Part shown: positions 1 through 64,000 of the stretch, one piece after another
Position numbering within the stretch: position 1 is the first letter of the stretch
Layout of the letters: every line of letters starts with the position of its first letter
Assembly: GCA_965277805.1 (NCBI GenBank)
Contig: OZ255842.1
Location: 1,824,001-1,888,000, forward strand
Direction: 5' to 3'
Origin: Candidatus Lustribacter sp.
GTDB lineage: Bacteria > Vulcanimicrobiota > Vulcanimicrobiia > Vulcanimicrobiales > Vulcanimicrobiaceae
DNA: 64,000 nt
Notes under the pieces: model-generated
Databases searched by the model: none
What the model was told of the DNA's origin: nothing
What the model saw: only the letters and a program-made list of their open reading frames with translations
Made by a program: the position numbers and the translations under genes

Positions 1-1011
1 ACCGACGACGAAAATGTCGCCGAACACGACCGGCGTTCCGGTGACCGTAACTTCGAGCACGTAATCGGCGGCCTCCACTTGCGGTATCAGCGTCAGCAAG
101 CGCCAACGGTCGCCGCTATCGACCACGACCGGATACCGTTCCGGACGGCCTGGAAACGCGCTGGTAAGCCCGCCGTTTCCCAACGCCCACGCAAAAACCC
201 ACGAGCCCCGAAACGGAATGCGCAGCATCGCGCCGGGTTCGGCGGCGGCGGCAACGTCCTTCACGTACGCGTCGACGATCGGTGCTTCGCGTTCGTCGAA
301 CGGTCCCACCGACCAGCGCCCTTTGGCGATGAACTGCGACGCCGGCGCACTCCAGGCATGCGCGAACAGCGCGTCGCGTGCGGCGGGAGCGGGTAGCGGC
401 GCAGCGATCGAGGCCCCTAACAATTCGAGCAGCGCGCCGGCAAAAGGCCGGCCGAGTACATCGGCTGCGATCGGGGCGTGATGCACCCCGTCGACGGTCA
501 ACGCGACCCCGGACGCGACGGCGTCCTCGGCGCACTGCGTGAGATCGATCGACGGCAGGCCGTAGTAGGCTGCCACCTCCTCGTGCAAGCGCATTCCGGC
601 GGTCGGTCCGCCGGCGGTCGCGCCCTGCGGCGCGAAGTAGACGAAGGCGATGTCGCTCTCCGGACGCGCGCGCCGGATCTGCGCGACGATGCCTTCGAGT
701 GCGCGCGTGCAGTAGGCCAGAGCATCCGGCGTCGCCTCGTTATGCGCGAACTCGATCAGCACGAGATCGGGATCGTGCGGCAGCACGTCGTGTCCGACGC
801 GAAACGCGGCCCACAGCGCCATATAACCGCGCAGCCCCGCGTTGACGAGCCGCACGTTCCCGTTTCCGGCGGCCGCCGCGAGCGTCTCCGTCACCCGCGC
901 GAGATACCGACCGCCGTGAGTCAAACTCGTTCCGTACGCCACGATGGTCGCCGGTTGGCCCGACGCTACCCGTCGAGCAAAACGCGGGATGCCGCCGCGG
1001 ACCTGCACCAT
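1..1011 (-). CDS. SGNH/GDSL hydrolase family protein (runs off window start)
   Basis: Not in the ORF track; translated by hand from ATG at 1011 (overlaps the TGA of the upstream gene): MVQVRGGIPRF..IVAYGTSLT (block I)..VNAG (block II)..LIEFAHNE (block III)..DGVHH (DxxH, block V). Confidence 0.8.
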   Translation of the reverse strand, partial: MVQVRGGIPRFARRVASGQPATIVAYGTSLTHGGRYLARVTETLAAAAGNGNVRLVNAGLRGYMALWAAFRVGHDVLPHDPDLVLIEFAHNEATPDALAYCTRALEGIVAQIRRARPESDIAFVYFAPQGATAGGPTAGMRLHEEVAAYYGLPSIDLTQCAEDAVASGVALTVDGVHHAPIAADVLGRPFAGALLELLGASIAAPLPAPAARDALFAHAWSAPASQFIAKGRWSVGPFDEREAPIVDAYVKDVAAAAEPGAMLRIPFRGSWVFAWALGNGGLTSAFPGRPERYPVVVDSGDRWRLLTLIPQVEAADYVLEVTVTGTPVVFGDIFVVG

Positions 1012-1682
1012 CACGCGCGCGGATCGTCGCGCTCGTCGCGAAAGTAGTCGTGGTAGAGCCAGCGTTTGCGCGGTCTGACGGTCAGCAGCGGCGTGCGCCC
1101 GGCGACGACCGAATTCGGCGGAATCGTTTCGGCGATGATCACGCTGTTCGGTGAAACCACCGATCGCTCACCGATCACCGCGGCGCCGGTAACCACGGCC
1201 CCGGCAAACAAGATCGTCCCCGCACCGAACGTTGCTCGCGCCCCGCGGTCGGTCCCCACCGTGACGTTTTGATACGCGACGAAACGCTCGCCGTACTCGG
1301 CCTTGCCGAGCATCATCCCGACGCAGTGGATCCAGAGAAAGACTTCGGGCAAGGCCGTGTCCCACATGCAGACGACGGCGTTGAGCGCCTTGTTGAGCGC
1401 AAAAAAATCCGCCGCTGCTTCGAGCTCGCCGGCGCGCCACGCCTCGCTGCTGCACAGCCAAAGGAACATCGCGTACTGATCGGTCTGCGCGGGATCGAAG
1501 CGCGTTTGATCGTCCGGCGTCCGGTAGCCCGGCAGCGCGCTGCACGAAAACGACCGCTCGACCCGCGGCAGCGCCGCGTCGACGATCGGCTGCAACGAGC
1601 GGCGCTTCGGCCGGGGCGATACGGCATCGAGCTGACGCTCGAGACGCCATCCCAACTGTTCGACCCCGCCCACGACGACCAC
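1011..1682 (-). CDS. Serine-acetyltransferase-like left-handed beta-helix acyltransferase
   Basis: C-terminal hexapeptide repeats (QNVTVG, AGAVVTG, IGERSVVSPNS) and H-C-V-G; paralog of 5335-6021; start uncertain. Confidence 0.75.
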   Translation of the reverse strand: MVVVGGVEQLGWRLERQLDAVSPRPKRRSLQPIVDAALPRVERSFSCSALPGYRTPDDQTRFDPAQTDQYAMFLWLCSSEAWRAGELEAAADFFALNKALNAVVCMWDTALPEVFLWIHCVGMMLGKAEYGERFVAYQNVTVGTDRGARATFGAGTILFAGAVVTGAAVIGERSVVSPNSVIIAETIPPNSVVAGRTPLLTVRPRKRWLYHDYFRDERDDPRA

Positions 1683-1725
1683 GAGGACGCCTTCGGTGGT
1701 GCATTGAGGGCTTCCGCCGCAGCCT

Positions 1726-1752
1726 CAAGAAGCGCGGCGTCCGGGCCGAACT
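1726..1752 (+). promoter_or_regulatory. Putative sigma28-type promoter for the DegT operon (probably leaderless)
   Basis: CAAG-N15-GCCGAACT, then 8 nt to ATG at 1761; no obvious SD. Confidence 0.5.
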
Positions 1753-1760
1753 AGAGACAG

Positions 1761-2930
1761 ATGAAAGACCTCGCGGAGCGGCCGGCGCAGAGCACCCCGG
1801 TGGCCGGTAAAAAGATCCCCGTGTTCGTTCCCTATATCGGGGTCGATACGCTCAAACACCTGACCGACGCCTTAGATGTCGGCTGGCTCGGAATGGGCGC
1901 GACGGTCAAGGAGTTCGAGGAACGGATCAGCGCGTATTTCGGCGACGGGCGTACCGCGGTCTGCACGAACACCGGAACGGCCGCACTGCACATCGCGCTG
2001 CTCGCCGCGGGGGTGGGGCCCGGCGACGAGGTGATCACCCCGTCGTTCAATTACGTTGCCGACCATCAGGCGATCCGTGCCACCGGTGCCTCCGTCGTCA
2101 TGTGCGACATCAACGACGACGATCTCGGCATCGACATCGCCTCGTGCGAGTCGCTGATCACGTCGAAGACGAAGGCCATCATCCCGTTGCACTTCGCCGG
2201 AATCCCGTGCCGTTCGGCCGAGGTGTACGCGCTCGCGAAGCGGCACGGGCTGCGCGTGATCGAAGACGGCTGCCACGCGTTCGGGTCGACGATCGGCGGC
2301 GCGAAGATCGGCAGCTACGGCGACATGCAGTGCTTCAGCTTCGATCCCGTCAAGATCATCACGAGCATCGACGGCGGGTGCGTCGTTACCTCGGATCCGG
2401 ACGAAGTCGCCCGCCTCCACCATTTCCGCCTGCTCGGCGTCGACAAAGACACCACGCTGCGCTATCAAAACAAGCGCGCCTGGGACTACGACGTCGTGAG
2501 CGAGGGCTACCGCTACCACCTCAACAACATCATGGCCAGCATCGGCGTCTCGCAGATCAAGCGCGCCGACGAGTTCATCGCCAGCCGTCAAGCGGTCTGC
2601 ACGCGGTACTCGGCCGCATTCGACGGGCTGCGCGACGTGCGCGTGCTGCGCCGCTCGTATGCCGACGTGTCGCCGTTCATCTACAGCATCCGGATCCTCA
2701 ACGGGCGGCGCGAAGCGCTGATCGAACATCTCGCGCAGCACGACATCGAGGTCGGCATCCACTTCGTGCCGGTGCACAAACACACGTACTTCGCCCAGTG
2801 CCGCCAGTCGCCGATGCCGGTGACCGAGCGCGTGGTGGACGAGGTTCTGACGCTGCCGCTGCACACGTTCCAGACCGAAGCCGCGATCGAGCGCGTCATC
2901 GCCGGCGTGCGCTCCTTCTTCGAACGCTGA
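1761..2930 (+). CDS. DegT/DnrJ/EryC1/StrS family NDP-sugar aminotransferase
   Basis: GTAALHIAL, GPGDEVITP, IEDGCHA, FSFDPVKII (PLP lysine). Confidence 0.95.
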   Translation: MKDLAERPAQSTPVAGKKIPVFVPYIGVDTLKHLTDALDVGWLGMGATVKEFEERISAYFGDGRTAVCTNTGTAALHIALLAAGVGPGDEVITPSFNYVADHQAIRATGASVVMCDINDDDLGIDIASCESLITSKTKAIIPLHFAGIPCRSAEVYALAKRHGLRVIEDGCHAFGSTIGGAKIGSYGDMQCFSFDPVKIITSIDGGCVVTSDPDEVARLHHFRLLGVDKDTTLRYQNKRAWDYDVVSEGYRYHLNNIMASIGVSQIKRADEFIASRQAVCTRYSAAFDGLRDVRVLRRSYADVSPFIYSIRILNGRREALIEHLAQHDIEVGIHFVPVHKHTYFAQCRQSPMPVTERVVDEVLTLPLHTFQTEAAIERVIAGVRSFFER

Positions 2931-2936
2931 GCGGGC

Positions 2937-3581
2937 GTGAAGCCGATCGTGCTCTGGGGAGCCACGGGTCAAGCCCGCGTACTGGCCGAGTTTTTGGGCG
3001 CGCTCGGCTACGACGTCGCGGCACTGGTCGATGCCGATCCGAACGTCACGCCGTTTCTCGCCGGCGTGCCGCTACTGCGTGATGAGGCCGAGTTGCGGTC
3101 GTGGCGCGCGGATCGCTCTGGGATCATAGCCGCGCTCGTTGCCGTCGGCGGCACGCGCGGCGGCGAGCGCGTGGCACTGCAACGCTCGCTCGCGGCGGCC
3201 GGGTACGAGATTCCGAGCGTCGTGCATCCGCGGGCCTTCGTCGCCGGCGACGCAGCGATCGGCATGGGCACGCAAATCCTTGCGCTGGCGGCGGTGTGCG
3301 CGGGCGCGCAACTTGGGGAAGGCTGCATCGTGAATACGTCGGCTAGCGTCGATCATGAGTGCCGCCTCGGCAACGGCGTCCACATCGCGCCCGGCGCGCA
3401 TCTGGCCGGAAACGTCACCGTCGGTGAGGGGGCCTTTATCGGAACGGGTGCCGCTGTAATACCGCACGTGACGATCGGTGCCGGAGCCGTTGTCGGGGCC
3501 GGCGCGGTGGTCGTGGCCGACGTGCCGGCCGGCGCCGTCGTCTACGGAAATCCGGCGCGCGACCGGACCAGCGGCCGATGA
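2937..3581 (+). CDS. NeuD/PglD-family sugar acetyltransferase
   Basis: N-terminal GATGQA Rossmann-like domain, VNTSASVDHEC, hexapeptide repeats, VYGNPAR. Confidence 0.92.
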   Translation: MKPIVLWGATGQARVLAEFLGALGYDVAALVDADPNVTPFLAGVPLLRDEAELRSWRADRSGIIAALVAVGGTRGGERVALQRSLAAAGYEIPSVVHPRAFVAGDAAIGMGTQILALAAVCAGAQLGEGCIVNTSASVDHECRLGNGVHIAPGAHLAGNVTVGEGAFIGTGAAVIPHVTIGAGAVVGAGAVVVADVPAGAVVYGNPARDRTSGR

Positions 3582-4807
3582 CGTCCGCAACGTGCCGCTC
3601 GTGCGGTTATCCGCTCGCGGTAACGTTCGTCGACCTCGGGCTCTCGCCGCCGGCGAACGGCCTCACCGAGCCGGACGAACTCGGTGCCGGCGAAACGCTC
3701 TATCCACTGCACGCCTACGTGTGCGAAGCCTGCCTGCTCGTGCAACTCGAACTCTTCGAAACGCCCGAGCAGATCTTCCGCGATTACTCCTACTTCTCTT
3801 CGTACTCGACCAGCTGGCTCGAACACGCGGAGCGGTACGTTGCGACGATGCTCGCCGAGCGCGGCATTCGCCCGGGCCACCGCGTCGTCGAACTCGCCAG
3901 CAACGACGGCTATCTCCTTCAGTACTTCATCCGCGCGGGCGTAGAAGTGCTCGGCATCGACCCCGCATCGAATGTGGCCGCTATCGCGCGCGAGCGCGGA
4001 GTGCCGACGATCGACGAGTTCTTCGGCGTTGCCCTGGCGCAGCGCGTTCGCAACGAGGTGGGTTCGGCCGATTTGATGGTCGCCAACAACGTGCTCGCCC
4101 ACGTGCCCGACATCAACGATTTCGTCGGCGGAATCGCGACGCTGCTGGCGCCGGACGGTTTCATCACCATCGAGTTTCCGCACCTGATGCGCCTGATCGA
4201 GGGCGTGCAGTTCGATACGATCTATCACGAGCATTTCTCGTATCTGTCCGTGCTCGCGCTGGCGCCGCTGTTCGCCCGGCACGGCCTCGAGATCTTCGAT
4301 GTGACCGAACTGCCGACGCACGGCGGATCGCTGCGCATCTTCGTCGCGCGCGCCGGCACGCATCCGGTGATGCCCGCGGTGACGGCCGTTCGTGACGCGG
4401 AGCTCGCGCTCGGGCTCGATCGCGTCGATGCCTATCCGGCCTTCGGCGAGCGCGTGATGCGCGTGAAACGCGACTTCCTCGAATTCCTAATCGAAGCTCG
4501 CCGCGCCGGCAAATCGGTCGCCGGTTACGGTGCCGCGGCGAAGGCGACGACGTTGCTCAACTACGCGGGCGTGCGCACCGACCTCATCGCGTTCGTTGCG
4601 GACAAGAGCCCGCACAAGCAGGGCCGCTACATCCCGGGCGTGCGCGTGCCGATTCTCGATCCCGGCCACATCCGCTCAGCCGAACCGGATTACGTCGTCA
4701 TCTTTCCATGGAACATCGCGGCCGAGATCCGCGCCGAGCTCGCCGACATTCGCGCCTGGGGCGGCCGCTTCGTGACCGCCATCCCCGAACTTACGGTCGA
4801 TCCATAA
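3578..4807 (+). CDS. NDP-hexose C-methyltransferase (class I SAM, N-terminal Zn site)
   Basis: CRSC..CEAC zinc site, ELASNDG, YHEHFSY, THGGS, GYGAAAK, FPWN. Confidence 0.92.
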   Translation: MTSATCRSCGYPLAVTFVDLGLSPPANGLTEPDELGAGETLYPLHAYVCEACLLVQLELFETPEQIFRDYSYFSSYSTSWLEHAERYVATMLAERGIRPGHRVVELASNDGYLLQYFIRAGVEVLGIDPASNVAAIARERGVPTIDEFFGVALAQRVRNEVGSADLMVANNVLAHVPDINDFVGGIATLLAPDGFITIEFPHLMRLIEGVQFDTIYHEHFSYLSVLALAPLFARHGLEIFDVTELPTHGGSLRIFVARAGTHPVMPAVTAVRDAELALGLDRVDAYPAFGERVMRVKRDFLEFLIEARRAGKSVAGYGAAAKATTLLNYAGVRTDLIAFVADKSPHKQGRYIPGVRVPILDPGHIRSAEPDYVVIFPWNIAAEIRAELADIRAWGGRFVTAIPELTVDP

Positions 4808-5327
4808 CCAGCGGCGGCAACGCCCGGTCGCGCGCCGAGATGATGGTTAGCGGCAGCGGCCAAGCGATGCCGAGCGACGGGCTGTCGAACGCGATACCGC
4901 GCGCTGCATCCGGCGCGTAGCGCGCCGAGATCAGGTAGTGCAGTTCGGTATCGTCTACGAGGGTCTGATAGCCGTGCGCAACACCCGCAGGCGCGTAGAG
5001 TAACTGCGGTTTATCCTCGCGTAACTCAAACGCTTGCCAACGGCCGAAATCCGGGCCAGGCCGCAGATCGACCAGCACGTCGTACACCGCGCCGCGCGTG
5101 CAGCGGACCACGCGCACTTCCGCGTGCGGCGGGTCCTGATAGTGCAGCCCGCGCACGGTGCCGCGCCGCGCGTTGCGCGCTTCGCCGTGGTGCGGAAATG
5201 TAGTGCATAGGCCCGCTGCGGCGAACGCATCCTCGTCGAACACGCGCACGAACCAGCCGCGTTCGTCCGGGACGCGATCGAGATCGATCAGCCACGCGCC
5301 GTCGAGGCCGGCCGGCGTCAGGCGCAC
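4791..5327 (-). CDS. dTDP-4-dehydrorhamnose 3,5-epimerase family (RmlC-like cupin)
   Basis: DERGWF, GTVRGLHYQ, GVAHGYQTL; GTG at 5327 preferred over the ORF-track start. Confidence 0.9.
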   Translation of the reverse strand: MRLTPAGLDGAWLIDLDRVPDERGWFVRVFDEDAFAAAGLCTTFPHHGEARNARRGTVRGLHYQDPPHAEVRVVRCTRGAVYDVLVDLRPGPDFGRWQAFELREDKPQLLYAPAGVAHGYQTLVDDTELHYLISARYAPDAARGIAFDSPSLGIAWPLPLTIISARDRALPPLVMDRP

Positions 5328-5334
5328 GCGGTTC

Positions 5335-6021
5335 TCACAGCCGGAAAAATTCCTCGGCCAGCTTGCGCTTGCGCGGGCGAATCGTGAGATCTGGCGACGT
5401 TCCGGCAACGACGCTCTCGCGCGGTACGTCCGCATTGAGCACGGCGGCATTCGCCGCGATCACGCAGCGGTCGCCGATCGTCGTTGCCCCGGCGATCAGC
5501 GCGCCGCCGTACACGATCACGCCCTCGCCGACGACGGGCGCGGCCTCGCGGTCCTTGCCGAACGTCACGTTCTGCGTCAAGAGAAGATAGTTGCCGTACG
5601 TGCCGCGCCCGACGACGGTGCCCAGGACGTGATTGAGAAACATCACCGGCGGCAGCACCGTGTCGTACATGCAGAAGAAACCGTTGAGCGCTTTGTTCAG
5701 TGAGAACAGCTTCTTCGCCAGCCCCAGATCACCGGCAACGAACGCGCTGTGCGAGGCGTAGTAAAGGAAGGTCGTATACTGATCGCCGTGCAGGTGGTCG
5801 AATAACGTGGTCGCTTCATCGCCGAACGCCGGGTGCCGAATATGCGCGAAGCAAAAGCGGGCGCGTTCGGCCGCCTCGCGCGTTATCGCATCGAGCCGCA
5901 ACGGCTCGCCGTCGGGAAAAAACGCGGTCAGTTGACGGCCGACGTACTGCGCCAGCGCTTCATCGTCGAGCGTTCGCTGGAAAGCCGGCTTACCGCGCGC
6001 CGGCAAGCAATTCCGTTCCAT
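5335..6021 (-). CDS. Serine-acetyltransferase-like LbH acyltransferase (second paralog)
   Basis: DQY..FL, LNKALN, YDTVLP, H-V-L-G, QNVTFG, IGDRCVIAANA; start uncertain. Confidence 0.75.
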   Translation of the reverse strand: MERNCLPARGKPAFQRTLDDEALAQYVGRQLTAFFPDGEPLRLDAITREAAERARFCFAHIRHPAFGDEATTLFDHLHGDQYTTFLYYASHSAFVAGDLGLAKKLFSLNKALNGFFCMYDTVLPPVMFLNHVLGTVVGRGTYGNYLLLTQNVTFGKDREAAPVVGEGVIVYGGALIAGATTIGDRCVIAANAAVLNADVPRESVVAGTSPDLTIRPRKRKLAEEFFRL

Positions 6022-7699
6022 AGGCGGCGATGAGGAGCCGCTCGAAGCCTTCGGGGCTCGCGACCGACGCGGCTCCTTGGGCAATCAGCAATTCAAGGTT
6101 GTGCAAGTAGGCATCACGCTCGGCGATGATCGATGCGTCCGTTGTCGGATAGGCGGGATAGATGATCCGCGCCAATCCCGGCACGTTCTTGATCTGCTCG
6201 AACGCCGCATTCGGCTCGATCGCGGCGACCGCGGGTGCGGAATCGAAGGCGACCGACGGACCGTTGCTGCTCGCGCGCAGATAGAATTCCCACTCGGGAA
6301 AGGCCGGCATGCGCGCGTCGAAAAGCCCGGCAATGTCGACCGCCTGCCGGGTGAACGCGAGGGACTCGATCGGCCCGAAAGGAGCGATGTGCGCCCCACG
6401 CCGGTCGGTCGGCGGCAGGTAGATATTTCGCCCGCCGATCGTGGCGGTCGTACGAGCGACGACCGCTTTCGTATGGCTCAGAGCGGCCTCGAGATGGGCG
6501 AGATGCGCCGGCGGCAACGTGCTGCCGGGGCGCATCACGAGGTATGCGTTGCCGGGCGTGACGCGCAGCGCGTTGTTTACGAGCAACGCGTCGACAAGAG
6601 CGCCGGTAAGACGCAGCGTGCCGATGCGGCCGGCGGGATCGATGTCGGCGGCGATCGCACCGAACGGATGCGTCGCATATTCGAGCACGAGCGCAGTCCA
6701 GCCGGAGAACGTTTGCGCGGTGAGCGAACGCAGCGTCCGTTCGAGATCGCCGACGCGGCCCCCCGGAAGCACGATCACCGTCGGCCGCACGGGTTCCACC
6801 GTTTCGAGGTTGCGCGTGCGCACACTCGACAGAAGACCATCGGCCTCGAGCAGTTTCGCCCGGATAGCGCCGTCTTCGTCTTTCACTCCGTGGTCCTGGG
6901 CTAGGCGGTACCGCGCCCACATGTGTCGCGAAATCGTGGTTTCGAAACCGTTCAGGCCGGCCCCGAATTCGGGGGCGAACTTTTGTACGAGATATAGGAA
7001 CTCGAGAATGTCACCGCCGTCGGAAATGTAGTTCTGCGGACTCGACTGCTGCGCGGTATGCAAACGCACCGCGGCGGTCGGTTCCGGCTCGTACGCGAAG
7101 CGCACGCCGTTGGCCGCCCAGCGAACGACGATCTCGAAATCGGCCGCTTTGATCGCCTCGTCGAGTTCGCCGAACCGCTCGTAGAGATCGCGCCGCATCA
7201 ACATCGTGGGGAAGCACATGTAGCATCCCTCGGCGAGCATCCACGCAAACTCGTTGCGTTCGAACCCGTAGGCGGCATGCGGCTGGCCGGACATATGGCG
7301 CACCCCGATGTACGCACCGCTCTCGTTGACGAAATACGTCGTCGTGTAGAGCACGTCGACGTCGGGATGATCCATCAAATAGCGATACGAGTACGAGATG
7401 CTGTGCGGCATCAAGAAATCGTCGGCCGAGAGAAACAAGAAATACGCACCCCGCGCTTCACGCAGCCCCTTGTTGTGGTTGGGCACCATACCGATGTTCT
7501 CGGCGTTGCGAACGTACCGGAAACGCGGATCCGACGCGTACTTTTCGACCAGTTCGGGCGTGCGGTCGGTCGATGCGTTATCGACGACCAGGACCTCGAG
7601 GTTCGGATAGTCCTGGCGCAAGGCGCTTTCGATCGCGGTTCCGACCGTGTGAGCGTAATTATACGTGGTGATGATGATCGTCACCAGAGGCTGGTCCAT
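5990..7699 (-). CDS. Glycosyltransferase family 2 with a second, degenerate GT-A domain
   Basis: IITTYN, VVDNASTD, FLSADD, AADFE; the C-terminal half echoes GT-A (TLRSLTAQT, GLFDARM). Confidence 0.9.
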   Translation of the reverse strand: MDQPLVTIIITTYNYAHTVGTAIESALRQDYPNLEVLVVDNASTDRTPELVEKYASDPRFRYVRNAENIGMVPNHNKGLREARGAYFLFLSADDFLMPHSISYSYRYLMDHPDVDVLYTTTYFVNESGAYIGVRHMSGQPHAAYGFERNEFAWMLAEGCYMCFPTMLMRRDLYERFGELDEAIKAADFEIVVRWAANGVRFAYEPEPTAAVRLHTAQQSSPQNYISDGGDILEFLYLVQKFAPEFGAGLNGFETTISRHMWARYRLAQDHGVKDEDGAIRAKLLEADGLLSSVRTRNLETVEPVRPTVIVLPGGRVGDLERTLRSLTAQTFSGWTALVLEYATHPFGAIAADIDPAGRIGTLRLTGALVDALLVNNALRVTPGNAYLVMRPGSTLPPAHLAHLEAALSHTKAVVARTTATIGGRNIYLPPTDRRGAHIAPFGPIESLAFTRQAVDIAGLFDARMPAFPEWEFYLRASSNGPSVAFDSAPAVAAIEPNAAFEQIKNVPGLARIIYPAYPTTDASIIAERDAYLHNLELLIAQGAASVASPEGFERLLIAAYGTELLAGAR

Positions 7700-7702
7700 T
7701 CA

Positions 7703-7730
7703 TAAAAGTATCGGCCGGAAATGCCGAACG
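7703..7730 (+). promoter_or_regulatory. Putative sigma28-type promoter overlapping a divergent -10 element
   Basis: TAAA-N16-GCCGAACG, 7 nt before ATG 7738; on the minus strand GCCGATAC lies 8 nt before ATG 7699. Confidence 0.55.
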
Positions 7731-7737
7731 AATAGCC

Positions 7738-8778
7738 ATGGGGCTAAACGTCTTCGTGACCGGCAATTTGGGCTACGTGGGGTCGGTGCTGACCGCCGAT
7801 CTGCGTCGCCGCGGCCACCGCGTCACGGGGTATGACGCCGGCTACTTTGCTCCGTGCCTGATCGACGACGCGACGGCACCCGACGAACAGCGCTTCGGGG
7901 ATACCCGCTCCTTCGCCGAGGATCTGCGCCGTTTCGACGCGGTCGTCCACCTAGCGGCGCTGTCGAACGATCCCCTGGGCGAGCTGAACCCGGGCCTGAC
8001 CGGCGACATCAACGTCGGCGGCCTGACCGCTGTTGCTAAGGCAGCCAAGGCAGCCGGTATTCGGCGCTTCGTTTTCGCGTCGTCGTGCAGCCTCTACGGG
8101 AAATCCGACGGGGACACGCCGCTCGACGAGACCTGCGCGCAGAACCCGCTGACGGCCTACGCCCGCTCGAAGGTCGACGGCGAACGCGCGCTGGCCGAGC
8201 TCAGCGGCGACGCATTCAGGCCGATCTCGCTGCGCTTCTCAACGGCCTACGGCTGGTCGCCGCGCCTGCGGCTCGATCTCGTGGTGAACAATCTCGTGGC
8301 GAGCGGCCTCGCGAACGGCGTCATCGCGCTCGAGTCCGACGGCACGCCGTGGCGGCCGCTCGTGCACGTGCACGACATGGCGCTGGCGATGGCACTGGCG
8401 CTCGAGAGCGACGTCGCGAAGACCGGCGGAACGGCCTACAACGTGGGCGCCGAAGCGGAGAACTACCAGATTCGCACGGTCGCTGCGGCCGTGGCGAAAG
8501 CGCTCGGCGATGCTCCGATCACGATACCGCCGCCATCTGCCGGCGGCGACCAGCGATCGTACAACGTCGGTTTCGCGAAGGTGCGAGCGGCCTTCCCGGC
8601 CTTCCGGACGGAGTGGACGCTCGAGCGCGGCATCGCCGAACTCGTCGAACGCATGCGCGGCAAAATGGACGCCGACATCTTCGCCGGCCCGCGCTATTTC
8701 CGCATCCGCCGGATCCACGCACTTACGGCCGCCGGCGCGATCGACGCCAACCTGCGCGTGCTCGCAGCGCAGTCTTAA
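7738..8778 (+). CDS. NAD-dependent epimerase/dehydratase (extended SDR)
   Basis: VTGNLGYVG, HLAALSNDP, ASSCSLYG, YARSK (YxxxK). Confidence 0.92.
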   Translation: MGLNVFVTGNLGYVGSVLTADLRRRGHRVTGYDAGYFAPCLIDDATAPDEQRFGDTRSFAEDLRRFDAVVHLAALSNDPLGELNPGLTGDINVGGLTAVAKAAKAAGIRRFVFASSCSLYGKSDGDTPLDETCAQNPLTAYARSKVDGERALAELSGDAFRPISLRFSTAYGWSPRLRLDLVVNNLVASGLANGVIALESDGTPWRPLVHVHDMALAMALALESDVAKTGGTAYNVGAEAENYQIRTVAAAVAKALGDAPITIPPPSAGGDQRSYNVGFAKVRAAFPAFRTEWTLERGIAELVERMRGKMDADIFAGPRYFRIRRIHALTAAGAIDANLRVLAAQS

Positions 8779-8782
8779 GCCT

Positions 8783-9556
8783 CTACCAGACGCGCCAGGG
8801 AGCGCGCCCGCTCTCCCACAGCTGCTCGAGCCGCGTCTTATCCCGCAAGGTATCGAGCGGTTGCCAGAAGCCCTCGTGCCGGAATGCCGAGAGCTGTCCC
8901 TCGGCCGCCAGCCGCTCGAGCGGTTCGCTCTCGAAGATCGTCGCGTCGCCGTTGAGATACTTGAATACCGCCGGCTCGAGGACGAAAAAACCGCCGTTGA
9001 TCGCGCCGCCGTCGCCGGGAGGCTTCTCCGTGAATCGCGTCACCAGGTTCGCGCGATCGACCTCGATGCTGCCGTAACGCCCCGGGGGCACGACGGCCGC
9101 AATGGTCGCGATCTTGCCGTGCGCGCGGTGATACGCCACTTCGGCCGTGATGTCGATGTCCGACACGCCGTCGCCGTAGGTGAAGCAAAACGTGCCGCTA
9201 TCCGCGACGTAGGGCATGACGCGCTGAAGGCGGCCGCCCGTCATGGTGCCCTCGCCCGTGTCGACGAGCGTGACCGTCCAGTCTTCGGTGTCGCTGCGAT
9301 GGATCGTGAACTTCTCCTCGCGCAAGTGGAACGTGACGTCGGCCGTATGCAGGCGGTAGTTCGCGAAAAACTCCTTGATCATGTAGCCGCGATAGCCCAG
9401 GCACACCACGAATTCGTTGATGCCGTGCGCCGCGTAAATCTTCATGATGTGCCAGAGAATCGGCCGGCCGCCGATCTCGATCAAGGGCTTCGGACGCAGG
9501 GCCGATTCCTCGGAAATACGCGTGCCGTAGCCGCCGGCCAGCAGAACCGCTTTCAT
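8783..9556 (-). CDS. rfbF: Glucose-1-phosphate cytidylyltransferase
   Basis: LAGGYGTRISEE, PKPLIEIG, TMTGGRL, TYGDGVSD, INGGFF, GFWQPLDTLRDK. Confidence 0.95.
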   Translation of the reverse strand: MKAVLLAGGYGTRISEESALRPKPLIEIGGRPILWHIMKIYAAHGINEFVVCLGYRGYMIKEFFANYRLHTADVTFHLREEKFTIHRSDTEDWTVTLVDTGEGTMTGGRLQRVMPYVADSGTFCFTYGDGVSDIDITAEVAYHRAHGKIATIAAVVPPGRYGSIEVDRANLVTRFTEKPPGDGGAINGGFFVLEPAVFKYLNGDATIFESEPLERLAAEGQLSAFRHEGFWQPLDTLRDKTRLEQLWESGRAPWRVW

Positions 9557-9641
9557 GGCGCGTCACATTATCCAAACCCTGACGAATAGCATCGTACGGG
9601 CAGAGGCGCGGCCGAGCGGGGGCGTCGAACCCTTCCCTCTC

Positions 9642-10556
9642 ATGATGCCGTACTACCAGCACTTCGGGCTGGACCGGGATCCGTTTCTCGACACCGCGGA
9701 CCCCCATTTTTATCGTTCGACCGGCAATCTCGCCCACGCGAAGAATCGCCTCGTGCAGTCGATTGAACAGTCGCGCGGTCTCATGATCGTCGTGGGCGAT
9801 CCGGGCACGGGCAAAACCAGCCTGGCCGGCGCGATCGAGCGGGAATTGCTCAACCGCGAAAACGTCCGCTTGGGCAAGATCCTCGATCCGAGCTTTGCCG
9901 GCGATATCGAATTCCTCGTGACGATCGGTCGGGCATTCGGCTTGGCGTTTCCGCCGCGCTCGCCGGCAGCGCTGAAGAACGCGCTCAAGAACTTCTTCTA
10001 CGACGCGGCAGTGGTCGAGGGATCGACCGTGGCGCTGTTCATCGACGAGGCGCAAAATCTCAGCGATGAGAACCTCGAAACGCTGCGTCTGCTGCTGAAT
10101 TTTGACGTCCCCGAGCGCAAGCTGCTCAACATCGTGCTCTTCGGACAGAGCGAATTCCGCGACCAGGTGAACAAACGCCGCAACCTTGCCGATCGCGTCG
10201 CGGGCTGGATCGATCTGGCGGCCCTGGGGCCGGCCGATACCCGCGCCTTGCTGGCCCATCGCCTGGCGCGCGCCGGCGGCGGCGGCGACCTCAGCATGAC
10301 CTTCGCTGCCGACGGGCTCGATCTGATCATCGAGACCTCGCTCGGCACGCCGCGCCGGCTCCTGACGCTGGCCCACGCAACGCTCGAAGAAGCCGCGCTG
10401 CGCGGCCACCCGCGGGCGCTGCTGGTCGACGCCGAAGCCGCGATCCGCAGCCGCGGCATGCGCGCCGAGACCCCGGCTGCGGCCGAGGAACGCCCGGCAA
10501 CCGAATCGGAGAAAACGAACCGCCGCTGGCCCTGGCTCGCGTTCCGATTCCCATAG
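9642..10556 (+). CDS. ExeA/GspA-family AAA ATPase (no peptidoglycan-binding domain)
   Basis: YYQHFGL..PF, Walker A GDPGTGKT, Walker B FIDEAQNL, LRLL, LFGQ.E, GTPR. Confidence 0.88.
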   Translation: MMPYYQHFGLDRDPFLDTADPHFYRSTGNLAHAKNRLVQSIEQSRGLMIVVGDPGTGKTSLAGAIERELLNRENVRLGKILDPSFAGDIEFLVTIGRAFGLAFPPRSPAALKNALKNFFYDAAVVEGSTVALFIDEAQNLSDENLETLRLLLNFDVPERKLLNIVLFGQSEFRDQVNKRRNLADRVAGWIDLAALGPADTRALLAHRLARAGGGGDLSMTFAADGLDLIIETSLGTPRRLLTLAHATLEEAALRGHPRALLVDAEAAIRSRGMRAETPAAAEERPATESEKTNRRWPWLAFRFP

Positions 10557-10587
10557 TGGATCCGCACGCGTAGTGGATCCCAACGCG
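10554..10587 (+). repeat. 17-bp tandem duplication of a stop/start junction
   Basis: tagtggatccgcacgcg / tagtggatcccaacgcg (15/17 identical). Confidence 0.85.
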
Positions 10588-12153
10588 ATTGAGGAGCTCT
10601 TCGAGCGGAACGCGGATATGCGGCTGCTCGAATTCCGCCATAACGAGCCCGGCAAAGGCGCGCCCCCGAACAGGCGGACCCCCACGACGTTCGGCGCCGA
10701 GTCGATCATGGCCAGCACGCCCGACGCGATCATCGAGAAAGCGCCGCGGCTGCGCGTCACGATCGCGGCAGCACCCGCATCCGGCGTCATCCCGGGCGCC
10801 GTCGTGGGCGTCGCGATCGACGTCTTCAACGACGGCAACGCACCGGCACCGGAGTCGAAGCTGCTCGTTTCGGTGCCGATCGAATCCGAATTTCGCACCG
10901 GCACCCTGCGCGTCGACGGCCGCGAAGTCCAAGCCCCGGAGCAGCTCTTCGGTTCGGGCCTGCCGATCGCGCGGCTCCCCGGTGCGACGTCGCTCAAGGT
11001 GACGTTCCAGCTCGCCATTCTGCCCGGTGTCAACGCGCTCTATCTGCAGCCACGTCTGCAAACCGACGGCGTGCCCGTAGTGGGCACTCCCGGCATGTCG
11101 ATCAAGCGCGGCGTGACGGCCGGCCCCAGCGAGACGCCACGCCCCTTCTACGAGCTCGACGACGAAGAAGCCGAGGAAGTGGCCGCGGAGTCGGCCGAGC
11201 CGATTCTGCCGCCGGTCTTGCCGGTCGTCGTCGAAACCGTCGCCGAACCCGTGGCCGTGGTGGAACCGCCGCCCGTGGTGGAACCGCCGCCCGTTGTTGA
11301 ACCGCCGCCCGTCGTTGAACCCCCGCCGGCGATCGAACCGCCCGCGGCCCCGCCGCCCCCCGCCCCGGTTCGCACCGCGCGCGTGCGTGCTGCGGCCACG
11401 AAACCGGCGCCCGCACCGCCGCCGGCGCTGCCGCTGGCCGAACCCGAACCGGCGGCCGCAGCGAAGCCCGCCCCCGCACTCGCGCCGAAGGCGCCGCCGC
11501 GACCGGCCGCTGCAGCCGAAGAGCGCATGATCCGCTACCGCTCGATCGGCGTCAGCGACATCGGTCTGCTCGAGCGGCTGTTCGCGAGCGATCCGCCGGG
11601 CGTGATCGCGCACTTCATCATGATTTCGAGCATCGCGTGCACCGAGCCGGGAAGCGGCGAAGACACGAGCGGCTATGCGCTCTTCTTGCGCCGCGACATC
11701 GAGTTGCTCGGACGGGCGCTCGTGCATTCCCGCATGGGGAAAGCGCCGCAATACCGGATCGCACAAGGCGATCTCGACGGTCTCTTGCTCACCTGGGACG
11801 ACGCGCCGCAGCAAGCCTTCCCGCCGCAACGGCGCTTGCGCCGCGACTTGCGCAAGCCCGAGCTGGCGGCGATCGGGAAACTGATGCAATCGTCCGAACG
11901 CGACGCCTCGCTGCGCACGCGCATCGCCCTGCTCGCGCTCGCGGGCACGGCGCTCGACGGCACGGAGAAACGCGCGGCCGCCGCATGCACGACCGCGCTG
12001 CGCGGATATTGTTCGGCTGCGCTCGCGTGGCTCGTTCCGCTGTGCGTCGCCTCGGCCGGAGCGGAGGCATTCGTCGTGCCCAACGCGCCGCCGGCGCTCG
12101 ATGATGCCGGCCGCAAACTCGTCGCCGCACTCAAGGCCGCAATCACGTCGTGA
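10573..12153 (+). CDS. Hypothetical protein: DUF11/Ig-like beta domain, Pro-rich linker, helical C-terminal domain
   Basis: PGAVV..IDVFNDGNAPA..P..F..GTLRVDG pattern resembles DUF11; GTGA overlap with the next gene. Confidence 0.7.
   Translation: MDPNAIEELFERNADMRLLEFRHNEPGKGAPPNRRTPTTFGAESIMASTPDAIIEKAPRLRVTIAAAPASGVIPGAVVGVAIDVFNDGNAPAPESKLLVSVPIESEFRTGTLRVDGREVQAPEQLFGSGLPIARLPGATSLKVTFQLAILPGVNALYLQPRLQTDGVPVVGTPGMSIKRGVTAGPSETPRPFYELDDEEAEEVAAESAEPILPPVLPVVVETVAEPVAVVEPPPVVEPPPVVEPPPVVEPPPAIEPPAAPPPPAPVRTARVRAAATKPAPAPPPALPLAEPEPAAAAKPAPALAPKAPPRPAAAAEERMIRYRSIGVSDIGLLERLFASDPPGVIAHFIMISSIACTEPGSGEDTSGYALFLRRDIELLGRALVHSRMGKAPQYRIAQGDLDGLLLTWDDAPQQAFPPQRRLRRDLRKPELAAIGKLMQSSERDASLRTRIALLALAGTALDGTEKRAAAACTTALRGYCSAALAWLVPLCVASAGAEAFVVPNAPPALDDAGRKLVAALKAAITS
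11257..11343 (+). repeat. In-frame 18-bp tandem repeat encoding (VVEPPP)x4 plus a partial unit
   Basis: gtggtggaaccgccgccc x2, gttgttgaaccgccgccc, gtcgttgaacccccgccg, gcgatcgaaccgccc. Confidence 0.9.
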
Positions 12154-12929
12154 CCGAGCGTCGCGTGCTGCTCGGCATCGCGAGCGCCGGCTCTCCAACC
12201 AAGCCGTTTCTCGACTCGCTCGCGCAACTGAAACTTCCCGATAACGTGGTGCCGCTCAAGCGCAGCATCGCGGTCGGCAATTTCATTCCGGCGCAACGCG
12301 AGCTCATTATGAGCGACGCGGTCGCGGAAGACTTCGACTACCTCTTCTTCGTCGACGACGACATCGAATTGCCCGAACGCGCCTTGACGATGCTCGTCGA
12401 AACGGCCGAAGCCGATCCGTCGGCCGCCGTCGTGGGCGGGCTGTATTACAGCCGCGACTCGGCGCGTCCGATGGCCGTCGATGACTGGGACTCGGCCGAC
12501 ACATCATCAGCGCACATTCCCGCCTTCACGTCGGCTTCGACGTCGACCGTCGCGGGCGTGGGCTTCGGCTGCGCGCTGTTGCGCGTGGCGGTTGCCAAGA
12601 CGTTCAAGCCGCCGTATTTTCCCGCGCATATCTACATCGAACTTGCGGCGCGGCGCGCGCGCCAGTGCGACGAGGATTACTTATACTGCGAGCGCGTTCG
12701 CAAAGCGGGCTACGTCGTACGTCTCGACGCGCGCGTGCGCTGCAACCACTACGACCGCGCGAGCGACACGTTCGCGCCGCTGGCGTGGGAAGACGATGCC
12801 GCGACCGCGGCGCCGCGCATGATCGTGAGCGCGGGCAACGGCACGCAGCTCGTGGCGCTCGACGCGTCCGCGCCGCGCGTCGTCGAACGCCACCTCGCAG
12901 CCGACGTTACGTATATAACCGTCGACTAA
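12150..12929 (+). CDS. GT-A fold glycosyltransferase
   Basis: YLFFVDDDI (DxD), VVGGLY, GFGCALL, DEDYLYC, CNH. Confidence 0.8.
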   Translation: MTERRVLLGIASAGSPTKPFLDSLAQLKLPDNVVPLKRSIAVGNFIPAQRELIMSDAVAEDFDYLFFVDDDIELPERALTMLVETAEADPSAAVVGGLYYSRDSARPMAVDDWDSADTSSAHIPAFTSASTSTVAGVGFGCALLRVAVAKTFKPPYFPAHIYIELAARRARQCDEDYLYCERVRKAGYVVRLDARVRCNHYDRASDTFAPLAWEDDAATAAPRMIVSAGNGTQLVALDASAPRVVERHLAADVTYITVD

Positions 12930-12934
12930 GCGGG

Positions 12935-13288
12935 TTAGCTCGTGACGTCGAGCAGCGACGAGCGGCGTTCGCGGTTCACGCTCTTCGAAAACGACTGAAA
13001 GCGGCCCATCGTGGACAAGCGCGTCGCACACGCTTCGTTGAACGCCTTGAGGCGCTTGAGCTGCGCGTCGCGATACTTCACCAAGCGGTTCACGCGCTTC
13101 ATGATCGGATCGTAATCTTCCGTCGACAGTTTGGCTTCGTTGATGGAGATGTCGAGCTCGTGTGTGAGCACGCGCTGCTTGCGCCACGACGCTTCACACG
13201 CTTCCCAGTTCCGGCTCGCGATCGCCTTGTCGACAGCCAAGCACTCGCGCTCGAGAGCGACGATGAGTTCGACCGGCGGGCGAATCAT
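12935..13288 (-). CDS. FliT-like flagellar chaperone (putative)
   Basis: 117-aa helical protein directly after fliS with ATGA overlap; assigned mainly from position. Confidence 0.5.
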   Translation of the reverse strand: MIRPPVELIVALERECLAVDKAIASRNWEACEASWRKQRVLTHELDISINEAKLSTEDYDPIMKRVNRLVKYRDAQLKRLKAFNEACATRLSTMGRFQSFSKSVNRERRSSLLDVTS

Positions 13289-13713
13289 ACCACGGCGACG
13301 TCTTGGCGGGGTTCGTCGGCGGCGAATTCCATCTTGTAGCGGCGGACGGCTTCAGCCCAGGCATCGCGGATCATGACCATCTGCGGCAGCACGCCCTCGG
13401 CCAGCGCGACGTCGCCCTTCATGTTCGCCTCAACCAGCTGGCGATACCAGAACTGATAGAGCGCGGCATTGCTCTGTGCGAGCTCGCCGCCCAGCTCGAA
13501 GTCGATCGCATCGACCGCGGCGCCGCACGCGCGCTGCGCCGAGCGCAAGTAGTTATGCCGCGACTGAATGTCGCTCGGCTCGGTCTTCATGCGCTCGATC
13601 GCCTTGCGCGTGAAGAGCACGATGGCATCGAAAATCTTGACCATCAGATCTTCTTTGGAAGCGGTCGAAATCGACGCTTCCAAATACTTCATCGATGGGG
13701 ATACAACGCTCAC
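13285..13713 (-). CDS. fliS: Flagellin export chaperone FliS
   Basis: YLEASISTASKEDL, DFELGGELAQS..LYQF..LVEAN, IRDAW. Confidence 0.9.
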   Translation of the reverse strand: MSVVSPSMKYLEASISTASKEDLMVKIFDAIVLFTRKAIERMKTEPSDIQSRHNYLRSAQRACGAAVDAIDFELGGELAQSNAALYQFWYRQLVEANMKGDVALAEGVLPQMVMIRDAWAEAVRRYKMEFAADEPRQDVAVV

Positions 13714-13721
13714 GTTTTAGC

Positions 13722-15773
13722 CTAGTGTCCGATCGCGGCGATTTGGCCTTGCAGTGCCTGCAGCTCGGCGATTTGCGATTCACTCGCCGTGAACTGCGCG
13801 CGCAACTGATCGGCCTGCTGCGTCGCTTCGTTGTTGATCAGCGTGATTTGCTGCTGCAACGAATCGATCTGCTGGTTGTTGGTATCGGTCAAACTCGTCA
13901 GCAACACGCTGGCGAGATTGTCCGGCGTTACGACGCTGTTGGAAAGAAACGTTGCCAAACCATCGACGTTGGCGAGTGCGGAGCCGAACAGGTACGCGAA
14001 CCCGTAGGCCGCACCGGCGACCGGTTGCGCTCCGGCTTTGTTGCTCGTGAGCTGCGGGGCGAGCGTGAACAAACTTTGGACGGCGGTGGGATTCGCCGAG
14101 TAGGCTGCCTCGAACGCCGTGGTATCGAGGGCCGCAAGCTTTCCGCTCGTCGAATTGACGGTGAAGCTCGTGTCGTTGGTCGAGCTGCTGCTCGAGCTGG
14201 TGTCGTCATCACTCGTCGTACCGACCGACTGCTGTGCTGTGTCGAGCGTGATGCCCACGCTTTGCAGAGAGTTGTACGCGGTCGACCCCGACGGGATGAA
14301 GCCGCTGACGAGGTTCACGAGGTTGTCGCGCAGTTCGGAGACTTGATAGTTGTTGTACAGCACGCCGCCGCCGGTGCTTTGCGAGGACGACGTCCCGGTC
14401 GTGGCATCCGTACCGGCGGAAACGGTCGGCGCCGCGGTGTCGGTGTTCAACTCCGTGATCGCGGCGTTGTACGCCTTGATGAACGTGTTGATCGCAGCTT
14501 CGGCTTTGGTCGGGTCGGCGGCAACGGTGACCGTGTAGAACGTCGAGCTCGCCGAGCCGCCGGAGTTCGTTACCTTGAGGTCGATGCCCGGGATGGCATT
14601 CGTGAAATCGTTGGTCGCGCTGTAGACCGTGTGCTGTCCCGACTGATCGGTGTACGTCAAGCTGGCTTGGGTACCGGCCGAGGTCGTGCCGGTCTTGAGA
14701 CCCGCAGCGGTGAGGAAGTTACTCGTGTCGAGCGATGCACCCAGCAAGATGCTCTGCGGACCCGGAGTGTCGCTCACGAGCTCAATCGACGAGGTCTCAG
14801 AGTTATAGCTCGCCGTTACGCCGGCGGCCGAGCTGTTGATCTGCGTGATGAGATCGGCCAGCGTATTTTTGGTCGGGTCGACCGTGAACTGCACGCCGTT
14901 GATCGTGAACGTTCCGGCCGTGACGGCCGTTGCGAAACCGGCATTGTTGTCCTGATTGAGGACCGAGTTTGCGTTGATACCCGCGATGTCCGACGAACTG
15001 GTGATCACGCCGCCGCTGAGTTGCGCCGAATCCAACTTGAGGACCGACTCGAGATTGCCCTGATCGCCGCCGCTGCCGATCGTGGTCACACCGGTCAGCG
15101 TGACCGTTCCGTTCGCGTTCAGCGTGGCGGTGCCGCCGTCGTTCGCTTGGAGCGCGGAGTTGATATTGGCAACGATCGCTTCGATCGACTGCGTGTCGAC
15201 GTTGTAAGCAACGGCGACGCCGTTGATCGTGAACTGTCCTTGAGCGCCGGTTCCGTTGCTCGGAACGATGGCCGTGCCCTGATTCGACAATACGATTTGG
15301 GGCGCCGGGAGCGGCGGTTGGACCAAGGGACCCGGGATGAGCGCCGCGTTCGCGTTCGGGTTGTTGACGATCGTCGTCGAGGTCGCTGCGGTCTGCGCGT
15401 TGATCGTGTAGGTGCCGGCGATCGGCGTTTGGCCTTTGATCTGCGAGGCGCTCGCTGCGGGCGATCCACTCGACGTATTCGAGACGTTAGCCGAGAACGC
15501 GCCGAACACGGTCGGATCGGACAACGCGGTCAGCGAGTCTTGCACCGAACCGATGAGGTTCGTGATCTTCAGCAACGCGGTGTTTTGCGCGTTCAGGTTG
15601 GTGATTTGCGTCTTGACGGGCTGCTCTTGGAGCAGCGTGTCAGCGGTGTACTTCTCGATGATCGAATTGTAATCGATACCCGACGAGACGCCGGGGAAGC
15701 TCACCGGCGGGGCGTTGCCTAACGTCCCCGACGTTGCAGAGGTACCTGATGAGACACCGGAGGTTGAGGACAC
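13722..15773 (-). CDS. fliD: Flagellar filament cap protein FliD
   Basis: GVSSGIDYNSII N-terminus, N.FTNAIPGIDL, FIKAYN, LRAQFTASE C-terminus. Confidence 0.93.
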   Translation of the reverse strand: MSSTSGVSSGTSATSGTLGNAPPVSFPGVSSGIDYNSIIEKYTADTLLQEQPVKTQITNLNAQNTALLKITNLIGSVQDSLTALSDPTVFGAFSANVSNTSSGSPAASASQIKGQTPIAGTYTINAQTAATSTTIVNNPNANAALIPGPLVQPPLPAPQIVLSNQGTAIVPSNGTGAQGQFTINGVAVAYNVDTQSIEAIVANINSALQANDGGTATLNANGTVTLTGVTTIGSGGDQGNLESVLKLDSAQLSGGVITSSSDIAGINANSVLNQDNNAGFATAVTAGTFTINGVQFTVDPTKNTLADLITQINSSAAGVTASYNSETSSIELVSDTPGPQSILLGASLDTSNFLTAAGLKTGTTSAGTQASLTYTDQSGQHTVYSATNDFTNAIPGIDLKVTNSGGSASSTFYTVTVAADPTKAEAAINTFIKAYNAAITELNTDTAAPTVSAGTDATTGTSSSQSTGGGVLYNNYQVSELRDNLVNLVSGFIPSGSTAYNSLQSVGITLDTAQQSVGTTSDDDTSSSSSSTNDTSFTVNSTSGKLAALDTTAFEAAYSANPTAVQSLFTLAPQLTSNKAGAQPVAGAAYGFAYLFGSALANVDGLATFLSNSVVTPDNLASVLLTSLTDTNNQQIDSLQQQITLINNEATQQADQLRAQFTASESQIAELQALQGQIAAIGH

Positions 15774-15775
15774 GA

Positions 15776-16228
15776 TTAAACCTTCTTGTTGACGACGCTG
15801 CCGTCAAGATGATCGAAGTATTTTGCGAGAGCGATCATTGTTTCGCTCGGGAACTGAACGATTACCTTACCGGTACTCTTATCAGTGAACACCGTCACGA
15901 TCTCGTTGGGATCGGTTTCAACTTGGAACGACACCGATACGTTCTGTTCTTGCGCGTTGAACAGCACCGCGACGCCTTTGGCCAGCGACGGATCGGTGCC
16001 GTCCTTCGAATTCTTCGAAGTCGCGGGAAGTGTTGCCAAACCGGGCGTCGGCCCGATCGAAATTCCGACGCCGCCGCTGTTGGACTGGCTGTCGGATTTC
16101 GCTGCGGGAGCTACGCTCGGCGTCGAAGCTGCTGGCACCGCCGGCGCGGGTGCCGATGCGGGGGCCGGGGTGGCGGCGGGCGCGACCGGCCAAATCTGTG
16201 TGCTTGCGACAGCGCTCTGAACGTCCAT
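15776..16228 (-). CDS. flaG: Flagellar protein FlaG
   Basis: C-terminal F.V..D..TGKVIVQFPSE..G..VNKKV; SD AGGAGG. Confidence 0.85.
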   Translation of the reverse strand: MDVQSAVASTQIWPVAPAATPAPASAPAPAVPAASTPSVAPAAKSDSQSNSGGVGISIGPTPGLATLPATSKNSKDGTDPSLAKGVAVLFNAQEQNVSVSFQVETDPNEIVTVFTDKSTGKVIVQFPSETMIALAKYFDHLDGSVVNKKV

Positions 16229-16250
16229 GTTCGGAACCTCCTATGATCAG

Positions 16251-16277
16251 ATATCGGCGGTAAAGACCCTGACTTTA
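16251..16277 (-). promoter_or_regulatory. sigma28 (FliA/SigD) promoter for flaG-fliD-fliS
   Basis: TAAA-N15-GCCGATAT. Confidence 0.9.
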
Positions 16278-18245
16278 GACTGCCTGCACGATCTTAGCAT
16301 AGCAAGCGATGATCGCTGCAGCCGCCGAACCCAGGCGCTCGCGGGCGAATTCGCCGACGGTTGAGATGCCCGGATCGGCGCGAACGGAGGCTTCCCACGC
16401 GCCGCCGAGCCCGCGCATCGTGCTCGCCTTGTCAGCAGGATCGACCGTCCAGAAGTGGCCCGCCGGCAGGTCGACCCAGCGGGTGTTCGAGCAGACCACT
16501 GCCGCGCCGTAAGCCGCCGCCGTGAGCAGCCGGCCGTGACCGCGCGTGGTCCAGGCCGCGTCGGCGACGACCGACGCCGTCCGGTAGAGCGAGGCGAGCA
16601 GCTCGGCCGGGGGCTCGCTGATCAGCGTGACCCGCGCCGGCGCGAACTCCCGCAGCCGCTCGGCGTAGACGGGGTCGGCCACGGGGCCGGCAAAGACCAG
16701 CGGGAATCCGGCCTCACCCGCCGCGCGAGCGAGGACGAGCTGATTTGCTTCGGGCCAAATCGGGGCGTGAACGAGGATGAACGGGTCGCTACCGGTCAGC
16801 GCGCCGACCGGCACGGAAGCCCCGGAGGCCGTCGGCAGAGGCGGGACGATGAACGTGGGCCGGCGCGGGCGGAGCGCTTCCACGACGGCCAATTCGGCCG
16901 CGGAATTCACCATGACGACGTCGGCCATGGCGAGCACGCGCTCGGAGTCGGCCAGTCCGGCGATGGCCGGAGCGTAGGGCTCGCCCGCGCCGATTCCGTC
17001 GACTTCCACCGCCCGCCGCGCCAGCATGTCGAGATAGGCGCTCACGCTGCGGTCATCGGCCGAGTAGCCGAAGCAATAGGGTGCCGTGATCGCGCCCCAG
17101 TAGCCGCCGGCCTGCGGTGATTCGTGGAAGGCGTGCACGACGAGGGGACGGCGCGCGTCGCTCGCCCATTGTGCGACGTGGCGCGCATAGCCGCCCGGGC
17201 GGACGCCGAAGAGATGCACGAGCTCGGGGCCGAATGCGGCGAGCCCCGCGATGTTGCTGACGACCTCGACCGCGAAGCCCTCGCGGCGCAGCGCTTGCGC
17301 CAGCGCGCCGGCCTCCTCGGTGTCGGAATCGGGCGCTTGGGCGGCGTCGGGCCGCACGGCGATCGCGATTCGCCCGGCCGAACGGCCGACCGGCGCTCCG
17401 GGGTCGACGTCGGGCAGCAGCCGCTCGAACGGCTCCCGCGTCCCGCTTACGCGGAACTCCGCCGCCGCCGCTCTGCCGCCAAGGTCGAACGCCAGCATCA
17501 CATCGGCCGGCAGCGGATCCGCGATGCCCACGCGCATACCCGGCGCACTTTCATCGGTGCGAACGACCCGGCCGGCCGCGACGGGCGCCGGCCCATCGCC
17601 GACCGCGACATCGAACGACGCAAGCGCCGCCGGCTCGGCGAAATCACCATACCACGCGCGCGCATCAGCATCGGCGCCGGCGGACGGTACCACGAGCGTC
17701 TCGGCGATGTCGCCCAGAAACGCGGCGCACTCGATGGCTTGGGAACCGTAGGCGATCGCGTTTTTCTTGAACGCGAAGCGCCGCGCGTACACCGCCGCGG
17801 CAACGCGCGGCAGCGCCGTCGAAAGCGGCGCGGCACCGAAGAAGCCGCGGCTACGTGCCCGCTCGAACACCGCGGTGTCGCCGTAGCGAAAGACGTCTTC
17901 ACGCCAAAATCCGCCGCTGAGCGCACGTCGCTCGAGGTCGGGAAAGACGCGTTCCACGATGGCGCCGGCGTGCGCGTCGCTGAGCACGCCCAGAACGGCC
18001 TGCGGGAAGACCAGCGGATCCGTCTCGCGCAGTTCGAGTTGCGCGAGATCCACGTACACCATCGGGATCGTAACGCAGCGGTCACCGCTGCAAAAATGCA
18101 AATCGGCCAACACGGCGGGTTCGCGGCCGCGTGTAACCGGTTCGACGCGGAGCGCGGCGAGATGCTCGACGCGCGCGAGCTCGCGCAACACGTCGGTGCG
18201 CCACGCCCACGGCTGCAAGGCCGGGAAAACGCGATGCAGCCTCAT
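16275..18245 (-). CDS. Multidomain protein with degenerate methyltransferase-like and GT4 (GT-B) domains
   Basis: ELVHLFG, VMVNSAAE, ANQL.LARAA, LVFAGP, LASLYRTA..A, AAAYGAAVVCS resemble GT4, but the catalytic ExxGxxxxE is replaced. Confidence 0.65.
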   Translation of the reverse strand: MRLHRVFPALQPWAWRTDVLRELARVEHLAALRVEPVTRGREPAVLADLHFCSGDRCVTIPMVYVDLAQLELRETDPLVFPQAVLGVLSDAHAGAIVERVFPDLERRALSGGFWREDVFRYGDTAVFERARSRGFFGAAPLSTALPRVAAAVYARRFAFKKNAIAYGSQAIECAAFLGDIAETLVVPSAGADADARAWYGDFAEPAALASFDVAVGDGPAPVAAGRVVRTDESAPGMRVGIADPLPADVMLAFDLGGRAAAAEFRVSGTREPFERLLPDVDPGAPVGRSAGRIAIAVRPDAAQAPDSDTEEAGALAQALRREGFAVEVVSNIAGLAAFGPELVHLFGVRPGGYARHVAQWASDARRPLVVHAFHESPQAGGYWGAITAPYCFGYSADDRSVSAYLDMLARRAVEVDGIGAGEPYAPAIAGLADSERVLAMADVVMVNSAAELAVVEALRPRRPTFIVPPLPTASGASVPVGALTGSDPFILVHAPIWPEANQLVLARAAGEAGFPLVFAGPVADPVYAERLREFAPARVTLISEPPAELLASLYRTASVVADAAWTTRGHGRLLTAAAYGAAVVCSNTRWVDLPAGHFWTVDPADKASTMRGLGGAWEASVRADPGISTVGEFARERLGSAAAAIIACYAKIVQAV

Positions 18246-20563
18246 GCGGTCGGCACCTCAAGCAGCGCTTGAACGGCGCGGGCATCGCCGACCGCGGAGA
18301 TCTCGGCGAGTTCGTCGCGCGCGGATAACGCAAACCGCACGTTGTTGGCATCCGCGTCGCGCCAGGCGGACAGATCTCCGACGATGTCGATATCGACCGT
18401 CAGCGTCTCTTCCATCGGCACGTTCGATGCCAACAGCAACTCACGCAGCACGCCGAGCACGTCGTGCACGCCGAGTTCGCCGTCGAGTCCGATCGCGATG
18501 CGCACGGGATCGTTCGCGCGGAATGCGGCCGCTAGTTCGACCACAAACGCTCGCGCCTGCGACCATTCCGCAACGTCGCGCAGCGGCAGCAGCACGCGCA
18601 CGCCGCGCGGCTGATCCACCGGCGCGCTCGCCGCTTCCGTGCGCAACGGCACGCGATCGGTGGCCGGATCGAAGCCGCGCGGAACCGACCAGCGGCGTTC
18701 GTAGGCCGCGCGCAAAAACGGCGCGTCGTCGAGCGCGCCGACGAGCGATACGGCGTCGGCGGGCGCAAACAGATGTGCGTAGGCATCCTCACAACAAGCG
18801 ACGAGAAAATTCGCCGCGCGCACGCGCCGGGTGAAGTCCTCAACGCCGAAGCGCGAAAAGCCGAACGTCTCGTCAAAACCGCCGACGAGCTCGAGCGCTT
18901 CACGGCTCACAACCATCACGGGCGATGTCGCGACTTCCAACAGCGTCGCCTCGCGCGCGAACGCCTCGGCCCGGCGCTCGTAGAGCGTCTGCATCTCGGC
19001 CACACTCCGGTAACCCAAATCCGGCAGCGACTCGGGCCGGTCGGCACCGCCCAGCCGCGGAACCGCAACGCCTAAGCGCGGTAAACGCCGGAACGCATCC
19101 ATCAGCCGCGCCAGCACGCCGTGCGGAAGCTGTGCGTCATCGCGCACGATCGCGACCCCGCCGGCGGTCGTGCTGCCGAGCGCGCGGTTCAAACCCGCCG
19201 CAAGCTGGACGTCGAAATCGTCGGGCACGAGACGCACCCACGGGTGCACTTTGAACTGGCGCTCGGTCGTCGCCGCTCCGGCGGCGTAGACGGCAAAGGT
19301 CGCGCCGTCATAGGTTTCGCCGAGCAAGGCGCGCAGGGTTTGCTCGGTCGCGGCGGGTTTCGACGCGGCCACGAACACGACGTCCAACTGCTGTAAGGTT
19401 CGCACCGGCGGCAGCACCGCCGGTACGATCTCGCCTGCCGCGCCCGCGGCAAACAAGCGCCGCTCGGGCAAACGTTCGATTGCATTTTGGACGACATCCC
19501 ACGCGCCGGCGCCGGCGGCCGAACCGGCGTCCACGATGCGCCCGGCGTGAAAGAGTACCGCGCCGTACGGCGCCGCGGTCCCTTGTAACGCGACCCCGAA
19601 ACGCGCACTTCGCTCGAGCCGTTCAGCCAACGTTTCCACATCGAACCGGCTGGGCAACGCGTTGGCATCGGCAACCAGCACGTACCGGTCGCCGGTACGG
19701 GCAAGAACGCTGCGCACGGCATCGCCGTCGCCCGGTCCGCACACCGTACTGTTCCCGTTGACGGCTAGCAGCGCGCCTTCACGGCGCGCGCGATTGCGGC
19801 CGAGTTCGTCGCCCGCCACGATCAGCGCGTCGATCGGCGGATACGGCGTGCGCGCATAACCGCGAATGTTCCCCATGACGCGCACTTCGCGCATGACGAA
19901 GGCCGAACGCAAGCGCGCCGGATCGCGATGCAGCGTTTCGGATTCCCAAGCGGCGAGGCCGGCAAAACGGCGCAGGTTTCCTAAGGCTCGACGGAGTTGC
20001 GCGGAATCCTCGTCCGCTTCGAACGAGAGCGAGGGTTCGCAGAGCACGTCACGTCCGGCGCGCCGGGCATGAACGGCGAGATCAAGATGCAGCGTCACCG
20101 GATCCAGCGCAATGCCCTCGAGCGAGCGCACGAATTCGGCCGAGACAAAGTAGGCGCCGCGCTGCGGAACGTCGACCGGACCGCGGACGGCTTCGGCGAA
20201 TTGGCGGTCGGCCCGGGCGGCGATCAGCGAAACGAGATCGAAGGGATTGGGGCCCGAGCGCGATGGTGCGAGCATCGCGCCGAAACGTTGGCCGGCGCCC
20301 ACGAAGGCGCGGCCGCCGACGATCGCGGGGCCGGCTGCCATAACTCGAGCGAGCGCGCCGAATGCCTCGGGAGCGAACTTGACGTCGGCGTCGACGATCG
20401 CGATCCAATCCGTCGCGGCGCCGGCGGCGAGTTGCTGCAGACGCTCGGATCGCGTAGCGATCGGGGCTTCCTCGATCGTTGCCGGCAGGCGTTCGAGCGC
20501 GCGCACGAGCGTTTCGCGCACCACGAGATCGGATGGCGGCAATGTGAGAACGACCGTACGCAC
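18242..20563 (-). CDS. Multidomain GT2-like protein with repeated degenerate GT-A domains
   Basis: WIAIVDAD, LAAGLNRAL, VGGFDETFG, EDFTRRV, AYAH. Confidence 0.7.
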   Translation of the reverse strand: MRTVVLTLPPSDLVVRETLVRALERLPATIEEAPIATRSERLQQLAAGAATDWIAIVDADVKFAPEAFGALARVMAAGPAIVGGRAFVGAGQRFGAMLAPSRSGPNPFDLVSLIAARADRQFAEAVRGPVDVPQRGAYFVSAEFVRSLEGIALDPVTLHLDLAVHARRAGRDVLCEPSLSFEADEDSAQLRRALGNLRRFAGLAAWESETLHRDPARLRSAFVMREVRVMGNIRGYARTPYPPIDALIVAGDELGRNRARREGALLAVNGNSTVCGPGDGDAVRSVLARTGDRYVLVADANALPSRFDVETLAERLERSARFGVALQGTAAPYGAVLFHAGRIVDAGSAAGAGAWDVVQNAIERLPERRLFAAGAAGEIVPAVLPPVRTLQQLDVVFVAASKPAATEQTLRALLGETYDGATFAVYAAGAATTERQFKVHPWVRLVPDDFDVQLAAGLNRALGSTTAGGVAIVRDDAQLPHGVLARLMDAFRRLPRLGVAVPRLGGADRPESLPDLGYRSVAEMQTLYERRAEAFAREATLLEVATSPVMVVSREALELVGGFDETFGFSRFGVEDFTRRVRAANFLVACCEDAYAHLFAPADAVSLVGALDDAPFLRAAYERRWSVPRGFDPATDRVPLRTEAASAPVDQPRGVRVLLPLRDVAEWSQARAFVVELAAAFRANDPVRIAIGLDGELGVHDVLGVLRELLLASNVPMEETLTVDIDIVGDLSAWRDADANNVRFALSARDELAEISAVGDARAVQALLEVPTA

Positions 20564-20567
20564 GGCC

Positions 20568-22631
20568 TTACGCTAGACTTGCAGCAGCAACTCGGCCCGC
20601 ACCGGCGATGTCTCCGTCCTGCAACAGCATGCCGGCGAGTTCGAGCGCGACCCGGGCGTCGGTGCCGACGCGCGCTTCGAGCAGTTCCCGCGCTTGCGGC
20701 CGCGCGCCGCCCTCGGTCAACATCTGCGCGCTTCCGAGCAGAGCTTCCACGTCGTCCGAACGCACGTCGACGAAACGCTCGAGCGCCCGCAATGCAGCCG
20801 CCGCATCACCGTTCTTGAGTGAGATGGCAGCGCGCAAACGCAACGCTTCGGCGTACACGTCGGGTGCCGAGGATTCGACCCGCGAAAAGTCTTGCACGGC
20901 GCGCGCTTCGTCGCCCAGGTTCAATGACGCGATCGCAGAGTTGAAGCGCAGTTCGGCGTTCTTGGGCTCGATTTGAAGTCCGGCTTCGGCGGCGGTGCGC
21001 GCTTCTTCGTTCCGTTTGAGGGCGAGCAATCGCGCCGAGCGGCGGGTGTAGTCTTCCGCCCGCACGCACGGGGCCCGCAGTTCTTCGGTGTGTAATTTGA
21101 GGAGGCCCGAAATGTCGCCGCGCTCGGTGAGAACGCGTTCCGCGAGCGAAATTGCAAAACCGTTGCCCGGCGATAACTTGAGCGCCGACTCGAGATACGG
21201 CATCGGGTCGCCGCGGTTGGAATCGATGAGGGCCCGCGCAGCCGCGACATTGAGGCGCGCGACGAGCGCGGGATTGACGGTCGACGTATCGACCAAATGC
21301 TCGATCAGCTCGATCGCTTCGGGGAAGCGGCTGCGTCGCAGCAGGAAGTTGACGTGTTCGAGAAATCCGCGCTGGGTATCGGCTTCGGCGAGTTGCCGGA
21401 AGGCAACCTCGGCTTCGTAAAAATTGCCCATGCGCTCGAGCAATACCGCGCGCGCATGCAACAGCGGATACGCCTGCGGCTTGTTGGACAAAGCCAGGTT
21501 GATGTTTTCGAGTGCCTTGTCGAACCGCTGCTCGCGCTCGTACGACCCCGCGGTCGCGTAGTAGATCTTCCACTCGAAAATCTCTTCGTCGGTCATGACG
21601 CTGTAGGCCATGCGCTCGCGCAGGTCCATGGCTTGCTCGAACAGTTCGCGCGCTTCTTCGAGACGATCGAGCTTGATCAGAACCTGGCCCTTGACGAAGA
21701 TCAAGCCGGCATCGTTGGGGAATTTCTCGATGCCCTTGTCGGCGATCTCGAGCGCTTTCTCGTTTTCGCCCTTGGACTCGCAATAGGCCTGACACAGCAT
21801 CAGGTAGGCAAGCGGGAAATACAGCTTCGCTTCCTTCGCGGTCGCGAGCATCCGCTCGAGCACTTCGATGCCGAGATCGATGTCGCCCGAACAGATCGCC
21901 GAGTTGCCGAAGTTGAAGAGCGAAAACGAGTCGTCGCCGTTCTCTTCGTAGGCGCGCGACACGAGCGGCTGGTTGCGGCTGTCCTTGTCGCGCCCGATGA
22001 GCATCTCGTGCGTGTAACCCTTGTGCAGGATCGTGATCGGCGACAGAACGGCCGAGGTCGGTTCGCCGTCGTGGGAGCCGATCGTCTCGTGGATCACGCC
22101 CTTATAGCGCAGACCCTGACCGGTCGGGAAGATGCGAATCAGACGATGCGACATCGTGCCCATGCCCGCAGCATCGCTGATCAGGTTGACGATGTTGATG
22201 TACACCGAGGTGTCGGTCGCCGGCGTCGTGCGCAACGAGTTCACAAGGTTGCGGGATTCGCGTTCGAGTTCTTCATCCGCGTCGAGGATCAGCGTCCAGC
22301 GGCGCGTAGCCATCTGGATCGCTTCGTTGCGGGCCCAAGCGAAATCGTTGCGCCACTCGCGGAAATCCACGTTCGCGCCGTAGGAGCGCGCGATCTCAAC
22401 GGTGCGGTCGGTCGAGCCCGTGTCGATGATGTTGATCTCGTCGACCACGCCTTTGACGCTCTCCAGGCATTCCGCTAGGAAGCGCTCTTCGTTCTTGACG
22501 ATCATGCACAGGCTGATGCCTTCGGGCAACTGCTGGTCGTCCGGGCCCGGAGCCGGCAAGTTGAACAATAAGCCCGTTTGTAAGAGCGCGAAGACCGAAT
22601 GTTCGTGCGCGTCGTTGATATGGATAGGCAT
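20568..22631 (-). CDS. GT2 + TPR glycosyltransferase, probable flagellin glycosyltransferase
   Basis: ISLCMIVKNEE, DTGSTD, WRNDFAWARN, LDADE, IHE, HKGY, then TPR repeats; directly downstream of flagellin. Confidence 0.92.
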   Translation of the reverse strand: MPIHINDAHEHSVFALLQTGLLFNLPAPGPDDQQLPEGISLCMIVKNEERFLAECLESVKGVVDEINIIDTGSTDRTVEIARSYGANVDFREWRNDFAWARNEAIQMATRRWTLILDADEELERESRNLVNSLRTTPATDTSVYINIVNLISDAAGMGTMSHRLIRIFPTGQGLRYKGVIHETIGSHDGEPTSAVLSPITILHKGYTHEMLIGRDKDSRNQPLVSRAYEENGDDSFSLFNFGNSAICSGDIDLGIEVLERMLATAKEAKLYFPLAYLMLCQAYCESKGENEKALEIADKGIEKFPNDAGLIFVKGQVLIKLDRLEEARELFEQAMDLRERMAYSVMTDEEIFEWKIYYATAGSYEREQRFDKALENINLALSNKPQAYPLLHARAVLLERMGNFYEAEVAFRQLAEADTQRGFLEHVNFLLRRSRFPEAIELIEHLVDTSTVNPALVARLNVAAARALIDSNRGDPMPYLESALKLSPGNGFAISLAERVLTERGDISGLLKLHTEELRAPCVRAEDYTRRSARLLALKRNEEARTAAEAGLQIEPKNAELRFNSAIASLNLGDEARAVQDFSRVESSAPDVYAEALRLRAAISLKNGDAAAALRALERFVDVRSDDVEALLGSAQMLTEGGARPQARELLEARVGTDARVALELAGMLLQDGDIAGAGRVAAASLA

Positions 22632-22651
22632 GCGGAACCCCTTTTAGTTCG

Positions 22652-22678
22652 TTTTCGGCCGAAACGCGTTTGACCTTA
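22652..22678 (-). promoter_or_regulatory. sigma28 promoter for the three-GT operon
   Basis: TAAG-N15-GCCGAAAA. Confidence 0.8.
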
Positions 22679-22701
22679 GACGCCTGCTTACGCTGAGGGC
22701 A

Positions 22702-22734
22702 ACACAAAAGGGGGCCCGCCGAAGCGGACCCCCC
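22702..22734 (-). terminator. Intrinsic terminator of the flagellin gene
   Basis: Minus strand GGGGGTCCGC-TTCG-GCGGGCCCCC followed by TTTTGTGTT. Confidence 0.9.
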
Positions 22735-22756
22735 GTTGCCAGCGCTAGTGCGTTGG

Positions 22757-24013
22757 TTAGCGGAACAGGCCGAGGACCGTCTGCGCGTTGGTGTTCGATT
22801 GCGCGAGCACCGTCGTACCGATTTGGACCAGGATCTGCAGCTTGTTGTAATCGGCAGTCGCTTGGCCGACGTTGAGGTCCGTAATGTCGGACGCCGACGC
22901 CGTCAGGTTGACCGACGCGATGTTGTTGTTGTTTTCCGCGTTCTGCAGACGGCTGATGACGGCACCGAGAGCGGCGCGTGCACCGTTGACCTGCGTGATC
23001 GCTTGGTCGATCTGACCAATAGCGTCTTGTGCACCAAGAACGGCACCGGCCGTGCTCGGGTTGCCGTTGACGAGTTGCACGGTCGCAACGTTGACGTTGG
23101 ACACGCGCAGCGACGACGAGCTGACCGACACGAGGCCGACCTGGATCGTCGCGCCTTCATCAGCGCCGCCTTGGAATTGGAACGCCGGGCCGTTCGGGTT
23201 CGAGTTGACCGAGATGTACTGCGTGACTTTGACGAACGAGGTCGTGCCGACGTCAACCGTTGCTGCCAACGAGTTGAAGTTGACGGTGACGCCGTCGATC
23301 GCGAACGAGAATTTGCCCGCGCCGAGGGTGATCGTCGCAGCTTGCGAGTACGAGGCCGTGGCCGACGAGAAGAAGCTGACGACGATACCCTGCTGGGTCG
23401 CGTTGAGCTGTGCGACTTGCAGCTGGATCGTGCCGTCAACGATCTTGTTCGAGGTTGCCGAGATCGAGACGCTGGTGATGAGCGCCGAGGTCTGCAGCGT
23501 GGCGTTGTACGCACCGATTTGCGTGTTCGCCGTGATGACGGCGGCCGCGTTGGTGGCCGGCTGGAAGCCGGCGTGCGTGCCGTCGAGCAGTGCTTGACCG
23601 TTGAAGTTCGTGTTCGAAGAAATCTGGTTGATTTCTTGGATCAGCGACGTGACTTCGTCTTGCAGAGCTGAACGGTCGGTCGGTGACGTGATGGTGTTTG
23701 CCGCTTCGATTGCCAGCGAGCGAACGCGCTGAAGAATCGTCGTGACAGTCGAGAGCGCGCCGTCCGCGACGTTCGCCGCGTTCGTCGCATCCTGGACGTT
23801 CAGGTTCGCCGTGTCGAAACCGGCGGCTTGGTTCTGCAGGTTGACCGCGATGGCCAGACCTGACGGATCGTCGGCGGCGGTGTTGACGCGCAGACCCGAC
23901 GAGAGTTGGTTGACGAGCTTACCGAGTTGCCCTTGGTTCCGGTTAAGGTTGAGCAGCGCTTGGTTCGCAAGTTGGTTCGTGGCAACTGAAATGCCACCAA
24001 CGGTATTAGGCAT
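22757..24013 (-). CDS. fliC: Flagellin
   Basis: LSSGLRVNTAADDPSGLAIA, LQRVRSLA, NTNFNG..LLDG, RAALGA..RL, LAQSN. Confidence 0.97.
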   Translation of the reverse strand: MPNTVGGISVATNQLANQALLNLNRNQGQLGKLVNQLSSGLRVNTAADDPSGLAIAVNLQNQAAGFDTANLNVQDATNAANVADGALSTVTTILQRVRSLAIEAANTITSPTDRSALQDEVTSLIQEINQISSNTNFNGQALLDGTHAGFQPATNAAAVITANTQIGAYNATLQTSALITSVSISATSNKIVDGTIQLQVAQLNATQQGIVVSFFSSATASYSQAATITLGAGKFSFAIDGVTVNFNSLAATVDVGTTSFVKVTQYISVNSNPNGPAFQFQGGADEGATIQVGLVSVSSSSLRVSNVNVATVQLVNGNPSTAGAVLGAQDAIGQIDQAITQVNGARAALGAVISRLQNAENNNNIASVNLTASASDITDLNVGQATADYNKLQILVQIGTTVLAQSNTNAQTVLGLFR

Positions 24014-24070
24014 GAAAATCCTCCATGATCACACGCGTGTGAGTATGCGGTGCCTTCCTGACTCCGCTAA

Positions 24071-24331
24071 TTAACGTTTCGGCGCTTGGCGGCCAGACTT
24101 TAGGCGGGCGGGCGAGGCGGCGGCTGCCGGCTGCGGGTCCGGCAGGGTCCCGGGGACGGCGGCCCGGTTGGCGCGCTGAATCTCCTGATAGACCTCGGTG
24201 CGGTGCACCGGAACCTCGCGGGGGGCCTGGATTCCCAGCTTGACGGTGTCGCGATCGATCGATACCACGACGATATGAACGTCGTCCCCGATCTCGATCG
24301 ACTGATTGAGCTTCCGGCTGAGGACCAGCAT
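24071..24331 (-). CDS. csrA: Carbon storage regulator CsrA
   Basis: [36 protein letters not shown]. Confidence 0.95.
24076..24102 (-). promoter_or_regulatory. sigma28 promoter of flagellin (inside the csrA 3' end)
   Basis: TAAA-N15-GCCGAAAC; the following leader holds CGGAG, CAGGAA and TGGAGGA. Confidence 0.88.
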
Positions 24332-24374
24332 GACCGTGCCTTCCGTGGCGTTGGATGAGGCTCCGGGTCTTCGG

Positions 24375-24902
24375 CTATTCCGGAACGGCCTCCGCTTGCG
24401 CCCGGCCCTCGGCGAGCGCCCGGGCATCGGCTTCCGCCTTCGCGACGGCCTCGGGGATCGGAATCTTCATCGCCACCGTGTAGCGAGTGCCCTCGAGCGG
24501 CACTTGGCGGGCCAGCCGGATCTTCAAGTTCACGACGATCGGGGCCATGAGGTTCATGAACGTCGGACCGCCGTCGGTACCGACCATGACGGCCAAAATC
24601 GTGAAGTCTTCGGGGTTTTCGAGTTGCAGCGAGAGCTTGGCGTAGCCCGGGATCTTGGGATCGTAGTCCGGGAAAAACACCCACGGGTCGCCGAGCGGGA
24701 TGGCGATGTTCTGGTCGTCGAGGCTCTGCAGCCAGAAGATCTGATCCTGCGTTTCGAGCTGCAGCACGACGAAATTGCGGAGTTCGTCGAAGCCCGGGAG
24801 TCCCCAAGGGAATACGAAGACATCCGCCTCTTTGAACGTGCACGGCCCAAAGCGCGGGAAGTCGATCGTCTTGACGGCGCTTTCGGCCGGCGCATTCACC
24901 AT
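24375..24902 (-). CDS. fliW: Flagellar assembly factor FliW
   Basis: [35 protein letters not shown]. Confidence 0.95.
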
Positions 24903-24918
24903 TGGACTCCTTCAGTAC

Positions 24919-26322
24919 CTAGAGATAGTCGATCAGCGTCTTGCCTTCGAGTCGCGTCGTGGTCGCGTACGCCCCTTGGAGGGCCGTCTGAACCAGCGTG
25001 AACTGCGACGTGGCCTGAGCGACGTTCGTGTCCTGGATCGTGGACTGTGTAGTTACATTATCGTTCGAAAGGACCTGAAGTTGAGACGAGGTGCCGGCCA
25101 GGTTCTGGATCTGTTGTCCGATTTGGGCCCGTGCGGAGAGCACCTGGTTGATCACGGCGTCGATATCGCCGATCTGTGTCGACAGGTTGCTCGTAACGCT
25201 AACCTGGTTCGGAATCTGGAACGCTTCGAGGAACGTCGAGGTGGTCGTGCCCGCGGTCGTGACCGGGGGATTCGAGGCGCCCGTGACGGGGCTCGGCACG
25301 TCGGAAACGAGGAACGGCGGGCTTCCGTTTGCGACGCTCGTGAGCTGCAGCCGCTGCGAGGCGACGTTCCACGTCGCGGTAACGCCGGTGGTGCCCGTTT
25401 GCGCGTTGATCATACCGACCACGCTGTTCAATGAATGCGCTGTGTCGTCGACCACATTATTGGCACCGAACGTGAATACGGTCGACGTGACGGCCCCGGT
25501 GGTCGTGTCGGTACCGTCGATCTCGATCGAATAGCTCGGCGGGACGGAGTTATCGGCCTTCAGCGGCACGGTGGTCATCGGGGCGGGCGGACCGGCGATT
25601 TGACCGAGCGTCGTTTGCGGCGCGGCGTCGCCGGCACCGGTAATCGTCTTGTTGCTGACGGTGATCGGCTGCTGGCTCTGAATCGACGCCGGTTCGTTAT
25701 CCATCGTGCTCTGCAGCGTCGCCAGCAGCGTGAAGACGCTGGGCGTACCGTTGGTCGAACCTTGGTTGAACGCCGCCTGCATCGTCGTTCCGACCTGAAC
25801 TTGCTGGCCGTTGATCAGCTCGGTGCGGGCTTGATTGTTGCCGGTGAACGCGACGCTGTTCGGCGGCGAACCGAGCGGCGTGATCGGCGGCGTGTTTGCG
25901 CTGCCCGTTCCCGCGAAGATGTACGTGTTGCCGTATTTCTGATTGGCCAGGCCCAAGGCTTGATTGAGCAGGCCCGAAATCTGCTTGCCGATCAGCGGCC
26001 GCTGCGCGCCGTTGGGGATGATGTCGGTGGCGCCTTCCACCGCGAGCGAACGCGCGGTTTGCAAGAGGCTGGTCAACGACGAGAGCGTGGAGTCGGTGAA
26101 CGTCAGTTCGTTCTGCGCCGCGACGGCGTTGGAGGCATCGCCGTTTTCCTGGTTGATCGTATTCGTCAGCGTGAGGTCTTGGGAAATCTGCGCCGGGTCG
26201 TCGCTCGGAACGTTCAGCGACTTGCCGGTCGAGAGATCCTGTCCGATCGACTGGTACTGCGCCGAAAGGCTGTCGATCGACGCCGTCTGATCGCTGTAGA
26301 TCGTGCTGGTAGCGATACGCAT
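24919..26322 (-). CDS. flgL: Hook-associated protein 3 FlgL
   Basis: MRIAT, LSTGK..PSDDP, YIFAG, RAQIG, TLIDYL. Confidence 0.93.
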   Translation of the reverse strand: MRIATSTIYSDQTASIDSLSAQYQSIGQDLSTGKSLNVPSDDPAQISQDLTLTNTINQENGDASNAVAAQNELTFTDSTLSSLTSLLQTARSLAVEGATDIIPNGAQRPLIGKQISGLLNQALGLANQKYGNTYIFAGTGSANTPPITPLGSPPNSVAFTGNNQARTELINGQQVQVGTTMQAAFNQGSTNGTPSVFTLLATLQSTMDNEPASIQSQQPITVSNKTITGAGDAAPQTTLGQIAGPPAPMTTVPLKADNSVPPSYSIEIDGTDTTTGAVTSTVFTFGANNVVDDTAHSLNSVVGMINAQTGTTGVTATWNVASQRLQLTSVANGSPPFLVSDVPSPVTGASNPPVTTAGTTTSTFLEAFQIPNQVSVTSNLSTQIGDIDAVINQVLSARAQIGQQIQNLAGTSSQLQVLSNDNVTTQSTIQDTNVAQATSQFTLVQTALQGAYATTTRLEGKTLIDYL

Positions 26323-26340
26323 TAGTGTGTTGCCTCCATG

Positions 26341-28491
26341 CTAGAATGTAGTCCCCGTGCCGAGATTGATCGCGTCTTCAAGCATCGAGCTCAGCACCGA
26401 GATGACGTGAGCCGCAGCGCCGTAGGCGTTTTGGAACTTCACCAGGTTTTGCGTTTCCTCGTCGACGTTGATGCCGTCGGTCGATTGCCGCACCGCGTTG
26501 ATGCTCGAAGACAGGCTCGTTTGCGTCGTGACGCCGGTGTTCGCAGTGGCCGAGTCGTGGCCCATCTGCGCGACGAGATTCGCATAGGACTGCTGCAACG
26601 GCGCCTGCTGCGCCGACGTGATCGAGTAGCCGGCAACGAGGTGCGCGTTCTTCGCGACGAACGAGATCGTGCCGGTGATGCGGTTGACGGCGGTGACGGT
26701 CACGTTTTCCTGCGCTGCCGTTCCGGCGTCGATCGTCAGCACGTCGCCGACGTTGAGTTGAGCGAACGCAGTCGGGCTGGCGGCGGGGGGATTGATCGTG
26801 ACGAGGCCCGGAGCCGCGATCACCGTCGGTGACGTGGTTTGGATCGCGGGCACGCCGTACGAGTTGGTGAACAGATTGAGCATCGACGTGACGAGGCCGC
26901 CGTTGGTGACGCCGATCGCGTTGGTCGCGTTCTGGTTGACGCCGTTGATGCCGTCGGCGCCGAGCGCGTCGAGCAAACCGGTCGCGGGCGTTCCCGGTAT
27001 CGGCTGCACGGCAGCTGAGGTAGCGTCCGTGAGCGTGAAGTCGGGCGTCGTCGTGCCGCCGGCAGCGGCCATCGCCGCGCGGTGCACGAGGTCGATGTTG
27101 TTCGGATCGCGCGTGAACACGATCGTCTGCGCCGTCGCGCTGTACGACGCGGTGACGCCGAAGTGACCGGCGTTGAACGAGTTGATGAAATCGTCGACCG
27201 AATCGCTGTTGCCGCCGGCAGCGGTGTTATAGGCGAAGTTCTGCGTGATGCCGTCGACCTTGATCGTCAGCGTTCCCGTGACGCCGCCGGCGGGCGGCGG
27301 ATTCGTAAGCGTTTGGTTGCCGTCCAGCTGCGCCGTCGTGTCGACCGTCGTGTTGCCGATGTTCAGAGGCTTCACGAGCGTTCCGGCGGCGGTCGTCGCG
27401 GCGGCGGTCGGCACTTCCGACGGCGTCAGGATGCCGACCTGGATGTTGCCCGCGCTGATCGGCAATTGCGAAACGACGGGCGAGAACAATTGCGCGCCGG
27501 CCGTACCGGTGGAGTCATACCCGGCCTGCGAAATGCGATCGGACTCGGTCGCGAGCGCGTTGGCGAAGTCGTTGAGCTGGTTCGAGTACGGGATCAGCTT
27601 GTTGTTGTACGTATCGAGCAGGCCGCCGAGCTGGCCGCCGGTGATGTTGATCGCGGGCGGGGTGACCGGAGTGGGCGGCGTGACGAAGTCCACTTGCAGT
27701 GCCGGCGTGCCGTTGGCATTGGTGCCGACGATCGGACTGGCCAAGTGGTAGGCTTCGGTATCGTTGACCAGCGCTTGTCCGTCGACCGTGACCAACGTCG
27801 AGCCGTCGGCTTGGACCGACGTGTTCGTCGGCAGATACGTGGATAGCGTATCGATCAGCTGATCGCGCTGATCTTTATACGTGTTCGGATTGTCACCCAC
27901 GGCGGTGGCCGCGCGAATCTGGCCGTTCAACGCGGCGATCTGGTCGATCGTCGAGTTGATCGTCGTAATCAGCGTCGTGGCTTGCGTTTGGGTCTGCGTT
28001 TCCGAACTCTGCAGCGCGGCGTTGGCGCTCGAGAGCGCCGTGACGAGCCCGTTGGCCGAGGTCAACACGCCCTGTTCTTCAGCCGTGCCCTGCGGATTGT
28101 TGGCCAGCGTTTGGATCGAGGTTTGAAAGGCTGAGAACGCCGTGTTGATGCCGTTGGCGGGCTCGCCGAAGCTCGACTGCAGCGAGCTCAGAATGCCGGC
28201 TTCGGAGGTATAGAAATTCTGCGACGAGGACGCACCGCGGAAGAGCGCATCGTACGAATCTTGGTGCACGCGCTGGATCGACGTGATGAGAACGCCGGTG
28301 CCCTGGGTGCCGGGCTCGAGCCCGACCGGGTACCCGGGAGCACCGTCGATCGGCGGGAGCTGCCCGATGTTCACGATCTGCCGTGACGCGCCGGGCGTTT
28401 GCACGTTCGCAATGTTTTGCGCGGTTACGTTTTCAGCTTCCTGAAACGTATCGAGCGCCGACCCTGCGATGTTCAGTCCTAAAAAGCTCAT
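26341..28491 (-). CDS. flgK: Hook-associated protein 1 FlgK
   Basis: NIANVQTPGASRQ, GTGV, DQRDQL, GGQLGG, GINVDEE..L..FQNAY. Confidence 0.95.
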   Translation of the reverse strand: MSFLGLNIAGSALDTFQEAENVTAQNIANVQTPGASRQIVNIGQLPPIDGAPGYPVGLEPGTQGTGVLITSIQRVHQDSYDALFRGASSSQNFYTSEAGILSSLQSSFGEPANGINTAFSAFQTSIQTLANNPQGTAEEQGVLTSANGLVTALSSANAALQSSETQTQTQATTLITTINSTIDQIAALNGQIRAATAVGDNPNTYKDQRDQLIDTLSTYLPTNTSVQADGSTLVTVDGQALVNDTEAYHLASPIVGTNANGTPALQVDFVTPPTPVTPPAINITGGQLGGLLDTYNNKLIPYSNQLNDFANALATESDRISQAGYDSTGTAGAQLFSPVVSQLPISAGNIQVGILTPSEVPTAAATTAAGTLVKPLNIGNTTVDTTAQLDGNQTLTNPPPAGGVTGTLTIKVDGITQNFAYNTAAGGNSDSVDDFINSFNAGHFGVTASYSATAQTIVFTRDPNNIDLVHRAAMAAAGGTTTPDFTLTDATSAAVQPIPGTPATGLLDALGADGINGVNQNATNAIGVTNGGLVTSMLNLFTNSYGVPAIQTTSPTVIAAPGLVTINPPAASPTAFAQLNVGDVLTIDAGTAAQENVTVTAVNRITGTISFVAKNAHLVAGYSITSAQQAPLQQSYANLVAQMGHDSATANTGVTTQTSLSSSINAVRQSTDGINVDEETQNLVKFQNAYGAAAHVISVLSSMLEDAINLGTGTTF

Positions 28492-28967
28492 GCTTTGCGA
28501 CTCACGATCACGCTGGAGGTGCTCTTGGGTACGGTGCCGCGACGCTTATAGGTGCCGGTGGATTCCGTCATCGCGTCGTGGATCAGTTCGACGGTCTTGC
28601 GCAGCCGCTCCATGCCTGCCAGGATCAGCGCCTTGTTGTTGTTGACCGTAATCGCAAGCGAAATGCCCTTGATCGACATCTCGCGCGAAAGCTGTTGGAA
28701 CGGGCGCCGCATCGGGCCGGGCGCGTACGCGCACACTTGCTCGAGCGTGAGCTCACCGAAGCCGGCGACTTGCATCTGCAGCCGTTTGCGCCGCGCCTGC
28801 TGGTGCAGGATGCGGTGGCCTTCGAGCCGCCGTTCGCTGGCGTTGATCTTGTCGACGTCTTTCTGAACCAGCGCCTCGGTCATCGCGAGGGCAACGGTGT
28901 TCAGCTCGCCCAGAATCCGGCTCTCCTCCTGGAGGAGCACCCGGAAGCCATCCCAAGACGCGCTCAT
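28488..28967 (-). CDS. flgN: Export chaperone FlgN
   Basis: Helical protein between flgM and flgK; N..L..TY...G C-terminal pattern. Confidence 0.75.
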   Translation of the reverse strand: MSASWDGFRVLLQEESRILGELNTVALAMTEALVQKDVDKINASERRLEGHRILHQQARRKRLQMQVAGFGELTLEQVCAYAPGPMRRPFQQLSREMSIKGISLAITVNNNKALILAGMERLRKTVELIHDAMTESTGTYKRRGTVPKSTSSVIVSRKA

Positions 28968-29025
28968 GAGGATTCGCCCTTCTCCGAAGAGCGAATCCAC
29001 CTCGGCTCCGCCTCGTCACGTTGCC

Positions 29026-29334
29026 TTAAGCGGGCAACGCTTCCAGGACGAGCCGTCCCAGCAGCTTCTCGACGATCTGCTCTGAGGGCACGTAATACTT
29101 GCCCTGAGCGATGCGCTGCTGCAAATCTTTGACCAGGGCCTCGCGATACATCGGCTCCGCCGTCACGCTGGCCGCCATCTCGGCAAAGCTCGCCGCTTCC
29201 GACGAACCAACGTAGTCCACGTCCGGGATTGCATCCGTATCGTAAGAAACCGACTGGGCCGATTGCGCCTTTTTCTTGCGCATCGTCCGGTAGGCGGAAA
29301 CCGCCGATTCGATCTCGGCCCGGCTGATGATCAT
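29026..29334 (-). CDS. flgM: Anti-sigma28 factor FlgM
   Basis: REALVKDLQQRIAQGKYYVPSEQIVEKLL. Confidence 0.9.
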   Translation of the reverse strand: MIISRAEIESAVSAYRTMRKKKAQSAQSVSYDTDAIPDVDYVGSSEAASFAEMAASVTAEPMYREALVKDLQQRIAQGKYYVPSEQIVEKLLGRLVLEALPA

Positions 29335-29375
29335 GCCGCGAAAGCACCCCTTGCACTACGCCCTTGCTAGGGATA

Positions 29376-29403
29376 GTGTCGGAAGCTCGCATGGCCGACT
29401 TTA
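29376..29403 (-). promoter_or_regulatory. sigma28 promoter for flgM-flgN-flgK-flgL
   Basis: TAAA-N16-TCCGACAC; shares the TAAAGTC -35 with other sites. Confidence 0.7.
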
Positions 29404-29409
29404 GCGCCA

Positions 29410-29811
29410 TTACCGTTCATCCTCATTCGTCGGGCTCGAGATCGAGGGCGGGGCGGTCATTCCTGCCGGAAGCTGCGGGGTCGTCATCGAGGCCGGCAGG
29501 TTCGGGACCGTCTGGGTGCCGGCCAGCACTTGGGCCCGGAGCTGGTTCTCGATCATTTTGGCAATGCCGAACGAGCCGGTCTGCGCGATCGCGTCGGACT
29601 GCTTGTCGGCGAGCATGTCCTGCCACATCGATTCGGCGTTGGATTGCTTGCCGAGAATGCCGTCCTTGGGCACCGTGCTCTGCATCTCTTTATAGAGCAT
29701 CCCGACGAACACGCCTTCGAGCTGGGTCGCCGCGGCGTGCAGCTTCTTCAGCGCGGCCTGCTGGTCGGCGGTGAGCGGAGGCGACGGCGGGAGAGCTTTG
29801 AGCGGATCCAT
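29410..29811 (-). CDS. flgJ: FlgJ rod-binding domain protein (no muramidase domain)
   Basis: L..AATQLEGVFV.M..KEM..TVP, FGIAKMI..QL. Confidence 0.85.
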   Translation of the reverse strand: MDPLKALPPSPPLTADQQAALKKLHAAATQLEGVFVGMLYKEMQSTVPKDGILGKQSNAESMWQDMLADKQSDAIAQTGSFGIAKMIENQLRAQVLAGTQTVPNLPASMTTPQLPAGMTAPPSISSPTNEDER

Positions 29812-30944
29812 CAGATGATATCGATATCGGCTTGGAGGGAACCCGATTCGCGCAACGTCTGCACGATCGAGATCAAGTCACGCGGCGAGACGCCGATCGT
29901 GTTCAAGGCGCGAACGACCTGGCTTAGCGTACCGGCGCCGCTGATGTAGATCAGCTTGCGGCCGCTCTCCGACGTCTTAACCGTCGTGTTGGTCTGCGTC
30001 ACGGTCGGCGCGTTCGAGAACGGACCGGCCGGCACGGCGGTGTTCTGGGTCGCGATCGTGATCGAGAGGTTGCCGTGCGCGATCGCGACGGGCGCGAGCG
30101 TGATGTCGCCGCCCATGACGATCGTTCCGGTACGTTCGTTGATCACGACCTTGGCGAGCTGATCCGCATCGATCTTCAAATCGCCGGCGTCGGCGAGAAA
30201 CGAGACCGGATCGTTCACGTAGTGCGTGGGCAATATCACGCGGATCGTCGCCGCGTCGAGCGCATGCGCCGTACCGCCGCCGAAGCGCTTGTTGAGCGCG
30301 GCCACCGCGTGCGCCGCGGTCTTGTAGTCGGGGGTCGAGAGCACGTACGACAGACCGCTCGGATCCTGTTGCAGGTTCGTGATCATGTCGCGCGCGATGA
30401 CCGCCCCTTGCGGCACGCGTCCGGCAGTGACGAAATTCTTCGAGATCGAGTTGCCGGTGCCGGTGTCGGCCGAGAAGCCGCCGACCGAGATCGGTCCTTG
30501 CGCGGTTGCGTAGACGAGGTTGTTGGGACCGCGCAGCTCGGTGAGCACCAGCGTTCCGCCCTGCAGCGTGGTCGAATCGCCGAGCGCCGAGACGAGCACG
30601 TCGGCGTTGTCGCCGGAGTGCGCGAAGGGCGGCAGCTTCGCCGTCACCATGACGGCCGCGACATCGCGGGTGCGCACGTCGGTCGACGATGTCGAAAGGC
30701 CGAACGTCTGCAAGATGTTCTGAATCGTCTTGCTCGTGAAGAGCACCGAGGTCGAATCACCGGTCTGGTTGAGGCCGACCACGATGCCGTAGCCGATCAG
30801 CTGGTTCGCGGTGACGCCTTGCACGTTGGCGATGTCTTTGAGCAGCACGCCCTGCGCCGACACGCGCGCCGGCAGCGCGACGAGCAGCGCCAGCATCGCG
30901 AGCGTGAGGACGGCGGCGAGGTTACGCTTCATCGTCGCCATCAT
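29811..30944 (-). CDS. flgI: Flagellar P-ring protein FlgI
   Basis: NQLIGYGIVVGL..TGD, AAVMVTA.LPPF, LQGGTL, AKVVINERTGTIV. Confidence 0.97.
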   Translation of the reverse strand: MMATMKRNLAAVLTLAMLALLVALPARVSAQGVLLKDIANVQGVTANQLIGYGIVVGLNQTGDSTSVLFTSKTIQNILQTFGLSTSSTDVRTRDVAAVMVTAKLPPFAHSGDNADVLVSALGDSTTLQGGTLVLTELRGPNNLVYATAQGPISVGGFSADTGTGNSISKNFVTAGRVPQGAVIARDMITNLQQDPSGLSYVLSTPDYKTAAHAVAALNKRFGGGTAHALDAATIRVILPTHYVNDPVSFLADAGDLKIDADQLAKVVINERTGTIVMGGDITLAPVAIAHGNLSITIATQNTAVPAGPFSNAPTVTQTNTTVKTSESGRKLIYISGAGTLSQVVRALNTIGVSPRDLISIVQTLRESGSLQADIDII

Positions 30945-31543
30945 CCGAAAAAGAACCCGATGATTTTTTGCAAGATGCCCCGGTTCTTCTCTTGGGTGTC
31001 GATGCCGCTGAACTTCGCATCGATGTTTGCAACCAGCGAGGAGAGCACGCTATCGGTGTTGTCGATGTCCTCGCCGCGGATCGTGCCGGTGACGTGCAGC
31101 GCTTGCGGCACGCCGTTGATCGTCAGCTTTTGATCGCCGGCGACTTGCATCGCGCCGCTCGGCAGCACGTTCGTTACGACGGCCGTCATCGAGCTCGTGA
31201 AGGTCTGCACGATCGTTTGCGTCTTGGCAAGGCCGGTGTTGCTGCCGGCGCCGAGGCTGCCGGGAAGCCGCAAGATCGGCAGGTTGAAGAGTCCCGTGCC
31301 GCCCGCGATCGTGTTGCTGTAGGTGTTGGCCGTCGTCGATGCGTCCGAGTTATTGGCGCTGCCGTTGAAGTTGAAGACGATGTGAACCAAGTCGCCGACT
31401 TGCGTGGCGCGGTGATCGGCACCGAGGTGCATCGGATGACCGGGAGCCGCCGCCGGTGGACCGGCAACGTAGAGCGTGTCGGCGGCCGCGGGACCGGCCA
31501 GAGCCAGCACCGCAGCGGCGACGAGCGACGCCTGCTTGATCAT
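30941..31543 (-). CDS. flgH: Flagellar L-ring protein FlgH
   Basis: D.RA..VGDLVHI, V..VLPSG, GTIR.EDI, S..VAN; between flgA and flgI. Confidence 0.9.
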   Translation of the reverse strand: MIKQASLVAAAVLALAGPAAADTLYVAGPPAAAPGHPMHLGADHRATQVGDLVHIVFNFNGSANNSDASTTANTYSNTIAGGTGLFNLPILRLPGSLGAGSNTGLAKTQTIVQTFTSSMTAVVTNVLPSGAMQVAGDQKLTINGVPQALHVTGTIRGEDIDNTDSVLSSLVANIDAKFSGIDTQEKNRGILQKIIGFFFG

Positions 31544-32283
31544 TCGGCTTCTTCTCCTTCGGGGAGGGTGAGTTCGACGCGGTTCGGACCAGTGACGGTT
31601 CCGGAGAGAATGCGATTGGTCTGCGAGTTGTACACGGTGACCGACTCGCCGAGGCCGCCGCCGGTTCGCGCGATCACATCAGCTGTGAGCGCGACGGGGC
31701 CATCGTGAACGACGAGAATCGCGCCCGCACCGGCCTTGACCAGTTCGTTGACCGAGGTCTGCTCGACGAAGATCTGCTGGCCGCGCGGCGTTGCGACGCG
31801 AACCTTGCGGCCCACCAGCGACGCGATGTCGACCGACGGACGGCCGTTCGAGAGCACGCGCGCGAGCGTTAGATCGTCGGCAGCAAGCAGCGCGCCCGGG
31901 GTGAGATCGTGCGCGGCCACCGCGGTGTGAATGTACTGCTGCACGCGATAACCGCTGGTGACGGTCTTCGCAACGCGGCCGTCGACCACGAGCTGCACCG
32001 GCACCGCGATGTACGTTGCGTACACCATCGGCGGGAGCGGCGTGATCTCGACCTTGCCGAGCGGCACCGACTGATCGGCCAGATGAAACGCCGGCGTGAC
32101 CGCACGGTCGGCGTCGTGGATCAGGCCGCCGGCGAGCTTGTCGGTGACGGCGCTGATCTGCGCTCCGCTGACGTTCTGCGTGACCAGCGGCGCCAGCGCC
32201 ACCGTCGACGCCGCAAATGCTGCGGCCGTCGTGGTGCAAACCACGAGCGGCAGGAGCATGACGGCGAGGAAGCGGCGCAGCAT
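31540..32283 (-). CDS. flgA: P-ring assembly chaperone FlgA
   Basis: Signal peptide, SAF-like domain, LVKAG..G..GESVTVYN..T.RIL.G.V. Confidence 0.85.
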   Translation of the reverse strand: MLRRFLAVMLLPLVVCTTTAAAFAASTVALAPLVTQNVSGAQISAVTDKLAGGLIHDADRAVTPAFHLADQSVPLGKVEITPLPPMVYATYIAVPVQLVVDGRVAKTVTSGYRVQQYIHTAVAAHDLTPGALLAADDLTLARVLSNGRPSVDIASLVGRKVRVATPRGQQIFVEQTSVNELVKAGAGAILVVHDGPVALTADVIARTGGGLGESVTVYNSQTNRILSGTVTGPNRVELTLPEGEEAE

Positions 32284-32288
32284 CGGCG

Positions 32289-33077
32289 CTATTGCGCTTT
32301 CGTATTGACCGCGGTCGCGAGCACTTGGTCGGCAGTCGAAACGGCTTTGGAGTTCGCTTCGAACGCGCGCTGCGCGGTGATCAGGTTGACGATCTCGGTC
32401 ACGACCGAGACGTTGCTCTGCTCGAGGTAGCCGCCCTGGATCGAACCCGTGCCGTTGAGCTGCGGGGCCGAGATCTGCGGTGCGCCCGAGGCGGCCGTTT
32501 GGATGTACAAGTTCTGGCCCTGCGGCGAGAGACCGGCCGGGTTCGAGAAGCGCACGAGCGTGATTTGTCCCAGCTGCGTCGGCGCCAGCTGACCGGGCGT
32601 CAACGCGGTTACGGTTCCGTCTTGCCCGACCGCGATTTGCGTTGCATTGGCCGGAACCGTGATTTGCGGGCTGAGGAAGTAGCCGTCGGCGGTGACGATC
32701 GAACCGTTGGAGTCCTTCTTGAACGAACCGTCACGCGTGTAGGCGGACGTGCCGTCCGGCAGCGTCACTTGGAAGAACCCGTCGCCCTCGATCGCGAGAT
32801 CGAGCGGGTTGGAGGTCTGCTGCAGCACGCCTTGCGTGAATTCTTTTTCCGACGCACCGATCTTCACACCCAAGCCGACGTCTTGACCGACGGCGATCTG
32901 CGAAGCACCGACCGGCGTACCGGGCGCGCGCAGTTGCTGGTAGATCAAGTCCTGGAAATGCGCCAGGTTGTCGCGGAAGCCGGTGGTGTTGACGTTCGCC
33001 AAGTTGTTGGAGATCGTATCGATGTTGTACTGTTGGGCGATCATGCCGCTGGCAGCGGTGAAGAGTGCACGCATCAT
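32289..33077 (-). CDS. flgG: Distal rod protein FlgG
   Basis: MMRALFTAASGM.AQQ, NNLANVNTTGF, DLAIEGDGFF, YTRDGSF, LEQSNV. Confidence 0.97.
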   Translation of the reverse strand: MMRALFTAASGMIAQQYNIDTISNNLANVNTTGFRDNLAHFQDLIYQQLRAPGTPVGASQIAVGQDVGLGVKIGASEKEFTQGVLQQTSNPLDLAIEGDGFFQVTLPDGTSAYTRDGSFKKDSNGSIVTADGYFLSPQITVPANATQIAVGQDGTVTALTPGQLAPTQLGQITLVRFSNPAGLSPQGQNLYIQTAASGAPQISAPQLNGTGSIQGGYLEQSNVSVVTEIVNLITAQRAFEANSKAVSTADQVLATAVNTKAQ

Positions 33078-33096
33078 GGTGGGTTAAAGACTCCCT

Positions 33097-33894
33097 TTAG
33101 CTGTTGTGGCCGACGGTCGCGATCGCCTGATTGGTGGCGTCGTCTTGGGTCTGGATACTCTTTTCGTTGGCATCGAACCAACGCTCGGCGTTGATGAGGT
33201 CGACGATCGACTTCACGACATCGCCGTTGCTCTTTTCTTCCGAGTACTGAAGCACGTTGGTGCGCGAGGCGGGCCGGAGACCGGCGTCTTGGCCGGCGAT
33301 GTAGCCGGTCGCGCCCTGCGGCTGCAGCGCGTTGACGTTGTTGAATTCGAACACGCCGATGTTGCCGCTCGTCACGCCGTCGACGTTGATCGCGCCGTCG
33401 GTGCCGACTTCGATCTTACCGAGCGCGGGCATCGGGATCGAATGACCGGCGGCATCGAGCACGGTCTTGCCGTCGACGGTCGCGAGCGTGCCGTCTGCGG
33501 CGCGCATGAACGAACCGTCGCGCGTGTACTGGATCTGGCCCGTGGCGGGATCTTGGACGGCGAAGAAGCCCGGCCCCGAAAGCGCGAACGAGAACGTGTT
33601 GCCGTTCATCGCGATCTGGCCTTGCTCGAAGTTGGTCGGCGTCGCGTAGACGTCCGAACCATTGCCGAGCGGCCCGATCGGAACTTGCGCGGAAACGCCC
33701 GGCAAACGGTTGAGCGGATTCTGACCGGGATCCGTTTGGAACCGGTAGAGCTGCTGCATGGGCTGCGACTCGATCTGCAGCAACGTGCGTTTGAAACCAT
33801 TGGTCGACGAGTTTGCGAGATTATTCGAAACGTTGTCGATCATGGCTTCCGCAACCATTGCGCCGGCCGCTGAAGTGTATAACCCGCGAATCAA
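33097..33894 (-). CDS. flgF: Rod protein FlgF (FlhO-like)
   Basis: TTG start with SD GGAGGGG; IRGLYTSAAG, NNLANSSTNGFK, YTRDGSF, EKSN. Confidence 0.88.
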   Translation of the reverse strand: MIRGLYTSAAGAMVAEAMIDNVSNNLANSSTNGFKRTLLQIESQPMQQLYRFQTDPGQNPLNRLPGVSAQVPIGPLGNGSDVYATPTNFEQGQIAMNGNTFSFALSGPGFFAVQDPATGQIQYTRDGSFMRAADGTLATVDGKTVLDAAGHSIPMPALGKIEVGTDGAINVDGVTSGNIGVFEFNNVNALQPQGATGYIAGQDAGLRPASRTNVLQYSEEKSNGDVVKSIVDLINAERWFDANEKSIQTQDDATNQAIATVGHNS

Positions 33895-34013
33895 AAGAAA
33901 AACCCCTCCGCACACCAGGTTGCCGCCGTTACCGGGCGACCACGAAACCGTCAATCAATCGGGTTCCGTCGCGGCCCCCACCGTGCGAGGGTAGTCCAGC
34001 CGCGCTATATGTA

Positions 34014-34040
34014 GCATCGGCATCTGGCCCGCCGACTTTA
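34014..34040 (-). promoter_or_regulatory. sigma28 promoter for flgF-G-A-H-I-J
   Basis: TAAA-N15-GCCGATGC. Confidence 0.85.
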
Positions 34041-34053
34041 GGGCCCTCTATAG

Positions 34054-34085
34054 CAAGAGCCCCCCGGCGGACCGGAGGGCTCTTG
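34054..34085 (-). terminator. Strong hairpin downstream of fliE (probable terminator, weak U-tract)
   Basis: CAAGAGCCCTCCGG-TCCG-CCGGGGGGCTCTTG on the minus strand. Confidence 0.7.
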
Positions 34086-34114
34086 AGAGGGTGGCCGCCC
34101 GGAGGCGAAGCGCC

Positions 34115-34459
34115 CTACACCTGAAGGCGGGAGATTTCCGAGTACGCGTCCAGCAGCTTGGTGCGGATCGACATCATGTATTGCATTGCGAGGTTGGCTT
34201 CCTCGACCGAGGTGACGACCTTCTGGATGTCGCCGGTGGCGCCGGTGGCCAGATCGCGCATGTTGTCGTCGGAGGTGTTCAGCTTGTCGTTGACGTCGCC
34301 GAGCATCTTCTGGAGCGTATTCTTGAAGGTGACGTTGGGGTCGGCAGCCGCACCCGGGATCGCCGAGACCTCGGGGCTCTCGTCGGACTTCTTCGTCCCG
34401 CCGATGTCGGGGACGAAGCTCGCCGGAGTGATGCTGCTGAGGGCGCCTGCGTAGTCCAC
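34115..34459 (-). CDS. fliE: Hook-basal body protein FliE
   Basis: F...L..VN, LATG...DI, IRTKLLDAYSEISRLQV. Confidence 0.93.
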   Translation of the reverse strand: MDYAGALSSITPASFVPDIGGTKKSDESPEVSAIPGAAADPNVTFKNTLQKMLGDVNDKLNTSDDNMRDLATGATGDIQKVVTSVEEANLAMQYMMSIRTKLLDAYSEISRLQV

Positions 34460-34461
34460 GA

Positions 34462-34923
34462 TCAGCTCTTCAACAGGTTCAGGGCGGCGCTGCCCATGCT
34501 GCGCGACTCGGAGATCGCCGTGACGTTGGCTTGGTACGCGCGGGAGGCGGCGATCATGTCGACCATCTCTTTGACCACGTCGATGTTGGGCATGTGAACG
34601 TAGCCGTTGGCGTCGGCGTCGGGATGGGTCGGGTCGTAGACCATGCGGTCGGGGCCCGGATCGCTCATGATGCCGACGGCCGAGACGCCGTCGCGGGACT
34701 TGCCCGGGTCGGTCGCGTCGTCGTTATCGAGCGGATCCATATCCGGATCGTTCGTCTGTTCTTGCTTCTGCGCGAAGATGACCAGCTGGCGCTTGAAGGC
34801 ACCGCCTTCGGGCGTACGCGTCGTGTTCACGTTGGCGAGGTTGTTCGCGATGACGTCCATCGCGAGGCGTTCGGCGGAGAGACCGGACGCGCTGACCTCG
34901 ATCGAGCTGTACATACCGGGCAT
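34462..34923 (-). CDS. flgC: Rod protein FlgC
   Basis: SASGLSAER, NLANVNTTRT, YDPTHPDAD..GYV.MPN, SRAYQAN. Confidence 0.97.
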   Translation of the reverse strand: MPGMYSSIEVSASGLSAERLAMDVIANNLANVNTTRTPEGGAFKRQLVIFAQKQEQTNDPDMDPLDNDDATDPGKSRDGVSAVGIMSDPGPDRMVYDPTHPDADANGYVHMPNIDVVKEMVDMIAASRAYQANVTAISESRSMGSAALNLLKS

Positions 34924-34926
34924 GTG

Positions 34927-35382
34927 TTAGGCCTTCTCCTCAATCGCTTCGCGAATACGCGAGTACTGTTGCGAAAGCAACGCGTGCATGGTCTGAGAAT
35001 ACGAGGAATTTATTGACAATTTCGCCATTTCCTGATCGAGGTCGACGTTCGAACCGTCGACGCGCATCTGCTGCGTGTCGTCGATGCTGGTCGTCACCTT
35101 GAACGGCTGCGGCTCGAAATCAGGTCCGGCCGGTATCTGCTTGTTGTCGTCCGTCACGAGCGCGAGCTCGGAGGAATCGTCATAGCGCGGCAGCTCGGCC
35201 GCGAGCGCTTCGCGGAAGTCGACGTCCGACCGTTTGAAGCCCGGCGTGTTGATGTTCGCGATGTTGTTCGCGATCGCGTCATGGGTCTGGCGCGCACCCG
35301 TACCGGCATCTTTCAGCATGGTAATGGTTTGGCCGAACATCGAAGACGCGCCGACTGGGGCGTCCATAGACATGTCGCTCAT
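34927..35382 (-). CDS. flgB: Rod protein FlgB
   Basis: IANNIANINTPGFKRSDVDF, RVDGSNVDLDQEM. Confidence 0.95.
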   Translation of the reverse strand: MSDMSMDAPVGASSMFGQTITMLKDAGTGARQTHDAIANNIANINTPGFKRSDVDFREALAAELPRYDDSSELALVTDDNKQIPAGPDFEPQPFKVTTSIDDTQQMRVDGSNVDLDQEMAKLSINSSYSQTMHALLSQQYSRIREAIEEKA

Positions 35383-35390
35383 CTATTGGT

Positions 35391-35417
35391 TCTTCGGCGT
35401 CCGCGGCTCGAATCTTA
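35391..35417 (-). promoter_or_regulatory. sigma28 promoter for flgB-flgC-fliE (probably leaderless)
   Basis: TAAG-N15-GCCGAAGA, then 8 nt to ATG 35382. Confidence 0.75.
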
Positions 35418-35443
35418 GCGCGTACCACTCCGTTGAGGGAGCT

Positions 35444-37213
35444 TTACACACTGAATTGAGCGGCGTGGAGCCCGGCGTAGGAGCCGCCGGAGGCCAGCAA
35501 AGCGTCGTGGGTCCCGGTCTCGCGGACCTCGCCGCTCTCGATATAGAGGATCTTGGTGGCGCGGCGGATCGTCGAGAGGCGGTGCGCGATGATCAGCGTC
35601 GTCCGGCCCGGGAGTATACGATCGAGCGCTTCCTCGATCAGGTGCTCGGAATGACTGTCCAGGGCGCTGGTGGCCTCGTCGAGGATTAGGATGCGGGGGT
35701 CGCGCAGGATCGCGCGGGCGATCGCGACCCGCTGGCGCTGGCCGCCCGAGAGCCGCACCCCGCGCTCGCCGACCCGGGTGTTGTAGCCGTCGGGCAGCGA
35801 CGAGACGAACTCGGCAACGTTGGCCTCGCGGGCCGCGGCCAGCACCTCGTCGTCGGTTGCCTCGAGGCGGCCGTAGCGGATGTTGTCGGCGATCGTGCCG
35901 TTGAAGAGCTGGGTCTCTTGCGGCACGAGGGCGATCGCCCCGCGCAGGTCGTCGAGGCGCACGCCGGCGATGTCGACCCCGTCGAGCGTGATGCGGCCGC
36001 CCTGGGGAGCATAGAAGCGCGGCACCAAGTTGGCGATGGTCGACTTGCCGGCGCCCGACGGCCCGACGAGCGCCACGATCTCGCCGTGCAGCATCTCGGC
36101 CGTGAAGCCGTCGAGCACCGGCGGGCCGTCGGGGCTATAGGCGAAGCGCACGTTCTCGAAGCGCACGTCGCCGACGATCGCCGGCATACGCACCGCGCCC
36201 GGCGGATCGTCGGCTTCGATCGGCAGATCGAGGACCTCGAACACGCGTGAGGCGCCGACCAGCGCGCGCGAGAAATCACCTAGGAAGATCGAGAACCGGT
36301 TCATCGGGTTGATCGTCAGCGCCATCGCGCCGAAGAACGCGATCGCTTGGGCCGGCGCGATGCGGCCCGCGCCGATTTCGCTCACCACCATCACGACGAT
36401 GACGATGATCGCGAGCGAGACGATCGTCGCGATCACCGGCGACTGCGTTTGGTTGAGCTGCGTGACCTTCATCTGCGCGCCGAAGTAGGCGTCGTTGGCG
36501 CTCGCGAAGCGGTCGCGCTCGAAGTTCTCGCGGCGGAACGCCTTGACCACGCGCTGATTTCCCAGCACTTCGGCGAGGTTCGAGGAGACGTCGGCGATGC
36601 GTTCCTGCGCCATGCGCGTGCTGACGGTGACCAGTTTGTTAAACCGGCCGATGACGATCGAGACGACCGGCGTGCAGGCCAGCAGCACGATCGCAAGTAC
36701 CCAGTCGAGCGAGACCATCCAGGCGACCGCGGCGACGAACGTGACCGTGACCTGCACCATCTGCGGCAGCGAGATGCTCACCGCGTCGATCATCAGCCCA
36801 AGGTCGATCGAAAAGCGCGACATGAATTCGCCCGGGCGCCAGCGATCGTAATCCGCCAGCGACATGCGATTGACGTGATCGAACATGCGCGCGCGCAGCG
36901 AGGCGATCATGCGCTGACCGGCCCACGCGGTCATGTAGCTCTGGCCGTAGCCGGCCAAGTTTCCGATGACCTGCGAGATGAAGATCACGCCGCAGACGAT
37001 CCACAGCGCGGTCCAATCGATGTATGTCGGCAGCGTGACGCCGTGAACGACCGGCTGGTAGTGGATGACCCGCGTCATCAGCAAGCCCGGCAGCTGCAAG
37101 AGCACCGTCGGCGCGATGCCGGCGATCACACCGAGAAGCATCGCCACCCCGACGCGGCCGAGATACGGCCGCGCCTCCAAGTAGATGCGATGCAGGACCA
37201 CCGAGCGTTCCAC
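35444..37213 (-). CDS. MsbA-like ABC exporter (fused permease/ATPase)
   Basis: TM domain plus GPSGAGKST, LSGGQRQR, LILDEATS; GTG 37213 preferred as start. Confidence 0.92.
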   Translation of the reverse strand: MERSVVLHRIYLEARPYLGRVGVAMLLGVIAGIAPTVLLQLPGLLMTRVIHYQPVVHGVTLPTYIDWTALWIVCGVIFISQVIGNLAGYGQSYMTAWAGQRMIASLRARMFDHVNRMSLADYDRWRPGEFMSRFSIDLGLMIDAVSISLPQMVQVTVTFVAAVAWMVSLDWVLAIVLLACTPVVSIVIGRFNKLVTVSTRMAQERIADVSSNLAEVLGNQRVVKAFRRENFERDRFASANDAYFGAQMKVTQLNQTQSPVIATIVSLAIIVIVVMVVSEIGAGRIAPAQAIAFFGAMALTINPMNRFSIFLGDFSRALVGASRVFEVLDLPIEADDPPGAVRMPAIVGDVRFENVRFAYSPDGPPVLDGFTAEMLHGEIVALVGPSGAGKSTIANLVPRFYAPQGGRITLDGVDIAGVRLDDLRGAIALVPQETQLFNGTIADNIRYGRLEATDDEVLAAAREANVAEFVSSLPDGYNTRVGERGVRLSGGQRQRVAIARAILRDPRILILDEATSALDSHSEHLIEEALDRILPGRTTLIIAHRLSTIRRATKILYIESGEVRETGTHDALLASGGSYAGLHAAQFSV

Positions 37214-37296
37214 GCCTCGCGCTTTGCGCGCCAAGCGGCGAAACCTTCGCTGCGGTCGCCCGGTACATGCGACGAAACCCGATGGGAGGCCAAAGC

Positions 37297-37908
37297 GTGG
37301 ACTGTTATTTTCATCATGCGGTGCCGTCCGTGGCCCGCTGCGCGGACTGCGGTAAGTCGATTTGCGCGACGTGCCGCGACGAGCAGGGTGCCTGCCCGAG
37401 CTGCCGTCTCGCCGCGCGAATCGACCAAGCCGCCGCGCAGCGGCAAACCCTGGCAGGCGGCGTCGGGCCGTCGTCCAAGGCGAGCGCCGGCCACGACGAT
37501 GCGAACGAGTGGCGCCGGCAGTGGCAGTCCAGCGCGCCCACACCGCCGCCGCAGCGCTCGACGGCCGTGGCCAACGTGCGGCCCGAGTCGCGCGCGCTCG
37601 TTGCGCTCGGCTACCCGTTCTGGCCGCTCGCGCTAATCGCGCTCTTCGACCGGTCGGGCTCGAACTTCGTCCGCCGCAACGCGTGGCAGGCGCTCGGGTT
37701 CAACGCCGGCATGTACGGGCTCGGCTGGCTGTTTTCATCGATCGCGATGATCCCGTTGATCGGCATGTCGGCCTGGCCGCTGCTGCCGTTCATCGTGCCG
37801 GTCACGATCGTCGCGAGCGTGGTCTACGCCATCAAGGTGTGGCATGGTGACGACGTGCACGTGCCGTTTGTCTCGGAGATCGTCGACCAGAAGCTCTCGC
37901 CGAGCTAG
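37297..37908 (+). CDS. B-box-like zinc finger plus DUF4870-type membrane domain protein
   Basis: CYFH..C..CGKSIC..C..CPSC; ALGY..FVRRNAWQAL and TM helices; SD GGAGG. Confidence 0.75.
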   Translation: MDCYFHHAVPSVARCADCGKSICATCRDEQGACPSCRLAARIDQAAAQRQTLAGGVGPSSKASAGHDDANEWRRQWQSSAPTPPPQRSTAVANVRPESRALVALGYPFWPLALIALFDRSGSNFVRRNAWQALGFNAGMYGLGWLFSSIAMIPLIGMSAWPLLPFIVPVTIVASVVYAIKVWHGDDVHVPFVSEIVDQKLSPS

Positions 37909-39368
37909 GCGACGACCTCGGCGCGATAGCGCGCGAGGAAGGCCCGCGCCGCTTCCTCGTGATCGAGGATCGGCGCGGGATATTGCCGCGCACCGAAGAG
38001 CGGCAGCGCGAGTTGCGGCTGCCGTTCCCCGCGCTCGAAGATCGTGGCATCGGGCAAACCCGCCAGCTCGGGGATCCAGCGCCGCACGTAACCGGCCGCC
38101 GGATCGAAGCGGTGCGCCTGTTTGACCGGGTTGTAGATGCGCGGATAAGCGGCGAGATCGGCACCAACTCCCGCGACCCACTGCCAGTTGGCCGTCGCCA
38201 GCGCCGGATCGTCTTCGATCAGGAAGCGGTCCCACTCATCGCGGCCGACGCGCCAATCGACGCCCAGATCGAAGCACAGGAACGACGCGCTGATCGCGCG
38301 CACGCGCGGATGCATCCGTCCCGTTGCGCGCAGTTCGCGCATCCCCGCGTCGACGAGCGGAAAACCGGTCGTGCCGCTGCGCCACGCATCGAGTTGCGGA
38401 TGCGTGCGCGCGAAGGCGAAGCGGCGCATCTTCTCTTGCAGCGGCGCATCGTCGAGCGCGTCGTTGTACCACCCGAGCTGCAGAAAGAAATCGCGTTGCG
38501 CGAGCGCGCGCAGCCACAGGCGCACCGCGGTCGTTTCTTCGCTGAGCAGAAACGGGTCGGTGGCGCGAGCGCAGGCTCCGCGCACCGCGCTGCGCGCCGA
38601 GATCAGGCCGAACGACAATTCGGCCGAGAGCTCCGATGTTGCGCCGGCGTCGGGTACGTTGCGCGCGATGCCGTAGCCGAGGATCGGGCCGTTGAGGAAC
38701 GCCGCGAGCTTCTCGGCGGCGGCGGCCGGCGAGACCCCGCCGGCATCGTCATCGCGTCCGCCGAATTCGGCCGCCACCGGCAATGCCTCGCTCGCCACCT
38801 CGACCCGCGAGAAATGGACCGGCGGCGGGGCGTCGACCGGAATGAGCGTTCGCCAGCGCTCGAAGTACGGCACGAACGCGCGCCAGCCGTCGCCGCTGCG
38901 GTGCGCGAGCGCGATGTCCTCGGGCGGCACGACCGGTGCATCGTGCACGGCGAGGACGCGAATCCCCGACTCCTCGAGCGCGGCCTGCACGTCGCGGTCA
39001 GCGCGGATCTCCTTGGCGTCGTAGCGGACGCTCCAGGCCACCGTTTCGGCACCGATCCCGCGGGCGAGCGAACGCAGCGTCGCGGCCGTCCCGCCCCGGC
39101 GCACGATCAGCCGGCCGCCGCGCGCCGCGATGGCCGCATCGAGCGCGGCAACCGCGGCGCAGTAGAAGGCCGCGCGCCGGGGTGATGCCCGCAGGCGGGC
39201 GGAGCGCACCGGATCGAGGACGAGCACGGGCACGACCTCGCCGTAGCGCGCGGCTTCGGCGAGCCCGAGGTGATCCTCAACGCGCAAATCGCGCGTGAAC
39301 GCGAAGAGCGTCTTCAGCGCGCGAACCGGCGGTCGATCATAAAGCCGCCGTTCTTCGCTTCGCCTCAA
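37905..39368 (-). CDS. Photolyase/cryptochrome family protein with atypical active site
   Basis: RDLRVEDH, TSELS..L.FG.IS, W..GTTGFPLVDAGMREL, WQWVAG.GAD, RIYNP..Q..RFDP..YVRRWIPEL; start uncertain. Confidence 0.9.
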   Translation of the reverse strand: MRRSEERRLYDRPPVRALKTLFAFTRDLRVEDHLGLAEAARYGEVVPVLVLDPVRSARLRASPRRAAFYCAAVAALDAAIAARGGRLIVRRGGTAATLRSLARGIGAETVAWSVRYDAKEIRADRDVQAALEESGIRVLAVHDAPVVPPEDIALAHRSGDGWRAFVPYFERWRTLIPVDAPPPVHFSRVEVASEALPVAAEFGGRDDDAGGVSPAAAAEKLAAFLNGPILGYGIARNVPDAGATSELSAELSFGLISARSAVRGACARATDPFLLSEETTAVRLWLRALAQRDFFLQLGWYNDALDDAPLQEKMRRFAFARTHPQLDAWRSGTTGFPLVDAGMRELRATGRMHPRVRAISASFLCFDLGVDWRVGRDEWDRFLIEDDPALATANWQWVAGVGADLAAYPRIYNPVKQAHRFDPAAGYVRRWIPELAGLPDATIFERGERQPQLALPLFGARQYPAPILDHEEAARAFLARYRAEVVA

Positions 39369-39454
39369 AGCTTCCTTTGCTAGGCGGGACGCCCCGGCTC
39401 ACAATCTCCGCACGGTAAGAGGAGAACCGTAAAATTCTTGTTCAATTCTCTCGC

Positions 39455-39946
39455 GTGCCTCACATTGCTCTGCGCGCGTGCACGACGCGCGACGTGACGC
39501 GGCTCGTGAACGACGGTGTGCTCACGGGCGCGCTCCCCGGTGGGGAGAGCTGGCCCAGCCGCGCCGCCCAGTGGCTGGAAGAAATGAAGGAAGGCCGCCG
39601 GCTCGTCATGATCGCCGAATTCGACGGCAAGACAGTGGGCATGGGCCAACTGATCTTCAAGTTCGCAAACGGCTACCAAGATCCGGAGGCCGCCAACGGC
39701 GCGGAGATCGCAATGATCGATTCGATCCGCATGCGCCCCGATGCGCCGGCAAATCTCTCCACGCACATCATCTCCGAACTCGAAAAGTACGCGAAGAAAA
39801 CGAAGCGCATCAAAATCCTCACGTTCCTCGTCCCGATGGACAACAACCGCGCGCTCAACCAAGTGAAGAGCTGGGGCTTCGAAGAATTCCGCATCATGCC
39901 CGAAGGCGCGAAGTTGCTCGCGTTCTTCCGCAAACGCATCGCGTGA
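39455..39946 (+). CDS. GNAT-fold protein with degenerate acetyl-CoA motif A
   Basis: IAEFDGKTVG, L.V..DN.RA....WGF; codon usage looks like a real gene. Confidence 0.6.
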   Translation: MPHIALRACTTRDVTRLVNDGVLTGALPGGESWPSRAAQWLEEMKEGRRLVMIAEFDGKTVGMGQLIFKFANGYQDPEAANGAEIAMIDSIRMRPDAPANLSTHIISELEKYAKKTKRIKILTFLVPMDNNRALNQVKSWGFEEFRIMPEGAKLLAFFRKRIA

Positions 39947-40083
39947 GGATATCGAGCTGTTTGCGAAACGTGTCGGAGATCGAGAGCTCCGTCGTGCGGC
40001 CGCCCATGACGGATGCGAGGACGATGCGCCCGCCGAAACGCACGGCGTCGACTGCGAGCGTTACCATCGCCGGACCGCCGGCG

Positions 40084-40887
40084 TTATCGAGCGAGCTTTT
40101 CAAACTCCACGTTGTCCGGTGCGGCCACGACGTCGATCGTATCGACGGTGAAATCACCCTGCGGCGTGATCTCGAAATAGTTCACGGCCTCGTGCGACAC
40201 CGTTTGCTGCAGCGACCGGATGGCATCGGTTCGCACGCGCGGCGTGTTCATGCGCTCGATCCACGACGCAAACTCCAGATGCAGGCGGCGCATGACGGTG
40301 CGTTCGATCCGGAAGCCCGCCTGCGCGAGCAATTGTTCCCACTCGCGCGGCGAGTAGTCGCGCACGTGCGAGGGATCCCGGAACACCTCGATCGCCTGCA
40401 AGAACGTATCGAGCACCGGGCGTGCCGGCGCGGCAACGTCGATGAACACCGCGCGACCCGAATCGCGCAGCACGCGCCGCGCTTCGGCGAGGCCTTGCGC
40501 AACGTCGTCCCAATGATGCGCGCTGTACCGCGTCAGCACGAGATCGAACGACGCATCGTCGAACGGCAGCGACGTCACGGAGCCGGCGACGGTTGTAACA
40601 TTGCCGAGCCCGCGCTCCTTCGCAACCGAGGCGACGGTCGCTAACATTTCGGTCGAAAGATCGTAGGCCACGACGCCGGCAACATGCGGAGCAACCGAAA
40701 AGCTGACGTGCCCGCCCCCGCAGCCGAGATCGAGTACGCGCACGGGGCCGGCCGCCGCAGCCATCGTGGCGAGCTGCTGCAAATCTTCGCCTTGCGAATG
40801 CACGGTGCTCGCAACGTACTGCGTGCTGCGGCTACCGAATTGCGCGACGATCAGCGCGTCTTGCGTGCCGGCTTCGTTTTGATCCAC
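40084..40887 (-). CDS. Class I SAM-dependent methyltransferase (YafE/YcgJ-like)
   Basis: VLDLGCGGGH, DLSTEML, LPFDDASFD, RYSAHHW, RDPSHVRDY. Confidence 0.9.
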   Translation of the reverse strand: MDQNEAGTQDALIVAQFGSRSTQYVASTVHSQGEDLQQLATMAAAAGPVRVLDLGCGGGHVSFSVAPHVAGVVAYDLSTEMLATVASVAKERGLGNVTTVAGSVTSLPFDDASFDLVLTRYSAHHWDDVAQGLAEARRVLRDSGRAVFIDVAAPARPVLDTFLQAIEVFRDPSHVRDYSPREWEQLLAQAGFRIERTVMRRLHLEFASWIERMNTPRVRTDAIRSLQQTVSHEAVNYFEITPQGDFTVDTIDVVAAPDNVEFEKLAR

Positions 40888-40915
40888 GCGATCCGATTCT
40901 GCGCCTACCCCCCGT

Positions 40916-40938
40916 GTCATCCCGAGCTTGTCGAGGGA
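40916..40938 (+). repeat. REP-like palindromic element, copy 1
   Basis: GTCATCCCGAGCTTGTCGAGGGA; matches the reverse complement at 54702-54724 (20/23). Confidence 0.7.
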
Positions 40939-41018
40939 CAGCCTCTCACCGTAAAGTGGGCGGCATCACGCAACAAAGGGCGGCTTTGGGTACGTTCCTC
41001 CGGTAGAGGTAAACGGCC

Positions 41019-41231
41019 ATGAACATCTTCGATACGGCACAATGGCGCGAATTCGAGAGCGAACAATGGCATCAAGCAGTGCGCAACCGCGGCCTAGAAC
41101 TGCGCTCCCTCGACGTGGATGAACGCGGCCTCGTCTTCGACGCCATCACGACCGACCTCGAACGCCGCAAACGCGCGCGCGAGGCGGCCGAGACGCCGAC
41201 GATTCACCCGTCGCTGACCGACTGTCCTTAG
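41019..41231 (+). CDS. Small hypothetical protein (70 aa)
   Basis: SD-like AGAGGT upstream; fills the gap convergent with moaA. Confidence 0.55.
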   Translation: MNIFDTAQWREFESEQWHQAVRNRGLELRSLDVDERGLVFDAITTDLERRKRAREAAETPTIHPSLTDCP

Positions 41232-42244
41232 CCGCCGATTTCGCTTAGGGCGCGCATGGCGCTGGCGGTTTGGCCGATGTCGAGGTGGTGCCGTTCGGGT
41301 TTGACGTACATCGAGCCGCGCAGGATTGCGATAAGGGCTTCTTCGCCGGCGCGATCGCGGACCGGCGTGCGCAGATCGATGAAGTGATCGCCGAAGAGGC
41401 ACAGCTTCAGGCGGCCGTCTGCGGAGAGGCGCACGCGGTTGCACGTATCGCAGTAGTCATGCGAGAGCGGTGAGATTACGCCGACGCTGCCGGCCGCGCC
41501 GTCGAAGGCGTAGTAGCGCGCGGGGCCGTTGCCCTTCGGGCCCTCGACCGGCTGCAGGTCGCCGTTCGTCCGAATGCGCTCGAGGATCTCGGTCGCGCTG
41601 ATGTACTGGTTCTCATGGCCGTCCACGTTTTCGTGCACGGGCATCACCTCGATAAAGCGCACGGCAACGGCGCGATCGCGCGTCATCTCCGCGAAGGCTT
41701 GCACTTCATCGTCATTCTGACCGCGCATCACGACGCAGTTGAGCTTGATCGGACCGAGGCCTGCGGCGAAGGCCGCGTCGATGCCCGCAAGCACGCGCTG
41801 CAATCCCGGCCGGCGCGCGATCGCTTCGAAGCGATCCTCACGCAGCGTATCGAGGGAAATGTTCGCGCGCGTGAGGCCCGCGTCGACCAAGCCTTGCACT
41901 TGCTCCGCCAGCAGCAGGCCGTTGGTCGAGAGCGCGATGTCATCGATGCCGGGAATCGCGGACAGCATCGCGACGAGGCGCTTGAGGTCCTTGCGGATCA
42001 GCGGCTCGCCGCCGGTAAGGCGAATGCTGCGCACGCCGACCTTGGCCGCGGCGCGCACGATCTCGGCAATCTCCTCATAGGTGAGGATCTCGCGCTTGTC
42101 GATCCACGGCAAGCCCTCTTCGGGCATGCAGTAGACGCAGCGCAGATTGCAGCGATCCGTCACCGAGATGCGGAGATAGGTAATCGGCCGATGGAAGGCG
42201 TCGGCGAGCTGCGGCTCCGTCGGCCTCGCAATCAAATCGATCAT
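41228..42244 (-). CDS. moaA: GTP 3',8-cyclase MoaA
   Basis: YLRISVTDRCNLRCVYCMP, LTGGEP, CDTCNRVR..KLCL, C-terminal IGG. Confidence 0.97.
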   Translation of the reverse strand: MIDLIARPTEPQLADAFHRPITYLRISVTDRCNLRCVYCMPEEGLPWIDKREILTYEEIAEIVRAAAKVGVRSIRLTGGEPLIRKDLKRLVAMLSAIPGIDDIALSTNGLLLAEQVQGLVDAGLTRANISLDTLREDRFEAIARRPGLQRVLAGIDAAFAAGLGPIKLNCVVMRGQNDDEVQAFAEMTRDRAVAVRFIEVMPVHENVDGHENQYISATEILERIRTNGDLQPVEGPKGNGPARYYAFDGAAGSVGVISPLSHDYCDTCNRVRLSADGRLKLCLFGDHFIDLRTPVRDRAGEEALIAILRGSMYVKPERHHLDIGQTASAMRALSEIGG

Positions 42245-42317
42245 TTAGCCAGCGACCTTAGACTTGAGGGCGGCTCGGCCCTCGGGCCGAACGCAACGGA
42301 CTCGCGGAACTCGAGTC

Positions 42318-42953
42318 CTAGTCCGTCGCGAAGACGCCTTGGTCGATCGGCACGTTCAACTTGTAGTTGGAGAACGAAGAGGCCACGTCGGCATGATACG
42401 ACGGCAGATCGACCTTGCCGGTCTGCGATTTGATCACGTAGTTGCCGTTCAACACGGCGTAGGTCTGCTGAAACGAGATGGTCCCTCCATCTTTATAGAT
42501 GTAGGCCATCGAGGTGACCGTTGCGGTCCGGTCGTCCACCGAAACATCGACATGGTCGACCCGGCCGTTGACCTTACGCACCAGCCGGAACTTGGCCGTC
42601 GTCCCATCGTCGGCAACCGGGGTCACGTCGTAGACCGCAGGCCACTCGGACGGGGGCTCCAGCTGCGGGTAAACCTTCTTGAATTGGCTGGCGAGCGCTG
42701 GGACGGTATCGAAGACGACCGCGTTCTTGTCCGGCTGCTCGAAGTAGGCTTTGCCGTCGAGCGAGGGGCTGATGAACGGGAAGCCGTGCGTCGTTACGTC
42801 GACGTGCAGGTCGGCTTGATATGACTTCAGGGCCGCATTGACGCGCTGCATCCGGGCATAGACGGCGTTTCCGTCCGCGCCCGGGGCGTCGGCAGCAATA
42901 GAACCGGCGATTAGGGCGGCGGCGAGGGTCAGGCGGAAAAACACGGCAATCAT
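42318..42953 (-). CDS. Secreted LolA-like-fold protein
   Basis: Signal peptide, SYQA, GKAYFEQPDK, C-terminal FSNYKLNVPIDQGVF. Confidence 0.55.
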   Translation of the reverse strand: MIAVFFRLTLAAALIAGSIAADAPGADGNAVYARMQRVNAALKSYQADLHVDVTTHGFPFISPSLDGKAYFEQPDKNAVVFDTVPALASQFKKVYPQLEPPSEWPAVYDVTPVADDGTTAKFRLVRKVNGRVDHVDVSVDDRTATVTSMAYIYKDGGTISFQQTYAVLNGNYVIKSQTGKVDLPSYHADVASSFSNYKLNVPIDQGVFATD

Positions 42954-42958
42954 CGCGA

Positions 42959-44092
42959 CTATCCTACCCGAGGCGACTGAGAATGGCATAGCACGGCGGC
43001 TTGGATTTCATCCAGCGCCAACGCGTCTGTCTCGGTCTCCAGGCGACCGCGCAGGGCGGCCAAGGCGCGCGGCGACCCGATGCGTCCCAGCGCCCAGGCG
43101 GCGTGGCCGCGGACCAGCGGATGCGGGTCCCCGGCGAGCGCTTCTTCGAGCACCGGCACATCGGCGCGGTCGAGCAGGTTGCCCATCGCCACTGCCGCGT
43201 TGCGCCGCAGCACCGCGCTGCCCCGCCAGCCGATCGCCGTGCGCGCGTAGCGGCGCTTGAACTCGCCGCTCTTCAACCGCAACAACGCGGCGAGCGACGG
43301 GGCACGCGTTTCGGCATCGAGCGGCACGAAGGCACCGGCCGTGCGCGGCGCGCGGCTCGTCGGCGGACACGCCTCCTGGCAGAGATCGCACCCCCACACC
43401 CAGGTCCCGATCAGCGGACGCAACTCGCGCGGGATCGGCCCGGAGCGCTGGGTGAGATCGGAGATACAGCGCGTCGCGTCGATCGTGTAATCGCCGCGCA
43501 GCGCGCCGGTCGGACATGCCGTCACGCAGCGCGCACACGCGCCGCAGCTCTTCTTCAGCGGCGCGTCGGGCGCAAGGTCAAGCGACGTCACCACTTCGCC
43601 GAGGAACACGTACGAGCCGAGGCCGGGAGCGATCAGGTTCGTGTGTTTGCCGATCCAGCCGATGCCGGCGCGTTCGGCGAACGCGCGCTCGGCGACGGGT
43701 GCGGTGTCGCACGCAATCGCGGTCGTCGCGCCCAGGCCTTCCAGCTCGCGCGCGAGCGCGGCCAGCAGTTCGCGCATCCGCCGGTGGTAGTCGTCCGACC
43801 AGGCGTAATTCGAGACGCGTCCGCGGCCGGCGCGCTGCGCTTCGCCCGGCGTCGCGTAGGCGACCGCAACGCACACGACGCTGCGCGCCGCGGCCAAGAG
43901 CGTTCGCGGGTCGGCCGCTTTCGCCGCGTAGCGTTCGTCGTAGGGCCACGTCTGCAGATCGCCGCGTTCGAACGATGCGTTCATCCGCTCGTGCGTCCAG
44001 GCTTGCGGATCGGCCGGCGCGATGCGCACGGCGTCGGCGCCACACTTGCGAGCTGCGGCCAGCACGCCGGCACGCAACCCGACGGCGGTCAT
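42959..44092 (-). CDS. queG: Epoxyqueuosine reductase QueG
   Basis: YAWSDDYH, AGIGWIGKH, CGACARCVTACPTGA, GCDLCQEACP, HEAT-like C-terminus. Confidence 0.95.
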   Translation of the reverse strand: MTAVGLRAGVLAAARKCGADAVRIAPADPQAWTHERMNASFERGDLQTWPYDERYAAKAADPRTLLAAARSVVCVAVAYATPGEAQRAGRGRVSNYAWSDDYHRRMRELLAALARELEGLGATTAIACDTAPVAERAFAERAGIGWIGKHTNLIAPGLGSYVFLGEVVTSLDLAPDAPLKKSCGACARCVTACPTGALRGDYTIDATRCISDLTQRSGPIPRELRPLIGTWVWGCDLCQEACPPTSRAPRTAGAFVPLDAETRAPSLAALLRLKSGEFKRRYARTAIGWRGSAVLRRNAAVAMGNLLDRADVPVLEEALAGDPHPLVRGHAAWALGRIGSPRALAALRGRLETETDALALDEIQAAVLCHSQSPRVG

Positions 44093-44937
44093 AGCGTCGG
44101 CAAGCCGCCGCGCCGGCGCCGGGCGGGAAAGGCCCGGTCGATCGCCGCGATCTCGTCGTCCGTCAAGCGAAAATTGCCGCCGGCCGCGTTGTCGGCCACG
44201 TGCGCGAAGTTCGACGCTTTCGGAATCGCAAACGACAAGTCGTCGCGAGTGAGGAACGCGAGGATCACCGCGTGCGCGCTGACGTTGTGCGCCTTACCGA
44301 TGTGCTCGAGTTCTCTTGCGCCGGGCGTGCCGCGCCACTCGCCGCGTCCGAACGGCGTGTACGCCACCGTCGCGATCCCCGCTTCTTTGCAGAACGGGAT
44401 CTCGTGCGCTTCGACCGATCGTTCGCCCAAGTGATACAGCACTTGGTTACAGGCGATCCGCTCGCGCTTGAGCGCAGCTTGCGCTTCTTGCAGATCGGGA
44501 ACGCTGAAATTGCTCACGCCGAGCGCGCGAATGTCGCCGTTGGCGACGAGGTATTCGAACGCGCGCATCGTTTCGGCGATCGGAAAGCTGCCGGGCCAGT
44601 GCAAGAGATAGCCGTCGAGGTATTCGACGCCCATCCGCTGCATCGACGCATGGCACGCCTTGATCGTGCCGTCGTAGGACGCATTCGACGGCAGCACTTT
44701 GGAGACGAGAAAAAGCTGCTCGCGCGGCAAGCCCGCAATCGCCTCGCCCACCAGCGACTCGGCGCCGCCGTCGCCGTACATCTCGGCGGTATCGATGTGC
44801 ACCATGCCGAGCTTGACGCCGTCGCGCAGCGCACCGATCGCTTCGTCGCGCGCTTGGCCGCGGAGCGGCACGTTCCAGGTGCCCTGGCCGATGATCGGTA
44901 CGGACGGGAAGCCCGTACCGAATTCGCGCGCGATCAT
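44089..44937 (-). CDS. Aldo/keto reductase
   Basis: IGQGTW, IDTAEMYG, YLLHWP, GVSNF, AIPKAS. Confidence 0.93.
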   Translation of the reverse strand: MIAREFGTGFPSVPIIGQGTWNVPLRGQARDEAIGALRDGVKLGMVHIDTAEMYGDGGAESLVGEAIAGLPREQLFLVSKVLPSNASYDGTIKACHASMQRMGVEYLDGYLLHWPGSFPIAETMRAFEYLVANGDIRALGVSNFSVPDLQEAQAALKRERIACNQVLYHLGERSVEAHEIPFCKEAGIATVAYTPFGRGEWRGTPGARELEHIGKAHNVSAHAVILAFLTRDDLSFAIPKASNFAHVADNAAGGNFRLTDDEIAAIDRAFPARRRRGGLPTL

Positions 44938-45245
44938 TCGAAGACGTATTGCATGCGCGCCGACTCTTCGCGATACGGCGAGATGTAGGTCTTGACGATC
45001 ATCTTGTGGTGTTCGCGGCCCATGTACGTGCGAAAGTCCGCTTCGTTGTCGAAATCGAGCACGATCGCGAAATCCATGTTCTTGAAGTTGGCCGCTTCGA
45101 GCCCGAGCTTCGCGTCGCGGTGCACGCCCATCTTGCGGATCTCTGGAAAACGCTGCGGGAAGTCGGCAAGCATCTCGAACACCTTGTCGATCGCTTCGGG
45201 CGGCGTGCCGGCCTTCCAGCGGTTGAAATGGATGTGGCGTATCAT
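44934..45245 (-). CDS. Dabb (stress-responsive A/B barrel) protein
   Basis: MIRHI.F..WK, DFA...DF......Y...H. Confidence 0.8.
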   Translation of the reverse strand: MIRHIHFNRWKAGTPPEAIDKVFEMLADFPQRFPEIRKMGVHRDAKLGLEAANFKNMDFAIVLDFDNEADFRTYMGREHHKMIVKTYISPYREESARMQYVFE

Positions 45246-45261
45246 TCCGGGCTCCGTTTCA

Positions 45262-46389
45262 TCAGAAGATGTCGAACGTGGCGTCGAGGGCGGCGTAGGC
45301 GAGTAGGCCGTCGCGCAGGTGACGCACGCCGCCGAAGCCGGCGTCACGCAGGCGCCGGGCGGCCCAGCGCGATTTTACCCCGACGCGGCAGGCGACGACG
45401 TAGTGCGCGGTCGGATCCAGTTCGTGCAGACGGGCTTCGAGTTCGCTCGCCGGCATCGAGATCGTACCCACGGGCGCGCCGAGCACCGCTTCATGCGGTT
45501 CGCGCACGTCGAGCAAGCGCGCTTGCGGGTCGCGCGCCAGCAGTGCGTCAAGGTCGGTCGCGGCAATCTCCGCATCGGCCGGATCGGCGGCGGCAGGCGG
45601 CGCTTCTGCCGAGACGTCGTGGATCGCCGGTGCGTCGCCGCAGACGGGACACGCCGGATCGCGCGCGAGGCGCACTTCGCGCACGCGCGCGTCGAGTGCG
45701 TCGACGAGCATCAGGCGGCCGATCAGCGGCGTGCCGATGCCGAGCACAAGCTTGAGCGCCTCCGAGGCTTGCCACGTGCCGATGATCCCGGCCAGCACGC
45801 CGAGCACGCCGCCTTCGGCGCAATTGGGCACGAGTTCCGGCGGCGGCGGTTCGGGATACAAACAGCGATAGCACGGTCCGCCCTTCGTAGCGAACACCGA
45901 GACTTGGCCGTCGAACCGGAAGATCGAACCATAAACGTCGGGCTTACCTTCGAGCACGCAGGCGTCGTTGATGAGATAGCGCGCGGCAAACGTGTCGGTG
46001 CCGTCGACGACGACATCATAGAGACGCACGATCTCGCGCGCGTTACTCGCATCGAGCCGCACCGGCAGGACATCGAGCGCGATCTGCGGGTTGAGCGCGT
46101 GCAAACGTTCGGCCGCCGTCGCGGCCTTCGATTTGCCGACGTCGGCAGTGTCGTAGAGAATCTGGCGCTGCAAGTTCGTCACGTCGACCGCATCGTCGTC
46201 GACGATGCCGATCCGTCCGACGCCGGCCGCGGCGAGATACGCCAGCACCGGCGACCCGAGACCGCCCGCGCCGACCACGAGCACGCGCGCGGCGGCGAGC
46301 CTTTCCTGTCCGGCGAGCCCGACTTCGGGAATGAGCAAGTGGCGGCTATAGCGCCGCAGATCCGTCTTGCCCGCCAGCGACGGGGTCAT
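45262..46389 (-). CDS. moeB: Molybdopterin-synthase adenylyltransferase MoeB with rhodanese domain
   Basis: RYSRHL, VGAGGLGSP, NLQRQ, CYRC, CAEGGVLG, CPVC, LLDVRE..CRVG. Confidence 0.93.
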   Translation of the reverse strand: MTPSLAGKTDLRRYSRHLLIPEVGLAGQERLAAARVLVVGAGGLGSPVLAYLAAAGVGRIGIVDDDAVDVTNLQRQILYDTADVGKSKAATAAERLHALNPQIALDVLPVRLDASNAREIVRLYDVVVDGTDTFAARYLINDACVLEGKPDVYGSIFRFDGQVSVFATKGGPCYRCLYPEPPPPELVPNCAEGGVLGVLAGIIGTWQASEALKLVLGIGTPLIGRLMLVDALDARVREVRLARDPACPVCGDAPAIHDVSAEAPPAAADPADAEIAATDLDALLARDPQARLLDVREPHEAVLGAPVGTISMPASELEARLHELDPTAHYVVACRVGVKSRWAARRLRDAGFGGVRHLRDGLLAYAALDATFDIF

Positions 46390-47114
46390 CAGACGGCGAC
46401 CCGCACGTGGCGTTCGTTGAGCCACGCCAGCACGGCCGAGCGCGAGTTATCGCCGGCGAAGGTGTGATCGCTTGCGACCGTAGCGAACGTCTTCGGATCG
46501 GGCGCGCGCTCGAATAATTCCTCGACGCTGGATCGCGCGACCATGCCGTCGCGTTCGGCCGCGATGTAGAGCTGCGGCCGGCCGGCGAGCTTCGGCAGTG
46601 CTGCATCGAGCAGCGGCTGCCACTGCGTCGCCACCTCCGGCAACGCGAGCCCGTCGACGTACGACGAACGCAGATCGACGACGCCGCCGCGCGCCAGCGC
46701 GTTGAGCGCTTGCGGGCGGCCGTAACCGGTGGCGATGGAGATGACGCCGTCGATCGTCGGGTCGTCACCGGCCGTGCATAGCGCGGTCGTCGCGCCCATG
46801 CTATGGCCCATCACATACAGCGTGCCCGCCCCACGTTTGCGCGCTTCGGCGACGACCGCGTGCATCGCGGCGGTGAGATCGGTCGCGGCGTTGAGCCGTC
46901 CGCCGCTCGAACCGAGTTTGTGGCCGGGAAAGTCGAGCGAGTAGATCGTGAATCCGTGCCCGGAGAGAAACGAGCACAGCATGTCGAGGTTCTGCTTTGA
47001 ACTCGAGTAGCCGTGGCCGGCGACCAGCGTCACGCCGCGCGGCCGGCGCGCTTCGTAGCCCAGCACGGCCACCGAATTCGTCCCGGCATCGACGCGGAAC
47101 AACTCGACGTTCAT
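46389..47114 (-). CDS. Alpha/beta hydrolase
   Basis: HGY, DFPGH, GHSMG nucleophile elbow, D..DH. Confidence 0.85.
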   Translation of the reverse strand: MNVELFRVDAGTNSVAVLGYEARRPRGVTLVAGHGYSSSKQNLDMLCSFLSGHGFTIYSLDFPGHKLGSSGGRLNAATDLTAAMHAVVAEARKRGAGTLYVMGHSMGATTALCTAGDDPTIDGVISIATGYGRPQALNALARGGVVDLRSSYVDGLALPEVATQWQPLLDAALPKLAGRPQLYIAAERDGMVARSSVEELFERAPDPKTFATVASDHTFAGDNSRSAVLAWLNERHVRVAV

Positions 47115-47533
47115 GGCGGCGTGTTGGCGATCCAGGCCGTCTCGCCGTCGCGATAGGTCTCGCGCTTCCAGATCGGTGCGTTGGCCTTGAGCGTATCGAT
47201 CGCGAACTCGCACGCATCGAAAGCCGCGCCGCGGTGCGGCGATCCAACCGCGACCGCAACGCTCGCTTCACCGAGCGCAACGCGGCCGGTGCGATGGCAG
47301 ATCGCGATCTCGAGCGGTCCAAAACGCTCGCGCGCCTGGGCGGCAATGGCTTCGAAATCCGCCTTCGCCAGTTCGAGATAGGCTTCGTAGTCGAGCGCTT
47401 CAACCGGGCGATCGTCGCCGGGCGACGTCTCGCGCGTGGTGCCGAGAAAGCTGCAAATGGCACCGTGCGCGGGACTGCTCACCGCGGCGATCATGGCGGC
47501 CAGATCGATGGGCTCGGGGCCGATGCGGATCAT
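47111..47533 (-). CDS. moaE: Molybdopterin synthase catalytic subunit MoaE
   Basis: GAICSFLGTTR, LDYEAY, HRTG, SPHR, PIWKRE. Confidence 0.95.
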   Translation of the reverse strand: MIRIGPEPIDLAAMIAAVSSPAHGAICSFLGTTRETSPGDDRPVEALDYEAYLELAKADFEAIAAQARERFGPLEIAICHRTGRVALGEASVAVAVGSPHRGAAFDACEFAIDTLKANAPIWKRETYRDGETAWIANTPP

Positions 47534-47775
47534 CCGCCACCGACCGGCGGCATGAGCGCGATTTCGTCGCCGTCGGAGACGCGCGTCGCTCCGTCGACGA
47601 CGACGCCGTTACGCGCGAAGCGCGTCGAAGCGCGTAGGCGGCCGGCTTCCGGTGAACCCGAGGTCAGCGAAACCCACACATCTTCCAGCGTCGCCGACGG
47701 CCCCACTTCCAGCGTGCGCTCGCCGAAGCCGAGCAATTCGCGCAAGCGTGCGAACGCGAGCACGCGGAGCGCCAT
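47530..47775 (-). CDS. moaD: Sulfur carrier MoaD/ThiS
   Basis: FARLRE, DGDEIALMPPVGGG. Confidence 0.92.
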   Translation of the reverse strand: MALRVLAFARLRELLGFGERTLEVGPSATLEDVWVSLTSGSPEAGRLRASTRFARNGVVVDGATRVSDGDEIALMPPVGGG

Positions 47776-48032
47776 CAGTATCCGCCCAAGTCGGTCGTGT
47801 AGCCGTGCTCCTCGAGCCAGGCACGGCTCTCGTCGTGTTTGCCGAGCAGGTCGATGCGACCGCAAGTAAGCTTGTGCATCAGCACTTCCCAAAAGTGCCG
47901 GCCTTGATTGTAGACGTCATCCGGGATCTGGTTGTGCGTGCGCGAGTGCTCGCGCAGCGCTTCCCAATCGCGGCGTGCCAGGATGTCGCGCAGGGCGTCT
48001 TCGTATTCGGGGCTCGGTGCGGCAGGCTGCAT
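47775..48032 (-). CDS. Small hypothetical protein (85 aa)
   Basis: 1-nt stop/start overlaps on both sides within the operon. Confidence 0.7.
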   Translation of the reverse strand: MQPAAPSPEYEDALRDILARRDWEALREHSRTHNQIPDDVYNQGRHFWEVLMHKLTCGRIDLLGKHDESRAWLEEHGYTTDLGGY

Positions 48033-48847
48033 TACGCGCTCTTCTTCTCCGCGGCGAAGCAAAACCGCTCGATCGCCTGCGCGACGCCGTCATCGGCGCA
48101 ATCGCCGGTCACATAGCGCACGGATTGCCGCACGTCGGCCGCGGCATTGGCCATCGCGACGCCGATCCCGGCCCAGCGCAGCATCGGCACGTCGTTCCGC
48201 GAATCACCGATCGCGAGCACGGAGTCACTGTGAATACCGAAGTCGGCGCACAGACGCACGAGCGCGTTCTTCTTGTTCGCATCGCGGTTGAGCACGACGC
48301 ACTCGATGAAGTCCTTCCACGTCTCATAGAGATAGGTGAGCGGCAAGTCGCCGAACTCGCGCTTCATCGCCTCGACGGCATCGGCACCCAAAAAGCGGAT
48401 GAAGGTGGGCGCGCCGGTGGCCAGCGCATCGAGCAGCGACGGCACCTCGCGCCAGTTCGGACCGACCACCTCTTGCATGAACACCTGCGAGCCGGTCGGG
48501 CGCAGGAACATCTCCTCGGCGTAGACCGCCACCGCAATGTTGTTGCGCTGCGCGAATTCGAGCATCGGCTTCGCATATTCGAGCGGCACCGGCGTGTGTT
48601 CGAGGACCTTGTTTGCGCCGAAGTCTTTCGTCAATGCGCCGTGGCAGCAGATCACGGGCAAGTTCAGCCCGAGTTCTTTCGAAACGCGAATCGGCGTGTC
48701 GACGCCGCGGCCGGTCACGAGCACGACGCGGATGCCGCTCTTGAGCGCGCGGGTAATCGCCGCGCGATTACCGGGTGAGACCGACTCGTCGGCGGCAAGC
48801 AGCGTGCCGTCAAGGTCGAGGGCTATGAGGTCGATTGACTGCGTCAC
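48032..48847 (-). CDS. Cof-type HAD-IIB hydrolase
   Basis: DLDGTLL, TGR, K, GDSRNDVPM, DGVA. Confidence 0.93.
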   Translation of the reverse strand: MTQSIDLIALDLDGTLLAADESVSPGNRAAITRALKSGIRVVLVTGRGVDTPIRVSKELGLNLPVICCHGALTKDFGANKVLEHTPVPLEYAKPMLEFAQRNNIAVAVYAEEMFLRPTGSQVFMQEVVGPNWREVPSLLDALATGAPTFIRFLGADAVEAMKREFGDLPLTYLYETWKDFIECVVLNRDANKKNALVRLCADFGIHSDSVLAIGDSRNDVPMLRWAGIGVAMANAAADVRQSVRYVTGDCADDGVAQAIERFCFAAEKKSA

Positions 48848-48870
48848 GTGGGAAGATCGTCTTTCATCTG

Positions 48871-49416
48871 TTAGTTGAGCCGGCGTTCCATGCGAATGGT
48901 GCGCGCTCGATAGTGCCCGTCGGGCTCGAGGCGCACGCTCTTCGATACGGTATCGGCAGCCGGGCCGTCGAGCAACGCCTCGAGGTCGATCCCGGGTTCC
49001 GGATCGGCCCAGTATTCGTCGTAGGCGGTAAACCCGTTGGCCAGGTAGGCGGCGATCGCTCGCCGGTTATACCCCGCCACCTCCAAATGGAGACGGCGAA
49101 AGCCTTCGTTGGCAAGAACCGTCACAAAAGCCCCCAGGATGCGGCGCCCCAAGCCCTGGCCGATATACGCCGGATCGAGCATGATGCCGAGTTCGCCCGA
49201 AGCCATGGCCGGATCCATGTGCCGCAGAACCAAGGTAGCGACGAGCCGGTCGCCGGCCAAACCGGCGTACGGCCGGCGCACCGCCGGGGTCCCGGAGAGA
49301 AAAGCCCATAACTCATCGGCTGTGGCCGGGGTCAGGGCCGGGAGGTTGTAATGATGGAACAGCGGATCCGTGTGGCGCTCCCAGGCGGCTAAGGCGTCGA
49401 TGTCGCCCCGGTTCAT
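48871..49416 (-). CDS. GNAT N-acetyltransferase (RimJ/RimL-like)
   Basis: LGIMLDPAYIGQGLG, LEVAGYNRRAIAAY..GF; start uncertain. Confidence 0.85.
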   Translation of the reverse strand: MNRGDIDALAAWERHTDPLFHHYNLPALTPATADELWAFLSGTPAVRRPYAGLAGDRLVATLVLRHMDPAMASGELGIMLDPAYIGQGLGRRILGAFVTVLANEGFRRLHLEVAGYNRRAIAAYLANGFTAYDEYWADPEPGIDLEALLDGPAADTVSKSVRLEPDGHYRARTIRMERRLN

Positions 49417-49461
49417 GGGCCGGATCGAAACGTTCGTGGCGGCGCCGACGTTGTTCGGGAT

Positions 49462-49842
49462 ATGCGTCTCCTCGCTCGGTCCCTCGCGGGAACGACCGTC
49501 GTTTTCCTCGCCGCGAACGCGAGCGCCCTTGCTCAAGGCGAGAACTGTACGCACGACACGCTCGTCATGGACGCCTCGCCGATCAGAGCGACGTTTTGCG
49601 TCGCCGGGCCGCCGGCCGCGCACGTGACGGTGAACGAGACCTTCGTCCGCGGCGACAAACGTCTCTCTCGGCCGCTCACGATCGACGTCGTCAACGGGGC
49701 CAGCGTGACGCGGGCCGTCGACGACGTCCCGCTCTCCGACCTCGGCTCGGACAGACAATTGCACCTGACGATCGCCTATCGCGAGGGCCGGGTCGAACTC
49801 GAGCACGCGCTGCTCTTACCGGGCGCCGTCGTCCTGAAGTAG
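49462..49842 (+). CDS. Hypothetical secreted protein
   Basis: Signal-peptide-like N-terminus, two Cys, beta-rich. Confidence 0.6.
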   Translation: MRLLARSLAGTTVVFLAANASALAQGENCTHDTLVMDASPIRATFCVAGPPAAHVTVNETFVRGDKRLSRPLTIDVVNGASVTRAVDDVPLSDLGSDRQLHLTIAYREGRVELEHALLLPGAVVLK

Positions 49843-49910
49843 CCGCAACCTCTGGTTGCCGGCTCCGGTTACTACAGCGCGATATGGCCTGTACGGCGGT
49901 AGCCCCCGGA

Positions 49911-51320
49911 ATGACGCCCGCGGAGCGGAGCCGCTACGTCATCGAGCACCTTCCGCCCGGCTTGTTTCGCGTTCCCGAAGGCGAAGACGGCGCGGTCGCT
50001 TGGCGCATCGCCTCGGAGCCGTTCCGGCTCGCGCCCGCGACGCTCGCGAAGATCGAAGCGCTTGGCCCGGATCTCGTCGCGTTTTACCGCGCGCTCAACG
50101 GGCTCTACACGCGCAGCGCGCGCGGGACGATTCCCGGATTTCTGGCCGAGTATCTCGATCAGGGCAAACCCGAGAGCATCGTCAAGCTCGCGCGGCAGAA
50201 CCGCTTTCGCGCGGATATTCCGCACGTGATCCGGCCCGACTTGATCCTCACCGACGGCGGCTTCGTCGCCAGCGAACTCGACAGCGTTCCCGGCGGCATG
50301 GGCTTCGTCGGCGCGATGGCGCACACGTACTGCGAACTCGGCCTCGACACGGTCGGCGATAACGACGGCATGCCGCGCGCGTTCACCGCGATGGTCGAAG
50401 CGACCGCGCAAAAAGAACGTCCGTGTACTGCAATCGTGGTATCCGAGGAGTCTTCCGACTATCGCGGCGAGCTGAACTGGCTCGCCGCTCGCATTCGCGA
50501 GCTCGGTTTGGGTGACGTGTTCGTGTGCGCGCCGCAAGACATCGTGTTCACCGAAGAGGCGCTTTTCATCCGTCACGAAGACGGCAAAGAAGATCGCATC
50601 GACGTCCTCTATCGCAACTTCGAACTCTTCGATCTGCTCAACGTTCCAAAGCAAGAGCTGATGCTCTATGCGGCGCGCCACAATCGCGTAAAGATGACGC
50701 CGCCGCCGAAACCGCAGTTCGAAGAGAAGTCGGCTTTCGCGCTCCTGCATCATCCGCTGCTCGAAGCGCTGTGGCGCAAAGAACTCACCGACGATGTCTT
50801 CACGCGGTTGCGCGCGCTCTTTCCGCAGACGTGGATCCTCGACTCGCGTCCGTTGCCGCCGCAAGCCGCGATCATGGGCCTGACCGCGAACGGCTTGCCG
50901 GTCAACGACTGGATGCAGTTGGAAACGCTCGGCAAAGGCGATCGCGACTACGTCGTCAAGCCGTCGGGCTTCAGCGAACTCGCCTGGGGATCGCGCGGCG
51001 TGCAGATCGCCAACGACCTCACGCGCGAGGACTGGAAAGCCGCGCTGATCAACGGGCTCGCCGCGTTCGAAAAAACGCCGCACATCCTGCAGCGCTTCCA
51101 TAAGGGCCGGCGCGTGCGGGTGGCTTACTTCGACCCCGGCAGCGAAGGGATGCGCGAGATGGACGGGCGCGTTCGTCTGACGCCGTACTATTTCGTCGCC
51201 GGCGATGCCGTGCGTTTGGGCGGCATTCTCGCCACCGTCGCGCCGGCCGACAAACGGCTCATCCACGGTATGAGCGACGCGATCATGGCGCCCTGCGCGA
51301 TCGCGGAGGACGGCGCCTGA
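49911..51320 (+). CDS. ATP-grasp-type amide ligase (glutathionylspermidine-synthase-like)
   Basis: IRPDLIL, ELDSVPGG, VVKPSGF..WGSRGV, ILQRF, RLTPYY. Confidence 0.7.
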   Translation: MTPAERSRYVIEHLPPGLFRVPEGEDGAVAWRIASEPFRLAPATLAKIEALGPDLVAFYRALNGLYTRSARGTIPGFLAEYLDQGKPESIVKLARQNRFRADIPHVIRPDLILTDGGFVASELDSVPGGMGFVGAMAHTYCELGLDTVGDNDGMPRAFTAMVEATAQKERPCTAIVVSEESSDYRGELNWLAARIRELGLGDVFVCAPQDIVFTEEALFIRHEDGKEDRIDVLYRNFELFDLLNVPKQELMLYAARHNRVKMTPPPKPQFEEKSAFALLHHPLLEALWRKELTDDVFTRLRALFPQTWILDSRPLPPQAAIMGLTANGLPVNDWMQLETLGKGDRDYVVKPSGFSELAWGSRGVQIANDLTREDWKAALINGLAAFEKTPHILQRFHKGRRVRVAYFDPGSEGMREMDGRVRLTPYYFVAGDAVRLGGILATVAPADKRLIHGMSDAIMAPCAIAEDGA

Positions 51321-51997
51321 CTTCCGCCTCGGCGGGAACTTCGTGGTTTACGATCCGCTGGGTTGGGATTGCGGCTGCCGTCGTCGCCGCGCTGCTGGTC
51401 TACCTCCTTGCGCCGCCAACGCTGCACGGAACGGTGCGCGCCGTCCTCGCTTACGACGCCGCAGCGCTCTTGCTGCTGGTGTGGGACTGGACGATGGGCT
51501 TACGCAACAACTCCGGGCACACGATCCGCCGCGCAGCGCAAGCCGACCCCGGCCGTAATTTTCTGGCCGGCGTCGTAATCATCAGCGCGCTCGCGGGCTT
51601 GGCGTCCGCGACTGTGATCCTCGGCAAGGGACCGAACGTACCGGCATCCGATCGTGAGATCGCGCTGGCGGCCGGCATCGCTGCGGTGATCCTCGGGTGG
51701 GTGCTGATCCACACGATGTTCATCTTCCGCTATGCGCATCTGTACTATTTCGACTCGGATCAAGACGGAACCGCGCAGCGCGGGCTCGACTTTCCCGGCA
51801 CGACCGAGCCCGACGACTACGACTTCGCGTACTTCTCGTTCGTCATCGGCATGACGTTCCAAGTCTCCGACGTGCAGATCACCGATCCGGGCGTGCGGAC
51901 GATCGTGCTCGTGCACGCGCTGATGGCCTTCGCCTACAACACGGCCATCCTCGCGCTCGTCGTCAACCTCGCGTCAAACTTGCTCAATACGCACTAA
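51317..51997 (+). CDS. DUF1345 membrane protein (probable CTG start)
   Basis: RYAHLYY, GLDFPG, PDDYDFAYFSFVIGMTFQVSDV; frame stays open upstream of GTG 51434 to CTG 51317. Confidence 0.85.
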   Translation: MTSASAGTSWFTIRWVGIAAAVVAALLVYLLAPPTLHGTVRAVLAYDAAALLLLVWDWTMGLRNNSGHTIRRAAQADPGRNFLAGVVIISALAGLASATVILGKGPNVPASDREIALAAGIAAVILGWVLIHTMFIFRYAHLYYFDSDQDGTAQRGLDFPGTTEPDDYDFAYFSFVIGMTFQVSDVQITDPGVRTIVLVHALMAFAYNTAILALVVNLASNLLNTH

Positions 51998-52626
51998 GCG
52001 CCGACGACGTCTTTCGTTTTCCACGCGATGTTTTGGGCGCGGTCGCCGACGCGTTCGATCGTCGCGAGCACGAACAGCAAGATCGTCCCCGCCGGAACGA
52101 CGCCCGAGTCGGCTTGCATTTCACTCTGCAGTGCCTCGATGCCGCTGCGGTAGAGCCGGTCGACTTCGTCATCGCGCTCGATCACCGAATCCGCGACCAC
52201 CGCATCGCCTTCGCGATAGGCGCGCATCGCGTCGGCCAGCATCGTTTGAGCGACGGCGGCGATTTGCCCGATCTCGACCGACGCCGGACGAATCGGCACG
52301 TCGATCAGCTTGATCGCATTCTTCGAAATGTCCACGGCGTAGTCGCCGATCCGCTCGAGGTCGGTGACGATCTGCAGGGCACCGGCGATCGCGCGCAGTT
52401 CGCTCGCGACGGGCTGCTGCTTCCAGATCAGTTCGATACAGGCCGACTCGACGCGGCGGCGGGTGTCGTCGATCTCGTCGTCGCCGGCGATGACGCGCGC
52501 GGCCAAGGCCCCGTCGCGACGCTCGAGGGCATGCGTCGCCGATCGAATGGCATCGAGTGTTAGAGCGCCGAGCCGCACAACGTCGAGTCGCGCGTTGTCC
52601 AAAGCTTGGTGATAGGCGGTACGCAT
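51994..52626 (-). CDS. phoU: Phosphate signaling protein PhoU
   Basis: QQPVASELR, DLERIGDYA, DDEVD, ERVGDRAQNI. Confidence 0.93.
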   Translation of the reverse strand: MRTAYHQALDNARLDVVRLGALTLDAIRSATHALERRDGALAARVIAGDDEIDDTRRRVESACIELIWKQQPVASELRAIAGALQIVTDLERIGDYAVDISKNAIKLIDVPIRPASVEIGQIAAVAQTMLADAMRAYREGDAVVADSVIERDDEVDRLYRSGIEALQSEMQADSGVVPAGTILLFVLATIERVGDRAQNIAWKTKDVVGA

Positions 52627-52718
52627 TTTGCCACTATATCACGCTCGACCGTCTGCCGCGCACTCTTAATCTCATCTTACGAAAGGGTGCCCTTCTCCGG
52701 CCCGCAAACGGCGAAGGC

Positions 52719-53501
52719 ATGGACGACATCCTCAAATTGGAGATCGACGGCGCGGTCGCGACCCTCACGCTCAACCGCCCGGCGGTACTCAACGCGCTCA
52801 ACCACGATCTGCTGACGATGCTCGAAGAGTCGCTGGACGCGTTCACCGGCGATCCCGCGCTGCGGGCCGTCATCATCACCGGCGCCGGCGAGCGAGCCTT
52901 TGCGGCCGGGGCCGACATCGCCGAACTTGCCGAGCTGCCGGGCGCGGTCGCGGGCGAGTACAAGGCGCGCACGGGCCAGCGCATCACGCAGTTGATCGAA
53001 GCGCTACCAGTGCCGGTGATCGCGGCCGTCAACGGCTTCGCACTCGGCGGCGGATGCGAGCTCGCGATGGCGTGCGACTTCCGCATCGCGAGCGAAAACG
53101 CGAAGTTCGGCCAGCCCGAAGTGAACCTCGGCGTTCCGCCCGGCTACGGCGGCACGCAGCGCACGGTGCGCCTGTTGGGCCCGGGGATGGCGCTATTCAT
53201 GTGCCTCACCGGCGAGACGATCGATGCGGCCGAAGCCTACCGCATCGGGCTCGTGCAGCGCGTCGTTCCGATTGCCGAGCTGATGCCGGAAGCGCGGCGC
53301 ATCGCGAGCACGATCGCATCGAAAGCGCCGCTCGCGATCACCGCCACCAAGCGCGCGATTCGCGAGGGCGCCGCTCTGCCGCTCGCCGAAGGCCTGGCCC
53401 TCGAAGCGTTGCACTTCGGCGCGATGGTCAGCACCAGCGATTTCCGCGAAGGCACGCGCGCGTTTCTCGAAAAGCGCAAACCCGTCTTCGAAGGACGATA
53501 G
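52719..53501 (+). CDS. Enoyl-CoA hydratase/isomerase
   Basis: LNRP..LNAL, FAAGADI, NGFALGGGCE, GQPE. Confidence 0.93.
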   Translation: MDDILKLEIDGAVATLTLNRPAVLNALNHDLLTMLEESLDAFTGDPALRAVIITGAGERAFAAGADIAELAELPGAVAGEYKARTGQRITQLIEALPVPVIAAVNGFALGGGCELAMACDFRIASENAKFGQPEVNLGVPPGYGGTQRTVRLLGPGMALFMCLTGETIDAAEAYRIGLVQRVVPIAELMPEARRIASTIASKAPLAITATKRAIREGAALPLAEGLALEALHFGAMVSTSDFREGTRAFLEKRKPVFEGR

Positions 53502-53502
53502 C

Positions 53503-54678
53503 ATGACGACCGGCGACGCCACCGACTTCGCGCACGTTGGACCGGAGACGTTAGCCGGACGGTACTTGCGCCGTTTCTGGCATCCGATCGCGCGCGGCGC
53601 CGATCTCGTCGAAGGCCGGCCCGTGCGGGCGCAGTTTGCGAACGAGCACTTCACGCTTTATCGCGGGCAGAGCGGCGCCGTCGTACTGCTCGACGATCGC
53701 TGTCCGCACCGTCAGACGTCGCTCTCGTTCGGCTGGGTGGAAGACGACTGCATCCGGTGTCTCTACCACGGCTGGGTGTTCGATCCAACCGGCCAGTGCG
53801 TCGAACAGCCGGCCGAGAACGCGGCGTTTGCCGCGAAGGTGAAGATCAACGCGTATCCGGTGCGCGAGTATCTCGGCCTCGTGTACGGCTATTTCGGCAC
53901 GGGCGAGCCGCCGGAGTTTCCGCGTTATCCGGAGTTGGAAGACGCAACCGGCGCCGACTACTCGGTCAACATGCACGAGGTGCCGTGCAGCTGGTTCCAG
54001 CGTCTCGAAAATGACGTCGACGAAGTCCACGTGCATTTCGTGCACTCCGTTTCGACGCGCGCCATCGGCATGCTGGAACTGCCCGAAATCACGGTGAGCG
54101 AAACGGAATACGGCATCCGGCGCGAGGGCAAGCGCTCGGGCAGCGGCGTGAACGTCGCGCGCGTCGGGCACATCATGATGCCCAACATCAACATGGTCGA
54201 TCTGCCGCCGTCGCCCGAGATGCGCTACTGGACCGTCCATTTAGCCTACCGCGTGCCGATGACCGATGAGTCGGCGATGACGTTCTCGATCCGGTTGAGG
54301 AAACCGGAACCCGGTGCACCGCTGCCCAGCGGAAAAGCCGGCGGTGCGATCAAGAATCGCCCCGATTGGGATGTCGATCCGAGCGTGCTGGTCGAGAAAA
54401 TATTGGCCGGCAAGATGCGGTTGCAAGACGTCGACAAAGATTACCCCGCCTTGTTTATCGTGGAAGATAACGTCGCGCTTACGGGTCAAGGGTGCATTAC
54501 CGAACGGCAGAAAGACCGTCTCGGACAATCCGACAAGGGCATCATTTTGCTGCGCAAGATCTGGGAGCGCGAGTTGCGCGCGCTGGACGAAGGGCGCCCA
54601 TTAAAGACGTGGTCGCGGCCGAAGGAACGTCTCGATCTCGCCGTGTCGACCATCCGCGAAACGGTGGACTTCGCTTAA
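53503..54678 (+). CDS. Rieske non-heme iron oxygenase (phthalate 4,5-dioxygenase/LigX-like)
   Basis: GRYLRRFWHP, CPH..CLYHGW Rieske site, END.D..H..FVH, LGQSDKGI..LR. Confidence 0.9.
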   Translation: MTTGDATDFAHVGPETLAGRYLRRFWHPIARGADLVEGRPVRAQFANEHFTLYRGQSGAVVLLDDRCPHRQTSLSFGWVEDDCIRCLYHGWVFDPTGQCVEQPAENAAFAAKVKINAYPVREYLGLVYGYFGTGEPPEFPRYPELEDATGADYSVNMHEVPCSWFQRLENDVDEVHVHFVHSVSTRAIGMLELPEITVSETEYGIRREGKRSGSGVNVARVGHIMMPNINMVDLPPSPEMRYWTVHLAYRVPMTDESAMTFSIRLRKPEPGAPLPSGKAGGAIKNRPDWDVDPSVLVEKILAGKMRLQDVDKDYPALFIVEDNVALTGQGCITERQKDRLGQSDKGIILLRKIWERELRALDEGRPLKTWSRPKERLDLAVSTIRETVDFA

Positions 54679-54701
54679 GCCAATCGACACGATGCTCGCA
54701 G

Positions 54702-54724
54702 TCCTTCGACGAGCTTGGGATGAC
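54702..54724 (-). repeat. REP-like palindromic element, copy 2
   Basis: Reverse complement reads GTCATCCCAAGCTCGTCGAAGGA. Confidence 0.7.
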
Positions 54725-54754
54725 GGGGGCGCCGTACTAGCGAAGCGGTTGCGC

Positions 54755-55690
54755 GTGAAGCAATTGACAATGTCGCTCGTTCCGGGACCGTTGACCGATC
54801 CGATCGTTAGCGGCGAAGTGTCCGTTGGCGGCGATGCCGCTTGGTCGATCGTGCCGGGGCCGTCGGTCGACAGCAACTCGCGCAAGATGCTCGACGGCGC
54901 GTTCGATGTGGCCGAGATGTCGTTCGCAACGTTTCTCAAAGCCTTCGAACTCGGGCGCGATTTGATCGGCTTGCCGCTCTTCACCGGGCGCGGATTTCTC
55001 CAGCCCGGGCTCATCGTTTCGGCTAAGTCGGGGATCAAGCGGCCCGAAGAACTGGCCGGTAAACGCGTCGGCGTGCCGCAGTTTTGGATGACCTCATCGG
55101 TGTGGCACCGCGGCGTGCTCGAACAGCAGCACGGCGTAAAGCAAGAGCAGATCAGATGGTCCACGGCGAGCGAAGAGCGCTTCGAGAACCTCGTGTTTCC
55201 GAAGGGTGTGTCGATCGAACGTCTGCCGGAGTCCGTCGTCTTTCAAGATGCGCTCGCGCAAGGTGCCGTCGACGCCACGATGTCGCCGCCGCGCGGCGCG
55301 CCGAAAGCGATGAATCCGGCGATCGCGTCGCCCTATGCGGATCTCGCGCAGGCCGAACGCGACTACTACGCCGCGACGAAGGTGTTTCCGATCATGCACT
55401 TCGTCGTCATGAAAAAATCGCTCAGCACGGAAATGCCCGGGATAGCGAAGGCCGTCATCGATGCGTTCGTTGCGGCGAAGCAACGTGCAGCGGCCGCCGG
55501 TGCGCTCGGCGACATCATTCCGGGCATGAAGCCCGATGAAGAACGGCGCCTGCTCGGCGACGATCCGTGGGCGTTCGGACTCGAGGCGAACAAGGCCGCA
55601 GTCGACACGTTCTTCGGGTTTGCGCACGGACAGCGGTGGGTGCCGCCCAGCGTCAACGTGGAGTCGTGTTTCCTGGTGGCGTCCACATAA
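54755..55690 (+). CDS. 4,5-dihydroxyphthalate decarboxylase-like protein (PBP fold)
   Basis: FDVAEMS, LAGKRVGVP....T..VW.RG, FPIMH, DPWAFG..AN; no signal peptide. Confidence 0.75.
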   Translation: MKQLTMSLVPGPLTDPIVSGEVSVGGDAAWSIVPGPSVDSNSRKMLDGAFDVAEMSFATFLKAFELGRDLIGLPLFTGRGFLQPGLIVSAKSGIKRPEELAGKRVGVPQFWMTSSVWHRGVLEQQHGVKQEQIRWSTASEERFENLVFPKGVSIERLPESVVFQDALAQGAVDATMSPPRGAPKAMNPAIASPYADLAQAERDYYAATKVFPIMHFVVMKKSLSTEMPGIAKAVIDAFVAAKQRAAAAGALGDIIPGMKPDEERRLLGDDPWAFGLEANKAAVDTFFGFAHGQRWVPPSVNVESCFLVAST

Positions 55691-56609
55691 TTTCCGCCGC
55701 CGGAACCGGCTTCTCGAGGTAACCGTACTTCGCGGCAACGTCGAGCGGCGGCTGAATCATCTTCGGATCGAGGTTCACGCCGTACACCGAGCGCCCCATA
55801 TCGTTGACCACGCTGACCGGAATTTTCGAATACTTGCTGAGAATTTCGGCCGACTCCTTATGATGCGCGTTGCCCCAGATCGCGCCTTGCCGGATCGCTG
55901 CGGCAAAGCGCGCCGCCACGTCGGGGTGCGCGTTCAGCCAGGCACCGGTCGAGAACCAGCCGAGCGTCATGAACTGCGGCGCGACGCCGTCTTCGGCGCT
56001 GCCGATTACGCGCGTATCCTCACGCGCGGCCGTGGCCCACGGTTCGGTAACGACGACCGCATCGACGCGATGCTGCCCGAGCGCCGCATCCATCTGCGGG
56101 AACGGGATCTCGACGAACTGCAGGCTGCGCCCGTTGCCGCCGTGCCGGTCGGCCCACGCAACGGTGGCGACTTGCAACATGCCTTTCAAGCCGGCGACCG
56201 CAACGGTCTTGCCGTTCAGGTCGGCGGCGGTGCGGATCGGTGAGGTCTTCGGGACGAGCACGAGTTCGGTCGGCGCAGCCGATTCCGTGAACAGCCCGGA
56301 CGGTGCGAAAAAGCGGAAGTCGATGCCGCGCAAATGCGCCTGCGCGATCGTGGCCGTGTTGGCCGACGCAACGTCGACCGAACCGCCGAGCAGCGCCGCG
56401 GCCGCGCCCTCGACCGTCACTTGCGAGGTGGAGATGTGCACGTCCAGCCCAGCCTTGGTGAAATAGCCCAGGTCTTGCGCGTAAAACAGCGGCCCGTTGA
56501 GGTCGAACGCGGCACCCTGGACGTTGACCGGTATCAAGGTGGTCTGGCCGGTAGCGGGACCGGCCGATACCATCGCGAGGCAGGCTAGGAGGATAGGCAA
56601 GCGTTTCAT
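55653..56609 (-). CDS. ABC substrate-binding protein, NMT1/SsuA family
   Basis: Signal peptide, GYF.KAGLDV, DLNGKTVAV, RVDA..EP. Confidence 0.85.
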   Translation of the reverse strand: MKRLPILLACLAMVSAGPATGQTTLIPVNVQGAAFDLNGPLFYAQDLGYFTKAGLDVHISTSQVTVEGAAAALLGGSVDVASANTATIAQAHLRGIDFRFFAPSGLFTESAAPTELVLVPKTSPIRTAADLNGKTVAVAGLKGMLQVATVAWADRHGGNGRSLQFVEIPFPQMDAALGQHRVDAVVVTEPWATAAREDTRVIGSAEDGVAPQFMTLGWFSTGAWLNAHPDVAARFAAAIRQGAIWGNAHHKESAEILSKYSKIPVSVVNDMGRSVYGVNLDPKMIQPPLDVAAKYGYLEKPVPAAEIMWTPPGNTTPR

Positions 56610-56667
56610 TGGTCGGGTCTTTCGCTAAGGAGCAGGGAGATGGCAAGGGCACGGCCGATATCGGCCG

Positions 56668-57780
56668 ATGACCGAGAGCGAGATGTCTGCCGTAAAGGAT
56701 GCGGCAACGGTTTCTGAGACGCCCGCTTCGCCGGAACCTGAACCTGCCGCGGCGGCCGCAAACCCCCATGGTTTCGTCATCCCGGACTTCGCCGAAGATG
56801 CGCGCACGGTGGCATCGTTCGAGTCGGCCCGCGAGCGCTTCGAGCGCGCGGAATCGCAGTCGGCCGAAGACGAGATTCGCCTCGATTTCAAGCGCCGCCG
56901 CGAGCTGCTGCAGGCCGAAATCGCCACCGCGCAAGCCGTGATCGACGAGCGCCAGACGAAGTGGGAAAAGGCGATTCAAGCCTACGGCCGGCGCTATCCG
57001 AAATTGTGCGAAAAGAACAAGGCGCGCAAGCCGGGTTTCATGCAGAACCTGCTCAGCTTCGGCAGCGCGGGAAAGATGTATCAAACGACGGTCGATACGT
57101 TTGCGGATCTCAACGATGCGCGCTCGCTTCGCCGCCGTAAAGAGCACGACGACGAAGAGCTCGATACGCTGCAACGCCGCGCACTCGCCAAGCTCGAAGA
57201 GACGCTCAAAGACCAAGCCAAGCACCAGAACAAAATGGAGAAGTTTCTCTCCCGTCCGGGCAATGCGGCGCTGGCCAAGAAAGTCCAAGAGATCCAAGCG
57301 GAGCGCGCGGCCTATGCTGCGCGGCTCGAAGCCGGCAAGGTTCCGCCGCTCGAACACCGCGACCGCCACTTCGCGCAGCTCGGCGCCGTGCCGCTCGAAC
57401 CGCCGTGCGCCGGCATCGCGATCGTCGGCGTCGAGACCTACGGCGATCTCTGCTACCTCATCTTCCGCGATCGCGAACGGCACCACTTCTACCGTCCGTT
57501 CGATGCGCGGCTCGAAGGCCTCTCGGATTCCGTGTTCGACGTCTACCGGATCGCCGATCGTTTCGAAGCGAAGCTGCATCGCCGCGAAGGCAAGCCGATG
57601 AACTTGGCCGATCATCTTACCGAATACTTGCGCGACGACGAGCGCGCGAAATCCGACGCCCGCCGGATCCGCGCGCTGTTACGCGAACCGCGCCAGGCAA
57701 AACCGGTCGAAGGCGCCGACAAAGCCTTCATGGACCTGCTCGCCGAACTCGCGAAAACCGCCGGCCGCTTTACAACGTAG
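56668..57780 (+). CDS. Hypothetical coiled-coil protein
   Basis: 370-aa ORF with gene-like codon usage; charged helical N-terminus and alpha/beta C-terminus. Confidence 0.7.
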   Translation: MTESEMSAVKDAATVSETPASPEPEPAAAAANPHGFVIPDFAEDARTVASFESARERFERAESQSAEDEIRLDFKRRRELLQAEIATAQAVIDERQTKWEKAIQAYGRRYPKLCEKNKARKPGFMQNLLSFGSAGKMYQTTVDTFADLNDARSLRRRKEHDDEELDTLQRRALAKLEETLKDQAKHQNKMEKFLSRPGNAALAKKVQEIQAERAAYAARLEAGKVPPLEHRDRHFAQLGAVPLEPPCAGIAIVGVETYGDLCYLIFRDRERHHFYRPFDARLEGLSDSVFDVYRIADRFEAKLHRREGKPMNLADHLTEYLRDDERAKSDARRIRALLREPRQAKPVEGADKAFMDLLAELAKTAGRFTT

Positions 57781-58768
57781 GCTTCCAGCGGCTGGCATTC
57801 AGCTCGGCGTTGATCGCGCGCACGAGGCTGAAGTCGTAGACTTTGGAAATCGGCGGGATCTGGTCTTTTGGGAAGTTCAAGAGGCCGGCGCGCACGATCA
57901 GGTCGCTTTGGATCAGCGCGTCGCTCACGGTGCCGTCGGGCGTAACCTCTTGCACGAACTCATCGTAGTCGAGCTCGCTGCCGCGCTGGCTGAACGTTTG
58001 CTGCTCGTAGGCTTTGGTGAAGCCGATCACCTGCGCTTTGAAAACCCGTGAGAAGCGCGCACCCTTCACGATCGCGCGCAGCATCTTCTTCGCCAGCACC
58101 GGGTTGCCGTAGAGCAGCTTCTCCGAGACGACGAACGAATTCCATGGCATGTGGACCTTGCCGTAGAAATCCGCAATCATGTGCGCGTTCTTGAGCGCGC
58201 CCTGCTCGCGCATTTCGATCGTCGTTCCGGGACTCACGATCACGGCCGCGAGCGCACCCGAATCGAACGCCGCGCCCACCGCATCGCCGAAGCCGACCGG
58301 CGCGTACGTCACCGAATCCGGCGAGAGGCCGGCCTGTTGAAGCGCCAAGCGCATCGCGATCTCGAACGTGTCCCCGCGCGTGTTGACGCCGACCGGCTTA
58401 CCTTTGAGATCCGCCAGCGAATGGATGTCGGGCTGCGCCAAAACCTGATAAGCGGGCGATGCGGTGAACACGTACACGATTCGCAGCGCGGCACCGCGCA
58501 AGATCGCGCTCAGCGCGGCCGACCCCGACGCGCTGCCGTCAACCGTGCCGGAGATGATCGCCGGCGTGGCAACGCCGCCGCCCGCAAACACGAACTCGAC
58601 ATCGAGACCTTCGGCCGCAAAATAGCCCTTCTGCAATGCCGCGAAGTACGCCGAATCGGCGACCGTCTGGGTCGGAATCGTGAGTTTGATCGACTGCGCG
58701 GCACTAGCCGTTCGTGCAACGGCGAAGAACGCGGGCAGCGCGAGAAACGACGCACGTGAGACGCTCAT
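57770..58768 (-). CDS. ABC substrate-binding protein, NMT1/THI5 family
   Basis: KGYFAAEGLDVE, LADLKGK.VG, VYDFS. Confidence 0.85.
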   Translation of the reverse strand: MSVSRASFLALPAFFAVARTASAAQSIKLTIPTQTVADSAYFAALQKGYFAAEGLDVEFVFAGGGVATPAIISGTVDGSASGSAALSAILRGAALRIVYVFTASPAYQVLAQPDIHSLADLKGKPVGVNTRGDTFEIAMRLALQQAGLSPDSVTYAPVGFGDAVGAAFDSGALAAVIVSPGTTIEMREQGALKNAHMIADFYGKVHMPWNSFVVSEKLLYGNPVLAKKMLRAIVKGARFSRVFKAQVIGFTKAYEQQTFSQRGSELDYDEFVQEVTPDGTVSDALIQSDLIVRAGLLNFPKDQIPPISKVYDFSLVRAINAELNASRWKPTL

Positions 58769-58810
58769 GGACGGGTCTTGTCCGGAGCGGCGAAAGATAC
58801 TCCTTTCGGA

Positions 58811-59161
58811 CTAGAGGCTGCGCAGGTGATCGGCGAATAACACGAGGGCGAACCCGGCCGCGCCGATGACGAATGCGTAGGCGGCCTCGGCGGGAAAGTC
58901 GATGCGGCCCTCGATGAATGCAAAGAGCAGGAACACGCTCAGCACTATCGCCGATGCGCCAAGTGCGGGTGCCTGTTTCCGCGGGATGCGCAATCGCAGA
59001 AGCACCAGCGGGAAGAACAGCGTCGTCACAAATCCGCCCGCGGTCAGCATCGTGAATTTCAATGACGCCGGCCAGGCCTGCGGGATGAAGAGCGACGCGG
59101 CGCTGCACGCGAGCAAGATCGCGGCGAACAGCCGATCGCGCTTGGTATCCGCCGTGTCCAT
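58811..59161 (-). CDS. Hypothetical membrane protein (about 4 TM)
   Basis: Four hydrophobic stretches. Confidence 0.5.
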   Translation of the reverse strand: MDTADTKRDRLFAAILLACSAASLFIPQAWPASLKFTMLTAGGFVTTLFFPLVLLRLRIPRKQAPALGASAIVLSVFLLFAFIEGRIDFPAEAAYAFVIGAAGFALVLFADHLRSL

Positions 59162-59236
59162 TCCGGTTGCTTTGGGTATTGCGATGAAGTCTCTTGCCGG
59201 AGCACAATACGAGAGGCGCACTGGACGCAACGTATC

Positions 59237-59752
59237 ATGATCGCTTTGCTGCTCGCAGCCGTGCTGGCTGCGTTGCCGTTACCCGCCCCTCCCCCGCCGG
59301 GAACACCGGTTGCTTCGACGCTCCGCGACGCGATGACGGCGATCGAGCGAGCCGCCGCGACCAACCCTGCCGCCGCGCAAAACGCTGCGCTGTCCTACAA
59401 TGCCGCCATCGAGCAGTACAACGCGCACCAATACGAACGCGCGCGCGCCAGCGCCTTGATGGCGATCAGCCAGTCGGCTGCACCGCCACCGCTCGCACCG
59501 CCGGCGCACGCTCCGATCGTTGCGCCGGCTTTCCCCGGCCCGCGCTATTACATCATCCCCGATGAATCGCCCGCGACCGCGGCCAACGCGCGAAAGTACG
59601 TGACGCTGGCGCATCGCGCGCTGGCGAATTGTGCGGCCCTCAAAGCCGCGACCGTGGAGTATAGCGGGGCGCTGACCGCGCTCGACGCGAAACAGTACCG
59701 CGCGGCCATGGCCGCTTCACGGAATGTCGTAGACGACTGCAGCGGCAATTGA
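59237..59752 (+). CDS. Hypothetical secreted helical protein
   Basis: Signal peptide; two similar helical units (QY.RA.A.A / QYRAAMAA). Confidence 0.6.
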   Translation: MIALLLAAVLAALPLPAPPPPGTPVASTLRDAMTAIERAAATNPAAAQNAALSYNAAIEQYNAHQYERARASALMAISQSAAPPPLAPPAHAPIVAPAFPGPRYYIIPDESPATAANARKYVTLAHRALANCAALKAATVEYSGALTALDAKQYRAAMAASRNVVDDCSGN

Positions 59753-59767
59753 AGAAAGCAGGGACGG

Positions 59768-60802
59768 ATGTTACGTAGCGATGTGCTCCTTGGTCTGGCG
59801 GCGCTCGGCGTCGATGCAGCGCTGCCGGCTCGGGCGCTGGCACAAGCCGCGAACCCGCCCGCAACGCGCATCGACCTGCACCATCATTACTGTTCGCCCG
59901 AGTGGCTGGCATCGCTGACGCAGCATCACAAGACTGATCCTTTTCCCGGTCTCGAGACGATCACCGGCTGGTCGGCCAAAGCGGCGATCGACGCGATGGA
60001 CAAGGCCGGCGTGGCCACCTCGGTCCTCTCCACGACGACGCCCGGCATTTGGTTCGGGAACGCGGCCGAGACGCGCCGCATGGCGCGCAACATGAACGAC
60101 TACGGAGCGAGCCTCGTCCGCGACCACAAGGGGCGCTACGGGCTGTTCGGCGTGTTGCCGCTGCCCGACGTCCAAGCGAGTCTTGCCGAGATTCCCTATG
60201 TGATGGATACGCTGAAGGCCGACGGCATCGGCGTACTCTCGAGCTATGGCAACAAGTGGCTGGGAGATCCGTCGTTCGAGCCGGTTTGGGCGGAACTCAA
60301 CCGCCGCAACGCCGTCGTCTTCAGCCATGCGACCGCACCCGACTGCTGTAAGGTGCTCGTGCCGCACATCGAAGCGACGACGATCGAGTTCAATACCGAT
60401 ACCGCGCGCTCGATCATCGACCTCATCGAAACAGGCGCAGCCGACCGTTATCCGAACATTCGCTTCATCTTCTCGCACGCCGGCGGCACCATCGCGGGGC
60501 TCGCGGGACGCTATATGCGCAAGGAGCTCTCGCCGCAAAACTTGGCCTCGCAAGTCGCGCCCGGATCGAAACTCGGGCATCTGCGCCGCTTTTACTACGA
60601 TACGGCCGGCTCGGCAAATATCGTCAACCTGCAATCACTCAAGATGATCGTCCCGACGACGCAGTTTGTGTTCGGCACCGATTTTCCATGGGCGCAGCCC
60701 TCTGAGATCGTCGCCGGCCTGAACCAATCCGGTCTCACGCCCGAAGAAATCCGGGCGATCGACCGCGACAACGCCGTCCGGCTGCTGCCGCAGTTCAGCT
60801 GA
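59768..60802 (+). CDS. Amidohydrolase_2 family protein (decarboxylase-like) with export-signal-like N-terminus
   Basis: IDLHHH, LSHAGG-like FSHAGG, YYDTA, FGTDFP. Confidence 0.88.
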   Translation: MLRSDVLLGLAALGVDAALPARALAQAANPPATRIDLHHHYCSPEWLASLTQHHKTDPFPGLETITGWSAKAAIDAMDKAGVATSVLSTTTPGIWFGNAAETRRMARNMNDYGASLVRDHKGRYGLFGVLPLPDVQASLAEIPYVMDTLKADGIGVLSSYGNKWLGDPSFEPVWAELNRRNAVVFSHATAPDCCKVLVPHIEATTIEFNTDTARSIIDLIETGAADRYPNIRFIFSHAGGTIAGLAGRYMRKELSPQNLASQVAPGSKLGHLRRFYYDTAGSANIVNLQSLKMIVPTTQFVFGTDFPWAQPSEIVAGLNQSGLTPEEIRAIDRDNAVRLLPQFS

Positions 60803-60819
60803 CGCGAGGTAAACTGCAT

Positions 60820-61677
60820 TTGACACGGCCGACGATTTACAACGAATTGCTTGGTGCCGAAACACGGTTCTATGATGCGGGCGGCGTTCGCACCCGCAGC
60901 ATCCAAGCCGGCGCCGGCGAGGCGGTCATCATGCTGCACGGCATCGGCGGTCACGCTGAAGCCTTCGCTCGAAACGTCGTACCGTTAGGTAAAGAGTTCG
61001 ATGCACGTTCGCTCGACTACTATGGACACGGCATGACCGATGCGGCTTCTCAACCGATGGGCAAGGACGCTTTCGTCAAACATCTCATCGATTACATGGA
61101 CGCGGCTCAGATCAAAAAGGCGCACCTCGTCGGAGAATCGCTGGGCGGCTGGATCGCTCTTTGGACCGCGATCGACCACCCGGACCGTGTCGGCAAAGTG
61201 ATTTATACGGTAGGGGCGCATCTGCAAGTCCCGATTGATGATGCGACCAAGGCAAAGACGCAAGCCGGCTTGAGCGAGTTGAAGCGACTGACGGAACAGT
61301 TTCAGAAAAACCCGACGCGCGAGAACGTGCATGCGCGCTTAAAGTGGCTCTTCCACAAGCCTGAACGCGACATCACGGACGAGCTGATCGACCTGCGCTG
61401 GAACCTCTATCAGCAATCCGTCGGTAAATCCGGCTCCCTAGCGGTGATTGGCGAAAGCGAATACGATCTCACGCCGGAGAACCTTGCAAAGGTCCCTCGT
61501 CCGACGCTCTTCTTGTGGACCGATAACAACCCGTCGCAGCAAGCCGCCACGGCCAAAGAGGCTATGAAATACGTCAAGGGCTCCACGTGGGCCATGATTG
61601 AAGACGCGGGTCACTGGCCCCAATGGGAACATCCCGAAACATTCAACAGGATCGTCAGCGACTATCTAAAGCCTTAG
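60820..61677 (+). CDS. Alpha/beta hydrolase, MhpC/BphD-like C-C hydrolase
   Basis: LHGIGGH, GESLGG, AGHWPQWEHP..FN; TTG start. Confidence 0.85.
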   Translation: MTRPTIYNELLGAETRFYDAGGVRTRSIQAGAGEAVIMLHGIGGHAEAFARNVVPLGKEFDARSLDYYGHGMTDAASQPMGKDAFVKHLIDYMDAAQIKKAHLVGESLGGWIALWTAIDHPDRVGKVIYTVGAHLQVPIDDATKAKTQAGLSELKRLTEQFQKNPTRENVHARLKWLFHKPERDITDELIDLRWNLYQQSVGKSGSLAVIGESEYDLTPENLAKVPRPTLFLWTDNNPSQQAATAKEAMKYVKGSTWAMIEDAGHWPQWEHPETFNRIVSDYLKP

Positions 61678-62624
61678 CGGGCGGCTGCGTCGCTGATCAG
61701 ATCCGTCGCCGGGAACGCCTTCTCGATGAATTTATATTTCGCCGACACATCGATGACGGGTTGAATGTCCGCTGCGCTGACCGTCGTGCCCATGCGTTGC
61801 CGCTTCATATGGGCGATCACCGCGGGATCCTGTTTCGTGTAGAGCGCTTCGTCGTTCACGGTCGCCTCCGGATGGGCGCGGGCAAACGTCCCGGCGTCGG
61901 CGACGACCCGCGAGAAGCGTTCGACGATCGAACGATTCTTTTCGACATAACTTTGCATCACGACCCAGACGCCGAGCGAAAATTGTTTCCCGACCGCATC
62001 GTAGACGTGAGCGGCGCTGCGGGCGCCGTCGTCGATCGCAGCGGCATACTGCGGGTTGCTGAGCAGCGATCCGTCGACGCGGCCTTGAAACAGCGCGGCC
62101 TCCGCCGCAGCCGCCGGCAGCTCGAAGAACTTCACCGTCTTTGAGTCACCGCCGTTTTGGTCGACCCACGCCTGCATCGCAACCGTGTCCAGCGAAGAGA
62201 GCGCGTTCGCGCTGATCGTCTTGCCGTTGAAATCGCTCGCCTTGCGCAATGTCGAAGACTTTGCGACCAGCAGCCCGGCGGTATCGGAATCGACCCACAG
62301 GCCACCCGGCGCAACGATCGTCAGCGGGATGCCGCGCAAGTGGGCTTGGATAATCGCAACGAGGCTCGAGAGCCCGAAGTCCAGCGCGCCACCGACGACG
62401 GCCTGCGTAATCGCATTCCCGCTTCCCATCATGCTCAACTCGATCTGCAGGCCCGCCTTCGCGAACATGCCGGTGCGCATCGCGTAGGCGACGGGGGCCA
62501 GCGAATCGATCGGCGTCGCGCCGACACGAATCGTCGTCAGCGCGCTTTGTGCGAATGCGCGCGCCGAGGGGCGCGCCAGCACGACGGCGCTGCTAAGCAG
62601 AGAGAGGCTCGTAGCACGATTCAT
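61674..62624 (-). CDS. ABC substrate-binding protein, NMT1/SsuA family
   Basis: GMFAKAGL, DFNGKTI, WVDQNGGD, GRVD; paralog of 55653-56609. Confidence 0.85.
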   Translation of the reverse strand: MNRATSLSLLSSAVVLARPSARAFAQSALTTIRVGATPIDSLAPVAYAMRTGMFAKAGLQIELSMMGSGNAITQAVVGGALDFGLSSLVAIIQAHLRGIPLTIVAPGGLWVDSDTAGLLVAKSSTLRKASDFNGKTISANALSSLDTVAMQAWVDQNGGDSKTVKFFELPAAAAEAALFQGRVDGSLLSNPQYAAAIDDGARSAAHVYDAVGKQFSLGVWVVMQSYVEKNRSIVERFSRVVADAGTFARAHPEATVNDEALYTKQDPAVIAHMKRQRMGTTVSAADIQPVIDVSAKYKFIEKAFPATDLISDAAAR

Positions 62625-62676
62625 GCGAGCGTCTACAGCGGGGCAAGCGTCGTGCCCTTTAGAACTAGCCCTGGGC

Positions 62677-64000
62677 ATGGGAACGCTGACCGACGTCGAT
62701 CCGATCACCCTCGAAGTTATCCGTCATAGCGTCATCTCGATCGCCGACCAGATCGATGCCAACATGACGCGCACCGCCTTCAGCGCGTACATCTACGAAT
62801 ATAAGGACTACGCCGTCGGGCTGTCGGGACCGGACGGCGAGCTCATCGCGCAATCGACGGGCGGCATGCCGGTGTTCGTCGCGGATTCCGTCGGCATGGC
62901 CGTCCGCGATGGCCTTGCTATTTACGGCAAAGAGCGTTTGCACCACGGCGACGTGATCGTCTGCAACCATGCGGCGGTGCAAGGTCAGCACCTGAACAAC
63001 ACGGTCATGTACACGCCGATTTTCGCCGGCCCGCAGCGCGACCAGCTGATCGGCTTCTTTGCAATCAACGCACACTGGTTCGACATCGGCGGCTCAACGG
63101 TCGGCTCGCTCTCGAAACGCTCGACCGACATCTTCATGGAAGGCCTGCAGCTGCGCACGGTCAAGCTGTGGTCGAACGGCGAGCGCGTCGAGGAAATTTA
63201 CCGCATCATCGACGGCAACACGCGCTTTCGCGCGGAGATGACCGGCGACATCGAAGCGCAACTCGCGGGCTGCCTGCTCGGCCGCGATCTCACGGCGAAG
63301 CTCGCCGATAAGTACGGCGTTGCGACCTACCTCGCCGGCGTCGCCAAGATCCTCGACCAATGCGAGGCCTCGACGCGCGCCCAGATCGCGCAGATCCCCG
63401 ACGGCATCTATGAGTCGGAAGCGTTCCTCGATGACGACGGCACGAACGACGTGCCGGTTCCGATCAAGGTGCGCATCATCGTCGACGGCGATGAGATGAC
63501 GGTCGACTACTCGGGCATGCCGCCGCAAGCCAAAGGTGCGATCAACTCGGGCGCCGCCGGCGGCGGCCGCACGACCGCGCGCGTGGCCTTCAAATACCTC
63601 ATCGCAACGGACGAGCCGGCAAACGAAGGCACGTTCCGGCCCTTGAAGCTCATCTTACCGGCCGGTACGCTCGTGAGCGCATCGGAAACCGCGCCGATGA
63701 GCAACTACTCGACGCCGTTTCCAACGATCATCGACACGTTCATCAAAGCGATGGAGACGGCGCTCCCCGAGCGCGTGACCGCGGCGCACTTTGGTTCGTT
63801 CTCCGGCATGCGCTTCATCGGCAAGCACCCGAACGGCGCGCCGTTTCAATGCTACGACAGCGGCTTCGGCGGCTGGGGGGCGAGCTTCGACCGCGACGGG
63901 ACCGGACCGTTCCGCACCATGGCGCACGGCGACACGCGCATCATTCCGGTCGAATTGCAAGAATCGATGTATCCGTACTTGCTCGAGGAGTTTTCGCTGC
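62677..64000 (+). CDS. Hydantoinase B/5-oxoprolinase family protein (runs off window end)
   Basis: Translated by hand: MGTLTDVDPITLEVIRH..RTAFS..IYE.KD..GD..CN..HLNN..HW.DIGG..EGL. Confidence 0.9.
   Translation, partial: MGTLTDVDPITLEVIRHSVISIADQIDANMTRTAFSAYIYEYKDYAVGLSGPDGELIAQSTGGMPVFVADSVGMAVRDGLAIYGKERLHHGDVIVCNHAAVQGQHLNNTVMYTPIFAGPQRDQLIGFFAINAHWFDIGGSTVGSLSKRSTDIFMEGLQLRTVKLWSNGERVEEIYRIIDGNTRFRAEMTGDIEAQLAGCLLGRDLTAKLADKYGVATYLAGVAKILDQCEASTRAQIAQIPDGIYESEAFLDDDGTNDVPVPIKVRIIVDGDEMTVDYSGMPPQAKGAINSGAAGGGRTTARVAFKYLIATDEPANEGTFRPLKLILPAGTLVSASETAPMSNYSTPFPTIIDTFIKAMETALPERVTAAHFGSFSGMRFIGKHPNGAPFQCYDSGFGGWGASFDRDGTGPFRTMAHGDTRIIPVELQESMYPYLLEEFSL

Follow-up and report, generated by a model that had tools for sequence, protein, structure and literature searches.

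A gene on the reverse strand of the window (the whole stretch of 64 000 nucleotides analysed here, from Candidatus Lustribacter sp.) is best explained as functional and vertically inherited, and as belonging to a subfamily confined to one class of the phylum Vulcanimicrobiota (Eremiobacterota). Its product is a member of the photolyase/cryptochrome superfamily, as judged by Pfam, AF2 and Foldseek, and the signature of substitutions that it shares with its relatives (referred to below as the clade) is far beyond chance. Going by these residues, we consider the chances about evenly balanced that it is an FAD-binding, cryptochrome-like sensor of light or redox state, derived from class I/III-type CPD photolyases, and not a CPD repair enzyme. 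A sensor seems likelier than a repair enzyme because the repair residues are lost and the flavin pocket is remodelled. An earlier note on this DNA had also taken the protein to be cryptochrome-like and not a normal repair enzyme. A non-repair reading of this kind is the best available, since the residue changes are real and clade-wide, are held under purifying selection and occur in a genome that also has a canonical paralogue, but the function itself is something that we infer.

The gene, its surroundings and its occurrence

The coding sequence (37905–39368, reverse strand, stop codon included) is uninterrupted and specifies a two-domain photolyase-family protein of 487 residues, P0001. It begins with TTG, just downstream of a Shine-Dalgarno-like AAGGAAG read from the sequence (39371–39377, reverse strand), and there are no other in-frame start codons nearby. 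Its GC3 of 0.84 is similar to that of the real genes adjoining it. A promoter/terminator scan around the gene gave no promoter-like site and a single terminator-like one, which lies inside the coding sequence and falls below shuffle expectation. A search for sequencing runs gave four of contig type, all from one study, and none of RNA. The fold motifs claimed earlier are borne out by two Pfam domains, the alpha/beta domain at the N terminus, PF00875 (4.7e-32), and the FAD-binding helical domain PF03441 (2e-60). The AF2 model built from 94 sequences (pLDDT 92.6, pTM 0.91) was used instead of an earlier, mediocre one from 10 sequences (pLDDT 73.4). Its top Foldseek matches are 1owl/1qnf (TM 0.86–0.90), 4u63 and 1dnp, and the sequence scores against structures are 208 bits for 4u63, 207 for 1owl, 186 for 1dnp, 176 for AtCRY1 and 74–76 for the dCRY structures. 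The NCBIfam photolyase cut-offs are all missed (TIGR03556, 249 against 884.6; NF007955, 233 against 506), and matches in the ESM Atlas are to generic photolyase/cryptochrome clusters only. JGI, NCBI and nr name these proteins ‘deoxyribodipyrimidine photo-lyase’. The C-terminal tail of the kind with which most cryptochromes signal is absent.

Downstream lies a convergent gene for a DUF4870 membrane protein (37267–37908, forward strand), which is found at 75 of 80 loci; its end overlaps the stop codon by 4 bases, and it bounds the transcription unit of the cryptochrome-like gene. On the other side is a divergent, weak GNAT-like ORF (39455–39946, forward strand; GC3 0.82). A reverse-strand ORF at 39380–39862 had looked ‘conserved’ at 44 of the 80 loci, and was considered as a co-transcribed upstream gene; it was rejected as a shadow of the GNAT-like gene, since its GC3 reaches 0.61 and that of the ORF on the opposite strand 0.82. 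Flanked in this way by opposite-strand genes, the cryptochrome-like gene is probably monocistronic. The proximity to flgB, from which a link to motility had been suggested, loses its force on these grounds: the DUF4870 gene and an ABC exporter intervene, and the shared synteny reaches moaA, queG and other unrelated genes. The immediate neighbours vary in relatives (one locus, L017, has a cytochrome c and an M24 aminopeptidase there), and the neighbouring genes give no clue to function.

Three families of one class have the gene, in 290 of 296 (family f1), four of five and 29 of 30 of the genomes sampled, and it is essentially absent among sampled genomes from the rest of the phylum. Eremiobacterota is a phylum of soil and peat. 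The second, canonical photolyase for which the earlier note had recommended a search is present in the window's genome, at G000:C1:4213429–4214862, with the motifs WLGELAWRDF, GWMHNRLRM and DADLAANNGGWQW. This canonical enzyme is far patchier, being found in 96 of the 296 genomes of family f1 and in 102 of 401 overall, so that the cryptochrome-like protein is the sole class I/III-type family member found in some two thirds of the relatives sampled. No gene with PF04244 (FeS-BCP) was detected in the window's genome.

Active-site residues and their conservation

The reference for residue comparison was Phr of E. coli K-12 (NC_000913), to which BLASTP aligns the protein with 30% identity and 191 bits, without gaps in the motifs. 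The substrate sites of photolyase are described as E274, W277, N341, M345 and W384, the FAD sites as R344, D372, A377, N378 and G381, and the tryptophan triad as W306, W359 and W382 (PMC8476157). In the lesion-pocket helix, WLRALAQRDF (residues 285–294; 38487–38516, reverse strand), E274 has become A288 and W277 has become Q291, while R278 is kept as R292. In GRMHPRVRA (residues 350–358; 38295–38321, reverse strand), N341 is replaced by P354, M345 by A358 and W338 by R351, and R344 is kept as R357. The flavin-facing segment EDDPALATANWQWVAGVGAD (residues 385–404; 38157–38216, reverse strand) has E385 for D372, L390 for A377, A391 for N378 and N394 for G381, with W382 and W384 kept. The five substrate sites thus read A/Q/P/A/W, four of the five being replaced, and four of the five listed FAD sites also differ (D372E, A377L, N378A and G381N), R344 being the one retained. 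W359 and W382 of the triad are kept; the distal W306 is F319 (38412–38414, reverse strand). The changes E274A, W277Q, N341P, M345A and N378A, the Phe at the distal triad position and the retention of W359, W382 and W384 had all been proposed before, and the alignment shows every one of them to be real. A further feature is a clade-specific tryptophan, W379 (38232–38234, reverse strand), at a site that is canonically Phe (F366 in E. coli).

Conservation was scored over 80 species-level loci. Amongst the substrate sites, Pro341 is found at 80 of 80, Ala, Ser or Gly occupies position 274 at all 80, Trp277 occurs at none, and the residue at position 345 is small at 79 (Ala, Ser, Pro or Thr). Around the flavin, Leu or Ile at 377, Asn381 and Glu372 are each present at 80 of 80 loci, and position 378 is Ala at 71 and Ser at 9; a sister subclade whose genes share this locus has Cys there in all four genomes, as in insect cryptochromes. 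The tryptophans follow a consistent pattern, with W382 and W359 kept at 80 of 80, Phe in place of W306 at 77 of 80 and the new Trp at the F366 site at 80 of 80. Also retained are Y222 (79 of 80) and T234, R278, R344 and W384 (80 of 80 each); R342 is kept at 67 of 80, and the DNA-loop arginine R410 is invariant. Frames are open at 79 of the 80 loci, and dN/dS lies between 0.03 and 0.25 in all 13 pairs. The conservation and dN/dS checks recommended earlier have therefore come out in favour of a maintained gene: decay is excluded by the same signature in 80 of 80 relatives, by these dN/dS values and by the conserved locus. Amongst 137 full-length cluster representatives, departures from Asn341 and Asn378 are confined to this clade and a variant, P0130, save for P0269 (Gly341), P0212 (Asp378) and the badly aligned P0147.

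According to PMC9356274, CPD, DASH and 6-4 photolyases share Asn378, for which plant cryptochromes have Asp and type I animal cryptochromes have Cys; a hydrophobic residue at site 377 (Val415 in dCRY) disfavours the hydroquinone, and type I animal cryptochromes carry Asn at site 381. The same source describes single N378D and N378C changes in E. coli photolyase that do not convert it into a cryptochrome, and residue identity is thus a weak predictor of photochemistry. A literature search for N378A-type mutants returned unrelated proteins only, and the review PMC11362059 contains no bacterial N5 variants.

Placement and likeness to known groups

Three free ML trees place the clade among the class I/III CPD photolyases but not in the class III group of PhrA type. 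That group, anchored by P0160 (565 bits to 4u63, A. tumefaciens PhrA), has an SH-aLRT of 92–93 and excludes the clade in all three trees, the deep nodes of which are weak. The resemblance to class III that had been seen in a WQWVAG.GAD motif does not survive, since that motif is also present in several lineages outside class III and the trees place the clade elsewhere. The stem branches of the clade are long (0.75 and 0.70 substitutions per site), which is compatible with a functional shift. With the class I/III CPD photolyases (1dnp, 1owl/1qnf, 4u63) the clade has in common the two-domain fold, the length, the best sequence and structure matches, the residues that anchor FAD and all but one of the three triad tryptophans; it differs in four of five lesion-binding residues, in four of five FAD-site residues and in its Phe for the distal Trp.

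Plant cryptochromes arose from class III-type photolyases that lost repair and acquired Asp at site 378. The clade differs in having Ala there and no CCT extension, and its origin is independent. Its likeness to insect type I cryptochrome consists of a hydrophobic residue at 377 (Leu, compared with Val415 in dCRY), the absence of Asn378 (Ala, compared with Cys in dCRY and in the sister subclade) and the common Asn381, the dCRY states being those described in PMC9356274. The two are otherwise distant, with scores of only 74–76 bits, and the clade has neither a C-terminal tail nor a fourth Trp. The likeness, at three positions (377, 378 and 381), is convergent.

The group that needs most care is NewCRY, described as bacterial photolyase homologues without E274 and N341 and presumed to act in signalling (PMC7736829). 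The clade falls within the definition ‘without E274 and/or N341’, and the two also share Ala345, an aliphatic residue at 377 and former annotation as CPD photolyase (PMC7736829, PMC8476157). For comparison we used seven NewCRY-like proteins, from Vibrio, Salinivibrio, Pseudoalteromonas, Nostoc and three haloarchaea, a label that we infer from the pattern of their residues, from their host range and by elimination among the Vibrio family members (PMC5241685). All seven have G[WYF]xNFRMRA, Arg274, Trp277, His or Asn at 278, Gln381 and no Trp384, and the clade has none of these: it has MHPRVRA where NewCRY has NFRMRA, has lost the Trp277 that NewCRY keeps, keeps the Arg278 and Trp384 that NewCRY has lost, and has Ala, Ser or Cys at 378, compared with His, Asp or Asn. 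Whereas NewCRY spans Proteobacteria, Cyanobacteria and haloarchaea, the clade is limited to a single class within one phylum. Against a Vibrio Cry2-like protein P0001 scores 103 bits, and against the haloarchaeal NewCRY-like proteins 108–120, compared with 190–262 against canonical representatives; scores of 103–120 bits to proteins of the VcCry2 type, whose NewCRY membership is itself an assignment of ours, lie far under the edge threshold of E < 1e-70 in the NewCRY network (PMC7736829). The NewCRY pattern occurs in none of the best 150 matches among 1.84 billion representatives. All three free ML trees separate the groups; AU tests do not reject their union (log-likelihood differences 2.4 and 2.3; p-AU 0.445 and 0.45). 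The sequence signature is thus apart from that of NewCRY, and a deep link is possible on the trees. As to the novelty claimed in the earlier note, the distinct signature speaks for it, but bacterial homologues without E274 and N341 had already been published (PMC7736829).

Proposed function and its rivals

The ancestor would have been a class I/III-type CPD photolyase, from which the clade keeps the two-domain fold and the FAD-anchoring residues; FAD binding is predicted from these conserved residues. Of the five side chains that grip a cyclobutane dimer, four are replaced, which would have cost the protein CPD repair, and the surroundings of the flavin N5 are rebuilt, with Leu377, Ala378 (Cys in the sister subclade) and Asn381, as in insect type I cryptochrome. 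FAD might then cycle between the oxidised form and the (anionic) semiquinone, and not rest as the catalytic hydroquinone, so that the protein could serve in flavin-based sensing of blue light or redox state, with the widened former lesion pocket as a possible site for a partner or ligand. The photochemistry, the loss of repair and any signalling output are all predicted from residues. Photoreduction could be hampered, given that the distal triad Trp is Phe. Points against a sensor are the lack of a C-terminal tail and the retention of W384, R342 (67 of 80 loci) and the DNA-loop arginine R410; being the sole class I/III-type member found in about two thirds of the relatives sampled would also fit a repair role that is still essential.

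Such a role, unlikely in our view, would make the protein a light-driven DNA repair enzyme with a rebuilt pocket, acting on another lesion or in another DNA context, or binding CPDs in an atypical mode. 6-4 photolyases carry a His-His pair, which is missing at 341 and 345 (Pro and Ala in the clade), and E274, W277, N341 and M345 are replaced in every member. Asn378, moreover, is gone and 377 is hydrophobic, and the original states are described as required for the catalytic hydroquinone or as promoting it (PMC9356274). For repair speak the near-universal occurrence of the gene in the class, compared with a canonical photolyase in 102 of 401 genomes, the lack of a PF04244 (FeS-BCP) gene in the window's genome, and the retention of W382, W359, W384, R278, R344 and the PRIYNP-loop Arg. 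The SPL/NewPHL photolyases have only the latter two triad tryptophans, yet the characterised members are described as repairing CPDs (PMC8476157, PMC7736829). There is a low probability, too, that the clade is a divergent branch of NewCRY (VcCry2-type, ‘DASH-like’) and not an independent class I/III offshoot. The loss of E274 and N341 that defines NewCRY (PMC7736829), the common Ala345 and aliphatic 377, and AU tests that do not reject a joint branch (p-AU 0.445 and 0.45) are consistent with this, but the clade lacks the motifs found in seven of seven NewCRY-like proteins, scores 103–120 bits to them as against 191 to E. coli Phr and 190–262 to canonical representatives, has the NewCRY pattern in none of its best 150 matches and parts from the group in three free ML trees.

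A role independent of light, as a flavin redox protein or as a scaffold whose enlarged pocket binds a protein or small molecule, is if anything slightly less probable again. It would suit the missing signalling tail, the lost distal Trp, the smaller pocket residues (Ala, Pro, Gln, Ala) and the many members from soil and peat genomes; the invariance of W382 and W359, both flavin-proximal tryptophans of electron transfer, together with the new invariant Trp at the F366 site, is hard to understand without photochemistry. Pseudogene decay, or an artefact of annotation, has next to no probability: the loss of catalytic residues is all that favours it, and it is refuted by dN/dS of 0.03–0.25, open frames at 79 of 80 loci, GC3 of 0.84, the ribosome-binding site and substitutions that are fixed, not random.

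The transition from photolyase to cryptochrome is a classic instance of an enzyme turned sensor, with well-studied examples in plants and animals. NewCRY is, to our knowledge, the only bacterial group described without the repair residues, and has been characterised only for FAD binding, in one member. If the sensor reading is right, the clade, which dates to the base of one bacterial class, would be a further such case, maybe an independent one, a deep link to NewCRY being possible. Positional orthologues that naturally carry Ala, Ser or Cys at the N5 site of the flavin offer a comparative series for flavin tuning. Because the protein is the sole class I/III-type member found in about two thirds of the genomes sampled, the photoreactivation capacity inferred for Eremiobacterota is probably overstated. 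A more tentative and rather doubtful reading is that the protein is a bacterial cryptochrome with an independently evolved insect-type flavin pocket, that blue light turns its flavin into an anionic radical, and that the class Eremiobacteria has in it its ancestral receptor for blue light. In the account given in PMC9758169, Vulcanimicrobium alpinum shows blue-light phototaxis with an unidentified photoreceptor. Should the reading hold, the cryptochrome-like protein could be a candidate receptor for behaviours of this sort, were that organism to carry the gene, and would give a candidate photoreceptor to a phylum that includes phototrophs and a phototactic isolate.

Gene, fold and residue replacements

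The gene at 37905-39368 (minus strand) is a single unbroken ORF of 487 codons. It starts with TTG, with AAGGAAG just 5' of it, and near this start the frame holds no further ATG, GTG or TTG; its GC content by codon position (0.76/0.53/0.84) resembles that of the real genes around it. The product, P0001, carries both photolyase domains in a Pfam scan (PF00875, 4.7e-32; PF03441, 2e-60) and falls far under all curated NCBIfam cut-offs for photolyases and cryptochromes (249 against 884.6 for TIGR03556, 233 against 506 for NF007955), the plant-CRY and DASH models being likewise sub-threshold. Its top relatives of solved structure are Agrobacterium tumefaciens PhrA (4u63, 208 bits) and the Synechococcus photolyase (1owl, 207 bits), followed by E. 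coli photolyase (1dnp, 186 bits) and AtCRY1 (176 bits); Drosophila cryptochrome (dCRY) gives only 74-76 bits. An AlphaFold model built from 94 homologues (pLDDT 92.6, pTM 0.91) is confident save for residues 1-17, and the structures closest to it are 1owl/1qnf (TM 0.86-0.90), 4u63 and 1dnp.

Alignment to the product of E. coli K-12 phr (NC_000913), ungapped at the motifs, places replacements at substrate and flavin sites alike. At the substrate sites are E274 to A288, W277 to Q291, N341 to P354 and M345 to A358; at the FAD sites are D372 to E385, A377 to L390, N378 to A391 and G381 to N394. W306 is replaced by F319 and W338 by R351, whereas R278, R344, W359, W382 and W384 are unchanged. PMC8476157 gives E274, W277, N341, M345 and W384 as substrate sites, R344, D372, A377, N378 and G381 as FAD sites, and W306, W359 and W382 as the tryptophan triad. 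P0001 departs at four of the five substrate sites and four of the five listed FAD sites, and its distal triad tryptophan is Phe. All the substitutions that the earlier note had listed are real by this alignment, and so is its description of the triad, with W359, W382 and W384 kept.

Conservation, distribution and locus

In a set of 121, P0001 plus the 120 relatives nearest to it in the database (66-97% identity), Pro at position 354 and Ala at position 391 each occur in 120; Ala fills position 358 in 112 members and Ser in nine, position 288 is Ala in 64 of them and Ser in 56, and position 291 is Gln in 101. When all 1.84 billion representatives were searched by HMMER, scores fell sharply through 598, 546, 516 and 387 bits to 307, and then into a continuum at or below 262. 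The signature of the clade (P0001 and the relatives that share it) is common to only P0122, P0123, P0124, P0126, P0128, P0134 and P0138 among 137 full-length representatives, and P0130 has a variant of it; the remainder have Asn341 with Asn378, the exceptions being P0269 (Gly341), P0212 (Asp378) and P0147, which aligns poorly.

At species level, in the best 80 of 233 loci, site 341 is Pro (80/80), 378 is Ala (71/80) or Ser (9/80), 377 is Leu or Ile, 381 is Asn and 372 is Glu (80/80 each), and 306 is Phe (77/80). Trp stands at the F366 position in all 80 and at 277 in none, and 274 is always Ala, Ser or Gly. The same loci keep Y222 (79/80), T234 (80/80), S235 (76/80), and R278, R344, W359, W382 and W384 (80/80 each). 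Against canonical sequences, 12 positions are fixed differently; these include K to F within the FLCFDLG segment as well as a remodelled GADLAAYPRIYNP loop. Each of the 13 pairwise comparisons made by the Nei-Gojobori method gives a dN/dS of 0.03-0.25. The random pseudogene decay that the earlier note had considered is contradicted by these ratios and by the fixation of the signature in relatives: the substitutions reflect neither decay nor a one-off, the clade is under purifying selection, and the P0001 gene is almost certainly functional. Within the same 80 loci, a sole internal stop in the extended frame, in L042, may stem from a sequencing error or reflect a genuine loss. R351 (window 38319-38321 region), at E. 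coli W338, is Arg in 6/80 and Trp in 74/80; this replacement beside the flavin pocket is confined to the genus or to a nearby group.

The window shares 99% identity with a MAG contig labelled 'Candidatus Eremiobacteraeota', and names of the Eremiobacterota/Vulcanimicrobiota type are carried by 69 of these 80 loci. Seven others bear different phylum labels, and their window-like neighbours (DUF4870 and, contig permitting, ABC and MoaA) suggest binning or labelling errors. Of 401 genomes sampled from the phylum, a set that includes genomes flagged unpublished, 329 have a match at E <= 1e-20. By family, the matches fall in 290/296, 4/5 and 29/30 genomes of f1, f2 and f3, three families of one class; the other 18 families yield 5/69, every match weak (1e-32 to 1e-61). 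In 11 f1 genomes the best match is weaker than E 1e-70 and is probably a canonical photolyase, which leaves about 279/296 with a clade-level match. The canonical type itself (E <= 1e-100), in a tally that likewise includes genomes flagged unpublished, is found in only 102/401 genomes (f1 96/296, f2 0/5, f3 3/30). The earlier note had proposed a check for a second, canonical phrB, and the window's genome does encode one (L002:1474-2910, 478 aa), with the motifs WLGELAWRDF, GWMHNRLRM and DADLAANNGGWQW. No PF04244-type gene was found in that genome.

The gene overlaps by four bases a convergent DUF4870 gene (37267-37908, plus strand), which adjoins it class-wide (75/80 of the best 80 of 233 loci and 5/5 extra loci); the N-terminus of the DUF4870 protein has weak B-box or zinc-finger-like matches (E 0.02-0.05). 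On the other side lies a divergent GNAT-like gene (39455-39946, plus strand; weak GNAT match, 0.0012; GC3 0.82). A minus-strand ORF of 160 aa directly upstream (39380-39862) is a shadow frame, with GC3 of 0.61 against 0.82 on the opposite strand; tblastn matches to it in 44/80 loci reflect that strand. Across the best 80 of 233 loci the order moaA ... photolyase-like gene - DUF4870 - ABC exporter - flgB recurs, and within 5 kb are found DUF4870 (75/80), ABC (68/80), MoaA (68/80), QueG (55/80) and flgB (38/80). The longer order queG - orf223 - moaA - ... - photolyase-like - DUF4870 - ABC exporter - flgB - flgC (window 33097-44092; loci L004-L083) is kept among relatives with just 55-60% protein identity, unusually stable for unrelated functions. 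The earlier note had raised a link to motility through the nearby flgB. Because many relatives have other genes inserted here and the synteny covers unrelated functions, we read the conserved order as slow genome rearrangement, not as a sign that the gene is functionally connected with flagella.

Sister subclade and placement in the superfamily

Four f3 genomes (G041, G071, G103 and G116; loci L092-L095) encode proteins 39-44% identical to P0001 which, with P0130, form the sister group of the clade. Here Gln or Arg occupies 274 and 341, Trp is absent at 277, 345 is Ile or Val, 377 Leu or Gln and 381 Asn; Ala replaces the FAD-contact Arg344, and Ala or Glu replaces Asp372. Site 378, facing flavin N5, is Cys in all four f3 genomes and Ser in P0130. 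The genes are positional orthologues of those of the clade, since the same locus, beside the convergent DUF4870 gene and the ABC exporter, is found in 5/5 extra genomes, one of them f2. Given Ala or Ser in the clade and Cys or Ser in its sister, the N5-facing residue is, class-wide, Ala, Ser or Cys and never Asn. A haloarchaeal photolyase on a Natribaculum longum plasmid record (L103, CP095395.1), with a canonical lesion pocket (Q274, W277, N341, M345 and W384), aligns with His at 377 and Ala at 378 (DHDTAHAAGGWQW), either by a one-residue register shift or as a further natural N378 variant.

The clade was recovered in all three trees (support 99-100), joined to P0130 (100) on long stems (0.75 and 0.70), within the class I/III radiation. 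These were a FastTree of 139 rows, omitting representatives below 420 or above 570 aa together with P0128, P0138 and P0147, and two quick IQ-TREE trees (LG+C20 PMSF; 49 and 55 rows) with rows hand-picked from the FastTree groups and named anchors. In the 49-row tree a group of 19 rows (SH-aLRT 95) holds the clade together with canonical proteins, among them P0255, whose matches to 1owl and to 4u63 are of about the same strength. The WQWVAG motif, through which the earlier note had seen a resemblance to class III, also occurs in several other lineages and is not specific to that class, and the clade does not fall within the PhrA-type class III group (anchor P0160, 565 bits to 4u63).

Another comparison is with NewCRY, described in PMC7736829 as bacterial and haloarchaeal homologues without E274 or N341, amounting to 8% of the superfamily and including VcCry2; PMC8476157 lists a 'DASH-like, prokaryote-specific' group. 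Seven proteins from Vibrio, Salinivibrio, Pseudoalteromonas, Nostoc, Natronomonas, Halalkalicoccus and Halobaculum replicons were taken as NewCRY-like, judging from residue pattern, host range and elimination among Vibrio family members (PMC5241685). All seven have G[WYF]xNFRMRA, Arg274, Trp277, His or Asn278, Ile or Leu377 and Gln381, and lack Trp384; of its signature the clade shares with them Ala345 and an aliphatic residue at 377, and nothing else. Against the Vibrio protein P0001 reaches 103 bits, and against the haloarchaeal ones 108-120; with E. coli Phr it reaches 191. An independent origin of the clade is thus favoured by similarity and signature but not proven by the trees, because AU tests do not reject its union with the NewCRY-like group (log-likelihood differences 2.4 and 2.3; p 0.445 and 0.45), the branches leading to both are long and the radiation has a short backbone. 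On the chromid of Vibrio sp. THAF191c (L090), the gene for a DASH-type cryptochrome comes immediately after one for a protein of >476 aa that extends past the locus end; this protein looks, from its sequence, like one of the FeS-BCP/(6-4) photolyase type, and the two genes would then make up a photolyase cluster.

The flavin pocket and a possible function

In the account of these sites in PMC9356274, Asn378 is a conserved residue of CPD, DASH and 6-4 photolyases, as well as of animal CRYs of type II, and its place is taken by Asp in plant CRYs and by Cys in animal CRYs of type I. A hydrophobic residue at 377 weakens hydroquinone binding, polar replacements of the homologous dCRY Val415 allow reduction past the anionic semiquinone, and DASH, 6-4 and type I animal CRYs carry Asn in place of Gly381. 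The Leu-Ala/Cys-x-x-Asn of the clade copies, at three positions, the dCRY arrangement described there. This is a lead and not proof, because single N378D/C changes leave E. coli photolyase unconverted to a cryptochrome (PMC9356274).

The fold of P0001 is intact, its FAD anchors and two flavin-proximal tryptophans are retained, the CPD-contact set is lost and the N5 environment is dCRY-like. On these retained anchors, P0001 would bind FAD, and blue light would drive electron transfer via W395 and W372. The chain may end at the clade-specific W379 (the F366 position), which we take to lie near the tryptophan chain and which would replace the lost W306. With no proton donor or acceptor at N5 and Leu at 377, the flavin would be reduced no further than a semiquinone, its signalling state; output could pass through the enlarged pocket or through the rebuilt loop (residues 405-412). 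P0001 is probably not a canonical CPD photolyase; that it is a flavin-based sensor, judged from its residues, seems to us an evenly balanced proposition.

In the literature searched, which did not extend to the supplementary tables of PMC7736829 and PMC8476157, no paper pairs 'photolyase' with 'Eremiobacterota' or 'cryptochrome' with 'Eremiobacter', and the name 'NewCRY' is confined to a single relevant paper. The general idea of bacterial photolyase homologues without repair residues is already published; new are this clade, its confinement to a single class and the series of Ala, Ser and Cys that it shows at the N5 site.
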